64,000 nt of DNA, taken from positions 78,616,001 to 78,680,000 of the forward strand of contig CM059425.1 of the NCBI GenBank assembly GCA_030390025.1. The letters run 5' to 3'. Position 1 is the first letter of the stretch. Every line of letters starts with the position of its first letter. The notes under the pieces are model-generated. The model was not told where the DNA came from, ran no database searches, and worked only from the letters and a program-made list of their open reading frames with translations. Of the stretch, positions 1 through 64,000 are shown piece after piece. Both the position numbers and the translations under genes were made by a program. The DNA is from Squalus acanthias. Lineage: Eukaryota.

Positions 1-1566
1 GTCAGCACACACTAGCACTGAACCAGAGACTTTCCTGGTTTCTATGACTCAATATCAAATCCTATGATAGATTTACCTACTGAGGTGTCAGAGAAAGACT
101 TCTTAATTTTTTTTTAAATGAGCTTGTTTCATTGCAAGTAATGAAATGGGTGATACAGCAGTTGAGTCTAGGATAATATTTCAGAAGGATCATAAGGAAT
201 TTAGAATTGCCCACACCAGCAGCGTATTCCATCTCTCGGGGCAAAGCTGTAAGACCACTTAGTTTCAGCAGAATGTATGAACAGATCTGTCACTGAGAAT
301 GATGTCAGCAGAGGGACCATTTTTCTTCACTTCACAGCTAATAGCTTCTGATTTTTAACACCAGCTTACTAAAGAGACAATTCTTCCTACTGACAGCCAT
401 CCCAGTGACTTATCTGCTCACCACACTTGAAATGAAATTTAGTAAATAATCAACATGTTGCTACTTTAGTCTATTGACTAAAACAGGTTTTATTCCAAGA
501 TTTTATGTTGATAGCACATCTACGCTGCCAACCTTTTCCTCCAATGTGTTGGCCAGCCTAAGTAGGTTAATTCTCTCTTTGTACTATTTTTGTTGCACAT
601 GTTAACGCATTAATGTAAATTCATGATTTTAATCTGTTGAAATCAAATACATTAACCTCTTTAATAAAGTCTATGAAAATGCTTTGGATGTGCTAAAAAT
701 AGAGCAAATGGACTGATCCCCACAGCAGCTTTAGGCACTAAAAGGGCTATGAGCTAAACAAACCTATCCTTTTTTAGTTTGATCTCAATCCCAAACTACC
801 TACATTGTATGCTTCAAATCTTTCTCTCTGCAGAAGCACATCTAGTTGATTCTTGAACCCATTTATGCTATTTATTTAATTAGCCTTTCCTAGTGACTTA
901 TTCTACAAGTCTATCATTCTTGTGATTTGAAAAAGGTCTTACCTGACTTCTCTTACCCCTAGCTTCTTAATTTTTAACTTGTGACCCTGCTACTTGAACC
1001 TTTCAGTGTGATGAACAATTTGCCTCAATCAAATTTGTCAATCCCTTTTCATAATCTTCAAAACTTCAATCAGGTCACCTTGGACTCTCTAGCTTCTTGC
1101 CTGGTATGCATTAGTGTGACCATTCTGGTTCCACGTGGTATTTAAGGTGGCTGCTGGGCTCCTGGAACTTCGCAGCCATGTGTTTTTTATTACATATTAT
1201 GCAAATAGCAGTCTATGAAGAACTATGAACCTCTGGAATCCCAAGGCTGTCTCATCAGTCCTGAATTTCCAATGTTGATACAATTATGTAAACAAATATC
1301 TGAATGCTTGCCTATGAATAGGGCTGTATGTTTCTCACAGTATGGACTTGTTGCACAGATTCTAAAGTCAGAATTTCTTCAAAGAATTTATAGGCCCTGA
1401 AGTTATTCCATTGCATACCAGTGTTCGAACACTTAAAATGTGTGTTGCAATTCCCCTTTCTGCAATTTTAGCAAAGGCGTAAACTTATTTCTTTTGAACA
1501 GGTTAATGTCTCAGCTAAAGTAGTGCAGAGATGAAATTCAGACAATGCTTCGAGTTGTTGGCCTAA

Positions 1567-1993
1567 TTTTATTCATTGTGTGTCACTGACAAGGCCAGTA
1601 TTTAATGCCCTTGGCAAATTGCCCTGAAAAGGTAGCGGTGGGCCGCCTTCTTGATCCACTATGTAGGGGTTTGATACAACTGAGGGCAGATGGCTGTTAA
1701 GAGTCAACCATGTTGATGTGGGACTGGAGTCATGTATAGGTCAGACCGGGTAAGGACGGCAGATTTCCTTCCCTAAAGGATATTAGTGTACCGAGTGAAA
1801 CAGTTGAGTTTTTATGACAATCCAATAGCTTCATTGTCACTTTTACTGAAACCAGCTTTTTATTTCCAGATTTTTTAAAACCGATTTCAAATTCTGATAC
1901 TGCCATGGTGGGATTTGAACTCATATTCTCTGGATTATTAGTCCAGGGCCTTGGATTACTACTCCAGGAGCATAACCACTGCACTAGCATACC
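1567..1993 (-). mobile_element. tRNA-headed SINE-like element (internal-deletion derivative of the tRNA-headed LINE)
   Basis: The minus strand starts with an A-box-like TAGTGCAGTGG, a duplicated anticodon-like arm and a B box GAGTTCAAATCC. The body matches 63200-63470, and the 3' tail matches the LINE end at 29010-29111. Confidence 0.8.
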
Positions 1994-2079
1994 ATTCAAT
2001 GCCATAGTACTTTACAGTGATTATTAGAAATTAACTTTATAGTCGTACAATTTCAGGTAAGTAGAATTCCTCATAGTGT

Positions 2080-2345
2080 GTTGGCAGCAGGTGCATGGGA
2101 ACACCATCACCTCCAAGTTCCCCTTCAAGTCATACACCACCCTGACTTGGAAATATATCGCAGTTCCTTCATCATTGCTGGGTCAAAATTCTGGAACTCC
2201 CTCCCTAACAGCACTATGGCAGTACCTTTACCGCAGAGACTGCAGCGGTTCAAGAAGGCGGTTCACCACAAGGGCAATTGGGGATGGGCAATAAATGCTG
2301 GCTTTGTCAGCGACGCCCACAACCCAGGAACGAATAAAAAAAAAA
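2080..2345 (+). mobile_element. 3' fragment of the tRNA-headed LINE family
   Basis: Matches about 28845-29111 and ends GCCCACAACCCAGGAACGAATAAAAAAAAAA. Confidence 0.85.
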
Positions 2346-2774
2346 GTGGGTGTCAGTGCATCCAGATAAGACACGGCTGTTTGAAGCAGCTTACGCTGCA
2401 GAAGTATAGAAACTCTAAAGTAGAGGCAGTTGAGAGAATGAGTGCAGGTAGGAAATTAGGGTATGAAAACTGTAGAAAACTGAAGCTGGGCAGAGAAGCA
2501 AAAAGAAACAATGATCATGGAGTGAAGGAGCATGAGGCAGAAAATGGAAAGCAGAAAAGGGGAAAACGGGGAAAGGAGAGAACGAAAGAAAGACATGATT
2601 AAATTAGAGGAGATATACTGGTGTGGAATTGGTATTTTTTAATTTACTTTTGCTTTGCTATTTCTGGTAATTGTTCGGGTTGTCATTTGACTGCCCTCCT
2701 CCCTCACTGCTTGAATGCTGTTGTGATGTATCAATGCAAGAATAAGAATTTTTAAAGTAAACGCTATATCAATG

Positions 2775-3145
2775 TACCATGGTTGCAGTGTGTACCATCT
2801 ACAAGATGCACTGTAGCAACTCACCAAGGCTTCTTCGGCAGCACCTCTCAAATCCGTGACCTCTTCCACCTAGAAGGACAAGGGCAGCAGGCGCATGGGG
2901 ACACCACCACCTCCAAGTTCCCCTCCAAGTCACACACCATCCTGACTTGGAAGTATATCGCCGTTCCTTCATCGTCGCTGGGTCAAAATCCTGGAACTCC
3001 CTCCCTAATAGCACTATGGGAGTACCTTCACCACACGGACTGCAGTGGTTCAAGAAGGTGGCTCACCACCACCTTCTCAAGGGCAATTAGGGATGGGCAA
3101 TAAATGCTGGCCTTGCCAGCGACGCCCTCATTCCATAAACGAATA
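2775..3145 (+). mobile_element. 3' fragment of the tRNA-headed LINE family
   Basis: Closely matches 28735-29105. Confidence 0.85.
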
Positions 3146-3192
3146 TTTTTTTAAATGTTGCAATTAGGCAACAGGTTAAATTCAGACTGGAG

Positions 3193-3310
3193 CAAAAAGA
3201 AAGACTTGCATTTATATAGCGCCTTTCACGACAACTGGACGCCCCAAAGCGCTTTACAGTCAATGAGGTGCCTTTTTTTTGAAGTGTAGTCACTGTTGTA
3301 CTGTAGGAAA
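3193..3310 (-). mobile_element. 3' fragment of Deu-domain SINE
   Basis: Matches 17075-17190. Confidence 0.75.
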
Positions 3311-3360
3311 GTCAGACAGTATGAAGACTGCCTGAATGAAAAGTTGGTTTAAACATTAAT

Positions 3361-4125
3361 GGGCCGGATATTCCGATCCCTACGGGTGGGTACGCGCTGT
3401 GTACCCACCCGTAGGGACATCGGAAATGCCGGTTTCAGGCATGCACTGCGCATGCGGTGGAAACCGGCATTTCCGATCTGTCAAGAAATCTCTTGACAGA
3501 TCCTCCGGCTGCCCAGGAGAAGGGCCTCTGCGGGCGGATAGTTCCGCTTTTTGGAGACCCTCCGCCCGCAGAAAACCCTTACAATTCTTGCGCCTGGTAA
3601 AAGCAGCCGTAAGGCCTGCTTTTACCAGGATAAGAGTTGAAAAAAAGTAAAAAAAAATAAAAAAATTTTTACCTCTGATTTATCATTTAAAAATACTTTT
3701 AAAAAAAAGTAAGTTTATTTTTAGTCCGGTAAAAAACTTTACTTATTTTTTTCAAAAATTTAAAGTTTTGTTTAAAATAGTTAATTTATTGTACTTTCAA
3801 GTCATTTTAAAAATGTGATTTTTTAAAAATTTATTTAAAGTTTTACAGTGTTTTTGGGGTGATCTCCATTCATATATTTGACAGGTCTTCCTGTCAAATG
3901 TATGAAGGGAGATTCCTTCTTTGATTGGCTCCCCATGGCCCACGTGATCCCAGGGATGCTGCTAACTACCTGCGCCTCTGGGATACGTGGGCCCTGCGTA
4001 CTTGGAGTTTGGAGAGGCCCAGGAGCGGAAGTGTGTGCGTCCCGGGAGCCCTCAGGTAAGGGCGCAGATTTTTCCAGATCGCAGGCCTCCGCCCGCGGGA
4101 GGCCTGTAATCGGAATATCTGGGCC
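3361..4125. mobile_element. Harbinger-type MITE
   Basis: TIRs GGGCCGGATATTCCGAT / ATCGGAATATCTGGGCC, 3-bp TSD AAT, GC-rich arms and an AT-rich centre. Confidence 0.85.
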
Positions 4126-4807
4126 AATAAATCTAGTTGTATTCTCCACTTGTTTGATTCTGGATTATTAGGATCGATAAGAACAATATAACACAAGAAC
4201 AATACAAATGCTTCAACATTCAGGAATCCGCTCAGGGTCAAAATATTCTTGGCAGATAATCATGGAAAATCATCCTGGGAACAAAATGAAATGCTCTAAA
4301 TAAAGCACCACTCTCCAGTCCACCTGTGATAAAGAGAGAGATGCTGCTGGTGTGTTTCTGTTGCTCATAATTGTTAAATATGATGTCTGTTTGAAATCAA
4401 AATAGAAAACTGGCACCTTTTCGTCAGCTCATTTCTCTTGCATGTGTTCACAACACCTTCAAAAACAAATTAGATAAAAGTGCCCTTTTGTTTTCTGAGT
4501 TTCTATTTGAAAGGCAGCAGGTGGTGATTGTGCTAACTGGCACCACTGGGTGACTGTAGTCAGCAGAAAGTTTGTGCAGCCAATAATAAATGCCAAGGCT
4601 GAGCAACAGCATTTATCTGAGTGCACATGCATTAATTTTACACATCAAACTTGTGACTTACTTTCCAACCGGTTCAGTACAGCAGATTTCAGTCTTGTTT
4701 TGTTATTCTTGGTTTTTATACAAAGTAGCATTCAGTGAATTTGGTCAGTTCTGACTCTTAGGACATGCTCAGCGCACGTTGATTGAAATGATGCAGCATA
4801 ACAATTA

Positions 4808-5465
4808 AACCCCGATTTTAACCTCCATTTCCCCCCCCTCCCCCCCATCCCGTGCACAACGGGAATGGCGCATGCAGGTGAGGGGGTGGTTAATTTAGGG
4901 GCAGAGTACTTACCTCCCCTGTCACACCACGCTGCCAGTTTAAATCCTGGATTTCAGAAGGCATCAGAAGTGATCGCCGCAGGCAGGTGAGGTCCTGATA
5001 AATATGCAAAAATCGATGTCCTCTGACTCAAATAGAACCCCGATGCGATTTGAACTTACCTGAGCCTAAGCCAGAGCCACCTGAGTAAACTTGCTGGAAA
5101 ACCGGATCAGGGCCAGAAGAGGTTCAGGAAGACAAGATTTTTTTTATTGGTTTCCATGTGGGCCAGGAGTGCTCCTCCTTGGGCCTCCCCTGCCCTGAGC
5201 CTCCCTCCTTCCCAAACCGTGATGCCCTCCTGACACTCCCCACAACCGCAACACTTGCCTGTTCCTACGGGTCCTCAGCAGTGGCCTCCTGTCGCCCAAA
5301 ATCCCACTTCCACCCACTGGATAATAGTGATTTCCCCCCTGGTTCAGACGGGAGACTCACATCTAACGTTGAAATGAGCCCCAGGAGTTAAATTCTCTCT
5401 CCGGGACTCACGTGCTTACCGTAGTCCTGGATGTTGCACCTATGCCCCAAGTTAATATTGGGGCT
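4808..5465. mobile_element. Degenerate Harbinger-type MITE
   Basis: Imperfect TIRs CCCCGATTTTAAC / GTTAATATTGGGG. The interior resembles 10430-10833. Confidence 0.55.
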
Positions 5466-5659
5466 TTTGAGTTTGTAGAACTTTTCAACACTAACACAGA
5501 GCCTTATGTAAAGCAATGTTAAGCTGTGCAATGTATATAGAAGAATAGTATTGTAATTCTGATTAATTTGGATCTTCGATCAAAGATGATTTTTCATAAA
5601 TCTGGATAAAATGTTTTTAAAAATGACCATGCGGTTTATGCAATAACAGAGAAGCTTCT

Positions 5660-6951
5660 TGCCCTGTACCCCAAGTCCACGTCATTAATGTATATCAAAA
5701 ATAGCAGTGGTCCGAGTACTGAAACTTGGGGAACACCACTGTATACCTCCCTCCAGTCCGAAAAACAGCCATTCACCACAACTCTCTGTTTTCTATCTCT
5801 TACCCAATTTTGTATCCATGCTGCTACTGCCCCTTTTATCCCATGAGCTTCAATTTTGCTAACAAGCCTAATATGTGGTACTTTATCAAACGTCTTTTGA
5901 AAGTCTATATATACAACATCAACTGCACTGCCCTCATCTACCCTCTCTGTTACCTCATCAATCAAGTTAGTCGAAAACGATTTGCCCTTTAGTAGTCCAT
6001 GCTTGTCCAAGTGGCTGTTAATTTTCTCCCAGATTATTGTTTCTAAAAGCTTCCCAACCACTGACATTAAACTGACTGGCCTGTAATTGCCAGGTTTATC
6101 CTCCTCCCCTTTTTTGAACAAGGGTGCAACATTTGCAATCCTCCAGTCCTTTTGGCACCACCCCTGTATCTAAGGAAGATTGTGGCCAGTACCTCCGCAA
6201 TTTCTACCCTTACTTCCCTCAGTAACCTAGGATGAATCCCATCCGGACCGGGTGACTTATCCACTTTAATTACCACCAGCCTTTCCAGTACCTCCTCTTT
6301 ATCTATTTTCATCTCATCCAGTATCCCAGCAACCTCCTTGTTTAGCATAGCCTTGGCATAGTCCTCTACCTTGGTAAACACCGATGCAAAGTACTCATTT
6401 ATTACCTCAGCCATGCCTCTGCCTCCACCAATAGTTTGCCATTTTGGTCCCTAATCGGCCCCACCACTCCTCTGACAATTCTTTTACTGTTAATATGCCT
6501 ATAGAAGACCTTTGTATTCCTTGTTATGTTAGCTGCCAATCTGTTCTCATCCTGTCTCTTTGCCCCTCTTATTTCCTTTTTCACTTCTCCTCTGCACTTT
6601 TTATATTCAGCCTGATTCTCACTTGTATTATCAAGCTGACATCTGTTATAGTACCCTTTTTTCTGCCTCATCCTACCCTCCAATTCCTTCGTCATCCAGG
6701 AAGCTCTGGCTTTGGTTGCCCTCCCTTTCCCCCTTGTGGGAATGTACCTAGACTGTACCTGAACCATCTCCTCTTTAAAGGCCGCCCATTGCTCCATTAC
6801 ACTTTTGCCTGCCAGTCTTTGACTCCAGTTTATCAGGGCCAGAGCCCTCCTAAATTCGCTAAAATTAGCCCTCCTCCAGTTAAGTATTTTTATTCTAAAT
6901 TGCTCCTTGTCCTTCTCCATAACTAATCTAAACCTTACCATACTATGGTTC
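5660..6951 (-). mobile_element. Internal CR1 LINE fragment (ORF2, frameshifted)
   Basis: ORFs 6402-6941, 6067-6414 and 5636-6121 carry KSPGPDGIHPRLL, NYRPVSL and [18 protein letters not shown]. Confidence 0.9.
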
Positions 6952-6974
6952 CATTTATAGGCAAAAGCTGTAAC

Positions 6975-8570
6975 GGTGCAAAATTGGGATTGGTAGCGCC
7001 CGTTGTTTGGGCGCTATGGCGTCCAATGTGCATGCACATACTTGTGGGGTGAATCGCGCTGGATGCCATATTGATGAGGGCATTCGCATGCGTGCAGCTA
7101 ACGCCTGCCAGAAGTATGTAGAGCAGGCAGATCATGACATGAAGGGAGGAGGCAACCTAGACAGCTCCTTTCTGCCCGAGCTCTCCGTGAAGAACTCATC
7201 CGAGTGCGATACTAGTAAATGCAACCCCAATTCCACATTCACCAATAGTCCCACACCTTACCTTCCCTCTGTCACTGACCATCACAGCATCCACTTGGCC
7301 ACAATGCTACAATAAAAGCCAACACAAAATAAGCATTCCAAACCAAATTTATAAATCAAATCATGCCATATTGTATACAAATATAGTGGCTGTAGCATGG
7401 CTGGTGGAAGGCTGCTGACTTTCAGTGGAAGAGATTGCAGGTGGTCTTGGAGGATGACCTCATGCAGCTCTGGGCATAGAAGGCTCGGCTGTGGACTGTA
7501 CCATCTCGGCATGAGTGGCAGCAGTCTGGGCTGGATGGCTGACCGGCAACAGAAAGGGCACTAGTGGACTGGCAGTGGTAGGAGGACAAATGCTGTCATC
7601 CTGAGAGAGGACAGCAGGTGCGTGCTCCACGGAGCCACTGCCACACCCCGAGGTGGCATCTCCGCAATCCTAGTAATCTGTTGAAGGACAGATTGCTGGA
7701 CTGCTGTGATGCCCTGCAAGCCCCTTTGAACACGGGGATCCAGAGCCATGATGGCAGCAGTCTGCGCTTCCACTGCAGCACTCAGTCGTTGGGTGGCTGC
7801 TGTTTGTACTGCAATGGAAGCTGAGACATTGGCCATCAGAAGATGCATCATGGTTGGATCCACAATTGTGCTAATGAACTTGCCCATCACTTCCATGCTG
7901 GAAAGGATGGGCTCCAAGCTCTGCGCAAAACCCTGTGCCAAGTTGGTGACGGACTCCTCCATGCTTCTTGACATTGTACAACATGATTTCTGGCAGGCTT
8001 CCCAATGCACCAAGCATTTCATTGTGCATACCCATCAGCCTTCATCTGTAGCCTGTCCCATCGAAGACCTCATCTGAGTCCTCTGCAGCAGAACTCGTGT
8101 ATGACCTTGCCCTCTGGTGAGCTGGCAGCTGTGCTGTCCTTGCCCCCTGCTCATGCCTATCGAATTTAGCCCCAGACATCTCTCCTCCTTTCCACCTCCC
8201 CTACCAAGACCTCCAGTGCAGTGTCTGAAAATCTTGGAGCCCGCTTTCTCCCCTGTTGTGCCATTTCTCACTCTTTCCCAGGTCAGAATCTCTTCAACCA
8301 TGACTTCCAGCACCTACTCCAGCCACAATGCACCTCCCCTTTAAGAGGCGCAGGCTAGCTTTAAGCAGTGCAGTCTAGCTTTACCTGCTCCTGGCCCCCT
8401 GCTGATGTGTCCAGCCAATGAACAGTACGGTCAGCGCTGGCTGGATGTAGAGATCATTTAAATGAGCAGGCAGCACGAAGTTGGTGTGCTGCCTGTATTA
8501 CAATCAACGCACGAGGGTTAATTGCGCATCACGATCCACGCCTGTTTTCGGAGGCTAACCAATTTAGCCC
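6975..8570 (-). mobile_element. Probable Harbinger remnant carrying decayed accessory-gene (coiled-coil) sequence
   Basis: Terminal CCAATTTAGCCC. The segment 8335-8570 resembles 53825-54044. The minus-strand ORF 7561-8022 is heptad-like. No clear TSD. Confidence 0.5.
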
Positions 8571-10085
8571 TCTTTATGTTAACAACCCGAGACCTTTCTT
8601 TAGTTAATTAAATTATGCATTGTGTCAAACTATTACAGCATTATTTTAGGCAGACAAATTGATAGCTTTACATTCAGTTTGGAGAATTGGAGGTGCTCTG
8701 CTGTTTTGAGTCTGATGTATAGAATGGGTACAGGTAGCACTACCTACTCCAATGCTACAAACAGATTAATGAGGAATGAATAGTTGCATAGTTTAAAGAT
8801 TGCCAAGTGAATGAATTTGCAGTGTTGACTTTGCCTGTTTGACATGCAGGGACTGGGATGGTTAACAGCTGTTGCTGACATAGCAGTATCTGTGATATTT
8901 AAAGACAGGAGGCAGGAATTCAGCAGCTGGTGTGACACCAGTGGTCTAACCCTAATTCCAGGACTGGAGGGAGTCTAGGGTGTTGTATGGAAAGCAGCCG
9001 TTTTTTTTTGTGCAGCAGTAACTGTGCATCTGGAATGTAACAGTCCTTTTGCAGCTGGTCCTTTGAGATATTGTGCATTAGCAGTGAGCCCAGTGATACC
9101 GTTATCAACGAACCACACCTTCAAACACTTTCTTAGAAATCCTGAACCGCTTTACTCCTACTCATGGCAGTTACAGTATGCATAATCATTAACCGATAGA
9201 TGTACTCATGCCAATTGTTGGTCTCGGGAGCAGTTCTATAATTTTACATTCTTTTAAAAGGTAAAATATATATTTTATTGACTGCTCTTTTGTGGCTCAC
9301 TCGCATTCAATTGTACAATGGATTAACACATATATAAATCATTCAAGGGGACATTATGTGCAAAAGTGGTTTCCTTTCATTATGCTTTGGATGATTATCT
9401 TTTGCTGTCAATACATGTGACACATCAGACGTAATCATTCCGCTTCCTAATGGTGTCCTGCCCACATTTTAGGGATGGGCAATAAATGCTGGCCTTGCCA
9501 GCGACGCCCACATCCCAGGAACGAATTAAAAACATTAAAAAAATTACCAATGAAATTCTGCTTTAGGAATTCAAACTTATCTCATGTAGTTTGTACAGTA
9601 TCGATGTCTACTTTTCGGCGGTAGTTGTAGAAACATGTTGCAGTCCTGCTGGAAGCCTGGAATTTCATTCACCGCTGCTTGTACAGGGTAGACATGACTA
9701 GTTCTTTTTATTAACTTCCTATAACTTTGTGCTTCTTACTCAAAGTTACAATACCGTGTAAATTGCTCCAAGTTATAGCATCTATTTGTTGAAATGGAGG
9801 AGCTCCAACCTCTGAAGAATTCTTCTACTGTACTTGAGTTTAACAGTGGCAGATGAGATTCTATATAGACGTTGCAAGGTACTGCATTTTGGAAGTAAAA
9901 ATAGGTGACTTGTGCTCAATTAACTCGTCACTCAGCATGTCAGAACCTTCTGAGGCTAAAGTAATCAAATGGAATGCTGAGCTATGTGGCCAAATCAGTT
10001 GAGTTCAACACCCAGAAGTCATAATGGAGACCTACAGTGCCCAGTTCAGGCTCCATGTGGGGGACGGTCCCCAGAAATTGGAAAA

Positions 10086-10405
10086 GATTGGGGCGTGGGG
10101 TGGTGGGGGGGAGGGATGGTGGTAGGTGTTTGTTGAAGCATGGCAGCGAGCAGGGAGGGAGGCAAAGATTGGGGCATGGTGGGGTGGGGGGGTGGTGGGT
10201 GGCTGTTGGAGCATGGCAGCGAGCAGGGAGGGAGGCAAAGATTGGGGCATGGTGGGGTGGGGGGGTGGTGGGTGGCTGTTGGAGCATGGCAGCGAGCAGG
10301 GAGGGAGGCAAAGATTGGGGCATGGTGGGGTGGGGGGGTGGTGGGTGGCTGTTGGAGCATGGCAGCGAGCAAGGAGGGAGGCAAAGATTGGGGCATGGTG
10401 GGGCA
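10086..10405 (+). repeat. G-rich 73-bp minisatellite (about 4.3 units)
   Basis: GATTGGGG recurs at 10086, 10167, 10240, 10313 and 10386 (period 73 after a diverged first unit). Confidence 0.95.
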
Positions 10406-10833
10406 TGGGGGCGGGAGTTGGCCAATCACGGCAGCGAGTAGAGGCCGCAGTGGGCGGAAGATTTGTTTAAGGGGCCAAGAAGAGCACTCCTGCTCCTCCT
10501 GGCTCACAAGCAGTGCTAGAAAAAACACTTACCTGCTTGATCCGGCTGCTCCTGTCTCCATTTAGCTGCTGGGTTTGGGAAATCTGGCTGGCCAGCATTA
10601 AATTTAAATCAGGTTCCCAACTGCACTGAGAGCCTGATTTAAATATTATAATGAGGTGTCCCATCTCTCCACGGCAGGACACAGGCACACCATGCAACCT
10701 GCTGCCGTAAAAATGGTGACTGGCGTGTACGCGGCTGGTTGGGGTCGTGTTAATGCAATTTAACATTTTTAAACCCCCCCCCCCCCCGGACCCTCTCTCG
10801 CCCATCGTGGGGGGATGGGTTAAAATTACCCCC
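10406..10833. mobile_element. Harbinger-type MITE arm adjoining the minisatellite
   Basis: Ends GGGTTAAAATTACCCC and resembles 4808-5465 in the opposite orientation. Confidence 0.5.
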
Positions 10834-11505
10834 AAAGTATCTGCATATCAGGGTGACAACTAAATAAGCTGTTTCTCCTCACCAAATCGGCTAAATTATA
10901 AAATGAAATAGTTTTAAGAATTCTAAAAGTGACAGAAAGCTATTTGAAAGCCTAGAGTCTCAAAGTACAAGAAGTTCCCCAGCAAGTAATCAAAACTGTG
11001 GTACTGAGCCATCTCTACACCAGTTCTAGAGTGGTACTATTGACATTGCCAGGCTAATGCCAGCACAGTGCCAAAACATTTATTGGGAAGAGACTGTTCC
11101 TTTATTTACCAATCCATTGTGGTTTTCAGATCTGTTCTTGTTTGTGCCCTGCCAATTGTGTTACTTAACAGTGAAGTGTTGGAAATAATATCTTGTCCTC
11201 TCATTACCCTTTCCCCTCTCCTCGCCCCCCCCCACCCCACCCCACCCCCCGAAGACTGCAGTGGATATTTATGTTATTTCATTCTGAAGTAAGACTTTAG
11301 TGTAGGCTTATAAAAAATATAACCACTAAATTATTCTTTTTATGCAAGCAAATATAAGGTATAGATCTACTGTTCTGTCATGGAATAACATTACTCGGGG
11401 CATAGAAAAATATATCAATCTTAGGTGAGTTTTGATGGTTAACCTTCATTACTGGAACAGATGAAAATGTGTCAAATTGCATTTTATGCTGCCAATTTTG
11501 ATTTG

Positions 11506-11596
11506 AATGAGAAGTCGCACAACACCAGGTTATAGTCCAACAGTTTTATTTGAAATCACAAGTTTTCGGAGCTATCGATCGCCCCTTCCTCAGGTG
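11506..11596 (-). mobile_element. 91-bp Penelope-like terminal insertion containing a minimal hammerhead ribozyme motif
   Basis: Flanked by the 12-bp direct repeat AATTTTGATTTG (11494-11505, 11597-11608). The minus strand reads TCAC-CTGAGGA-A-GGGGC(loop)GCTCC-GAAA-ACTT-GTGA. Confidence 0.7.
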
Positions 11597-12344
11597 AATT
11601 TTGATTTGGTTAGCAGGCAGAGAATTAACACTTTATCTTATTTTTCTAACTCTCTTCCCTCCTGCCTCCCTTTTGCTTGATCCTTTCCTGTATTTGGTGC
11701 TGAGCCCCTTTCAAATCTAGGAATTGCAGTTTAAACGGAGCACTGGATAATAGTATTCGACAAAGCCTTAACTTTATATTTTCGGGCAGTGGTGTTTTTT
11801 CCTACATTATTTTATCCCTGATTTCCTCTTCTATAGTCTCTCCATGTGCAGTCTCTCCACTTTCTGTCATTGGAAGGATAGGATGGCTTTCTAAAGCTGC
11901 CATTAAAAGGCCTGCAAGAGAGACAAGGGTGATTGGTCCTTTGATTTCTCCCCGTGGTTAAGTCCCCAACATCCCTGTACCACCCCTTAAAACATTAACT
12001 GTATTGTTACAGTAATGATAAATGTATCTTTACAGCTGTACACTAACTGAGCACTTGGCAACTTCAACATCCAACATTTGGGTGAAAAAAGTGGAAGTAA
12101 ATTTGAACTAATAAACTCAAAGAAAAGATTACATACTGGTCATCTCATGGAAAAACACCTCCATATTTCTTAATTTTACTGGACCTCTACATTAACAGCA
12201 CTTGTGTTTTTGTCTTTAATTGTTGCGATTAGTTCTGGTGCAAAATGAAAGCTGGAGCTTGATTAATGAAATGCCAGTGTTGCTTCTTTCTTCAAAGGCG
12301 TTTTTTAGCGTTTAAAGTGCATCATCCAGCAATGTGTCTTAATG

Positions 12345-12515
12345 TAGTGTCAGGTGATGATCACGTGCAGCCAGTACAAGGAGACCTTTGAGCTCATGTG
12401 ACCAGGACAGCTGGTGTTGCAGACAGTCAGAATGCATGTGTGCTGTGTATTTAGATGCACAAATGCGGAACTGTGAGTCACCGCAGCAGCTATAATATAT
12501 TGTTCGCAGCTGTGA
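12345..12515 (+). promoter_or_regulatory. Candidate enhancer/alternative promoter upstream of the spectrin coding exon
   Basis: Apparently non-repetitive sequence with clustered E-boxes (CAGGTG 12351, CACGTG 12362, CATGTG 12395, CAGCTG 12408 and 12507), TGAGTCA at 12474 and CTATAATATA at 12490. Motif evidence only. Confidence 0.3.
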
Positions 12516-13056
12516 ACCAATTACACTCGGTCAAGTCTTGAGCCCCAAAGGAATTTTCAGAAAATAAATTCCCAGACATAATTTATTTTGTAAAACTAGG
12601 ACAAACCGAATCAGTGAACAAAGCTTTTGTTGACTTGTTTGGATTTGTGTTTTGGATCTAACTTACACTTAATGGCCTGTTTTATAAGTAACAGTCTATC
12701 CATGATGTCTCTGTTGAAAGCCGAACAATATTGCTAAGTGCAGTGGCTCGGTGCTACTTTACAGTTTATTTGTACATGCAAGACCTCCATCTACTGGACA
12801 GAGTGCGCTGTGAAATTGTCAGAGCTGCCTGCACCATTCTTGCTGCATTATTATCACAACAGCTGAATGCCTCCAGTGAAAAAGAAATGTATCATCTGTT
12901 CCCACAGCTACCTAAAGTTGCAGTGACTGAAATGTAGCTTGTAACACACTGGGATATTTCTTTTGTCAAGAAGCCCTTTTCGTGCGTTAAAGTGCTGTTT
13001 TTCTTACAGATAGGCCTTATGAGAGAGAGAGGAAAACGGCTACAAAAACCAGCACA

Positions 13057-13207
13057 ATGACATCGGCCACAGATTTTGATAATGTGGAGATCCAGCAGCA
13101 GTACAGCCACATCAATGCTCGCTGGGAACTCTCGGATGAAGGTGAACTCGATAACGACAACAGCTCGGCAAGGTTGTTTGAGCGCTCCAGGATCAAAGCT
13201 CTTGCAG
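13057..13207 (+). CDS. SPTB: First coding exon of beta-spectrin (erythrocytic type most similar)
   Basis: Encodes [50 protein letters not shown]. The acceptor TTCTTACAG ends at 13009 and a phase-1 donor G|GTTAGG follows at 13208. MTSAT, INARW and ELDNDNSS favour SPTB over SPTBN1. Confidence 0.92.
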
Positions 13208-14734
13208 GTTAGGTGACTGAACTCCAGATTCTTTTCTGAGAATTTGGTTGGATATTGCTCATGCTTTCAGCTATTCTGGTTTGATAATGTCGTAAATCTC
13301 TCAGGTATATTAAAATGATATATATTCAATCCATTGCCTTTGCGAAGGTACATTCTTTGATTAAATAGGCAACAGTTTGAAAGCAATGCTTTTTCTGAGG
13401 AGGGAAAGAAAAAGATTTGCTTGCAATTGTGACTTGTACATTAAAGTAAAGCTTAAAAAGTATCACGAACGACTGTGGTTTTCTGATAATTCTGGTATAG
13501 TAGCATTTAATTTCTGACAGGTAGTTTTGCAGGTAGCAAACTGGCAATGTACCTGTCATCTTCAAAAGCTTTTTTTAAAGTGAGGCCCAAAAGATTTATT
13601 TTCTATAATGTCCATTTTTCTGTCTGTGTATGTAATTGTGACTGAAAATAGCCTCACTATCTCACCTACCGGAATATGGATTGGCAAGGTCCTAGATTAT
13701 CATAAAAATCAATCTGATATTCAGCTTCACATCCTTGCAAAAGATCAGGCATATTGAAAAGGTTTTAAAATAATGCCATTTTAACGTCCTCTGCTCAAAG
13801 GACAAGTTTAATCACATAAGCTGTACATGCAGCCAATGTATACATAGTCTGGAGGCATGTAAGTTCATGTGCAGCATTGTGGTCTATCACTCATACAGCT
13901 TGTTTCCCCACATCACACTGTATGAATGGGTTTTCAAAAGGGGCATTTTTGCCACTCCAGAGCATTTGGCAAACCTCAGTGGAGCTTGTGCATGATAACT
14001 TGTATAATGATTGCAGATGCAAACAAAAAGATACAGCTACATATTTAAAAGATTTAATGCACGCCCATCAGACATCAGTTGTGATTTGTTATTTTAAACG
14101 AAAAAAAGGAGAGAAAGCAAGCCATTGATTTCCCGCTGGGTTTCTGACCTGAGATAACCTGGCCTCTTCTCAAGGACAGCAGCCAAGCAGTTGTCAATGT
14201 AGAAAAAAACCGGCCAACAGCAATTAGACTCTAATTGACCCCAGGATCTGCCATTTAGACCGCTTCCCAAGGAAAGTACCTTGGTTTTGGCTTTGAAGGG
14301 ACAGACTGGTTAAGCAGTATTCAGATGCCAGACAAACTTGTCAGCAATGCCATGGGACATCAGCATATATTTTTTAACCAAAAGGTAAGGTGAAGGATTA
14401 AAATCACCCAGCAAAAATTGCATTTCAAATGTTTAAACTTTCCTGACAGACAGTATATAAGCTCCAAAACTGAGTTTTTGTAGTAGGTTGTTCCTGACTG
14501 TTTTAAAAACTGAACATCCTTTGAAAACTCTCCAATACTGTCCAGTATAGTGATGATATATCTTCAAGGTTATAGTCAAAGCAAAGCTCGAAAGATTCAC
14601 TATTATGATAAATTCAGTTGTCAGTTCATGTTATGGATTTAGATATTTTACTGTGTGACACATGCATCTGCAAAATCATGACACTTAGCAAGTTTTTCCT
14701 ATGTTTTCCACTAATTTACTTGTAATCTCCTCTC

Positions 14735-15110
14735 CTGAAGGTGTGGGATCGTTGGTGGGGTACAAGTGCTCTCCACTACTTCACCCAAATGGTCACGCTG
14801 TGCGTGAACTTCGGCAGTGGGTTGTTAGCAGGCCATTCACCCACAGGAGACATCACAGCTGAGTCCAATCCTGTCCTCATCCAATGCTCACACATGCACA
14901 TTTGAAGTAGTGGTGACTGGAAAGCTATTGGAAGCAGACACTGTGGCCAGTTTTCCCCTCAGTTCTCCAGGGCCACTGAGGCTAAATGTAGCATCCCAAC
15001 TGTCGTCCTAGCCGAGATCAAGAAGCAGCACAGATCAGTGATCAAACCTGGGAGTTTCTTGGTCCATGTAGCTGAACTATCCTCTGTCTCAACCAGGTAG
15101 CCATTGAGGG
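14735..15110 (-). mobile_element. Old tRNA-derived SINE (related decayed copies at about 1-95 and 59115-59390)
   Basis: B-box-like CAGGTTTGATCACTG on the minus strand, and diffuse similarity among the three loci. Confidence 0.45.
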
Positions 15111-15201
15111 AGCAACAAAACAAATATATCAAAGCTGAGTTTTCCACCTCTTTTAACATTTTCTTGGCGTGATTTTTTTTTTTTACATACTCCTAAAGAT
15201 G

Positions 15202-15625
15202 GGGGTAATTTTACCCTAACCTGATTGTAGGACCCCGATTGCAATTTTAATGTACAAATGGATGAAGCATATGCTAGTTCCAGTTGTACCAGGCTTTGAG
15301 CGGCCTTAAGAGAACCTCAGGAAAAGGTTTTTGTGGGGTCGGCAGGGGCAGGCCAGCTGTCCCGTTCTCCCCGTTCCCCCTCCTCTCCCCACTGGCCAGG
15401 GTCCGTTCCCACCCCGAACAACAGGCCTGACTTGCCAGCTGGCTCCATGCTGAAGCCGTCCAGTGTTTCACCCTCCAAAACCAGCAACCTATCTGGTACC
15501 AGCAGCTCGCGGGTACAATGTAAATGAGGCCCACAGCTGAAAATGGTTCGGGCCTCCCAGCTGTGGCCTTGGGCTGGTGCCGTGGGCACATCGCCGACTT
15601 TCAGCCGAAGTTGAAAATCCAACCC
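15202..15625. mobile_element. Degenerate Harbinger-type MITE
   Basis: Ends GGGGTAATTTT / AAAATCCAACCC with possible TSD ATG, GC-rich interior. Confidence 0.45.
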
Positions 15626-16491
15626 ATGATTTCCAGCTCCTCTGCTGTTGTATTCATCTTCCCCTAATGGTGGTATTTGAGCTCTTTACCTCACTGTTCC
15701 CTGGAGGCACCTCTGTCTAGGAACAACTAAGTGGTAGGGCTGAATGAATGAGGAGGGCTTCAACCTGGTTTGGACTCTTTAAAAAAGGTCTTGCTTTGCC
15801 TTTTGAAATTAAAAATATATGGAGGGTCATTTGTAGGACTATTTCCATCTCTTACAAGCAGTTTCAGGCTGATGAGCACGTTTTAAACAATCAAAGGAAT
15901 GAGGGAAATCTAAGACAGGCCAGTATGTGTGCAACTATCTCCCTTTATAGGATCATGTTACAATTCAGGTCACTGCATTCATGTTAAAGAGCTAGTGCTA
16001 TTCCTAAACAAAATACAACATTGGAACATGGTTTCAATTACTCTAAAGCCACTTGCCTCTGAATAGAGTGTCTTGTAAAATACCGCATGGTAAATATTTA
16101 AAAGCTGGAGCCGAATGTATTAGATAGCTGACATCCACCTCAATGAGTAAATCCCAGGCATTGCAGCCCATGATTTTTAAGTAATTCAGAATCTAGCTAT
16201 TATCACAATTTGTTTTGAGACTGGGTAACCAATACACTAGAGTAATGTGACCTTACTTTGTTTTGCTGTGTAGCCAGTCCTGTTAGTGAAACCGGTCATA
16301 CTTGACATAGAAATCAAAGGGTGGCAAACTTTTCATAAATCATACTGGTTTGTGTTCTTCATATCTGAGAAACCCAAGCTCTGTAACTGTGTCATGGAAC
16401 CATTATCCCTTGCCGAGATGAATGTATATTATTAGCAGATCTCCTCTGGTCATTCTGTCCTTATTTTTATATTTCCTTATAAATTCCAATG

Positions 16492-16610
16492 TCCACAATT
16501 ATAATGGAAACTGCCGATGTAATCTTGAGTTGCTGCAATTACACCCCCTGCCAATGATGGTGTTGCAGCACCTCCAATGGGGTGATTGCAGTTTCCATTA
16601 TAAATGTGGA
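16492..16610. repeat. 119-bp inverted-repeat element
   Basis: 23-bp arms TCCACAATTATAATGGAAACTGC / GCAGTTTCCATTATAAATGTGGA with one mismatch. Confidence 0.75.
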
Positions 16611-16716
16611 TAAAGAAATTTGTAATAAAACAAATTGACAGAAGTGTACGTAGACGAAAGCTGGCCAACGCAGTGCAGCGTTCACTTCCTCCCATCGAAT
16701 AGGTTCTTTAATCTGG

Positions 16717-17008
16717 ACAACAACAACAACAACCACTTGTATTTGTATAGCGCCTTTAACGTAGTAAAACGTCCCAAGGCGCTGCACAGGATTATTATAA
16801 GACAAAAAATTTGACATCGATCCACATAAGGAGAAATTAGAGCAGGTGACCAAAAGCTTGGTCAAAGAGGTAGGTTTTAAGGAGCGTCTTAAAGGAGGAA
16901 AGAGAGGTAGAGAGGCGGAGAGGTTTAGGCAGGGAATTCCAGAGCTTAGGGCCTAGGCAACAGAAGGCACGGCCACCAATGGTTGAGCGATTATAATCAG
17001 GGATGCTC
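16717..17008 (-). mobile_element. L2 LINE 3' end
   Basis: C-terminus GGRAFCCLGPKLWNSLP...SFKTLLKTYLF followed by a (GTT)n tail. Confidence 0.85.
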
Positions 17009-17072
17009 ACTTTACTAGTTTTTCTGATATCTCTCTGTACACTGCTCTTCCAGACCCCGAGGATGCTGGAGA

Positions 17073-17532
17073 GAAAAGAAAGACTTGCATTTATGCAGCG
17101 CCTTTCACGACCACCGGCACCCCAAAATGCTTTACAGCCAATGAAGTACTTTTTTTGAAGTGTAGTCACTGTTGTAATGTAGGAAACACGGCAGCCAATT
17201 TGCGCACAGCAAGCTCCCACAAACAGCAATGTGATCATGACCAGATAATCTGTTTTTTTAGTGATGCTGGTTGAGGGATAAATATTGTCCAGGACACCGG
17301 GGATAACTTCCCTGCTCTTCTTCGAAATAGTGTCATGATCTTTTATGTCCACCCGAGAGAGCAGACGGGGCTTCTGTTTAAAGTCCGAAAGACGGAACCT
17401 CAGTGCAGCACTCCCTCAGTACTGCAGTGGAGTGTCAGCCTAGATTTTTGTGCTCAAGTCTGTGGAGTGGGACTTGATCCCCACAACCGTCTGGCTCAGA
17501 GGCGAGTGTGCTACCAACTGAGCCACAGCTGG
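17073..17532 (-). mobile_element. Full-length tRNA-headed Deu-domain SINE (SacSINE1/AmnSINE-like)
   Basis: A box TGGCTCAGTTGG, a Deu-like core (CCCCGTCTGCTCTCTCGGGTGGACATAAAAGATC...TATTTCGAAGAAGAGCAGGG) and a tail resembling the adjacent L2 3' end. Confidence 0.8.
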
Positions 17533-18212
17533 CACCTAAGCTGACACACAGCGGAAGCCTAACTTTCTTGTGGCATGGTACATGTGAGTTATTTCCCTCT
17601 CAAGTTTGTGAATTGAAACCAGCAGTTCAGCTTCTGGTGTGAGTTGCCCAGTGTATCTTGGTAATTGCTTGTGATTCTGCTAACAATTCTGGGTTCTTGC
17701 AGCTTTACAGGTCTATGAGATTTGATAAAGGGAGACGTGATGGCTAGATTAGATAGAATAGCTACGTGCATTTGAACGGAGAGGTACCTCACATGCATAA
17801 AATGCAGCCTAAAATTTCAAGAGACCCTTTCTTCCGCTTTAGCAAGTCAACTGTCTGCCAACTCTTCAGTGAAGCATAGATTGAATTTCATACAGAAGTG
17901 TGGGGCCATAGCTGAATGCACGCCATCCATAAAATGACTGATCTACAGCAGCCAAATATTCAATAGTTTATAGCCATTAGAAAATATGGCTGGTGTTTTG
18001 CTGAGAAGCTCAAAATCTGCAGAGTAATGTGCACTACAGAAATAGTACTAACATCCCAAGGAACATATGGGGATGAGACAATTTTCTGAATTTGTGCTTT
18101 CGGCTGGGAGCCTTGCCTGCCATCAGCATCGATTGGAAATTAACTTTAAATAGTCAAAAGATTCTGCGCAGTGCACTCTCAAATATCTGATACGTGCTTT
18201 AGTGGGTGAGAG

Positions 18213-18545
18213 CATAAGAACATGAGAATGAGGAGCAGGAGTCGGCCAGACGGCCCCTCAAGCCTGCTCCGCCATTCAATAAGATCATGGCTGATCTTCC
18301 ACCTCAACTCCACTTTCCCGCCCGATCTCCATATCCCTTGATTCCCCTAGAGTCCAAAAATCTATCTATCTCAGCCTTGAATATGCTCAACGATTCAGCA
18401 TCTACAGAGCTTTGGCGTAGAGAATTCCAAAGATTCACAATCCTCTGAGTGAAGAAATTCCTCCTCATCTCAGTCTAAAATGGCCGACCTGTTATCCAGA
18501 GACTATGCCCCCTTAGTTCTAGACTCTCCAGCCAGGGGAAACAAC
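18213..18545 (-). mobile_element. CR1 LINE 3' end
   Basis: Matches about 57830-58157 and has a CATAAGAA-type tail. Confidence 0.85.
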
Positions 18546-19737
18546 CTGAGGTTGCCAATAACAGTGCAAGCTTGAAAAAAAATGCTGCTATACGTTTAAA
18601 AGAGTGAGCTTAAATTCCCAATGTGGTAGGACTTGGATTTGTGTCTCAGTTTCCCCAAACTCTCAAGTGTGATGTTAGGGGGAAGTATGTTCTTCGGCGA
18701 AGGAAATTCTGAATGCATGTTGCACAGGGTTGCTAGCCATGTACCTTCTAGCAGCCAGGTGAAATAGCAGAGTCCTAGGAGCTGTGATATGGTACTTTAT
18801 GCAGAAACGCCTGAAGTGAGAGAGCAACATATATAAATCATCACCTACATTTGAAAAAAGTTAAATATTAATTTATACACAAAATGTTTCACACAGGAGA
18901 CCACTGTGTTGAGTCATCCAGTCTCTCACTGTTGTAAAATAAAATGGAACATCGACATCTTGTCTAATATCCTGTACAATAGAATGAAGCATAGATTGAA
19001 TTCTTACAGACGTGTGCGGCCTACCATTCAGGACATGGCTGAACAATTGACCCCCCCCCCCCCGTCCCGTCCCCCCACATATGCCCCTTGGAATGTTAGT
19101 ACTATTTCTGCTAGCTTCTCGAGGAATGCCATATCATGGATGGTATAAGATAGGTTTCACTATTGTTAACTGAGTTTTTATTCTTGCTGCTGCACTTACA
19201 AGAAGTAAGAGGCATCATTTCGTCATATCACCAGCAGATTTACATTATCCGTGCATTCTTTAGTTTGATAGTGTGTTTTATTTTCCCCCCAATATTTTTA
19301 TATTTTACTCAGCCAGTTATTCTTTCCTTCCTCTTCCCTCCTACATTCCACTTCAAACAGGGTAACTGGACAGTGTGAGACTTGACGTTCCCCAGTTCAG
19401 TCTGTGAAGAGAATTGGATTTCTGTAGGGAGCTTTGGTTGGGCTAATTTTCCTTCCATCTGAGATGAAGGCAGTGAATTTAATGGAGCAGGCGGGCTGGA
19501 GTCGGGTTGCCTGGTGGGCGGGTTCCGGTCCTGCTGCCGGTTTCAGCCGCTCCCGATTAACGGTTTTGGTTTAAGTGGCCTCAGTATGCCCGCCGTACGC
19601 GCTGCCCGGCCCAATGATTGGGAGCGGATCTGTTGCGGTCCACTGATGACGTCATTGCTGCAGTTGTCTTTAAGGGGCCCATGTAGCCTCAGCTTGTCAT
19701 TTCCTTTCTGCTGCTGTGTGAATGGGCCCAGGTTATA

Positions 19738-21636
19738 ATGACTGCTGCCAAAGACATGGCTGCTCCACGGTTCGATGAGGACACTCTCCAAGCTCTTGTG
19801 GAGGGAGTAAGAGGGCTCAGGGAGATTCTGTTCCCTCCCGATGGCCGGAGGAAGCCTCCTCAGCAAACCAAGGCAGCCTGGCTGCACATTGCTGAGGAGG
19901 TAATCGCTAGGTCCTTATGTTCACGCACCTGGGTCCTGTGCCGAAAACGGTTTAATGATCTTCTGCGCTCATCAAAAGTGAGTATCACATCACACTTACC
20001 TTCACTCTGCTTCCCTTCTCTTCTCATCACCAGCACTCTGCTTTGTCAGCCCCCTCCTCCACATCCCACCTTACCCTTACTTTCCTTGCACCCTTACCTA
20101 TCCATCTCTCTCTCTCTGTACTGAATCACCTCACCATCCTGCTATGCACCCCTCAGACTCGCTCTCACTGTTATGCATTGACAACAACTAGCAACGCACA
20201 GGGAGGCAGCTTCCTCTTGGCACCTCACTCCATCCTCATCTCCCTCTAACCTTCTATGTTATGGATTCTTCACAGTCAATCCATCAATCTCGCTGAGACT
20301 CCACTTGCAGGAAAGAATAGCCCACAATAAGAGGGAGAGAGCATCGACAGGAGGAGGCACACCATCCCTGGCGACATTGGCAAGTGCTGAGGAGGCTGCT
20401 CACGAGATCATGGGAGGTGGCGAGGAGCTGGAAGTGGGGGACGGAGAGACGGGCGCAGCAGAGGAAGCTGGTGACAGAATAGATGTTCAACCCTCTCATT
20501 TAGATTTCATGATTGACTGCAATGACATATGATGTTCATAGAGATTGACTTTTGATCATTTGCACAATAGGATGTGTCTGCTACCTAAAAATCAGATGTC
20601 TAACTCATGCCTTTACTCTCCCACAGGACCATCGAGTGCCCCCCTCCCCACTGTCCAGGAGGAAGAGCCGGACAACTCCTCAGAGGAACCTGCAGCCTCT
20701 GAGGGAGCAACGTCACCAGGACTCAGCGCACCCAGCACCAGCGCAGAAACGCACACCTCGGCGGGTCCTTCGCGACATAGAGTAGTGTTGTCACCTGGCG
20801 CTGTTACAAGTAAGCATCAGCAGATGGTGGAGACAGCGACAGCAGTGGAGAGTCCTCGTTGGAGGTCGCAGGACGCTCCTAGCTCTGCTCAGCTGCATGT
20901 AGACGCTGTGCCTCTGGGGCCATCCAGAAAGAGAGCGGTGCTGGAGCTTCAGGAACAAGTGCAGGAGTCTCTGACAGGGTTTGCATCCAGGGTAACTGCG
21001 AGTGTGCAGAGAATGGAGGAATTTATTTCAAACATGAGCACTGCCTTTGTGGAGGCAATGGCACATTAACGTGCCGCCGTGGAGAGGGTGGCAACCTCCA
21101 TGGAGGAGATAAGTCGCCAGACTTAGGAGAACATGGTGACTCTTCTAAATAGATGGTCTGCTATGGAGGATAGATGGGCTTCTATTGAGGAGAGACACCA
21201 GAGGTACATGGACGGCCCTGTTATGAGGACTGTCAGTACAGAGACGGGTCCTCATGGCCCCACTGATTTGCAGCAAGGTGCTCTCCAGCCACTTGCTAGC
21301 ACTGAAGTGCGGGTGACCCATGAGAGGGATGTTAGTGGCCAACAACAAGGAAGTGTGGACTCCTCTCCAAGCGCTCACACGACCATGCCACTGCGGAGCC
21401 CTCTGTCAGAGCCCCAGATTCCTCACCCAACTGAGATGGCCGTCTCAGCCCCTGCACAGCCGCAGGAAGAGCAGATTGTGGAGGAGCCCTCCCAGGCTCC
21501 CAAACCCAGAGGACGCCCGCCAAAGGCGTCTAAGCAGGCGCAGCATCAAAGTGAGCAAGGTGCCTGTACCTCTGCTGAAGCCACAAGGGAAGCACCGCGT
21601 AGAAGCACGCGTAAGAGGAAGTTAACATACAAATAG
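19738..21636 (+). pseudogene. Harbinger Myb/SANT-like (trihelix) DNA-binding protein, 3 exons: 19738-19977, 20311-20470, 20627-21636
   Basis: APRFDEDTLQALV...WLHIAEEV...RTWVLCRKRFNDL then RERASTGGG. GT/AG sites have compatible phases (0, 1). Two in-frame stops lie near 21067 and 21124. Basic C-terminus RRSTRKRK. Confidence 0.85.
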
Positions 21637-21916
21637 TCACAAGGGTAGTCACTTGGGTGTTTTGTGTAGTAAAGTATGGATTGTTATCCTTATTGTGATG
21701 TTATTAAACAAAAGTGATGGCAAAGAGTTGAAGTTTTGGCCTATGTGTTCTGAGAAATGGAAGTTGCACAGTGAGGGCTCAGGGCGACTTGCATTTGTAA
21801 TGATGGTGGTGAGAGTGATAGGAAAGCACTGTTTATTGGAGAGATGATGTATGGTGTGTTAAGAAGGTCGTCCACACATTCATAGCCATCTGCCAGCCAC
21901 CTGTGGTTGAAGCGTA

Positions 21917-23129
21917 AGCTTACGCGAATCATGCATGGATGAGTGCATCCCTTGCCTGACGGCCAGCAATCTAGTTGCGTGCTGCTGCATTGGCCACATC
22001 CGGCCCCGCAATGCGTGCCCCCTCCTCCTCGTCCTTGTCCTCCTCCTCGGCCTCCTCCTCCTCCTCTTCCTCATCCTCCCCCTCTTCCGAAGAGGTTGTG
22101 CGCTGAGCCACTTGTTCCTCAGGCAGCGCCAAGACATGCTGCTGTGCAATGTTGTGCAGGGCACAGCAGACGACGATGAATCTGGACACCCTGACTGGTG
22201 CATACTGTAGGGCTCCACCAGATCTGTCGAGGCAACGGAATCGCATTTTGAGCAAGCCGATGGTTTGATGGCCTCCTCATCGGTGTCATGAGCCACTTTT
22301 TCAGGGGATAGCCCTTGTCGCCAAGTAGCCATCCAGAAAGTTGGGTTGGCGGATTGAAGAGCTGAGGCACAGTAGACTGCCGCAAGATGAAGGAGTCATG
22401 GCAACTGCCAGGGTACTTGGCGCAAACATGCATGATGATCTTACTGTGGTTACACACCAGTTGGACGTTAAGGGAGTGGAAACCCTTGTGGTTGACAAAT
22501 ACAGCTGGGTTGTGATGGGGTGCCCTAATGACCATATGTGTGCAGTCTATGACGCCCTGCACCCTTGACGAGCCTGCCATATTTGCAAAGCCAACCGCAT
22601 GCGTGGTTACACTTGCTTCATCCATGGAGAAGTGGATGTAATTGTGCGCCTTTGCAAAGAGCGCATCGGTAACCTGCGTGATGCAGGCGTGTGCGGCCAA
22701 CTGGGAGATGCCGCTGATGTCTGCAGCTGATCCCTGGAAGGAGCCCGAAGCAAAGAACTTGAGTGCGGTGGTGACTTTGACAGCCACTGGTAAGGAGTGT
22801 CCACCCGCTCCTCTGGGCTGCAGGTGTTGGTGCAGCATTGCGCAGATGTCAGCGACTACGTCTCGCGAAAGTCTCAGCCTCCTTTGGCACTGCTGCTCAC
22901 TCATGTTGAGGAAGCTCATCCTCAGCCTGTAAACCCTGTGTTGGGGGTATCTCCTGCGGCGAGATGCAGGCCTGCGCTGATGCCCTCTGCCCTGTGCAGC
23001 ATCATGAGGCTGAGGAGAAGGTTGGCGCTCCCGTTGTTGGTGCTGCTGCTGTGCCTGGTTGCGCTGCTGTCGCAGCTGCTCTTCCTCCGAATCTGACGAC
23101 CAGGATGAGAGGATATAAATGGTTCCCAT
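21917..23129 (-). pseudogene. Harbinger (HARBI1-like) DDE transposase with frameshifting deletion
   Basis: [30 protein letters not shown] and LLGDKGYPL, then after a frameshift near 22265 [13 protein letters not shown] and CCALHN. Confidence 0.92.
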
Positions 23130-25459
23130 ACTGCTGGTATATATCTCAGTCGAGGAATGGAGGTTGTTTGTGCTCAGACAAAGTGGCCAGAGGGTATTCC
23201 AAGGAGGTCGCGCAGCAGATGGATTTCAGCTTGAACACTCACAAGATTAGTTGAGCTGCAAAATGTGTCCCAAACCTCAAAGCACTAAGTTGTGGCATCT
23301 GAAAGTATGAGCTATTGCAGGACCGCTTTTAAGCTGTTCGAGCAGCTGCCAACAGTTCAGGCCCTCGCTAAACCCGGCACAGTGCAGCTGGCGTGTTTTT
23401 CTGACGGCGGGCAGCACGCAGAAAAAGCTGCAAAATCCGAACAGGCAGTTAAAATAAGATTATCCAGGCAGTTAACAAGCTGTTAACTGCCTTAAGTGCC
23501 TCTCCTGCCGTTTGGTGTCGGGTCAGTTCGGGAGCCACTGACCCGACACTTGCCAAAGTCGCGTGGAGGCGGGTTCGCAGCCTGCCGTCAATTTTTCCGA
23601 TTTTCGCTACCAACCCGCCTTCAAACCCGTCCTCTGAGTTCTATTAAATTCGCGGCCGAAGAGTTTCACCTCGCAGTCAGTCAAGAAATGGTGAAACTCA
23701 CCCGTTGATAAGAGGGTCATTTTGAATATAACTCATTGCTGTAAGTCTTGGAACTCTTTCAATGGCACTTTAACACTGCTGTGCTAAACCTATCAGACTG
23801 TTTGTCCTTGAATCACCCCGGTTGACCTCCACGACACGACAATGGCTACAGCATTTAGCTGTAGGCATTTGAGTGGAATTTAAGTGCTCATTCATGATGG
23901 CAGCTGCTTAATCTCAGTACTGGTTCTGTTTACTAACTTGTTGGTTCAGAGTTGTTTGAACCAGGTGGCACTTTAATAAAGGTGACCTGAAACTCAACTT
24001 CTACTACTTTGTTCTTTAACAAAAACCAATACAAACATTTCCTCCTTCGAACAAATACAATTTCCCTACACAAAAAAATAAATTACCATCATCAAAAATT
24101 GTTCTGATCCAAAAATCCTATTTTATGGGTTTAATTCTGTTCCCCAAACTCTTATTTGCAATAAGTGACTCCAAAGCCACTTGATTTTAAATAGACCATT
24201 TTGTAAACGATATCAGAGTAAAGCCAAGCAATAGCTGATCTCTTTTTCTTTTTAAGGATTGAGTAACTAGGTGGTGAAGTGGGATTTGAGTTAAAATCTA
24301 ACCCAAACTGATAGGATGAAAGTCTGTCGGCTCTAAGGGTCCGATGTAAAATGAGTTTGGGCAGTCTCATTCTAGTTCTTATTGGGTATGGATGGGACTG
24401 CAGTACAAAACTATCCCTAATTTAGTATTAATTGGAAATTTCACTCAGAGTGGCCACAGAAAAGCTGGTGTGGGGGAAAAAAAAGATCTCACACCAGTGC
24501 AGTAAAAGATTCTCTTCTGAGGGTGTGTTTGAGGCATGTTCGTAGGTCAGAAAATGCCTGAAATGGGAAGAGTTCCATTTCCCAGTGCTAACCTCACATT
24601 GAACATAAAAATGTAAAAACAAATGGGATTAACAAAGTCTGTGGCATTTGCTGCCCAACTTTACATTGTAAATAGGGGATTAATGGTACAGACTCGAATG
24701 TGAATGAAAACTAATGTAGGAGCAAACACAATCCATTTGAAAGCAGACTGCTACAGAAATGAATGGGGAACAACTGATTTGCTACACAATCATATTGCTT
24801 CTAGGTGTTCCACTACTTTTTGTAGTTTTTGTAAACAGTTGCAGTTTGAGTGGTAGTTGTTCCTGAATTAAATTTGCCCCTCAACATAAAATGTCACATT
24901 TGGAGCCTGTGCTTAGGATCTGACTGACTACCCATTATTATGCCATTTAAATTAATGGACATTAAACTAGAAAAGAGGGCAACTGGAGTGTCATATTTCA
25001 TTATTGCTAAGCACTCTAATGTTCATAAATGGTTTTCAAACTGACAGCCATAGGGCCTGTGAGTTGGGCCTTTTAAACTTAAAAGTTTTGCATAAATTCT
25101 TCTGTAATGAATGTAAGTGTTTTTCTGCAAACTTGAGCTTGGAAGATCTATTGAACAAGTGCAGACCTCTTCTGTTTTTTCTACCAATGCCCTGATCTTT
25201 GGTGCATGCTAAAGGGGCATTAATGTTGTGTCAGTCAGGTAACTAAGAAGCAGAGACGGTTGTGGGTTGGAAGGTGGGAGAAACTGGGAATTTATCCGTG
25301 AACTTGAATGTTATTCTGAGTTTGCAAAATTTGGTTATTAGTTAGCATTTTTACTTACTAATAAAACCAACAAAGACTGTGATAAGGGGTGAGGCTATGG
25401 AAATGAGAATTATTCATTTTTTGATAACATAAATGATCAAAAGCTAACTAAAATTTATA

Positions 25460-26199
25460 GGGGGAAAAATTCAGTATCGCCCATTTTGGGACGCTAATAT
25501 TGGCCGGGCGCAAAGTTTAGTGCCCGGCGCTAATTATCGCCTCCGACTGCTAAATTCGCCTCTATCGCCCCTGGAGGTGATTTGAGCGCTAAATCAGGCA
25601 CTACACACCTCTCTCAAGGTGAAGCTCGGGCGATGCCAATTACCATGGAAGCCAGACAGACTGGCGCCGTCCAGTTCTTAAAGGGGAGGGGCCATCTTGC
25701 TGGCCAGCCACTCCCTGCTCATTGCAGCCTTGAATCTCGGTCTGGAGAGACCTCAAAAGCAATTGTGTTGGAAGCACTAATGGATAGGCCCAGGGAAAGA
25801 GCTTGGCGCTTAGGAACCGCAAAAGTGGTGCTGAGGGCCAAAACTCCTTAGGACAGCGATAAAACCAAAAATTTTGCCGACAAGAAAAGGCAGGAAGTAC
25901 TCGCCTTTAAATAGCGCTCCCCCAGCCCCTTCCTGACTTGAAAACGTTCCCCTCTACCTGTTGTTCCTAGCGGCAGGCACTAAGGCAGGGGGCGCTACCG
26001 GGGCGTTGCACGCTTGACTGACGTCACGATCTGCGAGTGCAGGAGATCATGGCGGTAGTGTTTAGCGCTGCTGCTAAATGACTGGTCAATTTCGCGAGCG
26101 GCGCTAAAATTGCCATGCTCGGGCGCTAAGTTCCTAGAGCCCCGTTGGCGCCCCCCGGAGATGCTAACGGGAGGCGCTAACCAAACGAATGTTTCCTCC
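25460..26199. mobile_element. Harbinger-type MITE
   Basis: TIRs GGGGGAAAAATTC / GAATGTTTCCTCC, TSD ATA, repeated TAGCGC/GCGCTAA motifs. Confidence 0.75.
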
Positions 26200-27359
26200 A
26201 TACTGTTGAAAATGTGTGCCGTTAGCTTAATTGATTTATGTTGGAAGGTAGCTCATGAAAATGATTACTGAAAATGATGGAAATACAGAGCAGGTTACAA
26301 AGTTTTGGGTTAGTATTCTTCATTAGACTGAAGCGTACCAAATATTTTATGAAGGGTATGTTCCCAAAACGCCATAACCTGACTTTTCTCTTTACAAATG
26401 CTGACCGACTTCTATTTCCAGCATTTTCTGCTTCTATTTGAGATTTCCTACATTTGCAGTTTTTCCCTTTATTTCATTAAGATGATTATTGGCAGAAGTG
26501 GTAGTGAAAATGAGATGTTGGATGAAAAAAGTAGTAATTTTATTAATGATTGATTCTCTCTGTTCTGCAAAAATACATAGTTTGCATTTTTATTAATTGG
26601 ACAAGGATTATTTTGGGATTTATATCAATACCAGCCCAAAATGATAAAAATATACACATTTTGATGGTGTATGTGTGCAGGGGAAGGGGGAATCCTCGAC
26701 TTCATTCTTTTCCTTCAGGGGGTTCCTGAGTAGCAAATTGTTGAAACTCCCCTGTTTTAGAATAACTGGTCAACAGAGCGGTAGGAAAAATTAGGAGTGA
26801 AACCCATCAGACACAATCGGGGTATAACTCCATCTTCATTTATATACTCAAAGATTCTTATAAACACAAGACTGTTTCTGGATTTAAAGTGTTGATATTG
26901 AAAATCAGATCAAGTTCAGGTCAATGAATGAACTACATACAGGTGAGGAAGCAAAGTTGGAAAATAATTTTTTAAAATATTTGAATTTGAAAATATTTCC
27001 TAAATGATGAACATCTAAATTAGTACGGTTCCTGAGAAAGCCTTGTTGACAATAAACTAAAGCAAAGTCTCTCTCCTTGTTGTTTGCAAATGTTGACCAT
27101 AAGTGATGAGCCCTTGTAAGGAGGGCCTTCTTGTGAAAACATATAAAGATAGCCTTTCTGGTCAGCAGGGGTCAACCCCAGATCCAGACACTGAGACAAT
27201 AGACAATGTTCTACAATATATACAAAGGTTGAAGGTTTCAATAAGTGGAATTGGAAAGAAAGTATTCTAACTTTAAAGAGTAAATAAATTATTGATAAGT
27301 CAAATTACCTGAGTTTTTCTTTATCTTGGGATGTAAGAGAGGCAGTTTTACTTTTCCTT

Positions 27360-29112
27360 GAATAGCCCCCTCCTCAATGATGGTGGAGCCCAGTACGTGA
27401 GTGCAAAAGACAAGGTTGAAGCATTTGCAACCTTCTTCAGCCAGAAGTGCTGAGTGGATGATCCATATCGGCCTACTCCCAAGGTCCCCACCATCACAGA
27501 AGCCAGTCTTCAGCCAATTCGATTCACTCCACGTGATATCAAGAAATGGCTGAGCGCACTGGATACAGCAAAGGCTACGGGCCCCGACAATATCCCTGCT
27601 ATCGTGCTGAAGACTTGTGCTCCAGAACTAGCCGTGCCTCTAGCCAAGCTTTTCAAGTACAGCTACAACACTGGCATCTACCAGACAATGTGGAAAACTG
27701 CCCAGGTATGTCCTGTCCACAAAAAGCAGGACAAATCCAAACCGGCAAATTACCATCCCATCAGTCTATTCTGTCATCAGCAAAGTGATGGAAGGTGTAG
27801 TCGACAGTGCTATCAAGCAGCACTTACTCACCAATAACCTGCTTACCGATGCTCAGTTTGGGTTCCGCCAGGACCACTTGGCTCCAGACCTCATTACAGC
27901 CTTGGTCCAAACATGGACAAAGAGCTGAATTCCAGAGGTGAGGTGAGAGTGACTGCCCTTGACATCAAGGCAGCATTTGACCGAGTGTGGCATCAAGGAG
28001 CCCCAGTAAAATTAAAGTAATTGGAAATCAGGAGCAAAACTCTCCACTGGCTGGAGTCATACCTAGCACAAAGGAAGATGGTTGTGCTTGTTGGAGGCCA
28101 ATCATCTCAGCCCCAGGACCGCTGCAGGAGTTCCTCAGGGCAGTGTCCTAGGCCCGACCATCTTCAGCTGCTTCATCAATGACCTTCCCTCCATCAAATG
28201 TGGATGTTCGCTGATGATTGCACAGTGTTCAGTTCCATTCGCATCTCCTCAGATAATGAAGCTGTCTATTCCCGCATGCAGCAGGACCTGAACGACATTC
28301 AGACCTGGGCTGATAAGTGGCAAGTAACATTCGCGCCACACAAGTGTCAGGCAATGACTATCTTCAACAAGAGAGCGTCTAGCCACCACCCCTTGACATT
28401 CAACGGCATCATCATCGCCGAATTCCCCCAACATCAACATCCTGGGGGTCACCATTGACCAGAAACTGAACTGGACCAGCCACATAAAAACTGTGGCTAC
28501 AAGAGCAGGTCAGAGGCTAGGTATTCTGTGGCGAGTGTCTCACCCCCTGACTCCCCAAAGCCTTTCCACCATCTACAAGGCACAAGTCAGGAGTGTGATG
28601 GAATGCTTTCCACTTGCTTGGATGAGTGCAGCTCCAACAACACTTAAGAAGCTCGACACCATCCAGCAGAAAGCAGCCCGCTTGATTGGCACCCCATCCA
28701 CCACCTTAAACATTCACTCCCTCTACCACCAGCGCACCGTGGCTGCAGTGTGTACCATCTACAAGATGCACTACAGCAACTCGCCAAGGCTTCTTTGTCA
28801 GCACTTCCCAAACCCGCAACCTCTACCACCTAGAAGGACAAGGGCAGCAGGCGCATGGGAATACCATCACCTCCAAGTTTCTTTCCAAGTCACACACCAT
28901 CCTGACTTGGAAGTATATCGCCAATCCTTCATCGTCGCTGGGTCAAAATCCTGGAACTCCCTCCCTAACAGCACTGTGGGAGTACCTTCACCACGCGGAC
29001 TGCAGCGGTTCAAGAAGGCGGCTCACCACCACCTTCTCGAGGGCAAATAGGGATGGGCAATAAATGCTGACCTTGCCAGCGACGCCCACATCCCAGGAAC
29101 GAATAAAAAAAA
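27360..29112 (+). mobile_element. 5'-truncated LINE (CR1/L2-group RT; tRNA-headed family)
   Basis: KATGPDNIP, GVPQGSVLGPTIFSCFINDLP and MFADDCTV, with a short 3' UTR and A-rich end. Confidence 0.92.
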
Positions 29113-30809
29113 TCTTTTAAGATTTTTATTCAAACCAATCCAGAAGAACATACTGCAGTTTGCTTTTAGAAGTTGAAGGTATTCAGCTCAGTTCAGAGAA
29201 AAGTTTTGCAGCTATGATAAATTAACTTAGTCACACTAGTTCTCAAAGTATAAAGTATAGACTAACAGTTAAAAAGAAACTGAGAAGTTGCCTGATGAAC
29301 CAGGAAGGAAGGACGATTGTAAAAGACTCACAGAAGGAATATCCGTGCACACGTTGCAGAAAAGAAGGAGGATTCAATTTTGACTTATTGTATGACGTTA
29401 ACTGGAGTGAAGAGGTTGTAACCCTGTCTATTAGAACGATCTAGTTAAATAGAGAATTTATAACCAAGAATGTTATGTTGCTATACAAGCTGAAAAGAAT
29501 GCCCTTAAGAGTCAGCTTTCAGGGTATGCGTGAAGGCTCGCCCACCAGGCGTGCACATCAGGCAATTGCAGGCACGCTGGCCACAATTTCTCATCCATAA
29601 TGAACAGAAAAATGTTGGGCAACATGCCCATAGTTTCCTGATGTGCGTGACCGGCGGCAAGGCTCCCTACTGGCAGCATGTATTCAAAAATGGCTGTGCA
29701 GTGCAGCTCTCAAAACGCAATGATGAACTGAGGATATTAATATAAATTGAACCCAGTTAAGGCTGTGTTACTATAATGCTGAAATAAATGATACCATTTT
29801 GTGAATCATGTTTATGCTATAACAAACAGTTGTAGCTGTTCTAATTGTCATGCTGAGAGTCAAATTATTCTTGTATGTTTAGAGTACTGAATAAATAGTG
29901 TTAGGAACGCAACTCTGCATCAGTATTCATTTCTTCCTAATATTGATAAGCCAAGAGTTAACTGCTTTTCAACCAATGCTGCACTTTACCCAGGCTATTG
30001 GCAGAATAATTTTGGTTTAAAGCATATTATTCAGGTTGATTTAATGCAAGATAGCTTAAGGGAGCTGAATATAATATCGTAAGTTAAACCTAAACACACA
30101 CTAATCATTCCTACAGCAGTGCAACAAGCTAATTAAAACAGGAGGATCTACTTTAGGGTATATTGCAATTTTAACATTGCTGCCAAGCGGTTTCCACTGA
30201 AGTTGTGGTATATCTCTGTAGTCGGCTTCCGACATGACTCTTGGGGGGGGGGGGGGGGGGAGTGGTGTGAGACCCCCTGGAGGAGACAGTTTTACACCGG
30301 TTGGGTTTGATCCCACACAGGGTACATTGGCAACTGGGTGCCATGCCACCTTTCCAAAGTGTTCACTGAACCTCCTGGGCACTGTTCTAAACCACCAAGA
30401 GATTATTTGAACATACTGAGATTATCGATGCTCCCGCGAATGTTCCCAATACACTGAAATTGTAACAGCTCGGAGTGGAGCTCTTTCCATGAGCTGTCTC
30501 CTAAATTTGACATTTCTAATTACAGCCAGGAAATATAAACAAGGGGCTGCAAGTGGATACTGCAGCTGCAGATGAAATTGGTAGCGATAGTGAGGCTGTC
30601 CTCTTAGACCATGGTTATCACTGTTGCTGGTGACGGAAAATCTAAAGAACAAAGTGTGTGACTTTTGTCACAATGGTGGGACATGCCGATGAAACTGAGA
30701 TTTTCATGAATTATCTATGTGTTTCTATGTGAATGATTTAGATCAAGTTTTCAGGTTCCCTCTCCTAACTCTCCCTTCATGGCTCAGCACCAATTATTTA
30801 ATCTGTTTT

Positions 30810-31316
30810 AAATAAAAAGAGAAACTGCTGGAAATACTCAGCAGATCAGGCAGCTTCTGTGGAGAGGGAAACAGAGTTCATGTTTCAGGTCGATGACCTT
30901 TTGTCAGAACTGGAAGAAGTTGTAGATTTAACGGTTTTTAAGGAAGTACAGAGCCAGGAAAAGATGGAGGTGGGGAGGGGGGGAAGGGGAGGAAAGAACT
31001 TAAAGAGAAGATCCGTGATAGGGTGCAAGGCAGGAGAGAGTAAATGACAAAAGGGATGGTGGTGCAAGGCAAAAGTGGGTGGTAATGGGACAAGAAAAGA
31101 AACAAAAGATGGGTCGAGAGGAGCTGTAAATGGCAACAGCAGAACCATTACCAGCACCTGCTGTGCAAAATAATGGGAGCAGCGGTTCTGATCTGAAATC
31201 ACAGACCTTCTCTTTTGCTCGTTACTCCCCCCGACCCCTGCCGCCCCTTTTCCCTGACAATGTACTTGTTTAAAAACTGTTAAATCTCCAACTTCTTCCA
31301 GTTCTGACAAAAGGTA
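30810..31316. mobile_element. Penelope-like terminal repeats in inverted arrangement, with a decayed hammerhead motif
   Basis: 30896-30950 is inverted at 31260-31315. The minus strand at about 30873-30912 reads CTGACAA-AAGGTC ATC GACCT-GAAAC. Confidence 0.65.
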
Positions 31317-31713
31317 ATTTTCATAATATATGCTTGCTAATTACTGTGATAATAGATGGTGATAATATAATCTGTCCAAAAATCCTCACGTAATAGCTCC
31401 TGTTAATAGATGGGTACATCATGTGACTTTGGGACTGATTCCTGCAGTGAACCAAGGAGAGTTAATGCAGGCACCAGTATAAGTAAGTGATTTCTTGCCT
31501 TGCCGGGGTGCAGTTATCTAATATTAAATTAAACATTTTTTAACAAGATACTCGAGGCCTTTTAAAGGTTCCTTAGTGTTTTAAAAAATTCAATGCTACA
31601 ATGGTTGACAATAGAATATTTTGTAAAATACTGATGTAATTACCGATTTATAGATCAGCATATTGAACTACGTTATCTGTTTAACAACAGGTGTCATAAT
31701 ACAAAATAATATT

Positions 31714-32365
31714 GGGCTAGAATTTCCTGTAGCAGGGCATCTAACAGCATCTGCCGTTAGTTAGACTTCCCTTCAACTCAAAACATTTTTGCCCACAAAT
31801 TTTGCTGAAAGTGGGAGCTGATAATGGAGCAGCGAGGGAAACAGAGCACCTGGGACCTGAGTGAACAGGGCAACCAATAGGGTATCTCTTTAACCAATCA
31901 GGTTGAAGGATTGGGAAATAAACACTGGCAGGACAGAGAAAGAGGGTAAATTAAAGGAGGATAAATTCAATGTCAAATCAGGTCTAGAAAGAGAAATAAC
32001 GAGAGGGGAAGAAAGATTGGATTAAGGAAAAGAGAAAAAAGAGACAGAAAGGATAAATCAGAGCAAATATATTTAATTTAAAATTTGAAATTTTTAAAAT
32101 CTCCCTGAAATATTCAAAACCTGAAGGATGATATTTCACACTTGTAATAATTTTCGGTGCCAGAGAGGTTGGCGGTAATTGACACTTATCACAGTCATTT
32201 AAAGGGCACTTACTCTTGTAATGACAAGACTTAACTTTCTGTGGCGAGTTTAATGGGTAATTAATGGCCAAATACAGCAAGTTCCTAAAAAAAAAAATGG
32301 GGTGGCTAGCGGCGAGATGCTGTATTCGCGAAGCTGACAGCGGAGCGGCGCAACTTGGACAAGAT
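31714..32365. mobile_element. Harbinger-type MITE (one end decayed)
   Basis: Starts GGGCTAGAATTTCC. The interior is homologous to 55935-56105 plus 58158-58400. Confidence 0.6.
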
Positions 32366-33143
32366 TAAAATGAGTGCAGTTTGTTCAGGCAGTGACCACA
32401 ATGGGCGAAAAGAGGCTTTGCCGCATCCTCATATTATTTTTGACCATCCACCATAGTTTCGTCCAACATGACAGTTTTAGAATTTGCTGTATTTGCTAAA
32501 GTAAAACAATAATCCATGTAAAAAGCTGGATAGTACTATTGATACAGTGTGCGCACATGTGTTTATTTATGTCAGGAAGAACTGAGTAATGCAGTGACTT
32601 ATAGCACTGACATTTCATCTGTTGAGGCCTGAATATGAATACATTTCCAGTCAGCTAAATGACAATCTGCTTTCTCTCACACCTATTATTAGTGTCTTAA
32701 ATGCAATGAATTCTGAATAGCTTAAGTGAGTTCCAAGTGGACATGAGTCTATGGCAGAAAGCTGACAATTATTTGGCACTAATTCAGAAATGTTGTTTAG
32801 GGAGGAAATAGCGACTGATGAGCAGTGAAGGGAAAATGCCAAGTTGATGCAGCAAAGTGTGCCACTTTCAAGCAAAGGTTTGGCCTCTATGGGCCTGATT
32901 TTTAATAAAGGCACTGTATTTGCACAACTTAAGCTTACATTCACTGCATGAGCATCAATGTACCATTGGCCTCTTTTGAATCTTTTGCACTGAAATCCAT
33001 GATAGTGTCCTTGTGTACTATCTGTATGCGTGGGCACATCATTCAATTGCCCTGTTGTCTGTTATTTTCAAGCAATGTTTGCTTTTAATGTTATGTAGTC
33101 TTTGATGAAAAAATTACCATTATATTGCATAGGATGAATTTAT

Positions 33144-33511
33144 TGGCCCGGTCAATGGCAAGGCAAAGGCATTCGCTGCTGGCCCCGACGAAAACTGCCC
33201 ACAGAGATCTCGCGAACCCCAGTTACACCTAATCCAACAAGGCTTAACATTTAATGGGGTACTTAACAGCGATAGTACTGCGGAAAAGCCCAAGTTTTCG
33301 TCAGTTTCACTGATTGCCGGCTATGGGGGGATGGGGGTGGGGGGGAAGACACAGCGCAGCCAGTGTCAGAGCAGTGAATGACCGACCGCAACTTCAGGAT
33401 TTCCGCGTTTAGATGCGCATGCGCTACATCCTGAAGTTGCGTTCAGTTTCAAAGGGGTTATAGCAGCGAATGCTGTTAATTTGCCGTTATTACCCACCGC
33501 TAATTCCGGCG
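33144..33511. mobile_element. Short Harbinger-type MITE remnant
   Basis: Homologous to 35100-35363 and 62440-62730, with an internal hairpin at 33387-33441. Confidence 0.6.
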
Positions 33512-33589
33512 CACTGGGTTTTCACTGCAAAAAGAAACACACATTTACAATGCAGAGATGTAGGACATATAATACAACAACACAGAGCT

Positions 33590-33920
33590 GTAAGAACATA
33601 AGAATAAAAGAAATAGAAGCAGGAGTAGGCCATACGGCCCATCGAGCCTGCTCTGCCATTCAATAAGATCAACTCCACTTTCCCGCCCTATCCCCATATC
33701 CCTTGATTCCCTTAGTGCCCAAAAATCTATTGATCTCAGTCTTGAATATTCTTATTGACTAAGCATCCACTGCCCTCTGGGGTAGAGAATTCCAAAGATT
33801 CACAACCCTCTGAGTGAAGAAATGCCTCCTCATCTCAGTCCTAATTGGCCGACATCTTATCCTGAGACTGTGACCCCTAGTTCTAGACTCTCCAGCCAGG
33901 GGAACTAACCCCTCAGCATC
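33590..33920 (-). mobile_element. CR1 LINE 3' end
   Basis: Encodes RTRGHSLRI...FFTQRVVNLWNSLP and has a TAAGAACA tail. Confidence 0.85.
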
Positions 33921-34606
33921 GAGCAGTAGACAGGTATTTGAGAGAAAAAGGAACAGACCATTTGGAATGTGTGGGGGGAAAAAAAAAGCAAGATTGTGTC
34001 TGTGTGAGAGAGAGAGCGAGATGGGGTTAAATAGAACAGTTTTAGACAAATTAGAATGCATGAATTTTGCAACTGCTACTGTTCACTGCAATTGCATTAC
34101 TTAAATGTTCATTTTGTCTAAAGGAAGTAGCTTGTGTCAAAATCCAAGTGATACGGATAAAGTTTGCAGCAAAGAATACTGTTTAATAGATAAAAGTCTC
34201 CTCCAAACAATGCATACAACTCGCATTGACTGGTGACTTTTCTATTGGATCATTTCCAGCCAGTGACAAATGGATCACAAAATGTCACATCAGGTAAAGA
34301 ATTAAGATTAAACATTAACTAAACACTGTAATATATTTGTCAGCTTGATGATCGGGGGCAGTTTGGATTTGAACCCCTCAATCTCATAACTGGACTTTAG
34401 GTTCTGGTTTGCGATAGGAGATTGAAATTCTAACTGCCCAATTGGACAATCAGTAGCATATTTGATTATTAGAGAGGCAGCAAAAATTACAGATTAATCA
34501 GTGCAAATTCAGTAACTGCAACTTTTTTTTCTTGCTACATTTCTATATCAGACTTGTATTTGGCAAACAGCTGCTTCATGTTGCTTGCTTTTTAGCTCAG
34601 AATAAT

Positions 34607-35363
34607 GGCCCGGATTTTGCTGTCAGTGGTGAAGCGATGGCGCTCGCCACTGACCTCAAAGAAAGCTGCCCGCAAAGATCTAGCGATCTCTGTGGCATGG
34701 ATTTCACCTTTCCCGATGTTAATTTCATTCTGGCGTCACCTATAGGGGATCTCCAGCGTCCAGAAACAGTGATGTCATCAAGCAGGCTAAGCAGCCAATC
34801 ACATTAAAGAATTCTCACAGACAGCAAACCAGGCAGTAAAAGGCAGTTTTTATCATTCACATTTTAAAACTTTAACAGAAAGCAAAATAAAGATAGGGAC
34901 ATACACATGGGATTAAGGTAGAAGCTGAAATATCATAAACAATCTTTAAAAAAAATATTTTTTATTATTTTAAAAATCATGGAATTTTTATCATGTATTG
35001 CAGGAAATGAGACTCCACATATAAAATGAGTTTTTCAGGGTCAGAGAGGAGTAATTATGACTTAGTACACCGTTAAAATTTCTGTTACACCTCAATAAAC
35101 AAGGCGTAACTTTTTAAAGGGTTTTACAGCGAGAATAGAGCGTGAAAAGCTGAAGTTCACGTCAATTCACTGATTGTGTTGATTGCATCTGCAAGGACTG
35201 CAACAGCGCACTCCGTGGAGGAGCAGGGTCTCACTGAAAGAAACTTCAGGATTTTCTACGTTTAACTGTGCATGTGCGAACTCCAGAAGTTGCTGTCAGT
35301 TTTACAGAGTAATGACAGTGAATGCTGACAGTTTCGCCGTCATTACAACCGCAAATTGGGGCC
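34607..35363. mobile_element. Harbinger-type MITE
   Basis: TIRs GGCCCGGATTTTGC / GCAAATTGGGGCC, TSD AAT. Confidence 0.8.
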
Positions 35364-35429
35364 AATGAATCTTTCGTGAAATTGAAATTTGAAGAAATGT
35401 GTGATATCAGTTTGAAATTAAAAGACCTA

Positions 35430-37172
35430 GGGCTGAATTTTGCCGGTGCTCAGAGTATGGGTTTGGAGGCTGGTCTGCTGTCAAAATCGAAATGAGTGAT
35501 GGCGGGTTGGGAACCCGCTGCGAACCCGCCTCCATGTAAGTTTCCAAAGTCTTCGATTTCATAACATACCCGACAACAAGCAGCAGGGGAGGCATTTAAG
35601 ATACTTAACTGCTTGTTAACTACTATTTTGCCAGCCTTTTACTATTTTACCATATTTTGAATGGGGTTCACGTCGTTCAGAGATCACGTCAAGTAAGTAC
35701 GTCGGGTTCTCTATGTCTCCCCAATTGCTGTGAATAGGTGACAGCTGCAAAAGTGGTATGAAAGCTGCCATTTCACAACTGGTCACTTTCCAATGTCAGA
35801 AGCTTGAGCCTTCCGGACTTGGAAGACACTTTTGAGCTGTATGCAGTTTGGAAGTGTTTGGACTAAACTCTCTATCCACTGTCACCTCCTTGGAGCAAGC
35901 TCTCTCACCATTGACAGATCACTTCTGTCATCTCAACTTCAGCTGCCATCTATTCCAGCAACATCGATGCCCTTGAAAAAATCTCACCTTGGTCCTCTGA
36001 ATCCCTCCACGATCAGCCCCAAAACCAACATCACCAGGCCTACCAACAACAATACCAACCTTCTCCGCAATCACCTGATGCTGCACAGGACACAGGACAT
36101 CAGCACCTGACAACATTGCTGCCCGGGAGGCCAGCAATGGCATCACCATGGCCAGATTTACTTCACTTGACGCTGTACACCCTGGCTGCCACATGATGCG
36201 CCAGGTTAACACCACCCCACCATAAAGCATTCCTACAATGACCAAGGCATTCCTTTCATACTCATCACCATTGCGGGGATACCGTCATGTCTCACCATTC
36301 ACTGCAACTCACTAAGACACTTCCAAAGGTGCGCACAGATCTGTACAATAAGACAAAGTGTGCAAAATAAAGATTTCAATATTTGACAACTCATTAACAG
36401 AAAATTTACGTGAACATTGCATAAAACACCCAAGTGCCTACCCTTGTGTGTTGTTAGTTGGTATGATTGCACTAGGATGAGGGTGAGTGTGAGGGATGGC
36501 TAGTGAGATGGGGAAGTGATAATATAGATAGAGAGGAATGGGTGGACGTGCAAGGTAAGTTGGTATGAGTAAGGATGTACAGGAGTAGGGTAGGGACGGC
36601 AGAGTGATGGGGTTGTGATGAGTGGCACAGCAAGATGAGGTTGAGTGTGGCTTTGCAGTAACGTTTCATGATCTACTGAGATCATTGAAAGGTTTGCGCC
36701 ACCGCAGCCTGGTCCTCCTGACGACATCCCTGCTTGTGTCCTCCTGTGCAATGTGCAACCAGGCTGCATTGGTCTCCTGGGGAGGTCACTTCCGTCCTTG
36801 GAAGGGAAGAGAACCTCCCTGCGTGCTGTGACTCCCTCCATAAGCATATGGAGGGAGTCATGCGAGAGCCTGGGTGCAGCCGTGCACCTTTGTGCAGAGC
36901 TTGTCAGTGTTTGCAGCACCTCAAAGCTGCAGAACACTGACAGCACAACTGTCAAAATGAATGCGGCCATGGTCCCTTTAAGGAAACTGGCTGATGACGC
37001 GGCATCATCAGGCCCACTTCCTTTAATTGGCCGGGAACCTCGCAAGGTGAGGCTTAACAAGCCCTATTAACGGAAAATCCTTTTTGCAGACTGGCTGCAG
37101 CCGGGAGCGGGACCGGAACCCGCCAACCACCTCTCCCGCCGTGATCCCGCCTCCGCTGGCGAAATCGCGGCC
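35430..37172. mobile_element. Internally deleted Harbinger related to 19469-23657, opposite orientation
   Basis: TIRs GGGCTGAATTTTGCC / GGCGAAATCGCGGCC, TSD CTA. Retains the first Myb-like exon (minus, about 36650-36900, RLSHDSLHMLMEGVTARREVLFP) and the transposase N-terminus (plus, about 35950-36130). Confidence 0.85.
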
Positions 37173-37559
37173 CTAGTTTCTGGCTGGTGCCAACGGTCCT
37201 ATGGTGTGATTTTCTGGTTGAGTAATGACCAGATAATCTGTTTTTGGCGGTGTTGATTGAGGGAGGTTTTGAACTTTAACCTACCTTAGACTTCTCTTTT
37301 TCCAGACCCAGATTTGGAGACATGTAAGAGCTTAAAGTTGCAGGGCCTTCCTTCGTTGCAGGTTTGTTTGCTCCTATTATTCACTGCTTTGTTTTGGAAG
37401 AAGAGTAGCAGTGTTGAGATGTTAAGATGTTGAAGTTAGAAGTGCACATTGAAACAACCAAGTGCCCACCCTGCAACCCAACCTGTGTGCAAATAAACAT
37501 GCATCATGCAGGTTCTGTTGCAACCTTCCTTTGTGGTTTACCTAGTAAGTAGCGGCATG

Positions 37560-38038
37560 TCATTACAGGCCTCCTCCCCTGATTAAAGGGGAGGGGCCTA
37601 GCGCTACTGCACGGACCGTGGCCATGCTAGACCACTGGAGAGCGGGGTGCTGTGAAAACAGCCCGGCACTCAAGAGGAGTGATCGCGGCCGGCACCCCGA
37701 GGAAAAAAAGGGGAAGGGGGCAGGTGCTGGCAGTCGGCCAAAACCTACCCCTTTTACTTGCACCGCCGCCGCTGCAAAAACGCCCCCTGACCCTGTCGGA
37801 CATATTGTCCGGCGATAGGTCAGGGGCGCAAGGGAAGCTTGCGGCCGGGGTGCTGCGCACGGCGATGACGTCATCGCCGGCAGCACAGTGCCACGGGGCG
37901 CTACTGCCACCGCTAACCTCCCGCTGAATTTCACGGGAGGCATTAGGGACGCTGTGCCCAGGCACTAGGGGATTTGTGGCCCGTTAGCGCCTCCCAGGGG
38001 TGCTAATGAGAAGCGCAAATCAACCCAACTTTTCCCCC
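37560..38038. mobile_element. Harbinger-type MITE arm related to 25460-26199
   Basis: The end CCGTTAGCGCCTCCCAGGGGTGCTAATGAGAAGCGC...TTTTCCCCC parallels 26140-26199. The other end is not evident. Confidence 0.6.
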
Positions 38039-39009
38039 TATGCCTTTAACAATCAGCAAATATTCATCACTACTTCATTTCCAAAGTTTCTGGCTAAACT
38101 CTGTAAATGTGACTGTGCCCAATTATAAGAGCAGAAATTAAGAAAGAGCTTGCTGAAATAAATGATTTTAAAAAACATTTTGTGTGAAGTTGCACTAAAT
38201 TTTCTTTCACTGTTTGCTTTCCTTCAGTTTTAAAATAAACAACAGAATTGAATTTCAACTTTGCTCACAGGTGTGGCAGCATTGTGGTTACACAAGGTGT
38301 GCAAACCTTAATCCTGTCTCTGATGATTACTTCATGTTGCCCACGAATTGGCTTTCATCCCTCTAATTTTGTTGCCATAGTGAGAGCACTCCTTCTCATT
38401 TGGTTGCTGTGTTCAAAGTCCAATTAACTTGGCAAAATTTACTTTCTTGATTAACTTTGTTTTTTCCTCTCCAACATCTACTAACCTGTGCGGCTTTTGA
38501 ATTAATCTTGTGCACGTAATTTCAGTGCTCATTTCGGGGAGATGTACTGAGTTGCAAAGAGCAATAAGTGCAGTCACAAAATAACAGTTGCTGCTGCCAT
38601 TTTTTGTGACAGTTTTTTAGAACTTTGTCCTTGCATGTAAAATAGAAGCATTTTTAAAACCAAACACAATATGTGTTATAAGTAGGACAATTTCATTACT
38701 ACCTGTGAAGGTGAGTATAACTTACTCCAGAGGTTCCCAAATTGTTGTGCACAATAAGGATATCGGTAGGGTGGGGGGAGCACGAGGCACACTGGCTGGT
38801 TGAAACTGTACCAGAATTCCTCTTTATTTTCATTGAGGCTTGTCAAATTCCAGTACCTGAGAGATTTTCAACATAGAAATGGTTATTCTCTGGATAATGT
38901 TCAGCTTTAGATGGAAATCACTTTTAATTTATTTTGGTGTTAATGTTTATTATCAATATGATTCTGTGAGCAGATGCATGTAGTGTGATTCTGTGTGTTT
39001 AGAAACAGA

Positions 39010-39851
39010 GGGAGCGATCTTGCCAGCCCTGGGGAGGTGGGTTTGGAGGCAGGACTGCCAGGAAAATGGTAGAATCTGGGGGCGGGTATCCATCCCACCC
39101 CCAACCCGCCTCCGTGCCATCTTCTCAGGAGGCGGGTAGCTGACCCACGCCGGATCCCGTCTCCTGGAGGCGGGAAGGGGATTACAGTCACTTAACTGCC
39201 TGTTAACAGGTAGTTAACAGGCAGTTAAGAAGATTATCCCCATTTTTCCAGCAGAGGCGCGGGCTTCCCGACGTTGGGAAACCCCGCCAGGGTCACCGAG
39301 GCGAGCAGTGGGTCTGCGGGGGTTGGAGGGGTCCAAAAGTGCGCTGTGGAGGTGAGTGATGGGTGCAAGTGTGGAGAGGTAAGTATGTGAGGTGAGTGAA
39401 AAGTGATAGAAAATGTTTACTTACCTTTGTTTCTTCCTGCAGGCTTCAACAGTGGGGGATGCAGAGACTCTCGCATCTCACCGGCAGAGATGACAGATGG
39501 CTGCTGCATTCTCCGATGCAACAGCCATCTAATTTCTGCTCACAAAAGAGGTTTGATGAGTCTTGAATACAAGAACTCATCAAACAAAGAATGTCAGTGT
39601 TTGACAGCTTCACAGAGCTGTCAAACGATGACAATTCATCTGTCAAAAATTTTTGACAGATGAATCGTCATACGCTGACATTCTCTGTAACCAGCTTCTC
39701 CTTAATTGGCCTGCTAAGCCGGCTGGGCGGGCTTAACAAGGTCAATCAAGGGAAAATAGCGTGGGTTGGCCACAAGTCGATGGAGGCGGGACTAAAACCC
39801 GACAAGCAGCAGACCCGCCTCCAATGCGCCCCCCTTGACAAAATCGCCCCC
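39010..39851. mobile_element. Harbinger-type MITE
   Basis: TIRs GGGAGCGATCTTG / CAAAATCGCCCCC, TSD AGA. Inverted relative of 45727-46570. Confidence 0.85.
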
Positions 39852-40647
39852 AGAGAAACAGTTGACCTATTTTTTTTAAGATTTTGCTAATTTTAGTATG
39901 CACAGTTAATTTTAAATCAAGTTAGCAGTGCAAGTTTTTATTTTCCATATTAATGGGAAAACATATTCCTTGTACTTGAACAAACCCATCGTGGTCCTCG
40001 CCATTTCTGACATTGCATGTAGTCTTGGATGATCTCACAACCAGAAGGCCAAGAAGGAGCAGATAACTGTTGTTATCTGATTGTACATTGAGCCAAAACA
40101 TACTGTTGTCGCTGTTGAATGTTTTATTTGCATTTGTGATAACAAAAACTGCATAAGACTACATGATTAATTTCACACTAGACAGATTTTCCTCAAAACT
40201 GTATTGAAATTTTTACATTTGTTACCATTATCATGCCCTTCTTTTGTTGACTGTATTCTCTCAGTCACTCTTGCTTGTGTATACAACCATGGAATGAGAT
40301 ATAATAATGATCCTGACCATTTTATCTGGAGAAGTTTTACTCTTATCAAAGTTGAGGATGTCAGAGTTTTCAACAGCCCCTTGCAGTGCCAAACATTGTA
40401 AATCGGAGGCTCCCAACCTGAGATCTTGGGGCAGGGGAGGGGGGAGTGAGGATGAGAGGATGGTTGAGGAGAAGAGTCACCGATGCAACCTCACATAGCT
40501 AGAGGAGGTGCATCAAAAGTCAGAATTTCTTTAAAATTGAAAGAAACTGAGCACATTTAAGTTTAAATTTTAAAAATCGGTGCCGCCTCGCACAGGGCAA
40601 TCTCAGCACAGCACAGATGTTTGAATTCCTGCTGATTTCTAGAAGTG

Positions 40648-40729
40648 GAAGTTAGACCAATCAGAGCTGCTTCTGGTGCACAGTAGTCGGTTTCTATGCA
40701 CCAGAAACAGCTCTGATTGGTCCAACTTC
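40648..40729. repeat. Fold-back hairpin with 36-bp arms
   Basis: GAAGTTAGACCAATCAGAGCTGCTTCTGGTGCACAG ... CTATGCACCAGAAACAGCTCTGATTGGTCCAACTTC, 3 mismatches. Confidence 0.85.
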
Positions 40730-41242
40730 AACTTGATCCAGATGTGGACGCACAACTGAATTCCACAGGAGGGGGTGAGAGTAGCTGCCCTCAACATCAA
40801 GGCAGCATTCGACCAAGAATGGAATCAAGAAGTCCTTGCAAAACTGGGGTCAATGGGAAAACCCTTCAGTGGCATCCGACATACAGGAAGATGTTAGTAG
40901 TTGTCGCAGCCACAGGACATCAGTGTAGGAGTTTCTAGGGCAGCATCCTTTAGCTATTTCATCAATGACCTTCCTCTGTCATAAGGTCAGGAGTGGGGCT
41001 GTTTGCTGCTGATTCTACAGTGTTCAGCTCCTACAGCATGTTCTCCAATAATGGAGCACCCCATGCCAGTCTCCAGCAGGATCTGGACAACATCCAGGCT
41101 TGGGCTGACAAATGTCAGGTAACATTCGTGCCACATAAGGCAATGAGCATCTCCAATAAGGAAAGGCCCAACCCCCTCCCAACCTTCAGTGGCACCACCA
41201 CCACCAAGCACCCCATCATCAACATCCTAGGGTTCACCAATG
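40730..41242 (+). mobile_element. Old RT fragment of the tRNA-headed LINE family (resumes at about 46800-46860)
   Basis: LFAADSTVF...LQQDLDNIQAWADK, homologous to 27900-28460. Confidence 0.8.
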
Positions 41243-41776
41243 ATGTAATGTTTATTGGACTAGCCTTATATCAACACTTTTTATTATTCATTCCTGGGAT
41301 GTGGGTGTCACTGGCAAGGTTGGCATTTGTTCCCATCCCAAGTTACCCTGTACAACTGAGTGGCCTAGAAGGAAGTTAAGGGTTACATTAAGAGACTGGA
41401 ATCACTGAGTGCGGATTGAACAGAGTGCTGCGAGTTGGGTGAGTCAGGGAGTTAGGTGAGGAGTGGAAGGAGGAGCTCCCTTGCTTCGCCTTTGTTTTTC
41501 CTAACTTTTCACCCTGTAGCAATTGGTTCTTACTTTACACCAAGGAAAGGGCCCGAGAGCGGGAGCAGTCAAACAACAACAGCTAAAGTGACGTCACAAC
41601 CAGGGAAGGAGCTGATTGGTAAGTAGGACCTGGTGAGTATTTCTACAGTCCAGTCGTTAAAGTCAAAGTAAGGTCTCTAGTTTAGAGTAAGTAGTGTTTA
41701 AAGGGACGTAAGGTCCCTAGTGTATTTAATATTCTTTAAATTAAAGGAAGTAAAGGGAGTAAATTAAGGGTAGGAC

Positions 41777-42719
41777 ATGGCAGGGCAGCTCGGCTGCGTG
41801 GAGTGCTCCTCCTTTGCTATGTGGGAAGTCAGGGACACTTTAGGTGTCCAGGGCGAACACGTGCAGGAAGTGTCTCCAGCTGCAGCTACTCGAAATCCGC
41901 GTTTCGGAGCTGGAGCTGCAGCTGGAGTCACTGTGGAGCATCCGCGAAGCTGAGATCTTCGTGGCTAGCACGTTTAACGAGGTGGTCACACCGCAGGTAA
42001 AGAGTGCACAGGCAGACAGGAAATGGGTGACCGCCAGACAGAGTAAAAGAACTAGGAAGGTAGTGCAGGAGTCCACTGGGTCCATCTCCCTCTCCAACAG
42101 ATTTTCCGTTTTGGATACTGATGGGGGAGATGGTTTCTCAGGGGAATGCAGCAAGAGCCAAGTCCGTGGCACTACGAGTGGCTCAGCTGCACAGGAGGGG
42201 AGGAAAAAGAGTGGGAGAGCAATAGTGATAGGGGATTCTATCGTAAGGGGAACAGATAGACGTTCCTGTGGCCGCAGACGTGACTCTAGGATGGTATGTT
42301 GCCTCCCTGGTGCCAGGGTCAAGGATGTCACTGAACGGCTGCAGGGCATTCTGAAGGGGGAGGGCAAACAGTCAGAGGTCATGGTCCACATTGGTACCAA
42401 TGACATGGGTAGAAAGAGGGATGAGGTCCTGCAACAAGAATTTAGAGAGCTAGGTAGCAGATTAAAAAGCAGGACCTCAAAGGTTGTAATCTCTGGATTA
42501 CTCCCGGTGCCATGTGCTAGTGAGTATAGGAATAGGAGGATAGAGCAGATGAATGCGTGGCTAAAGAGTTGGTGCAGGAGGGAGGGCTTTAGTTTCCTGG
42601 ATCACTGGGTCTGCTTCTGCGGAAGGTGGGACCTGTACAAGTCGGACGGGTTGCACCTGAACTGGAACGGGACCAATATCCTTGCAGGGAGGTTTGCTAG
42701 TACTGTTGGGGGGGTTTAA
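41777..42719 (+). pseudogene. CR1 ORF1 (zinc finger/leucine zipper plus SGNH esterase), one frameshift near the start
   Basis: CRKC...LELQL, IVIGDSIVRG, HIGTND and DGLHLN motifs. Confidence 0.88.
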
Positions 42720-42843
42720 ACTAACTTGGCAGGGGGATGGGATACGGAGTGGAGCTATAGTAGGGGGTGATGCACAGCCAAATATAGAGGAAAAAACAAG
42801 TCAGCCTGGAAGGCAGAGCAAATATGTAGCGGCACAAGGGAGT

Positions 42844-45720
42844 ATGGCAAGGCTGGATGGCATTTATTTTAATGCAAGGAGTCTTGCGAGTGAGGCAGAT
42901 GAATTGAAGGTGTTGATGAACACATGGGAGTATGATATTGTTGCTATCACAGAGACATGGTTGAGGGAGGAGCAGGACTGGCAGCTCAATATTCGGGGTA
43001 TAGAATCTTCAGGCGAGACAGAGGGGGGTGTAAAAGAGGAGGGGGTGTCGCAATATTAATCAAGGAGTCAATTACTGCAGTAAGGAGGGATGATATCTTA
43101 GAAGGTTCCTCTAATGAGGCCATATGGGTAGAACTTAAAAACAAAAAGGGGCAAGCACTTTGCTGGGAGTGTACTATAGGCCCCCAAACAGTCAGGGGGA
43201 GATAGAGGATCAGATATGTAGGCAAATCTCAGAGAAGTGTAGAAATAATAGGGTAATAATAGTAGGGGATTTCAACTTCCCCAATATTAACTGGGATAGT
43301 CAGAGTGTGAAAGGCTTAGAAGGTGCGGAATTCTTAAAGTGCATCCAGGAGAGCTTTTTGAGCCAGCATGTAGAAAGTCCTACAAGAGAGGGGGTGGTAC
43401 TGGACCTAATTCTAGGGAATGTAGCCGGGCAAGTGGTAGAAGTGTCAGTAGGAAAGCATTTTGGTGACAGTGACCATAATTCGGTGAGATTTAAGGTAGT
43501 CATGGAAAAGGACAAAGACGGACCGGAAATAAAGGTTCTAAATTGGGGGAAGGCCGATTTTAATATGATAAGGCAGGATCTGGCCAAAATGGACTGGGAT
43601 CAGCTACTTGTAGGAAAATCACATCAGAGCAATGGGAGTCTTTCAGAAAGGAAATAGAGAGAGTACAACGCCAACATGTTCCCGTAAAGGTCAAGGGTGG
43701 GACCAACAAGCCCAGGGAACCCTGGATGTCAAGGGATATACGAGAATGGATTAGGAAAAAAAGGGAGGCTTTTGGCAGATACAAAGGACTAAAAACTGTG
43801 GAAGCCCTAGAGAAGTATAGAAAGTGCAGGGGGGTACTTAAAAAAGAAATTAGGAGAGCGAAGAGGGGGCATGAAAAAACACTGGCGGGCAAAATAAAGG
43901 AAAATCCCAAGGTGTTTTATAAGTATATTAAGGGCAAGAGGATAACCAGGGAAAGAGTAGGGCCCATTAGGGACCAAAGTGGCAATCTGTGTGTGGAGCC
44001 GGAAGATGTAGGTGAGGTTTTAAATGAATATTTTGCATCTGTGTTCACTATGGAGAAGGGTGATGTAGGCATAGAAATCAGGCAGGGGGATTGTGATATA
44101 CTTGAACAAATTAGTATTGAGAGGGAGGAGATACTAGCGGTTTTAGCGGGCTTAAAAGTGGATAAATCCCCAGGCCCTGACAGGATGTATCCCAGGCTGC
44201 AGTGTGAGGCAAGGGAGGAGATTGCAGGGGCTCTGACACAAATTTTCAGAACCTCTCTGGCCACAGGGGAGGTGCCAGAGGACTGGAGAACAGCTAACGT
44301 AGTACCATTGTTCAAGAAGGGTAGTAGGGATAAACCAGGGAATTACAGGCCAGTAAGCCTAACATCAGTGGTAGGGAAATTATTGGAAAAAATTCTGAGG
44401 GACAGAATTAGTCTCCACTTGGAGAGGCAAGGATTAATCAAGGATAGTCAGCATGGCTTTGTCAGGGGGAGATTACGTCTGACCAATTTGATTGAATTTT
44501 TCGAGGGGGTGACTAGGTGTGTGGATGAGGGTAGTGCAGTTGATGTAGTCTACATGGACTTCAGTAAGGCTTTTGACAAAGTCCCGCATGGGAGACTGGT
44601 CAAGAAGGTAAGAGCCCATGGGATCCAGGGCAATTTGGCACATTGGATCCAAAATTGGCTTAGTGGCAGGAGGCAGAGGGTGATGGTCGAAGGTTGTTTT
44701 TGTGACTGGAAGCCTGTGTCCAGTGGTGTACCGCAGGGATTGGTGCTGGGTCCTTTGCTGTTTGTAGTGTACATTAATGATTTAGATATGAATGTAGGAG
44801 ATATGATCAGTAAGTTCGCAGATGACACGAAAATTGGTGGAGTGGTAAATAGCGAGGAGGGAAGCCTCAGGCTACAGGACGATATAGACGGGATGGTTAG
44901 ATGTGCAGAACAGTGGAAAATGGAATTTAACCCCGAAAAGTGTGAGGTGATGCATTTTGGGAGGACTAACAAGGCAAGGGAATACACAATGAATGGTAGG
45001 ATCCTAGGAAGGACAGAGGATCAGAGGGACCTTGGTGTGCATGTACATAGATCCCTGAAAGCAGCAGGACAGGTAGAAAAGGTGGTTAAAAAGGCATATG
45101 GGATACTTGCCTTCATTAGCGGAGGCATAGAATATAAGAGCAGGGAGGTTATGATGGAGCTGTACAAAACGCAAGTTAGGCCACAGCTGGAATACTGTGT
45201 GCAGTTCTGGTCGCCACACTATAGGAAGGATGTGATTGCATTGGAGAGGGTGCAGAGGAGATTCACCAGGATGTTACCTGGGCTGGAGCGCTTCAGCTAT
45301 GAAGAGAGACTGGATAGGCTGGGGTTGTTTTCCTTAGAGCAGAGAAGGCTGAGGGGGGACCTGATTGAGGTGTACAAAATTATGAGGGGCATAGATAGGG
45401 TAGATAGAAAGGCACTTTTCCCCTTAGTAGAGGGGTCAATAACAGGGGGGCATAGTTTCAAGGTAAGAGGCAGGAGGTTTAGAGGGGTTTTGAGGAAAAA
45501 CTTTTTCACCCAGAGGGTGGTTGGAATCTGGAACTCACTGCCTGAAAGGGTGGTAGAGGCAGGAACCCTCACAACATTCAAGAAGCATTTAGATGAGAAC
45601 TTGAAACGCCATAGCATACAAGGCTACGGACGAAGTGCTGGAAAATGGGATTCGAATAGACAGGGCTTGATAGCCGGCGTGGACATGATGGGCCGAAGGG
45701 CCTCTTTCTATGCTGTATAA
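42844..45720 (+). pseudogene. CR1 ORF2 (APE endonuclease plus reverse transcriptase), frameshifted
   Basis: YFNARSL, ITETW, GDFN, SDHN, QHGF, PQG-VLGP and KFADD across ORFs 42682, 42957, 43160 and 43726. Confidence 0.92.
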
Positions 45721-45726
45721 CTCTAT

Positions 45727-46570
45727 GGGCTCGATTTTGTCAATGGGGACGTGATGGAGGCGGGACTCCCACTTTTTGGGTTGTAGTCCTGCCTCCATCG
45801 ATTTGTGGCCAACCCACGCTACTTTCCCTTGATTGACCTTGTTAAGCCCACCCAGCGGGCTCAGCAGGCCAATTAAGGGACACCTGGATACTGGTGACGT
45901 CAGCGATTGACATTTCATCTGTCAAGAGCTTTTCACACATGAAATATCAGCGTTTGACAGCTCTGTGCAGCTGTCAAACACTGACAATCTGTCTTCTAAC
46001 TTGAGTCCTTCTACTTAGACTCAGTTAGAGAGCTCTCCAGACCAGAAAGCAGAGGCTGCAGCTTTTGACAGCTCAGCAGCCATTCTGCTTTCTGTGCCGG
46101 TGAGCTGAGGGACTCCCGAGAACTGAAGGGAGGAAGCCTGGAGGAGAAAGTAAAGGTAAGTAAAACTTATTAAAACACTTTACACACACCAAACACACTT
46201 ACCTCTGCACTCATGCACCTATCACTCACCTGTACACCGGACATCTCGACCCCTCCAAGCCCTGCAGACCGACGGTCCACCTCGCTAATTTGGCGTGGTT
46301 TGGAGCCATCGGGCAGCCCACACTTCAGGGCTAAAAATAGGGATTAGCCAAAAAACTGCCTATTAACTACCTGTTAACAGGCAGTTAATTGGCACTAATC
46401 CCCTTCCCGCCTCGGGGAGGCGGCTCCCAGCACAGGTCGGGTACCCACCTCCTGGGACATTTGCATGGAAGCGGGTTGGGGGCAGGATGGGTACGTGTCC
46501 CCCGAATCTGCAATTTTCCCACCACTCCCGCCTCCAAACCCGCCTCCACGGGGCTTGGAAAATCGAGCCC
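45727..46570. mobile_element. Harbinger-type MITE inserted in the CR1 tail
   Basis: TIRs GGGCTCGATTTT / AAAATCGAGCCC, TSD TAT. Confidence 0.9.
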
Positions 46571-47382
46571 TATAACTCTATGACTATGACTCTATATAGG
46601 CCAGACCAGGTAAGGACAGCAAGTTTTCTTTTATTTAGGACATTAGTGAACCAGTTCGGTTTTTACAACAATCCAGTAGCTCCGTGGTCACTTTCTTTCA
46701 ACTGTTACCAGCTTCTTATGTCCAGATTTTTATTTTAACTGAATTCAAATTCTCAAACTGCCCTGGTGGAACTTGGAACTCAAATTCTCTGAATTATAAG
46801 AGCAGAGCAGAGGCTGGGTACTCTGACAACTGGCCCACCTCCTGACCCCTTGAGCCAGGGGTTTGATGGAACATTCACCACTTAAGGATGGAGCCTTGAG
46901 GTGCTGCGGCGGTGACTGTCCAGGGTGGAAAGAGAAGCCATTGATGTGTTGACTATTTTCGGACAGGTGGGAGTAGAAAAAGGCAAGGTGAACCACAGAG
47001 GATAGGCAGTGGAGGGGGATTAAAATGCCAAATGTAGCTGTGGGTGGGGTAGGAGAATAGTGCAAAATAATTTGCTCTTTCCACACCTTAACTTCAAAAT
47101 ACCCAGGAAGTTCTTTTAACTTCCATGTGGTTGATCACAGTATAAAATCCTATAGTATGTTCTGTAGAGTCCTCTTTATCTCTGCAAAATTATTCCAAAA
47201 ATCCATACTGATCATCTGGAACCTTGTTGGAAATTTTGGAATGACATCTTGGTAGATATTTTGACATGAATATTATTGCACTTACCAGCCTCTGACTAAG
47301 AAAGAAATTACTTTGAATGGAGCAACAATGTTTGACTTTACCCAAAATTACCCAAAGTTGCATTAATACAGTACAACATAAT

Positions 47383-48126
47383 GGCCCAAAAATTAGTGCC
47401 GCTACGCGAGAGTACGCACTGTGTACTCTCGCGTATTCTGTCTCCAATTGCCGGTTTTCTGCATGCACTGCGCATGCGCTGAAAACCGGCACTTGGTGAT
47501 TTCAAAAGGGGGCGGTTCCTAGGTGAACCGCGTGCGCGCTACAGGCTGCGTGCACGCAGTGCACTTAGTGCTTTGAACGCGCAGGTAAGCATGGAACATT
47601 TTACACATAAAGAAAGGAGGCGTAAGACCCTCTTTTAACAAGGTAAGTAGTTAATTAAGTATTATTTTGAATTTTTTTCAACAGGTATATCTTTTTTTAG
47701 AGACTTTAAAGAAAGGTAAGTTTATTTTTATAACTTTTTAAAAGATTTAAAATTTTTTCAAAAATTTAATTTTTTGTTTAAAGTGGTTAATTTATTTAAC
47801 TATACTTATTTTATTAATGTGATGGTTTTTTAAAAAATTTAATTGAGGTTTAGCTGTTCTTTTGGGGGGGTATAGTATTCATAGCTTTCACAGCCGTGCT
47901 GTGAAAGCTATGAATGAAAGATGGTGTGCTGCCATTGGCTCTAACTGAGTCACGTGATCCCACAGCTCGCACGAATTAACTGCGCTTATGGGATACGAAA
48001 GCCCTGCACAGCTGCTGTCCAGAACATCAAGTTCGTGCGAGCTGGGAATAAAAAAGCCAACGCGCAGTGAGAGATCGCGGGGAAGCCTTACCCTCGCACG
48101 AAGGCTCACTCACTAATTTTTGGGCC
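47383..48126. mobile_element. Harbinger-type MITE
   Basis: Perfect 16-bp TIR GGCCCAAAAATTAGTG, TSD AAT, related to 3361-4125. Confidence 0.9.
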
Positions 48127-49492
48127 AATGGCTTCATTTATACTGAGTAGGACCAAGTCTATGGAAAGAAAGCTAAAGATGGGTGATTAGAAAATAAATG
48201 TATCCATATATCTCTGAGAGAGGTAATTTCTGTCACCACTGGTGTAAATAATCACGTCTATATAAATCTAGACCTGCTGTCTGGTGTGAAGAATTGCCAT
48301 TCAATCTTTTTCAATTACGCTAAATTTCTGATGCAAGTGCTTATGAGACATCGAGTGTCCTTGGTTGGCCTTCATTAGAGTGATAAATTTCTCAAGAGGC
48401 AATGTAAATAATAGCAAAAAAAAAATCTGAAAATTAAGATGGAGTTGAGGTGTGAAATTTGCCATCTCGGGTAAAAGTTTCCAACAATTTGCATTTCTGC
48501 AAATTCTTGCTTTATGACTTGTAATTCATCTCAAATTATCATACTGCTGAATCTTGTTAAAACTTAAAGAGAAAGAAAGTAATCTGAAACTGGCTTCAGG
48601 ATCAAAAAACATGTATAGGAATAGATAAGTGTAGCAAAGGATACCTTCTGACTAAAGTTGCAATATTTTTGTCATTTGTCAGCTCCTTAATTACAGTATT
48701 TGTTTTGTCTCTTTTCTTTTGAAAGTCCCATATTCACTACCATTTGGTGTTATTTCTGTTTCGTTGTGCAATATAGCTGTCATTTCTACCAGAATCCCCG
48801 AGTTTTACAGATAAATATCATCTTAGAATGGTGCAAGTAGGGAAACCACAAAAGTGACAAATCAATGATGTACGAGCCTCCAAGCTGGCTGTTTCTGGAG
48901 TCTGATATTGGATCAAAAATTGTGTATGTCACCAAAATGATTTCAGGCACTGGCTTTTGAGGATTTGGGTTAGGTTTAGCAGATTATGTTTGTGTTTTTT
49001 TTTTTACTATTCAGCAAAATATGATCAGAAAATGTTGTTGCTGACAGCTTACAGGAGCGAACTTCCCAACCTAGAAAACGTAACAAAAGCTGAAAACTTC
49101 AGAATGGCCCTGATTATAAATGTGACAACAAATAGTTACACAGACTTGGCATCTTAAGCTCTAGGTATACACAACATTCGTACACTTGCCACTAAATATT
49201 GATTTGTGTGGGCTTTCTCTTTTTCTGTCTTGATTTATAAGCTGGGAAATAACGATAAAAGAATATGCAGGGTCTGCAGGATGTTGGAGGTTGATTGTCA
49301 GATATTTTGTATGTATTAGCAATAACTCCACAGCCCAGGAATCTAATAACTAACTGCAATGGTAAGGGACACTGTGAACGAATGCAGTTAATTATCACTC
49401 AGTCCACACTATGCAGTGCATTCCAGACAAAGATTTAAAATCCAAACCCGTAGCAAAAAATGTCAACAGCATGTTATAAGTATTCCTTCACT

Positions 49493-52263
49493 TAGAAACA
49501 TAGAAACACAGAAGATAGGAGCAGGAGTAGGCCATTCGGCCCCTCGAGCCTGCTCCGCCATTCGATGAGATCATGGCTGATCATCCAAACTCAGTACCCT
49601 GTACCTGCCTTCTCCCCATAGCCCTTGATACCTTTATCTTTAAGAAATATATCTAACTCATTCTTGAATATATTTAATGACTTGGCCTCAACTACCTTCT
49701 GTGGTAGAGGATTCCACAGGTTCACCACTCTCTGGGTGAAGAAATTCTTCCTCATTCCTGTCCTAAATGGCTTTCCCCTTATCCTTAGACTATGACCCCT
49801 GGTTCTGGACTCTCTGACCATCGGGAACATTCTTCCTGCATCTAGTTTGTCCAGACCTGTCAGAATTTTATATGTTTCGATGAGATCCCCTCTCATTCTT
49901 CTATACTCCAGCGAGTATAAGCCCAATCGACCCAATCTCTCCTCATATGTCATTCCTGCCATCCCAGGTATCAGCCTTGTGAATCTTCGCTGAACTCCTT
50001 CCATGGCAAGAACATCCTTCCTCAGATAAGGCGACCAAAACTGCACACAGTACTCAAGGTGTGGTCTCACCAAGGCCCTGTACAACTGCAGCATGACATC
50101 CCTGTTCCTATACTCAAACCCTTTCGCTATGAAGGCCAACATACCATTTGCCTTCTTCACCGCCTGCTGCACCTGCATGCTTACCTTCAGCGACTGGTGC
50201 ACAAGGACGCCCACGTCTCGTTGCACTTCCCCTTCTCCCAATCTATTGCCATTCAGATAATAGTCTGCCTTTCTGTTTTTGACACCAAAGTGGATAACCT
50301 CGCATTTATCCATGTTATATTGCATCTGCCACACTTCTGCCCACTCACCCAACCTGTCCAAATCATCCTGGAGTTTCTCGGTATCCTCCTCGCAGCACAC
50401 ACGCCCACCCAGCTTTGTGTCATCTGCAAACTTGGAGATATTACATTTAGTTCCCTTATCTAGATCATTAATGTATATTGTGAATAGCTGGGGTCCAAGG
50501 GCCGATCCCTGCGGTACCCCACTAGTCACTGCCTGCCACTCGGAAAAAGACCCATTAATTCCTACTCTCTGCTTTCTGTCCGCCAACCAGTTCTCTATCC
50601 AAGTCAATACCTTGCCCCCAATCCCATGTGCCTTAACTTTACACGCTAATCTCTTATGCATGACCTTATCGAAAGCCTTTTGAAAGTACAAATACACCAC
50701 ATCTACTGGTTCTCCCTTATCTATTTTCCCAGTTACATCCTCAAAAAATTCCAGTAGATTAGTCAAGCACGATTTACCTTTTGTAAATCCATGTTGACTT
50801 TGTCCGATCCTGTCACTGTTTTTCAAGTGCTCAGCTATTACATCCTTTATAATGGACTCTAGCATTTTCCCCACTACCGATGTCAGGCTTACCGGTCTGT
50901 AATTCCCCGCTTTCTCTCTACCACCCTTTTTGAATAGTGGGGTAACATTAGCTACCCTCCAATCCATGGGTACAGTTCCAGATTCCATCGAATGTTGGAA
51001 GATGATCAGCAATGCATCTACTATTTCTAGGGCCACTTTCTTAAGTACCCTAGGATGTAGATTATCAGGTCCTGGGGATTTATCGGCCTTCAATCCCGTC
51101 AATTTCCCTAACACCATTTCCCTGCAAATACTGATTTCTTTCAGTTCCTCCCTTTCATCAGACCCTTTGTTCTCCAACATCTCTGGGAGGTTATTTGTGT
51201 CCTCCTTTGTGAAGACAGAACCAAAATATGCATTTAATTGGGCTGCCATTTCTTTGTTCCCCATTATAACTTCCCCCGCTTCTGACTGCAAGTGACCTAC
51301 ACTTGATTTCACTAATCTTTTTCTCTTCACATATCTATAAAAGCTCTTACAGTCAGTTTTTATGTTCCCTGCAAGCTTACTTTCATATTCTATTTTCTCC
51401 TTCTTAATTAATCCCTTTGTCCTCCTTTGTTGAATCCTAAACTACTCCCAATCCTCAGGGTTACCGCTTTTTCTGGCCAATTTATATGCCCTCTCCTTGG
51501 ATCTTATGTTATCCCTAATTTCCCTTGTTAGCCACGGTTGAGTCACCCTTTTTGTTTTATTCTTATGCCACACTGGGATGAACAAATTCTGTAGTTCATC
51601 CATGCAGTCTTTGAATGTTTGCCATTGCCTATCCACCGTCAACCCTTTGAGTGACATTCCCCAATCAATCCTACCCAATTCGCGCCTCATACCATCGTAG
51701 TTTCCTTTATTTAAATTCAGGACCCTAGTCTCTGATTCAACTACTTCACTTTCCATCCTAATGAAGAATTCTATCATATTATGATCACTCTGACCCAAGG
51801 GGCCTCGTACAACAAGATTGCTAATTAATCCTTCTCGTTACATAATACCCAGTCTAAGATGGCCTGATCTCTGGTTGGTTCCTCGACATATTGTTCCAGA
51901 AAACCATCCCGTAAACATTCTAGGAATTCCTCCTCCACAGTATTTTTACTAATTTGGTTAGCCCAATCTATATGTAAATTAAAGTCACTCATGATGACTG
52001 CTGTGCCCTTACTGCATGCTTCTCTAATTTCCCTTTTAATGCCATCCCCAACCTCCGTATTACTGTTTGGAGGTCTATATACCACTCCCACTAATGTTTT
52101 CTGCCCCTTGTTATTTCTCAGTTCTACCCATACAGATTCCGCATCATCAGAGTTACTATCTTTCCTTTCAATTGTGTTAATCCCCTCTTTAACCAGCAAT
52201 GCTACCCCACCTCCCTTTCTTTTTTGCCTATCTTTCCTAAATATTGAATACCCCTGGATGTTG
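49493..52263 (-). mobile_element. 5'-truncated CR1 LINE with an open 579-aa RT segment (49591-51330)
   Basis: RT motifs QHGF, PQGS and KFADD, APE remnants at 51825-52199, and a TAGAAACA tail. Confidence 0.95.
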
Positions 52264-52439
52264 TGAAAAAGACGGTCAGAAACCCATCAGTGCAAGTGTT
52301 ACTGGTGCTATACGGGACCTCGGCGCTACCAAAAGAATTGTCGACAAATACCACTATCCATGCAGTATCCCAGATTTATTTGCTTTACCATTCCCACCTT
52401 TTACTGGGTTTCTTTTGTTTTCTTTTTAAGAAACATTGT

Positions 52440-54044
52440 ATAATTTTTATGGCTTCATAATATGCACTGTTTCTATTGCTTCCCTTCCCTTCTTCAAGAT
52501 GCAATCTTTCGCTCAGCAGGGTGGAGGATTGGGTTCAATCCTCCAAGTACCAATATACAGATCAGCAGGGTGGTTGTAATAATCTGGCTGCCTGAAGCTG
52601 TAAGCCACAAATTTCTACTCAGTGGGGAGACCATTGTCTTCACTAATCCTACCTCTTCTCCTTTGAATTGCCCACTCTCTCTCACACATATATGCGCACA
52701 AACACCTGCATTCATGCCTTCTTTGAGTTTTTCTAAAAGCACTCAATATAAATTTTACCTTTGGTAGAGCTTTTGAAATTCGTTCTTTAGCTTTTGATAG
52801 CTTCTAGCAGTTACACATAACAGCTGGCCAAATAATACTGATACATCATAACATCCTCCTCTTGCTCTGCTCTGACTGGGCCTGTGACTTGCGATAGACC
52901 TGGAAAGAAGCAAGTGACGAGGGTTAGCAGTTAGTAACATGGGTTAGCAGAAACAGATGAGTGACAGCACCAAGCAGCGCCAGATTGCCATGGAGAGTGT
53001 GTGAGGGAGAGAGTTCAGTGAGACGAGAAAAGGAAAGTAAGATAGCCAAACGCTCTGCAGGACATATCCTCCAGCAGGACATATCCTCCAGCAGAACATA
53101 TCCTCCAACCTCGGTTGCGATGCTCCTGACCTGCCTTCTTGCCACTACATCAATGGTGGCCTCTTCCATTGGGGACAGTACTTGAACTGATGGTGACCCT
53201 CCTCCTTTGTGTGTCTGCTCCTTCTTATTGTGTGCCAGCTTATCCTACAGAAGAAAAGGAGTATGCTAGTGCCTGTTCCACTGGAGGGTTCTGAAGATGT
53301 GTGTGTCAGGGTAGTATGGTGAAGATGATACATGAATGTTGCCACAAGTGTGAGGAAGTGAGGGAATTAATTGTGAGGACAGTAGCAGGTGCAGAATGTG
53401 CAAGTAGCAGCAAAAGAAAGTTCAGTAAAGTGTTGCTGTGATTGGAGAAGAGTGATGGGAAGTAGGGGAGGGAAAGCTTGTGAGTGCTAACACTACAGGT
53501 GGTGCAGGGTTAAGCAGAGAGTAAGAGAGATGGGAGTAAGAATCTTACCTTAGCGGCTCTGGTCAGATCATTGAATTATTTTTGATATTGCAAGCAGGGC
53601 CTGGGTGCTATGCTACATGCATTCATCTGCTCAGCCACCTCTGACCACTGTTGCCATGCAATTTGCCTTGACTTCCTTCTTCTGTTAGCTGGAAACAAGA
53701 CCTCCTTCCTCCTGTTGAGCTCCTCCACAAGGACTTCCATGATGTTGTCTCAGAATCGAGAAACCTTTGCAAAACTCATTGTGAATCTTCCCTATTCCAA
53801 GTATGCAGCACAGACAAAGTGATTCTCTCCTTTAAGAGGTGCAGGTGCCCTTTAAATGTCTAAGTGCCGTCTGAATTCCTGACCGCCCCCCGCCCATGGG
53901 TTGCTACCAATAATCAGCGTGAGTAGTGCTGACAGCATGCCCATCATATGGAAACGAGGAACAAACCCAAACTTGAATGCCGTGCCATCGAGCAGGCACC
54001 ATACCCACGTCATGTCTGTTTTGGGTGCAAGTCAAATTTCTCCC
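52440..54044 (-). mobile_element. Harbinger remnant with a decayed spliced Myb/SANT-like gene
   Basis: The minus strand at about 53545-53770 reads VSRF*DNIMEVLVEELNRRKEVLFPANRRRK...WSEVAEQMN, followed by a GTAAG donor. The terminus is CAAATTTCTCCC. The left boundary is uncertain. Confidence 0.65.
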
Positions 54045-55884
54045 ACAGTGATTCTCGGATTGGGCGATGGACATAAACTACACGAACCTTGTACTTGTAG
54101 TTTATGATGTCATCTGGACCACCTTGTTGCATTGGTACCTTACATCACCTTCCATTTTCTGTATTAAGCTACAGAATCTTCATTATTTACATTACAGTCG
54201 TCTGTCTTCAATCTGTATCATTTCAGTGGTATTTTCATCTGTTATTCAATATAGTTATTTTTATTGAGATGTATTACGACTACTGTAAGACCAAAAAATG
54301 AACTGCAATTGAAGTCTACTTCAATCCTGGAATAAAGTGTATCATATTAATCTCTCTCAACCATTCGTAACTCTATACGTAATAGGTACAAAGTGATGAC
54401 TGTCTTGACAATGGATCACATAACACATCAGGTCACATTCTTTTCCTGCTACTCAATCCTGCCTCAGTGTAAGTAAATATGACACAATAACAATAGTGGT
54501 TGCAGAAGATCAAAATCTGAACATTAAAACATGGGACAGTGCCAAATATTTTCCCTTGGTTCCGGACCTGGGAAAAGGTGGGAATCAAGCAGCAGAAGAA
54601 ATTAAACTATAGATTAATTATTTGCTGGGTGAGGATAACATTGTATTGACTATAATACCCCTTGCTTCAAGTAACTTTATAAATTGAGAGTGAATACCAA
54701 GTGGTTTCGAACCATTTTCTATATGGGAAACATTGTTGTGTATCTGTTGCAATAATCATTTGAGCTGGAGTTGATGTGCGCAATTTATTTTGTGCAATTG
54801 TTTTTTGTGGATATTGATGATCAAGTCACATAATGCAGTACCATTCATGAAGAAATAACAGTTGTGAGCTAATCCAATGGGAATTGTCCCTCTAAGTATA
54901 TAAACTGGTGAAATGGGAAATGTCATTCTTCACTAACCTATCTCTCCTATGATACCACAGTGTCTGGTATTATCTGTTCTATAAAACCCCATTTCCCTGT
55001 CATATGATCTAGATAAACCACTATACATCAAAGGTAGCCGACTCAAAGTGATCATCGTAACTGCAGTAATAGTGGATTTCTCAAACCAAAAGTTATCTGG
55101 GTAGAATATCTTATGCACTTTTAAAAAGAGTGCCCTTTATTGCGTCGCACTTTGAAACACCATTTCGAGAGCTTTGATGATTTGATCTTCAACTTTTTCC
55201 GAGCCTTTGGTTGTGTTGTATCCTTATGACATAATTACAACAATATCTGAAATGTTGTACATCGCAGCATGCTGATTAGTTCTTTTCCTGTAATGTTTCC
55301 TCTTTAATCTTTATTTTCAGATTTATGTTATAACTCTGCTATCTAGTTCCCAATGTTCTTATCTAAAAATTAGATTTTCTCCTCTTCTTTCCATGCTGAG
55401 CACCATCTGCAGCCAAGAGGACCAGCTTGAGACCTACTTTCACGTCTCTGTTAATGCTGCTCTGCAGCCACTTTTGTGAAAACAGTCCAGGGTGACTGGC
55501 CTCCTATATTTCATTCCATTCTCCGGCTTTCTCCTGGACAGCATGGTTGAAATGGTCGAGAAACTCATCAGTTTGCAAATTACATGCACAAGTCCATATC
55601 CTACCACTTTGTGGCACCAATTCTTGAAGCTTCTCTGCACTGCTCGACCCCATCACCCTTATTCTCATCCATTATTCTTCATAAGCAGCTGGCTCCTGCT
55701 TACTTATCCACTCACAGTGATGGTTAAATTAACTGTCACAAGTGATCTGCTTTAAATTAAACCAAACACTTCAGAAAGATTTATCTAATCTGAGTGAATC
55801 AAAAACTTTTGATATATTCAACGGATTTTGTGGTATGGGGTAAATACTGATTACACTTATACTTGCTCACAGTTATTCTGTGGG

Positions 55885-58604
55885 GTTTTGAACTGGAACT
55901 TGCAGTTTGAGAGCCAAAACAGCGTGGTGCCCTCCACAGGGAATCTGGGACCTGTGTGAACAGGGCAAGCAATGGTGTGTCTCCTTAACCAATCAGATTG
56001 AAGAATCCTTACAGAGACATGCAGAGTCTGAACCAGGGAGTGTAAATTAGAATATTTAATTCAATATCAAATCATGTACAGTGAAATAGTGAAATAAAGA
56101 GAGGGAAAAGCGGCCCAACCATGGCTAACAAAAGAAATTAAGGATAGTATTAGATCCAAAGAGGAGTCATAAAAAGTTGCCAGAAAAAGTAGCAAGCCTA
56201 AGGATTGGGAGCAGTTTAGAGTTCTGCAAAAAAGGACCAAGAGATTGATTAAGAGGGGAAAAATAGAATATGAGAGTAAACTTGCAAGGAACATAAAAGC
56301 AGACTGTAAAAGCTTCTACAAGTATGTAAAAAGAAAAAGATTAGTGAAGACAAATGTAGGTCCCTTACAGTCAGAAATGGGAGAATTTATAATGGGGAAC
56401 AAGGAAATGGCAGAGCAATTAAACAAATACTTGGTTCCGTCTTCATGGAAGAGGACACAAATAACTTCCCAGAAATGTGAGGGAACCAAGGGTCTAGTGA
56501 GAGGGAGGAATTAAAGGAAATTAGTATTAGTAAAAAAATAGTGCTGGAGAAATTAATGTGACTGAAAGCCGATAAATCCCCAGGGCCTGATAATCTGCAT
56601 CCCAGAGTACTAAAAGAGGTAGCCATGGAAATAGTGGATACATTGGTTGTCCTCTTCCAAAAGTCTATAGATTATCGAACAGTTCCTGCAGATTGGAGGG
56701 TGGCAAATGTAACCCCACTATTTAAAAAAGGAGGGAGAGAGAAAACAGGGAACTACAGACCGGTTAGTCTAACATCAGTAGTAGGGAAAATGCTAGCGTC
56801 TATTATAAAGGATGTGATAACAGGACACTTAGAAAATATCAACGGGATTAGACAAAGTCATCATGGATTTATGAAAGGGAAATCGTGTTTGACAAACCTG
56901 CTGGAGTTTTTTGAGAATGTAACTGGTAGAATAGATCAGGGAGAACCAGTAGATGTGGTGTATTTGGATTTTCAGAAGGCCTTTGATAAAATCCCACATA
57001 AGAGGTTAGTATGCAAAATTAAAGCACATGGGATTGGGGGTAATATACTGGCATGGATAGAAAATTGGTTAACAGACAGGAAACAGAGAGTAGGAATAAA
57101 TGGGTCTTTTTCGGGGTGGCAGGCGGTGACTAGTGGGGTACCGCAGGGATCAGTGCTTGGGCTCCAGCTGTTCACAATATATATCAATGATTTGGATGAG
57201 GGAACCAAATGTAATATTTCCAAGTTTGCTGACGACACAAAACTAGGTGGGATTGTGAGTTGTGAGGAGGATGCAAAGAGGCTTCAAGGCGATTTAGACA
57301 AGTTGAGTGAGTGGGCAAATACATGGCAGATGCAGTATAACGTGGATAAATGTGAAGTTATCCACTTCGGTAGGAAAAACAGAAAAGTAGAGTATTATTT
57401 AAATGGTGATAGATTGGGAAATGCTGATGTACAAAGGGACCTGGGTGTCTTTGTACACCAGTCACTGAAAGCAAACATGCAGGTGCAGCAAGCAGTTAGG
57501 AAGGCAAATGGTATGTTGACCTTCATTGCAAGAGGATTTGAGTACAGGAGCAAGGATGTCTTACTACAGTTGTACAGGGCCTTGGTGAGACCACACCTGG
57601 AGTACTGTGTGCAGTTTTGGTCTCCTTACTTAAGAAAGGATATACTTGCCATAGAGAGAGTGCAGTGAAGGTTCACCAGACTGATTCCTGGGATGGCAGG
57701 ACTGTCGTATGAGGAGAGATTGGGTCGACTAGGCCTGTATTCACTAGAGTTTAGAAGAATGAGAGGGGATCTCATTGAAACATATAAAATTCTGACAGGG
57801 CTAGACAGACTGGATGCAGGGAGGATGTTTCCCCTGGCTGGGGGGTCTAGAACGAGGGGTCACAGTCTCAGGATACGGGGTAGGACATTTAGGACTGAGA
57901 TGAGGAGAAATTTCTTCACTCAGAGGGTGGTGAACCTGTGGAATTCTCTACCACAGAAGGCTGTGGAGGCCAAGTCACTGAATATATTTAAGAAGGAGAT
58001 AGATAGATTTCTAGACACAAAAGGCATCAAGGGGTATGGGGAGAGAGTGGGAATATGGTATTGAGATAGAGGATCAGCCATGATCATATTGAATGGCGGA
58101 GCAGGCTCGAAGGGCCGAATGGCCTACTCCTGCTCCTATTTTTCTATGTTTCTATGAAAGAAAGATGGGATTAAGCGAGAGAGCTAAAAGAGACAGAAAG
58201 AAATTTTTTTTTAAAATATTTTAAATTTTAAATCTCAAACAATAATTAAAATCTGAAGGAATGAGACTTCACGCTTGTATTAGTTCATTTTCAATGCCAG
58301 ACAGGTTATTTGTTAGTAATTAAGACTTACACTTGAATGGTCAAGCCCAAACTTTTTGTGGTGTGTTTAGTGGGTATCTAGCAGGTAAGTACAGCAACTT
58401 CATGCCTTTCCATGTGTTTCAATGCATTCGACAAGATACTGGTATAGTGCAGCTTCTGGAGGAGCAGGGCAAGTCGGACAGCAACTTCCTGATTTCTGCG
58501 TTTAACTGTGCATGTGCGGCCGCCGGAAGTTGCTGTCTGATTTATTGTATAATAACGGTGAGCACTGATGACCTCACTGTTACTTCTACCACAAAATCTG
58601 AGCC
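55885..58604. mobile_element. Harbinger-type MITE split by CR1
   Basis: The flanks join to match 31840-32060 and the element ends CAAAATCTGAGCC. Confidence 0.6.
56107..58157 (+). mobile_element. 5'-truncated CR1 LINE
   Basis: ORFs 56245, 56625 and 57693 carry RT motifs, with a (TTTCTATG)n tail. Same subfamily as 49493-52263. Confidence 0.95.
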
Positions 58605-60362
58605 ACTGTAGAATTGACAAGAATAAAAATCTAACCGGCAGATTCAAATGGCGTTGCAAATTATGGGCTATATCTTTTGGCAGTAATGTAAAATGGACAC
58701 TATCTCATTGGCTGCCCATTGTATACCTTTCCTGAGGTGTATAATGGGCAGCTGATTCGATATTGCCCGTTTTACACAATTGCCAAAAGTTCAAATTATC
58801 CCCCATGAAAGTAAAGCTGGAACAAGTTCGAGGCGATTTCTGAATCACCTGCCCCCTGGCCCCTGATTGGAGCGCTGTTTTGTATCTCACCCACAGTATA
58901 GATATCTGCCACTAATGCATCAACTAAAGCCTGGCTGCAAATTTACTTTGTAAATGTTATATTATTGCCTCTGGCTTCTAGGAGACCCACTGGAAGGGGT
59001 GATTGCCAAACAATGGAGGTGCATACTGGGATCCTGCCTTCAGTCTTGGCACCACTAGATTTTAAATATTATTTCATCTTCCTTTATTCTACCAATTCTC
59101 CCCTCTTCATTATTTCTCTCTTGAAGGTGTCTGACCCTAAACAGTGAGTGTCAGCAAGATATTCCACCATAGGGCATCGTGGTTGAGCCAAAATTTGTCC
59201 TCCCCTAACTTCTGCATATGTGCACTTCCACCCTGGGTTGTCTCCCTGACTCTCTCTGCTTTGAGATCAGTCAAAGTCTCCCTTACGCTGCTCTGGTTGA
59301 GATTAACTAACTTAGCCAAGTCTATTGATGGAGCCGTGGCACTTACGGTTCAGTATACTTAAAAATTCCTGCCAACTGAGTGAGCAGTGGCTAGAAATTT
59401 AAGACTTTGGAATCTTCCCTCCCTCCCTCCTGTTATGTCCAAAGAAACACTCAATATTAGCGTGGTGATAACTAACTGCTTTTATTTCCAGATCCTCTAG
59501 AACATTCTCATTAAAGAATAACAAAAGAGAAATGTAATTGCTACAATGTGTTTACTTCTGTCAGGGTGCTATCTAGTGTTCAGTTAACAATATGCAAGTA
59601 CCATACACTGGGACTAATAACAGGAGCAGTAGATGCTAACCTCTTTTCCCCCCCTCAAAATTAAAAAGTGAAAATAATCATCTCCAAGAATGAGCTTGGT
59701 TAACAGCTAAGAAACATTAAGTCAAGAAATTAAGCAACTCGATCTTACGATAACGTGATAAAAAAAACTAACCATAGCAATCTCCTGGTAGTACGCAGGA
59801 GAGATGGGTTATGCCAACACTAGACATACACACATAGGAACAAGTACGGACGGGGAAAGATGATTGTAATGCCATTGAATGTCAAGGGGTGGTGATTGGA
59901 CTCTCTCTTGTTGGAGATAGTCATTGCCTAGCACTTCTGTAGCACAAATGTTACCTGCCACTTATCAGCCCAAGCCTGGATGTTGTCTAGGTCTTGCTGC
60001 ATGCGGGCACGGACTGCTTCATTATGAATGGAACTGAACACTGTGCAATCATCAGCGAGCATCCACACTTCTGACCTTATGATGGAGGGAAGGTCATTGA
60101 TGAAACAGCTGAAGATGGTTGGGCCTAGTTCACTGCCCTGAGGAACTCCTGCGGCGTTGTCCTGGGGCTGAGATGATTGACCTCCAACAACTACAACCAT
60201 CTTCCTTTGTGCTAGGTATAACTCCACCCACTGGAGAGTTTTTCCCCTGATTCCCATTGACTTCTGTTTTAATAAGGCTCCTTGGTGCCACACTCAGTCA
60301 AATGCTGCCTTGATGTCAAGGGCAGTCACTCTCACCTCACTTGGAATTCAGCTCTTTTGTCC

Positions 60363-60711
60363 ATAGAATCATAGAAATTTATGGCACAGAAGGAGGCCAT
60401 TCATCCCATTGTGTCCACGCCGGCCGAAAAGGAGCTATCCAGCCTAATCCCGCTCTTTCCAGCTCTTGGTCCGTAGCCTTGTAGGTTACGACACTTCAAG
60501 TGCATATCCAAGTACTTTTTAAATGTGGTGAGGGTTTCTGCCTCTACCACCTTTTCAGGTAGTGCGTTCCAGACCCCAACCTCCCTCTTGGTGAAAACAT
60601 TTCTCCTCAGCTCCCCTCTAATCTTTCTACCAATTACTTTAAATCTATGCCCCTGGTTATTGTCTTTAAGGGAAATAGGTTCTTCCTATCCACACTATCT
60701 AGGCCCCTCAA
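60363..60711 (-). mobile_element. CR1 3' end nested in the tRNA-headed LINE
   Basis: CATAGAAT tail and similarity to 45400-45720. Host LINE sequence resumes on both sides. Confidence 0.85.
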
Positions 60712-62417
60712 GGACCAAGGCTGTGATGAGGTTTGAAGTTGAATGTTCCTGGTGGAACCCAAATTGCGCATTGGTGAGCAGGTTATTGGTGAGTAAGTGC
60801 CGCTTGATAGCACTGTCGATGACACCTTCCATCACTTTGCTGATGATTGAGAGTAGGCTGATGAGGTGGTAATTGGTCGGATTGGATTTGTCCTTCTTTT
60901 TGTGGACAAGACATACCTGGGTAATTTTCCACTTTGTCTGATAGATGCCAGTGTTGTAGCTATACTGCAACAGCTTGGCTAGAGGCACAGCTAGTTCTGG
61001 AGCAGACATCTTCAGCACTACAGCCAGGATGTTGTTGGGGCCCATAACCTTTGCTGTATCCAGTGCACTGAGCCGTTTCTTGACATCACGTGGAGTGAAT
61101 CGAATTGGCTGAAGACTGGCATCTGTGATGGTGGGGACCTCAGGAGGAAGCTGATATATATCATCCACTTGGCACTTCTGGCTGATGATAGTTGTGAAGG
61201 CTTCAGCTTTGTATTTTACACTCACCTGCTGGGCTCCACCATTGTTGAGGATGGGAGTGTTCATGAAGCCTCCTCCTCCTATTAGTTGTTTAATTGTCCA
61301 CTACCATTCACGACTGGATGTGGCAGGACTGCATAGCTTTGATCTGAACTGTTAGTTGCGATATTGCTTATCTCTGTCTAGCATGCATGTAGTCCTGTGT
61401 TATAGCTTCACCAGGTTGGCACCTAATTTTCAGAAACACCTGGTGCTGCTCCTGGCATGCTCTTCTACACTCCTCATTGAATCAGGCTGGGTCACCTGGC
61501 TTGATAGTAATGGTAGAGTGAGGGATATGTTGGGCCATGAGGTTACAGATTGTGGTGGAATACAATTCTGCTGCTACTAATGGCCCAAGACAGCTCAGGG
61601 ATGCCCAGTTTTGAGCTGTTAGATGTGTTCTGAATCTATGCATTCGCACAGTGGTAGTGCCACACAACGCGATGGAGAGTGTCCTTGGTGTGAAGACGGA
61701 ACTTTATCTCCACAAGGACTGTGCGATGGTCATTCCTACCAATGCTGTCATGGACAGATGCATCTGCTACAGGTAGATTGGTGAGGACGAGGTGAAGTAG
61801 CTTTTTCCAATATGTTGGTTCTCTCACCACCTGCCGCAAGCTCAGTCTGGCAGCTATGTCCTTCAGGACTCAGCCAGCTTAGACAATGGCGGTGCCACCA
61901 AGCCACTCTTGGTAATGGACATTAATGTTCCCCACCCAGAGCACATTCTATGCTTTTAGTGCTTCTTCCAAGCAGTGTTCAAGATGGAGGAGTACGAATT
62001 CATCAGCTGAGGGTTGGTGGTAATCAGCAGGAGGTTTCTTGCCCGTGTTTGACCTGATGCCATGAGATTTCATGGGGTCCGGAGTCAATATTGAGGACTC
62101 CCAGGCGCACTCCCTCCCAACTGTATACCACTGTCCTGCCACATCTGGTGGGTCTGTCCTGCCGGTGGGACAGGACATACCCAGGGATGGTGATGGAGGA
62201 GTTTGGGACATTGGCTGAAAGGTGTGATTCTGTGAGTATGAATATGTCAGGCTGTTGCTTGACTAGCCTGTGGGACAGCTCTCCGAACTTTGGCACAAGT
62301 CCCCAGATGTTAGTGAGGAGGACTTTACAGGGTTGACTGGGCTGGGTGTGCCTTTTCTTGTGTCTGAATCCGATGCCTAGGTCGACACCGAGTGCTCCAT
62401 CCAGTTTTATTCTTATT

Positions 62418-63192
62418 AGCCCTGAATTCTTGGTTGGTATGATGGCGAACTGTCAGAGTACGCTGTCATTCTGCCTTTGAAACTGACCGCAACTTCGGGA
62501 TTTGGCGCAAGCGCGTGCTGAAATCCCGAAGTTGCGGTCTGTCAATGACAGCTCCTAAACTGCCTGCGCTGTGCCCCCTGACATAGAGCCGGCAATCAGT
62601 GAAATCTGGTAAATCATTGAAACTGACGAAAACTTCGGCTCTTCCGGAGTAAGTACGCTGTTAAATTCCCCACTAAACGTTAGACTCAAAGGGATTAGGT
62701 GTAACTGGGGTTTTAACAGCGTATTGACTGCTAAACAATGGTTAAGGACATGGAAAACTCATTTTAATTTTGTGCAGTGTGAAATTAGTCCGTTTTAATA
62801 AAAATTAAAAATTTTAAGAAACTTTTCAAAAATGATTTAAAATTATTTTTTAAGTTTGTCTATCTTTATTTCAGGTTTGCCTCTTCCCCATGTGAGAACC
62901 CCAATCTTTTTTTTTGCTCTATCTAACTACTTTAAAAAGTTTGAATTTTAAGGGCTCACTCACTTCCTTGTTTGCTGTCTGTGAGAATTCTGCCTTTTGA
63001 TTGGCTGCTTAGACAGCCTGTTGACGTCACAGCAGTTCGAACAAGGGGATTCCCATTAAGTTCCGTTGAATTGAATTCAAGGTCGGAAAACCCGAAGTTC
63101 TCGACACAGGGATTGTGAGATTCTTGTGCGGAGCCTACTTCGGAGCCAGCAGCGAAAGCCTTCGCTTCACCGCTGACCGCAAATTCCGGGCC
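62418..63192. mobile_element. Harbinger-type MITE inserted in the 5' part of the tRNA-headed LINE ORF
   Basis: TIRs AGCCCTGAATT / AATTCCGGGCC with flanks ATT/AAT (imperfect TSD). Inverted relative of 34607-35363. Confidence 0.8.
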
Positions 63193-64000
63193 AATATATG
63201 TCTTTGTAGCAGTTTGATACAACTGAGTGGCTTGCTAGGCCATTTCAGAGGACAGTTAAGAGTCAACCAAGCTGATGTGGGTCTGGAGTCACATATAGGC
63301 CAGACCGGGTAAGGGCAGCAGGCTTCCTTCCCTAAAGGACATTAGTGAACCAGTTGGATTGTTACGACAATCCGATAGCTTCATGGTCACCATTACTGAT
63401 ACTAGCTTTTTATTCCAGATTTATTTAATTGTTTTTTCTTAACTGAATTCAAATTCACAAACTGCCATGGTGGGATTTGTACTCGCCTCTCTGGATTATT
63501 AGTCCAGTAACATAATCACTACATCATTGCACCTGCCTGCAGCCCTGTTGTTCCCTCATGCTGGCAGTACTGTAAAACCTTTCTGGAAATTCCCCAGGCA
63601 CTGAGTTATTGGAGCGCAAGAAAAATGCTTTACAATCTTCTCCAAAGCAACTGCTGGCCGTGCACATACTTACACTGAAATTATGCTAAGAACTCCTATT
63701 ATGTGAATGCTTAACACCTTTCAAATAAATGGATTAATACCTCTGCATTAACAGTTTGTATATTATAATCCCATGCCTTAATTTCAAGTTCATAATTTAA
63801 AAATCTTTGTTAAATAACTTCCTTTCTTTTCCTTTCCTCCCTCCCTCCTTTTCCCTTCCTTCAAACTGTATTACTTTGCAAAATATATTTTCTCACTGAT
63901 GTGGTTCTGTTAATTATTTACATGTCATTGGAAGAAATATTGGTTTATGACTTAGAATTGCAAGTATTAGTGAATATATTTCACTGCCCTGTATACATTT

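What the first reader, a model, noticed from the sequence alone, without database searches (positions are those of the whole stretch)
59860..63534. Candidate Pol III-driven autonomous retrotransposon: tRNA head fused to a single APE-RT ORF, with no sense-strand TTTT
Seen: what looks like a tail-less SINE (63193-63534) beside a LINE (59860-62417) becomes one continuous minus-strand element once the MITE at 62418-63192 is removed. It starts with a tRNA-like head (A-box-like TGATGTAGTGA, arm CTGGA-CTAATAA-TCCAG, B-box-like GAGTACAAATCC, CACCA) and a leader of about 220 nt. The frame QATQLYQTATKTY..NKNKTGWSTRCRPRHR then leads, with one frameshift, into the APE N-terminus KVLLTNIWGL and on to RT. 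There is no ORF1. By eye I find no run of 4 or more T on the sense strand over about 2.5 kb of element sequence, whereas A4+ runs recur and the CR1s in this window contain many T4+ runs. Established: T4+ terminates vertebrate Pol III, LINEs are normally Pol II transcripts, and tRNA heads define SINEs. Inference: this is a roughly 3.3-kb protein-coding LINE selected for Pol III read-through. I cannot tell whether it is already catalogued.
Basis: partly seen in the sequence, partly recalled or inferred. Interest (0 to 1): 0.88.

Follow-up and report, generated by a model that had tools for sequence, protein, structure and literature searches.

The report
Shark retrotransposon with a tRNA-gene promoter
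A jumping gene of sharks and rays begins with a tRNA-like promoter, avoids that polymerase's stop signals and has no normal start codon, so it likely makes its protein from an RNA polymerase III transcript, a route thought to be closed to protein-coding elements.

Summary
Real, and more than a chance adjacency. The window holds a decayed copy (MITE and CR1 insertions, 3' end lost) of a 3.3-kb single-ORF APE-RT LINE. Of 119 copies picked by their ORF, 112 continue into the same leader and 26 start at exactly the first base of a tRNA-Ser-like head with A and B boxes; none showed shared sequence further upstream. The family is catalogued: it matches SquAca_Zenon-1 (Stuart 2026 supplement), and all five elasmobranch species' Zenon consensuses there start with the same head, unremarked. 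Pol III terminator-like 5-mers are depleted beyond codon usage (1 vs 11.6, P=0.0005; T4 alone only P=0.03-0.3). 3' ends resemble T+ SINEs (AATAAA, variable T-run, A tail). New: the ORF has no Met before residue 287, stops block the upstream ATG in 97 of 100 copies, yet shared variants show purifying selection. A conserved structured leader ends in an anticodon-like AGC loop that can pair with the first codon, GCU. Best reading: an autonomous Pol III LINE with cap-independent, non-AUG initiation (0.7). No transcript or ribosome data. Internal deletions yield SINE-like derivatives.

The parts
63462..63534 (-). tRNA-Ser-like head (decayed here; one of two duplicated anticodon-like arms deleted)
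   Evidence: Rfam tRNA 19.6 bits, below gathering; family head aligns to the genome's own tRNA-Ser(GCT), score 57 vs shuffle maximum 38; only Ser tRNAs were compared
63516..63526 (-). A box (decayed; family form TAGCRTAGTGG)
   Evidence: 16 of 32 full-length copies exact
63473..63484 (-). B box (family form GAGTTCAAATC)
   Evidence: 23 of 32 exact
63211..63461 (-). leader; the family's first 338 nt hold 8 upstream ATGs; last ~150 nt nearly invariant across five elasmobranchs; predicted structured ribosome-loading element
   Evidence: by eye
63228..63242 (-). predicted anticodon-like stem-loop TGGC-CTAGCAA-GCCA; holds the in-frame TAG that closes ATG-GCC
63195..63210 (-). inferred start of the ORF at GCT (63208-63210), basic N-terminal arm ATKTY
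62416..63194 (.). inserted MITE-like element with 13-nt imperfect terminal inverted repeats; either boundary choice keeps the frame
   Evidence: absent from the other copies
60712..62415 (-). ORF: N-terminal arm, APE, linker, start of RT (frameshifts and stops)
   Evidence: Pfam RVT_1 on the window piece, PF14529/PF03372 on sister copy L091; 87% to the family majority
60362..60711 (-). inserted CR1 3' fragment with ATTCTATG tail; holds 2 T4 runs
59862..60361 (-). RT 3' part; the copy ends here (family nt 2618 of 3314)

Best explanation
This is a decayed copy of the elasmobranch Zenon LINE, whose full-length form starts with a tRNA-Ser-like head and is likely transcribed by RNA polymerase III and likely translated without a cap or an AUG. 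Shown: head, ~240-nt leader, one 973-codon APE-RT ORF and a tail form one 3.3-kb unit; the ORF was under purifying selection in source lineages; it has no Met before residue 287; terminator-like T-runs are depleted. Inferred steps: (1) TFIIIC binds the A/B boxes and Pol III starts at base 1; (2) it reads 3.3 kb because T4/TVTTT are absent, stops in a T-run at the tail, and the RNA is polyadenylated through AATAAA as in T+ SINEs; (3) the uncapped RNA loads ribosomes on the structured leader and starts at or just after the conserved GCU, probably through an anticodon(AGC):codon(GCU) mimic like dicistrovirus IGR IRESs (this specific step about 0.35); (4) APE-RT copies its own RNA by target-primed reverse transcription (established for LINEs), giving 5'-truncated copies and, by internal deletion, short head+leader+tail elements that are ordinary SINEs in form.
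For: Junction in 27 of 29 and 112 of 119 copies; 26 start at nt 1 and 35 within 11 nt; flanks are unrelated. Five published elasmobranch consensuses, one from a ray, begin with the head, whereas coelacanth and hagfish Zenons do not and carry T4 runs in their first 400 nt (by eye). A/B boxes are kept while the acceptor stem cannot pair. Terminator-like 5-mers 1 vs 11.6 expected (P=0.0005); T4+TVTTT 0 vs 6.1 (P=0.002); A, C and G controls not depleted; 63 of 63 relatives have obs/exp of 0.76 or more; host CR1s 0.9-1.2. At 3' ends T>=5 in 22 of 146 vs 1 of 146 in the flank; AATAAA intact in 53 of 58 LINE-length ends. First Met at aa 287/285 in both subfamily majorities; 97 of the first 100 of 3,537 start-region matches have TAG and/or TAA after the upstream ATG; an older variant has GTG there. 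Shared variants 39 syn:28 non:0 stop vs singletons 467:1551:90; recurrent indels in the N-terminal arm are 3 nt. Contigs bridge leader and ORF in 3 of 4 other organisms.
Against: No transcript end, cap, polymerase or ribosome data: the runs found are contigs and none is on record as RNA. T4 absence alone is weak (P=0.04-0.31 by null); low T content (19.6%) explains much, and relatives L316 (1 T4) and L172 (0 T4) come close. No shared variant creates a T4, but only about 1 was expected. The terminator set was combined after reading PMC8466645. T-runs before A tails can arise by slippage, and head-less relative L313 also ends in TATTT plus an A tail. The leader folds no better than shuffles (z=0.70) and matches no Rfam IRES. 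In-genome covariation is mostly subfamily linkage; 192/264 is one event. The proposed AGC:GCU pairing is only 3-4 bp and shows no compensatory change. 3 of 100 copies are open from the upstream ATG. No intact copy was seen (longest open frame 931 aa).
Confidence: 0.7

Rival explanations
1. Pol II makes the RNA (from an internal or upstream promoter); the head is a captured relic or a processing mark (for example for RNase P) that defines the 5' end.
For: LINEs are taken to be Pol II transcripts (PMC5786205); poly-A tail and AATAAA suit Pol II; T4 scarcity is partly compositional.
Against: Promoter boxes are kept while the acceptor stem that RNase P needs is lost (the RNase P requirement is recalled). 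Pol II gives no reason for the T-specific depletion. Eight upstream ATGs would hinder cap-dependent scanning.
Confidence: 0.15
2. Pol III or not, translation starts at the upstream ATG-GCC-TAG mini-ORF and reaches the ORF by read-through or AUG-independent reinitiation rather than by an IRES-type tRNA mimic.
For: ATG GCC TAG is in all five published consensuses; 3 of 100 copies are open from it; AUG-independent ORF2 reinitiation in L1 is recalled.
Against: A second stop (TAA) follows in the dominant subfamily; the whale-shark spacer is 1 nt shorter and out of frame (by eye); the older variant has GTG. Reinitiation cannot be excluded by sequence.
Confidence: 0.15
3. The tRNA-headed copies are non-coding passengers moved in trans by an unseen AUG-bearing Zenon.
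For: No intact copy was seen; searches score only the best candidates.
Against: Purifying selection on variants shared among the headed copies; no other 5' end in 119 copies or in five published consensuses.
Confidence: 0.05
4. Chance neighbourhood of a SINE and a LINE at this locus.
For: Short head+tail forms exist.
Confidence: 0.01

Closest known systems
Elasmobranch Zenon (CR1 group), SquAca_Zenon-1 and relatives; Stuart et al. 2026, PMC13343379
   Same: Same element: visible first 400 nt match my majority sequence by eye apart from a few letters, and both are 3,314 nt; single ORF, no ORF1, poly-A tail.
   Different: The word 'tRNA' has 0 hits in that paper's main text and in the held supplement text. 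In the passages I saw, head, T-run avoidance and missing AUG are not described.
Other Zenons (Lepidoptera, coelacanth, hagfish, marine invertebrates) and the Persaeus SIDE, PMC6740152
   Same: RT clade, about 3.3 kb, basic arm before APE, internal-deletion derivatives.
   Different: No tRNA head or Pol III promoter (stated for Persaeus; no A/B boxes upstream of 57 relatives, some with little upstream DNA), T-runs present, usually an N-terminal Met (gene callers also print M for GTG/TTG).
tRNA-derived SINEs, especially T+ SINEs (B2, Dip, Ves; PMC8466645)
   Same: tRNA head with A/B boxes; AATAAA, variable T-run, A tail.
   Different: Encodes its own APE-RT; 'SINEs cannot encode a protein' (PMC5786205); T+ SINEs were reported only from mammals.
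RTE-1_DAn and relatives
   Same: A LINE said to contain a tRNA-like sequence (one sentence in PMC5786205): a possible precedent.
   Different: RTE clade; position, promoter role and start codon are not given there, and I could not examine the sequence.
Type 6 (dicistrovirus IGR) IRESs, PMC12221177 and PMC4132737
   Same: Non-AUG start at or after GCU, 7-nt anticodon-like loop with variable A-rich linker, UUUA and CUGCC loops in a ~150-nt core.
   Different: No Rfam match, three pseudoknots not established, pairing only 3-4 bp, sits in a retrotransposon.

Membership tests
Zenon (CR1 group) | RT falls in the Zenon clade / identity to a catalogued Zenon | tested here: met
   Matches SquAca_Zenon-1 by eye over 400 nt, same length; quick tree puts it in a 40-row clade (SH-aLRT 99) apart from host CR1s, with unnamed references
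Zenon (CR1 group) | No ORF1; single APE-RT ORF | tested here: met
Zenon (CR1 group) | Poly-A tail | tested here: met
tRNA-derived SINE (SINE2) | tRNA-derived head with A and B boxes at the 5' end | tested here: met
tRNA-derived SINE (SINE2) | Non-coding, non-autonomous | tested here: not met
   973-codon ORF under purifying selection; only the short derivatives meet this
tRNA-derived SINE (SINE2) | Transcribed by Pol III | not testable with these tools
   only indirect signs; no raw RNA reads
T+ SINE | AATAAA, terminator or rudiment, A tail | tested here: inconclusive
   AATAAA in 53 of 58; T>=4 in 17 of 58 LINE-length ends; slippage not excluded
Deu-SINE / SacSINE1 | Deu domain and L2-type tail | tested here: not met
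   by eye only a 10-mer is shared with hagfish Deu alignments and nothing with UCON3; the tail is this LINE's own; the SacSINE1 sequence itself was not seen
Type 6 IGR IRES | Non-AUG start, mostly GCU | tested here: met
   no in-frame Met; frame constraint begins at about GCT; actual start not measured
Type 6 IGR IRES | PKI anticodon:codon mimic | tested here: inconclusive
   loop AGC and GCT(A) kept in five species by eye; 3-4 bp, no compensatory change
Type 6 IGR IRES | PKII/PKIII, SLIV, SLV, L1.1; match to the family model | tested here: not met
   no Rfam IRES hit at E<=10 or E<=1; only loop look-alikes; other subtype models not available
Type 6 IGR IRES | Factor-free ribosome binding | not testable with these tools
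   needs toeprinting or binding assays

The most novel reading that the evidence does not exclude
A natural protein-coding Pol III gene: an autonomous 'coding SINE', kept since sharks and rays split, that makes a 970-residue enzyme from an uncapped Pol III RNA through a factorless, tRNA-mimicking IRES, the first such IRES outside RNA viruses, and that spawns SINEs by simple internal deletion.
Probability: 0.3. Interest if true: 0.95.

Novelty: new variant of a known kind. Interest (0 to 1): 0.84.

Why it matters
The SINE/LINE divide rests on Pol III RNAs being short and non-coding and LINEs being Pol II mRNAs. A vertebrate LINE that carries a tRNA promoter, clears its ORF of terminators and drops its AUG would break that divide. 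It would show that Pol III can supply a functional 3.3-kb mRNA in nature and offer a one-step origin for SINEs (deletion of a headed LINE rather than fusion of a head to a LINE tail). It would also provide a cellular candidate for IGR-type initiation. Each step can be tested with simple reporters.

Tried and rejected
Target-site duplications: none convincing in 39 copies. ARAGORN does not call the head in LINE copies (0 of 14 own-genome loci at the head; one unrelated tRNA-Met call in L089) nor any tRNA in 46 relatives' loci; it does call the short-form head at window 1900-1994 as tRNA-Thr. Rfam scans gave nothing above gathering. MFE folding was uninformative. The pairing 240-246/260-266 was rejected in favour of 192-201/254-264 because the older variant breaks it. 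AACTG/CAGTT and an AACC:GGTT pseudoknot were rejected because other species break them (by eye). My SLc pairs were mis-registered and are ignored. The +1-frame reading (MKPDGPPG...) was rejected as the N-terminus: three shared changes are silent only in frame 0 versus one the other way, and relatives have the basic arm. The leader has no match in viral contigs or in 93 relatives' loci. One viral locus with a weak RT match was not pursued. The look-up of sequencing runs: no RNA holder listed; X17 listed no contig bridging the junction. The careful tree did not finish; the quick tree is reported. L243 was a mistyped region with no element and was dropped; nine loci fetched twice were counted once. 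Earlier findings: none. Repbase, Dfam and SINEBase could not be searched.
Full report
Observation. The motifs and the T-run asymmetry are in the sequence. The copy covers family positions 1-2618 and has lost its 3' end.

One element, not two. The window lies in a 3.7-Gb genome; protein fragments 73-85% identical are named from three shark genera. Searching with the ORF's 5' part, 27 of 29 other loci had head or leader joined directly upstream. Among 119 copies chosen by ORF sequence (20, 99; the best-scoring only), 112 extend into the leader, 35 reach the first 11 nt and 26 start at nt 1; the rest are 5'-truncated at scattered points. Upstream flanks are unrelated (15 copies aligned; 32 tabulated), so there is no ORF1. 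Full-length natural copies run head, leader, APE-RT, tail and A-rich end over about 3.3 kb. Starting from the head, 16 of 29 loci continue into the ORF, 5 near-identical loci reach it after a CR1 insertion, and 6 end in the LINE's own tail. These short forms have many different junctions and often keep the first codons or last ORF bases, which points to repeated internal deletion of the LINE. In four other organisms' runs both parts are covered, and listed contigs bridge leader and ORF in three.

Identity. Pfam gives APE and RVT_1. RT is 48% identical to unnamed ~940-aa single-ORF relatives and 30-33% to host CR1s, which fall in another clade of a quick tree. Stuart et al. 2026 (PMC13343379; abstract, passages, supplement rows) report Zenon elements in five elasmobranchs, without ORF1 and with poly-A tails, not deposited in repeat databases. 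Their SquAca_Zenon-1 is 3,314 nt, as is my majority of 39 copies, and matches it by eye over the 400 nt visible. CarCar, HypSab (a ray), RhiTyp and ScyCan Zenon-1 begin with the same head; the coelacanth and two hagfish Zenons do not. 'tRNA' has 0 hits in the main text and the held supplement text. So the family is known and the head is old, but unremarked there.

Promoter. The head aligns from its first base with the genome's tRNA-Ser(GCT) (57 vs shuffle maximum 38; seven Ser loci tried, two not above shuffles, no other isotype). A and B boxes are exact in 16 and 23 of 32 full-length copies, while the acceptor stem cannot pair. That pattern suits a promoter better than a processing substrate (inference).

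Terminators. In the ORF majority, T4 is 0 against 1.1-3.1 expected (P=0.04-0.31): weak alone. Using the minimal terminators T4 and TVTTT defined in PMC8466645 (passages), the element has 0 against 6.1 (P=0.002), and all 4-of-5-T windows 1 against 11.6 (P=0.0005), with amino acids and codon usage held fixed. A, C and G are not depleted; the lowest ratio among 63 relatives is 0.76 and host CR1s give 0.9 and 1.2. The older, window-type majority also has no T4. T content (19.6%) and Phe (1.85%) are below all relatives measured. Against: L316 and L172 have 1 and 0 T4; the shared-variant test had little power (0 of 234, about 1 expected); dead copies gain T4 at the neutral rate. At 3' ends a T-run of 1-11 sits before the A tail: T>=5 in 22 of 146 ends against 1 of 146 in the flank, with AATAAA upstream in 53 of 58 LINE-length ends. 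This is the T+ SINE pattern, but slippage could also make it.

Translation. The ORF has no Met before residue 287 (285 in the older majority), past the whole APE domain. The nearest upstream ATG is closed by TAG and, in the dominant subfamily, also by TAA; 97 of the first 100 listed of 3,537 exact matches carry at least one stop (counted from the list); 282 older matches have GTG. Yet variants shared among copies are 39 synonymous:28 non-synonymous:0 stop, against 467:1551:90 for singletons, and recurrent indels after GCT are 3 nt. The protein was therefore likely made without an AUG. By eye, the five published leaders keep a ~150-nt core almost unchanged, with the loop CTAGCAA and the GCTA that opens the frame invariant and the 8-9-nt linker variable. 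Three pairs change compatibly: 192/264 (T-A to A-T; 62 vs 38 of 126 copies), 217/235 (G-C in whale shark, G-U in ray) and 303/319 (A-U in ray, G-C in older copies). Type 6 IRESs start mostly at GCU, subtype 6f at ACA, behind an anticodon:codon mimic (PMC12221177, passages), and a U pair next to the mimic occurs in IAPV (PMC4132737, abstract). Against: no Rfam IRES match, no folding signal, mostly subfamily-linked covariation, a pairing of only 3-4 bp. I file the leader as working like an IRES, not as a Type 6 member.

Novelty. Ten literature searches (listings and abstract starts) showed no autonomous tRNA-headed or Pol III LINE. [quoted passage not shown] Also seen: PMC5499810 (parts 1-2; supplement not held, and it may show whether SacSINE1 relates to the short form), PMC7245038 (passages, supplement part), PMC6740152 (part 2), PMC3894237 (part 1), PMC10294476, PMC11481361 and 10.1101/443036 (passages; preprint supplements closed). 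Repeat databases and most subscription journals were not searchable, so the short form or the head may be annotated there.

Verdict. A known family with an apparently undescribed expression strategy: Pol III transcription about 0.75, non-AUG start about 0.85, IGR-type mechanism about 0.35, joint best explanation 0.7, interest 0.84.

Noticed in passing
window 1582-1998 (-): Short head+leader+tail derivative of the same family; ARAGORN calls its head tRNA-Thr(AGT).
   Followed up: partly
window 27355-29112, 2774-3144, 2083-2344, 9470-9532 (+); 46594-46800 (-); 40732-41243 (+, 70%): Further fragments of this family, the last one more distant.
   Followed up: no
L104, L106, L120, L313 upstream of the ORF; LatCha_Zenon-1: Head-less Zenon leaders from distant hosts share a structured-looking motif (GCCCGAAC...TAGC...GAGGCTGC, later TGAGGCC); no Rfam match. 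Possibly the ancestral ribosome-loading element or a ribozyme.
   Followed up: partly
P0001-P0011: The closest non-shark relatives have inconsistent N-termini, several starting inside the first APE strand, so they may also lack an AUG; their upstream DNA was not obtained.
   Followed up: no
L172:102-2375; L316:73-2799: Relatives with 0 and 1 T4 in 2.7-2.9 kb; too little upstream DNA to look for a head.
   Followed up: partly
window 62416-63194; L033 at the same site: Two different GGGC/GGCC-ended MITE-like elements inserted at the same TA-rich spot just after the ORF start; related MITE pieces at window 33215-35037.
   Followed up: no
L041-L043, L049, L051, L052: Near-identical loci (four on contig C2339) in which a CR1 piece interrupts the element right after the leader: probably a duplicated segment.
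   Followed up: no
G000:C26:39.0-41.3 Mb: Long tandem arrays of tRNA-Ser(GCT)-type genes at about 1.62-kb spacing.
   Followed up: no
L229:670 (run X9): In organism C the conserved leader core also continues into a different 3' sequence, suggesting another repeat shares the core.
   Followed up: no
L312-L320: Eukaryotic non-LTR retrotransposon contigs sit inside several bacterial MAGs, probably host contamination.
   Followed up: no
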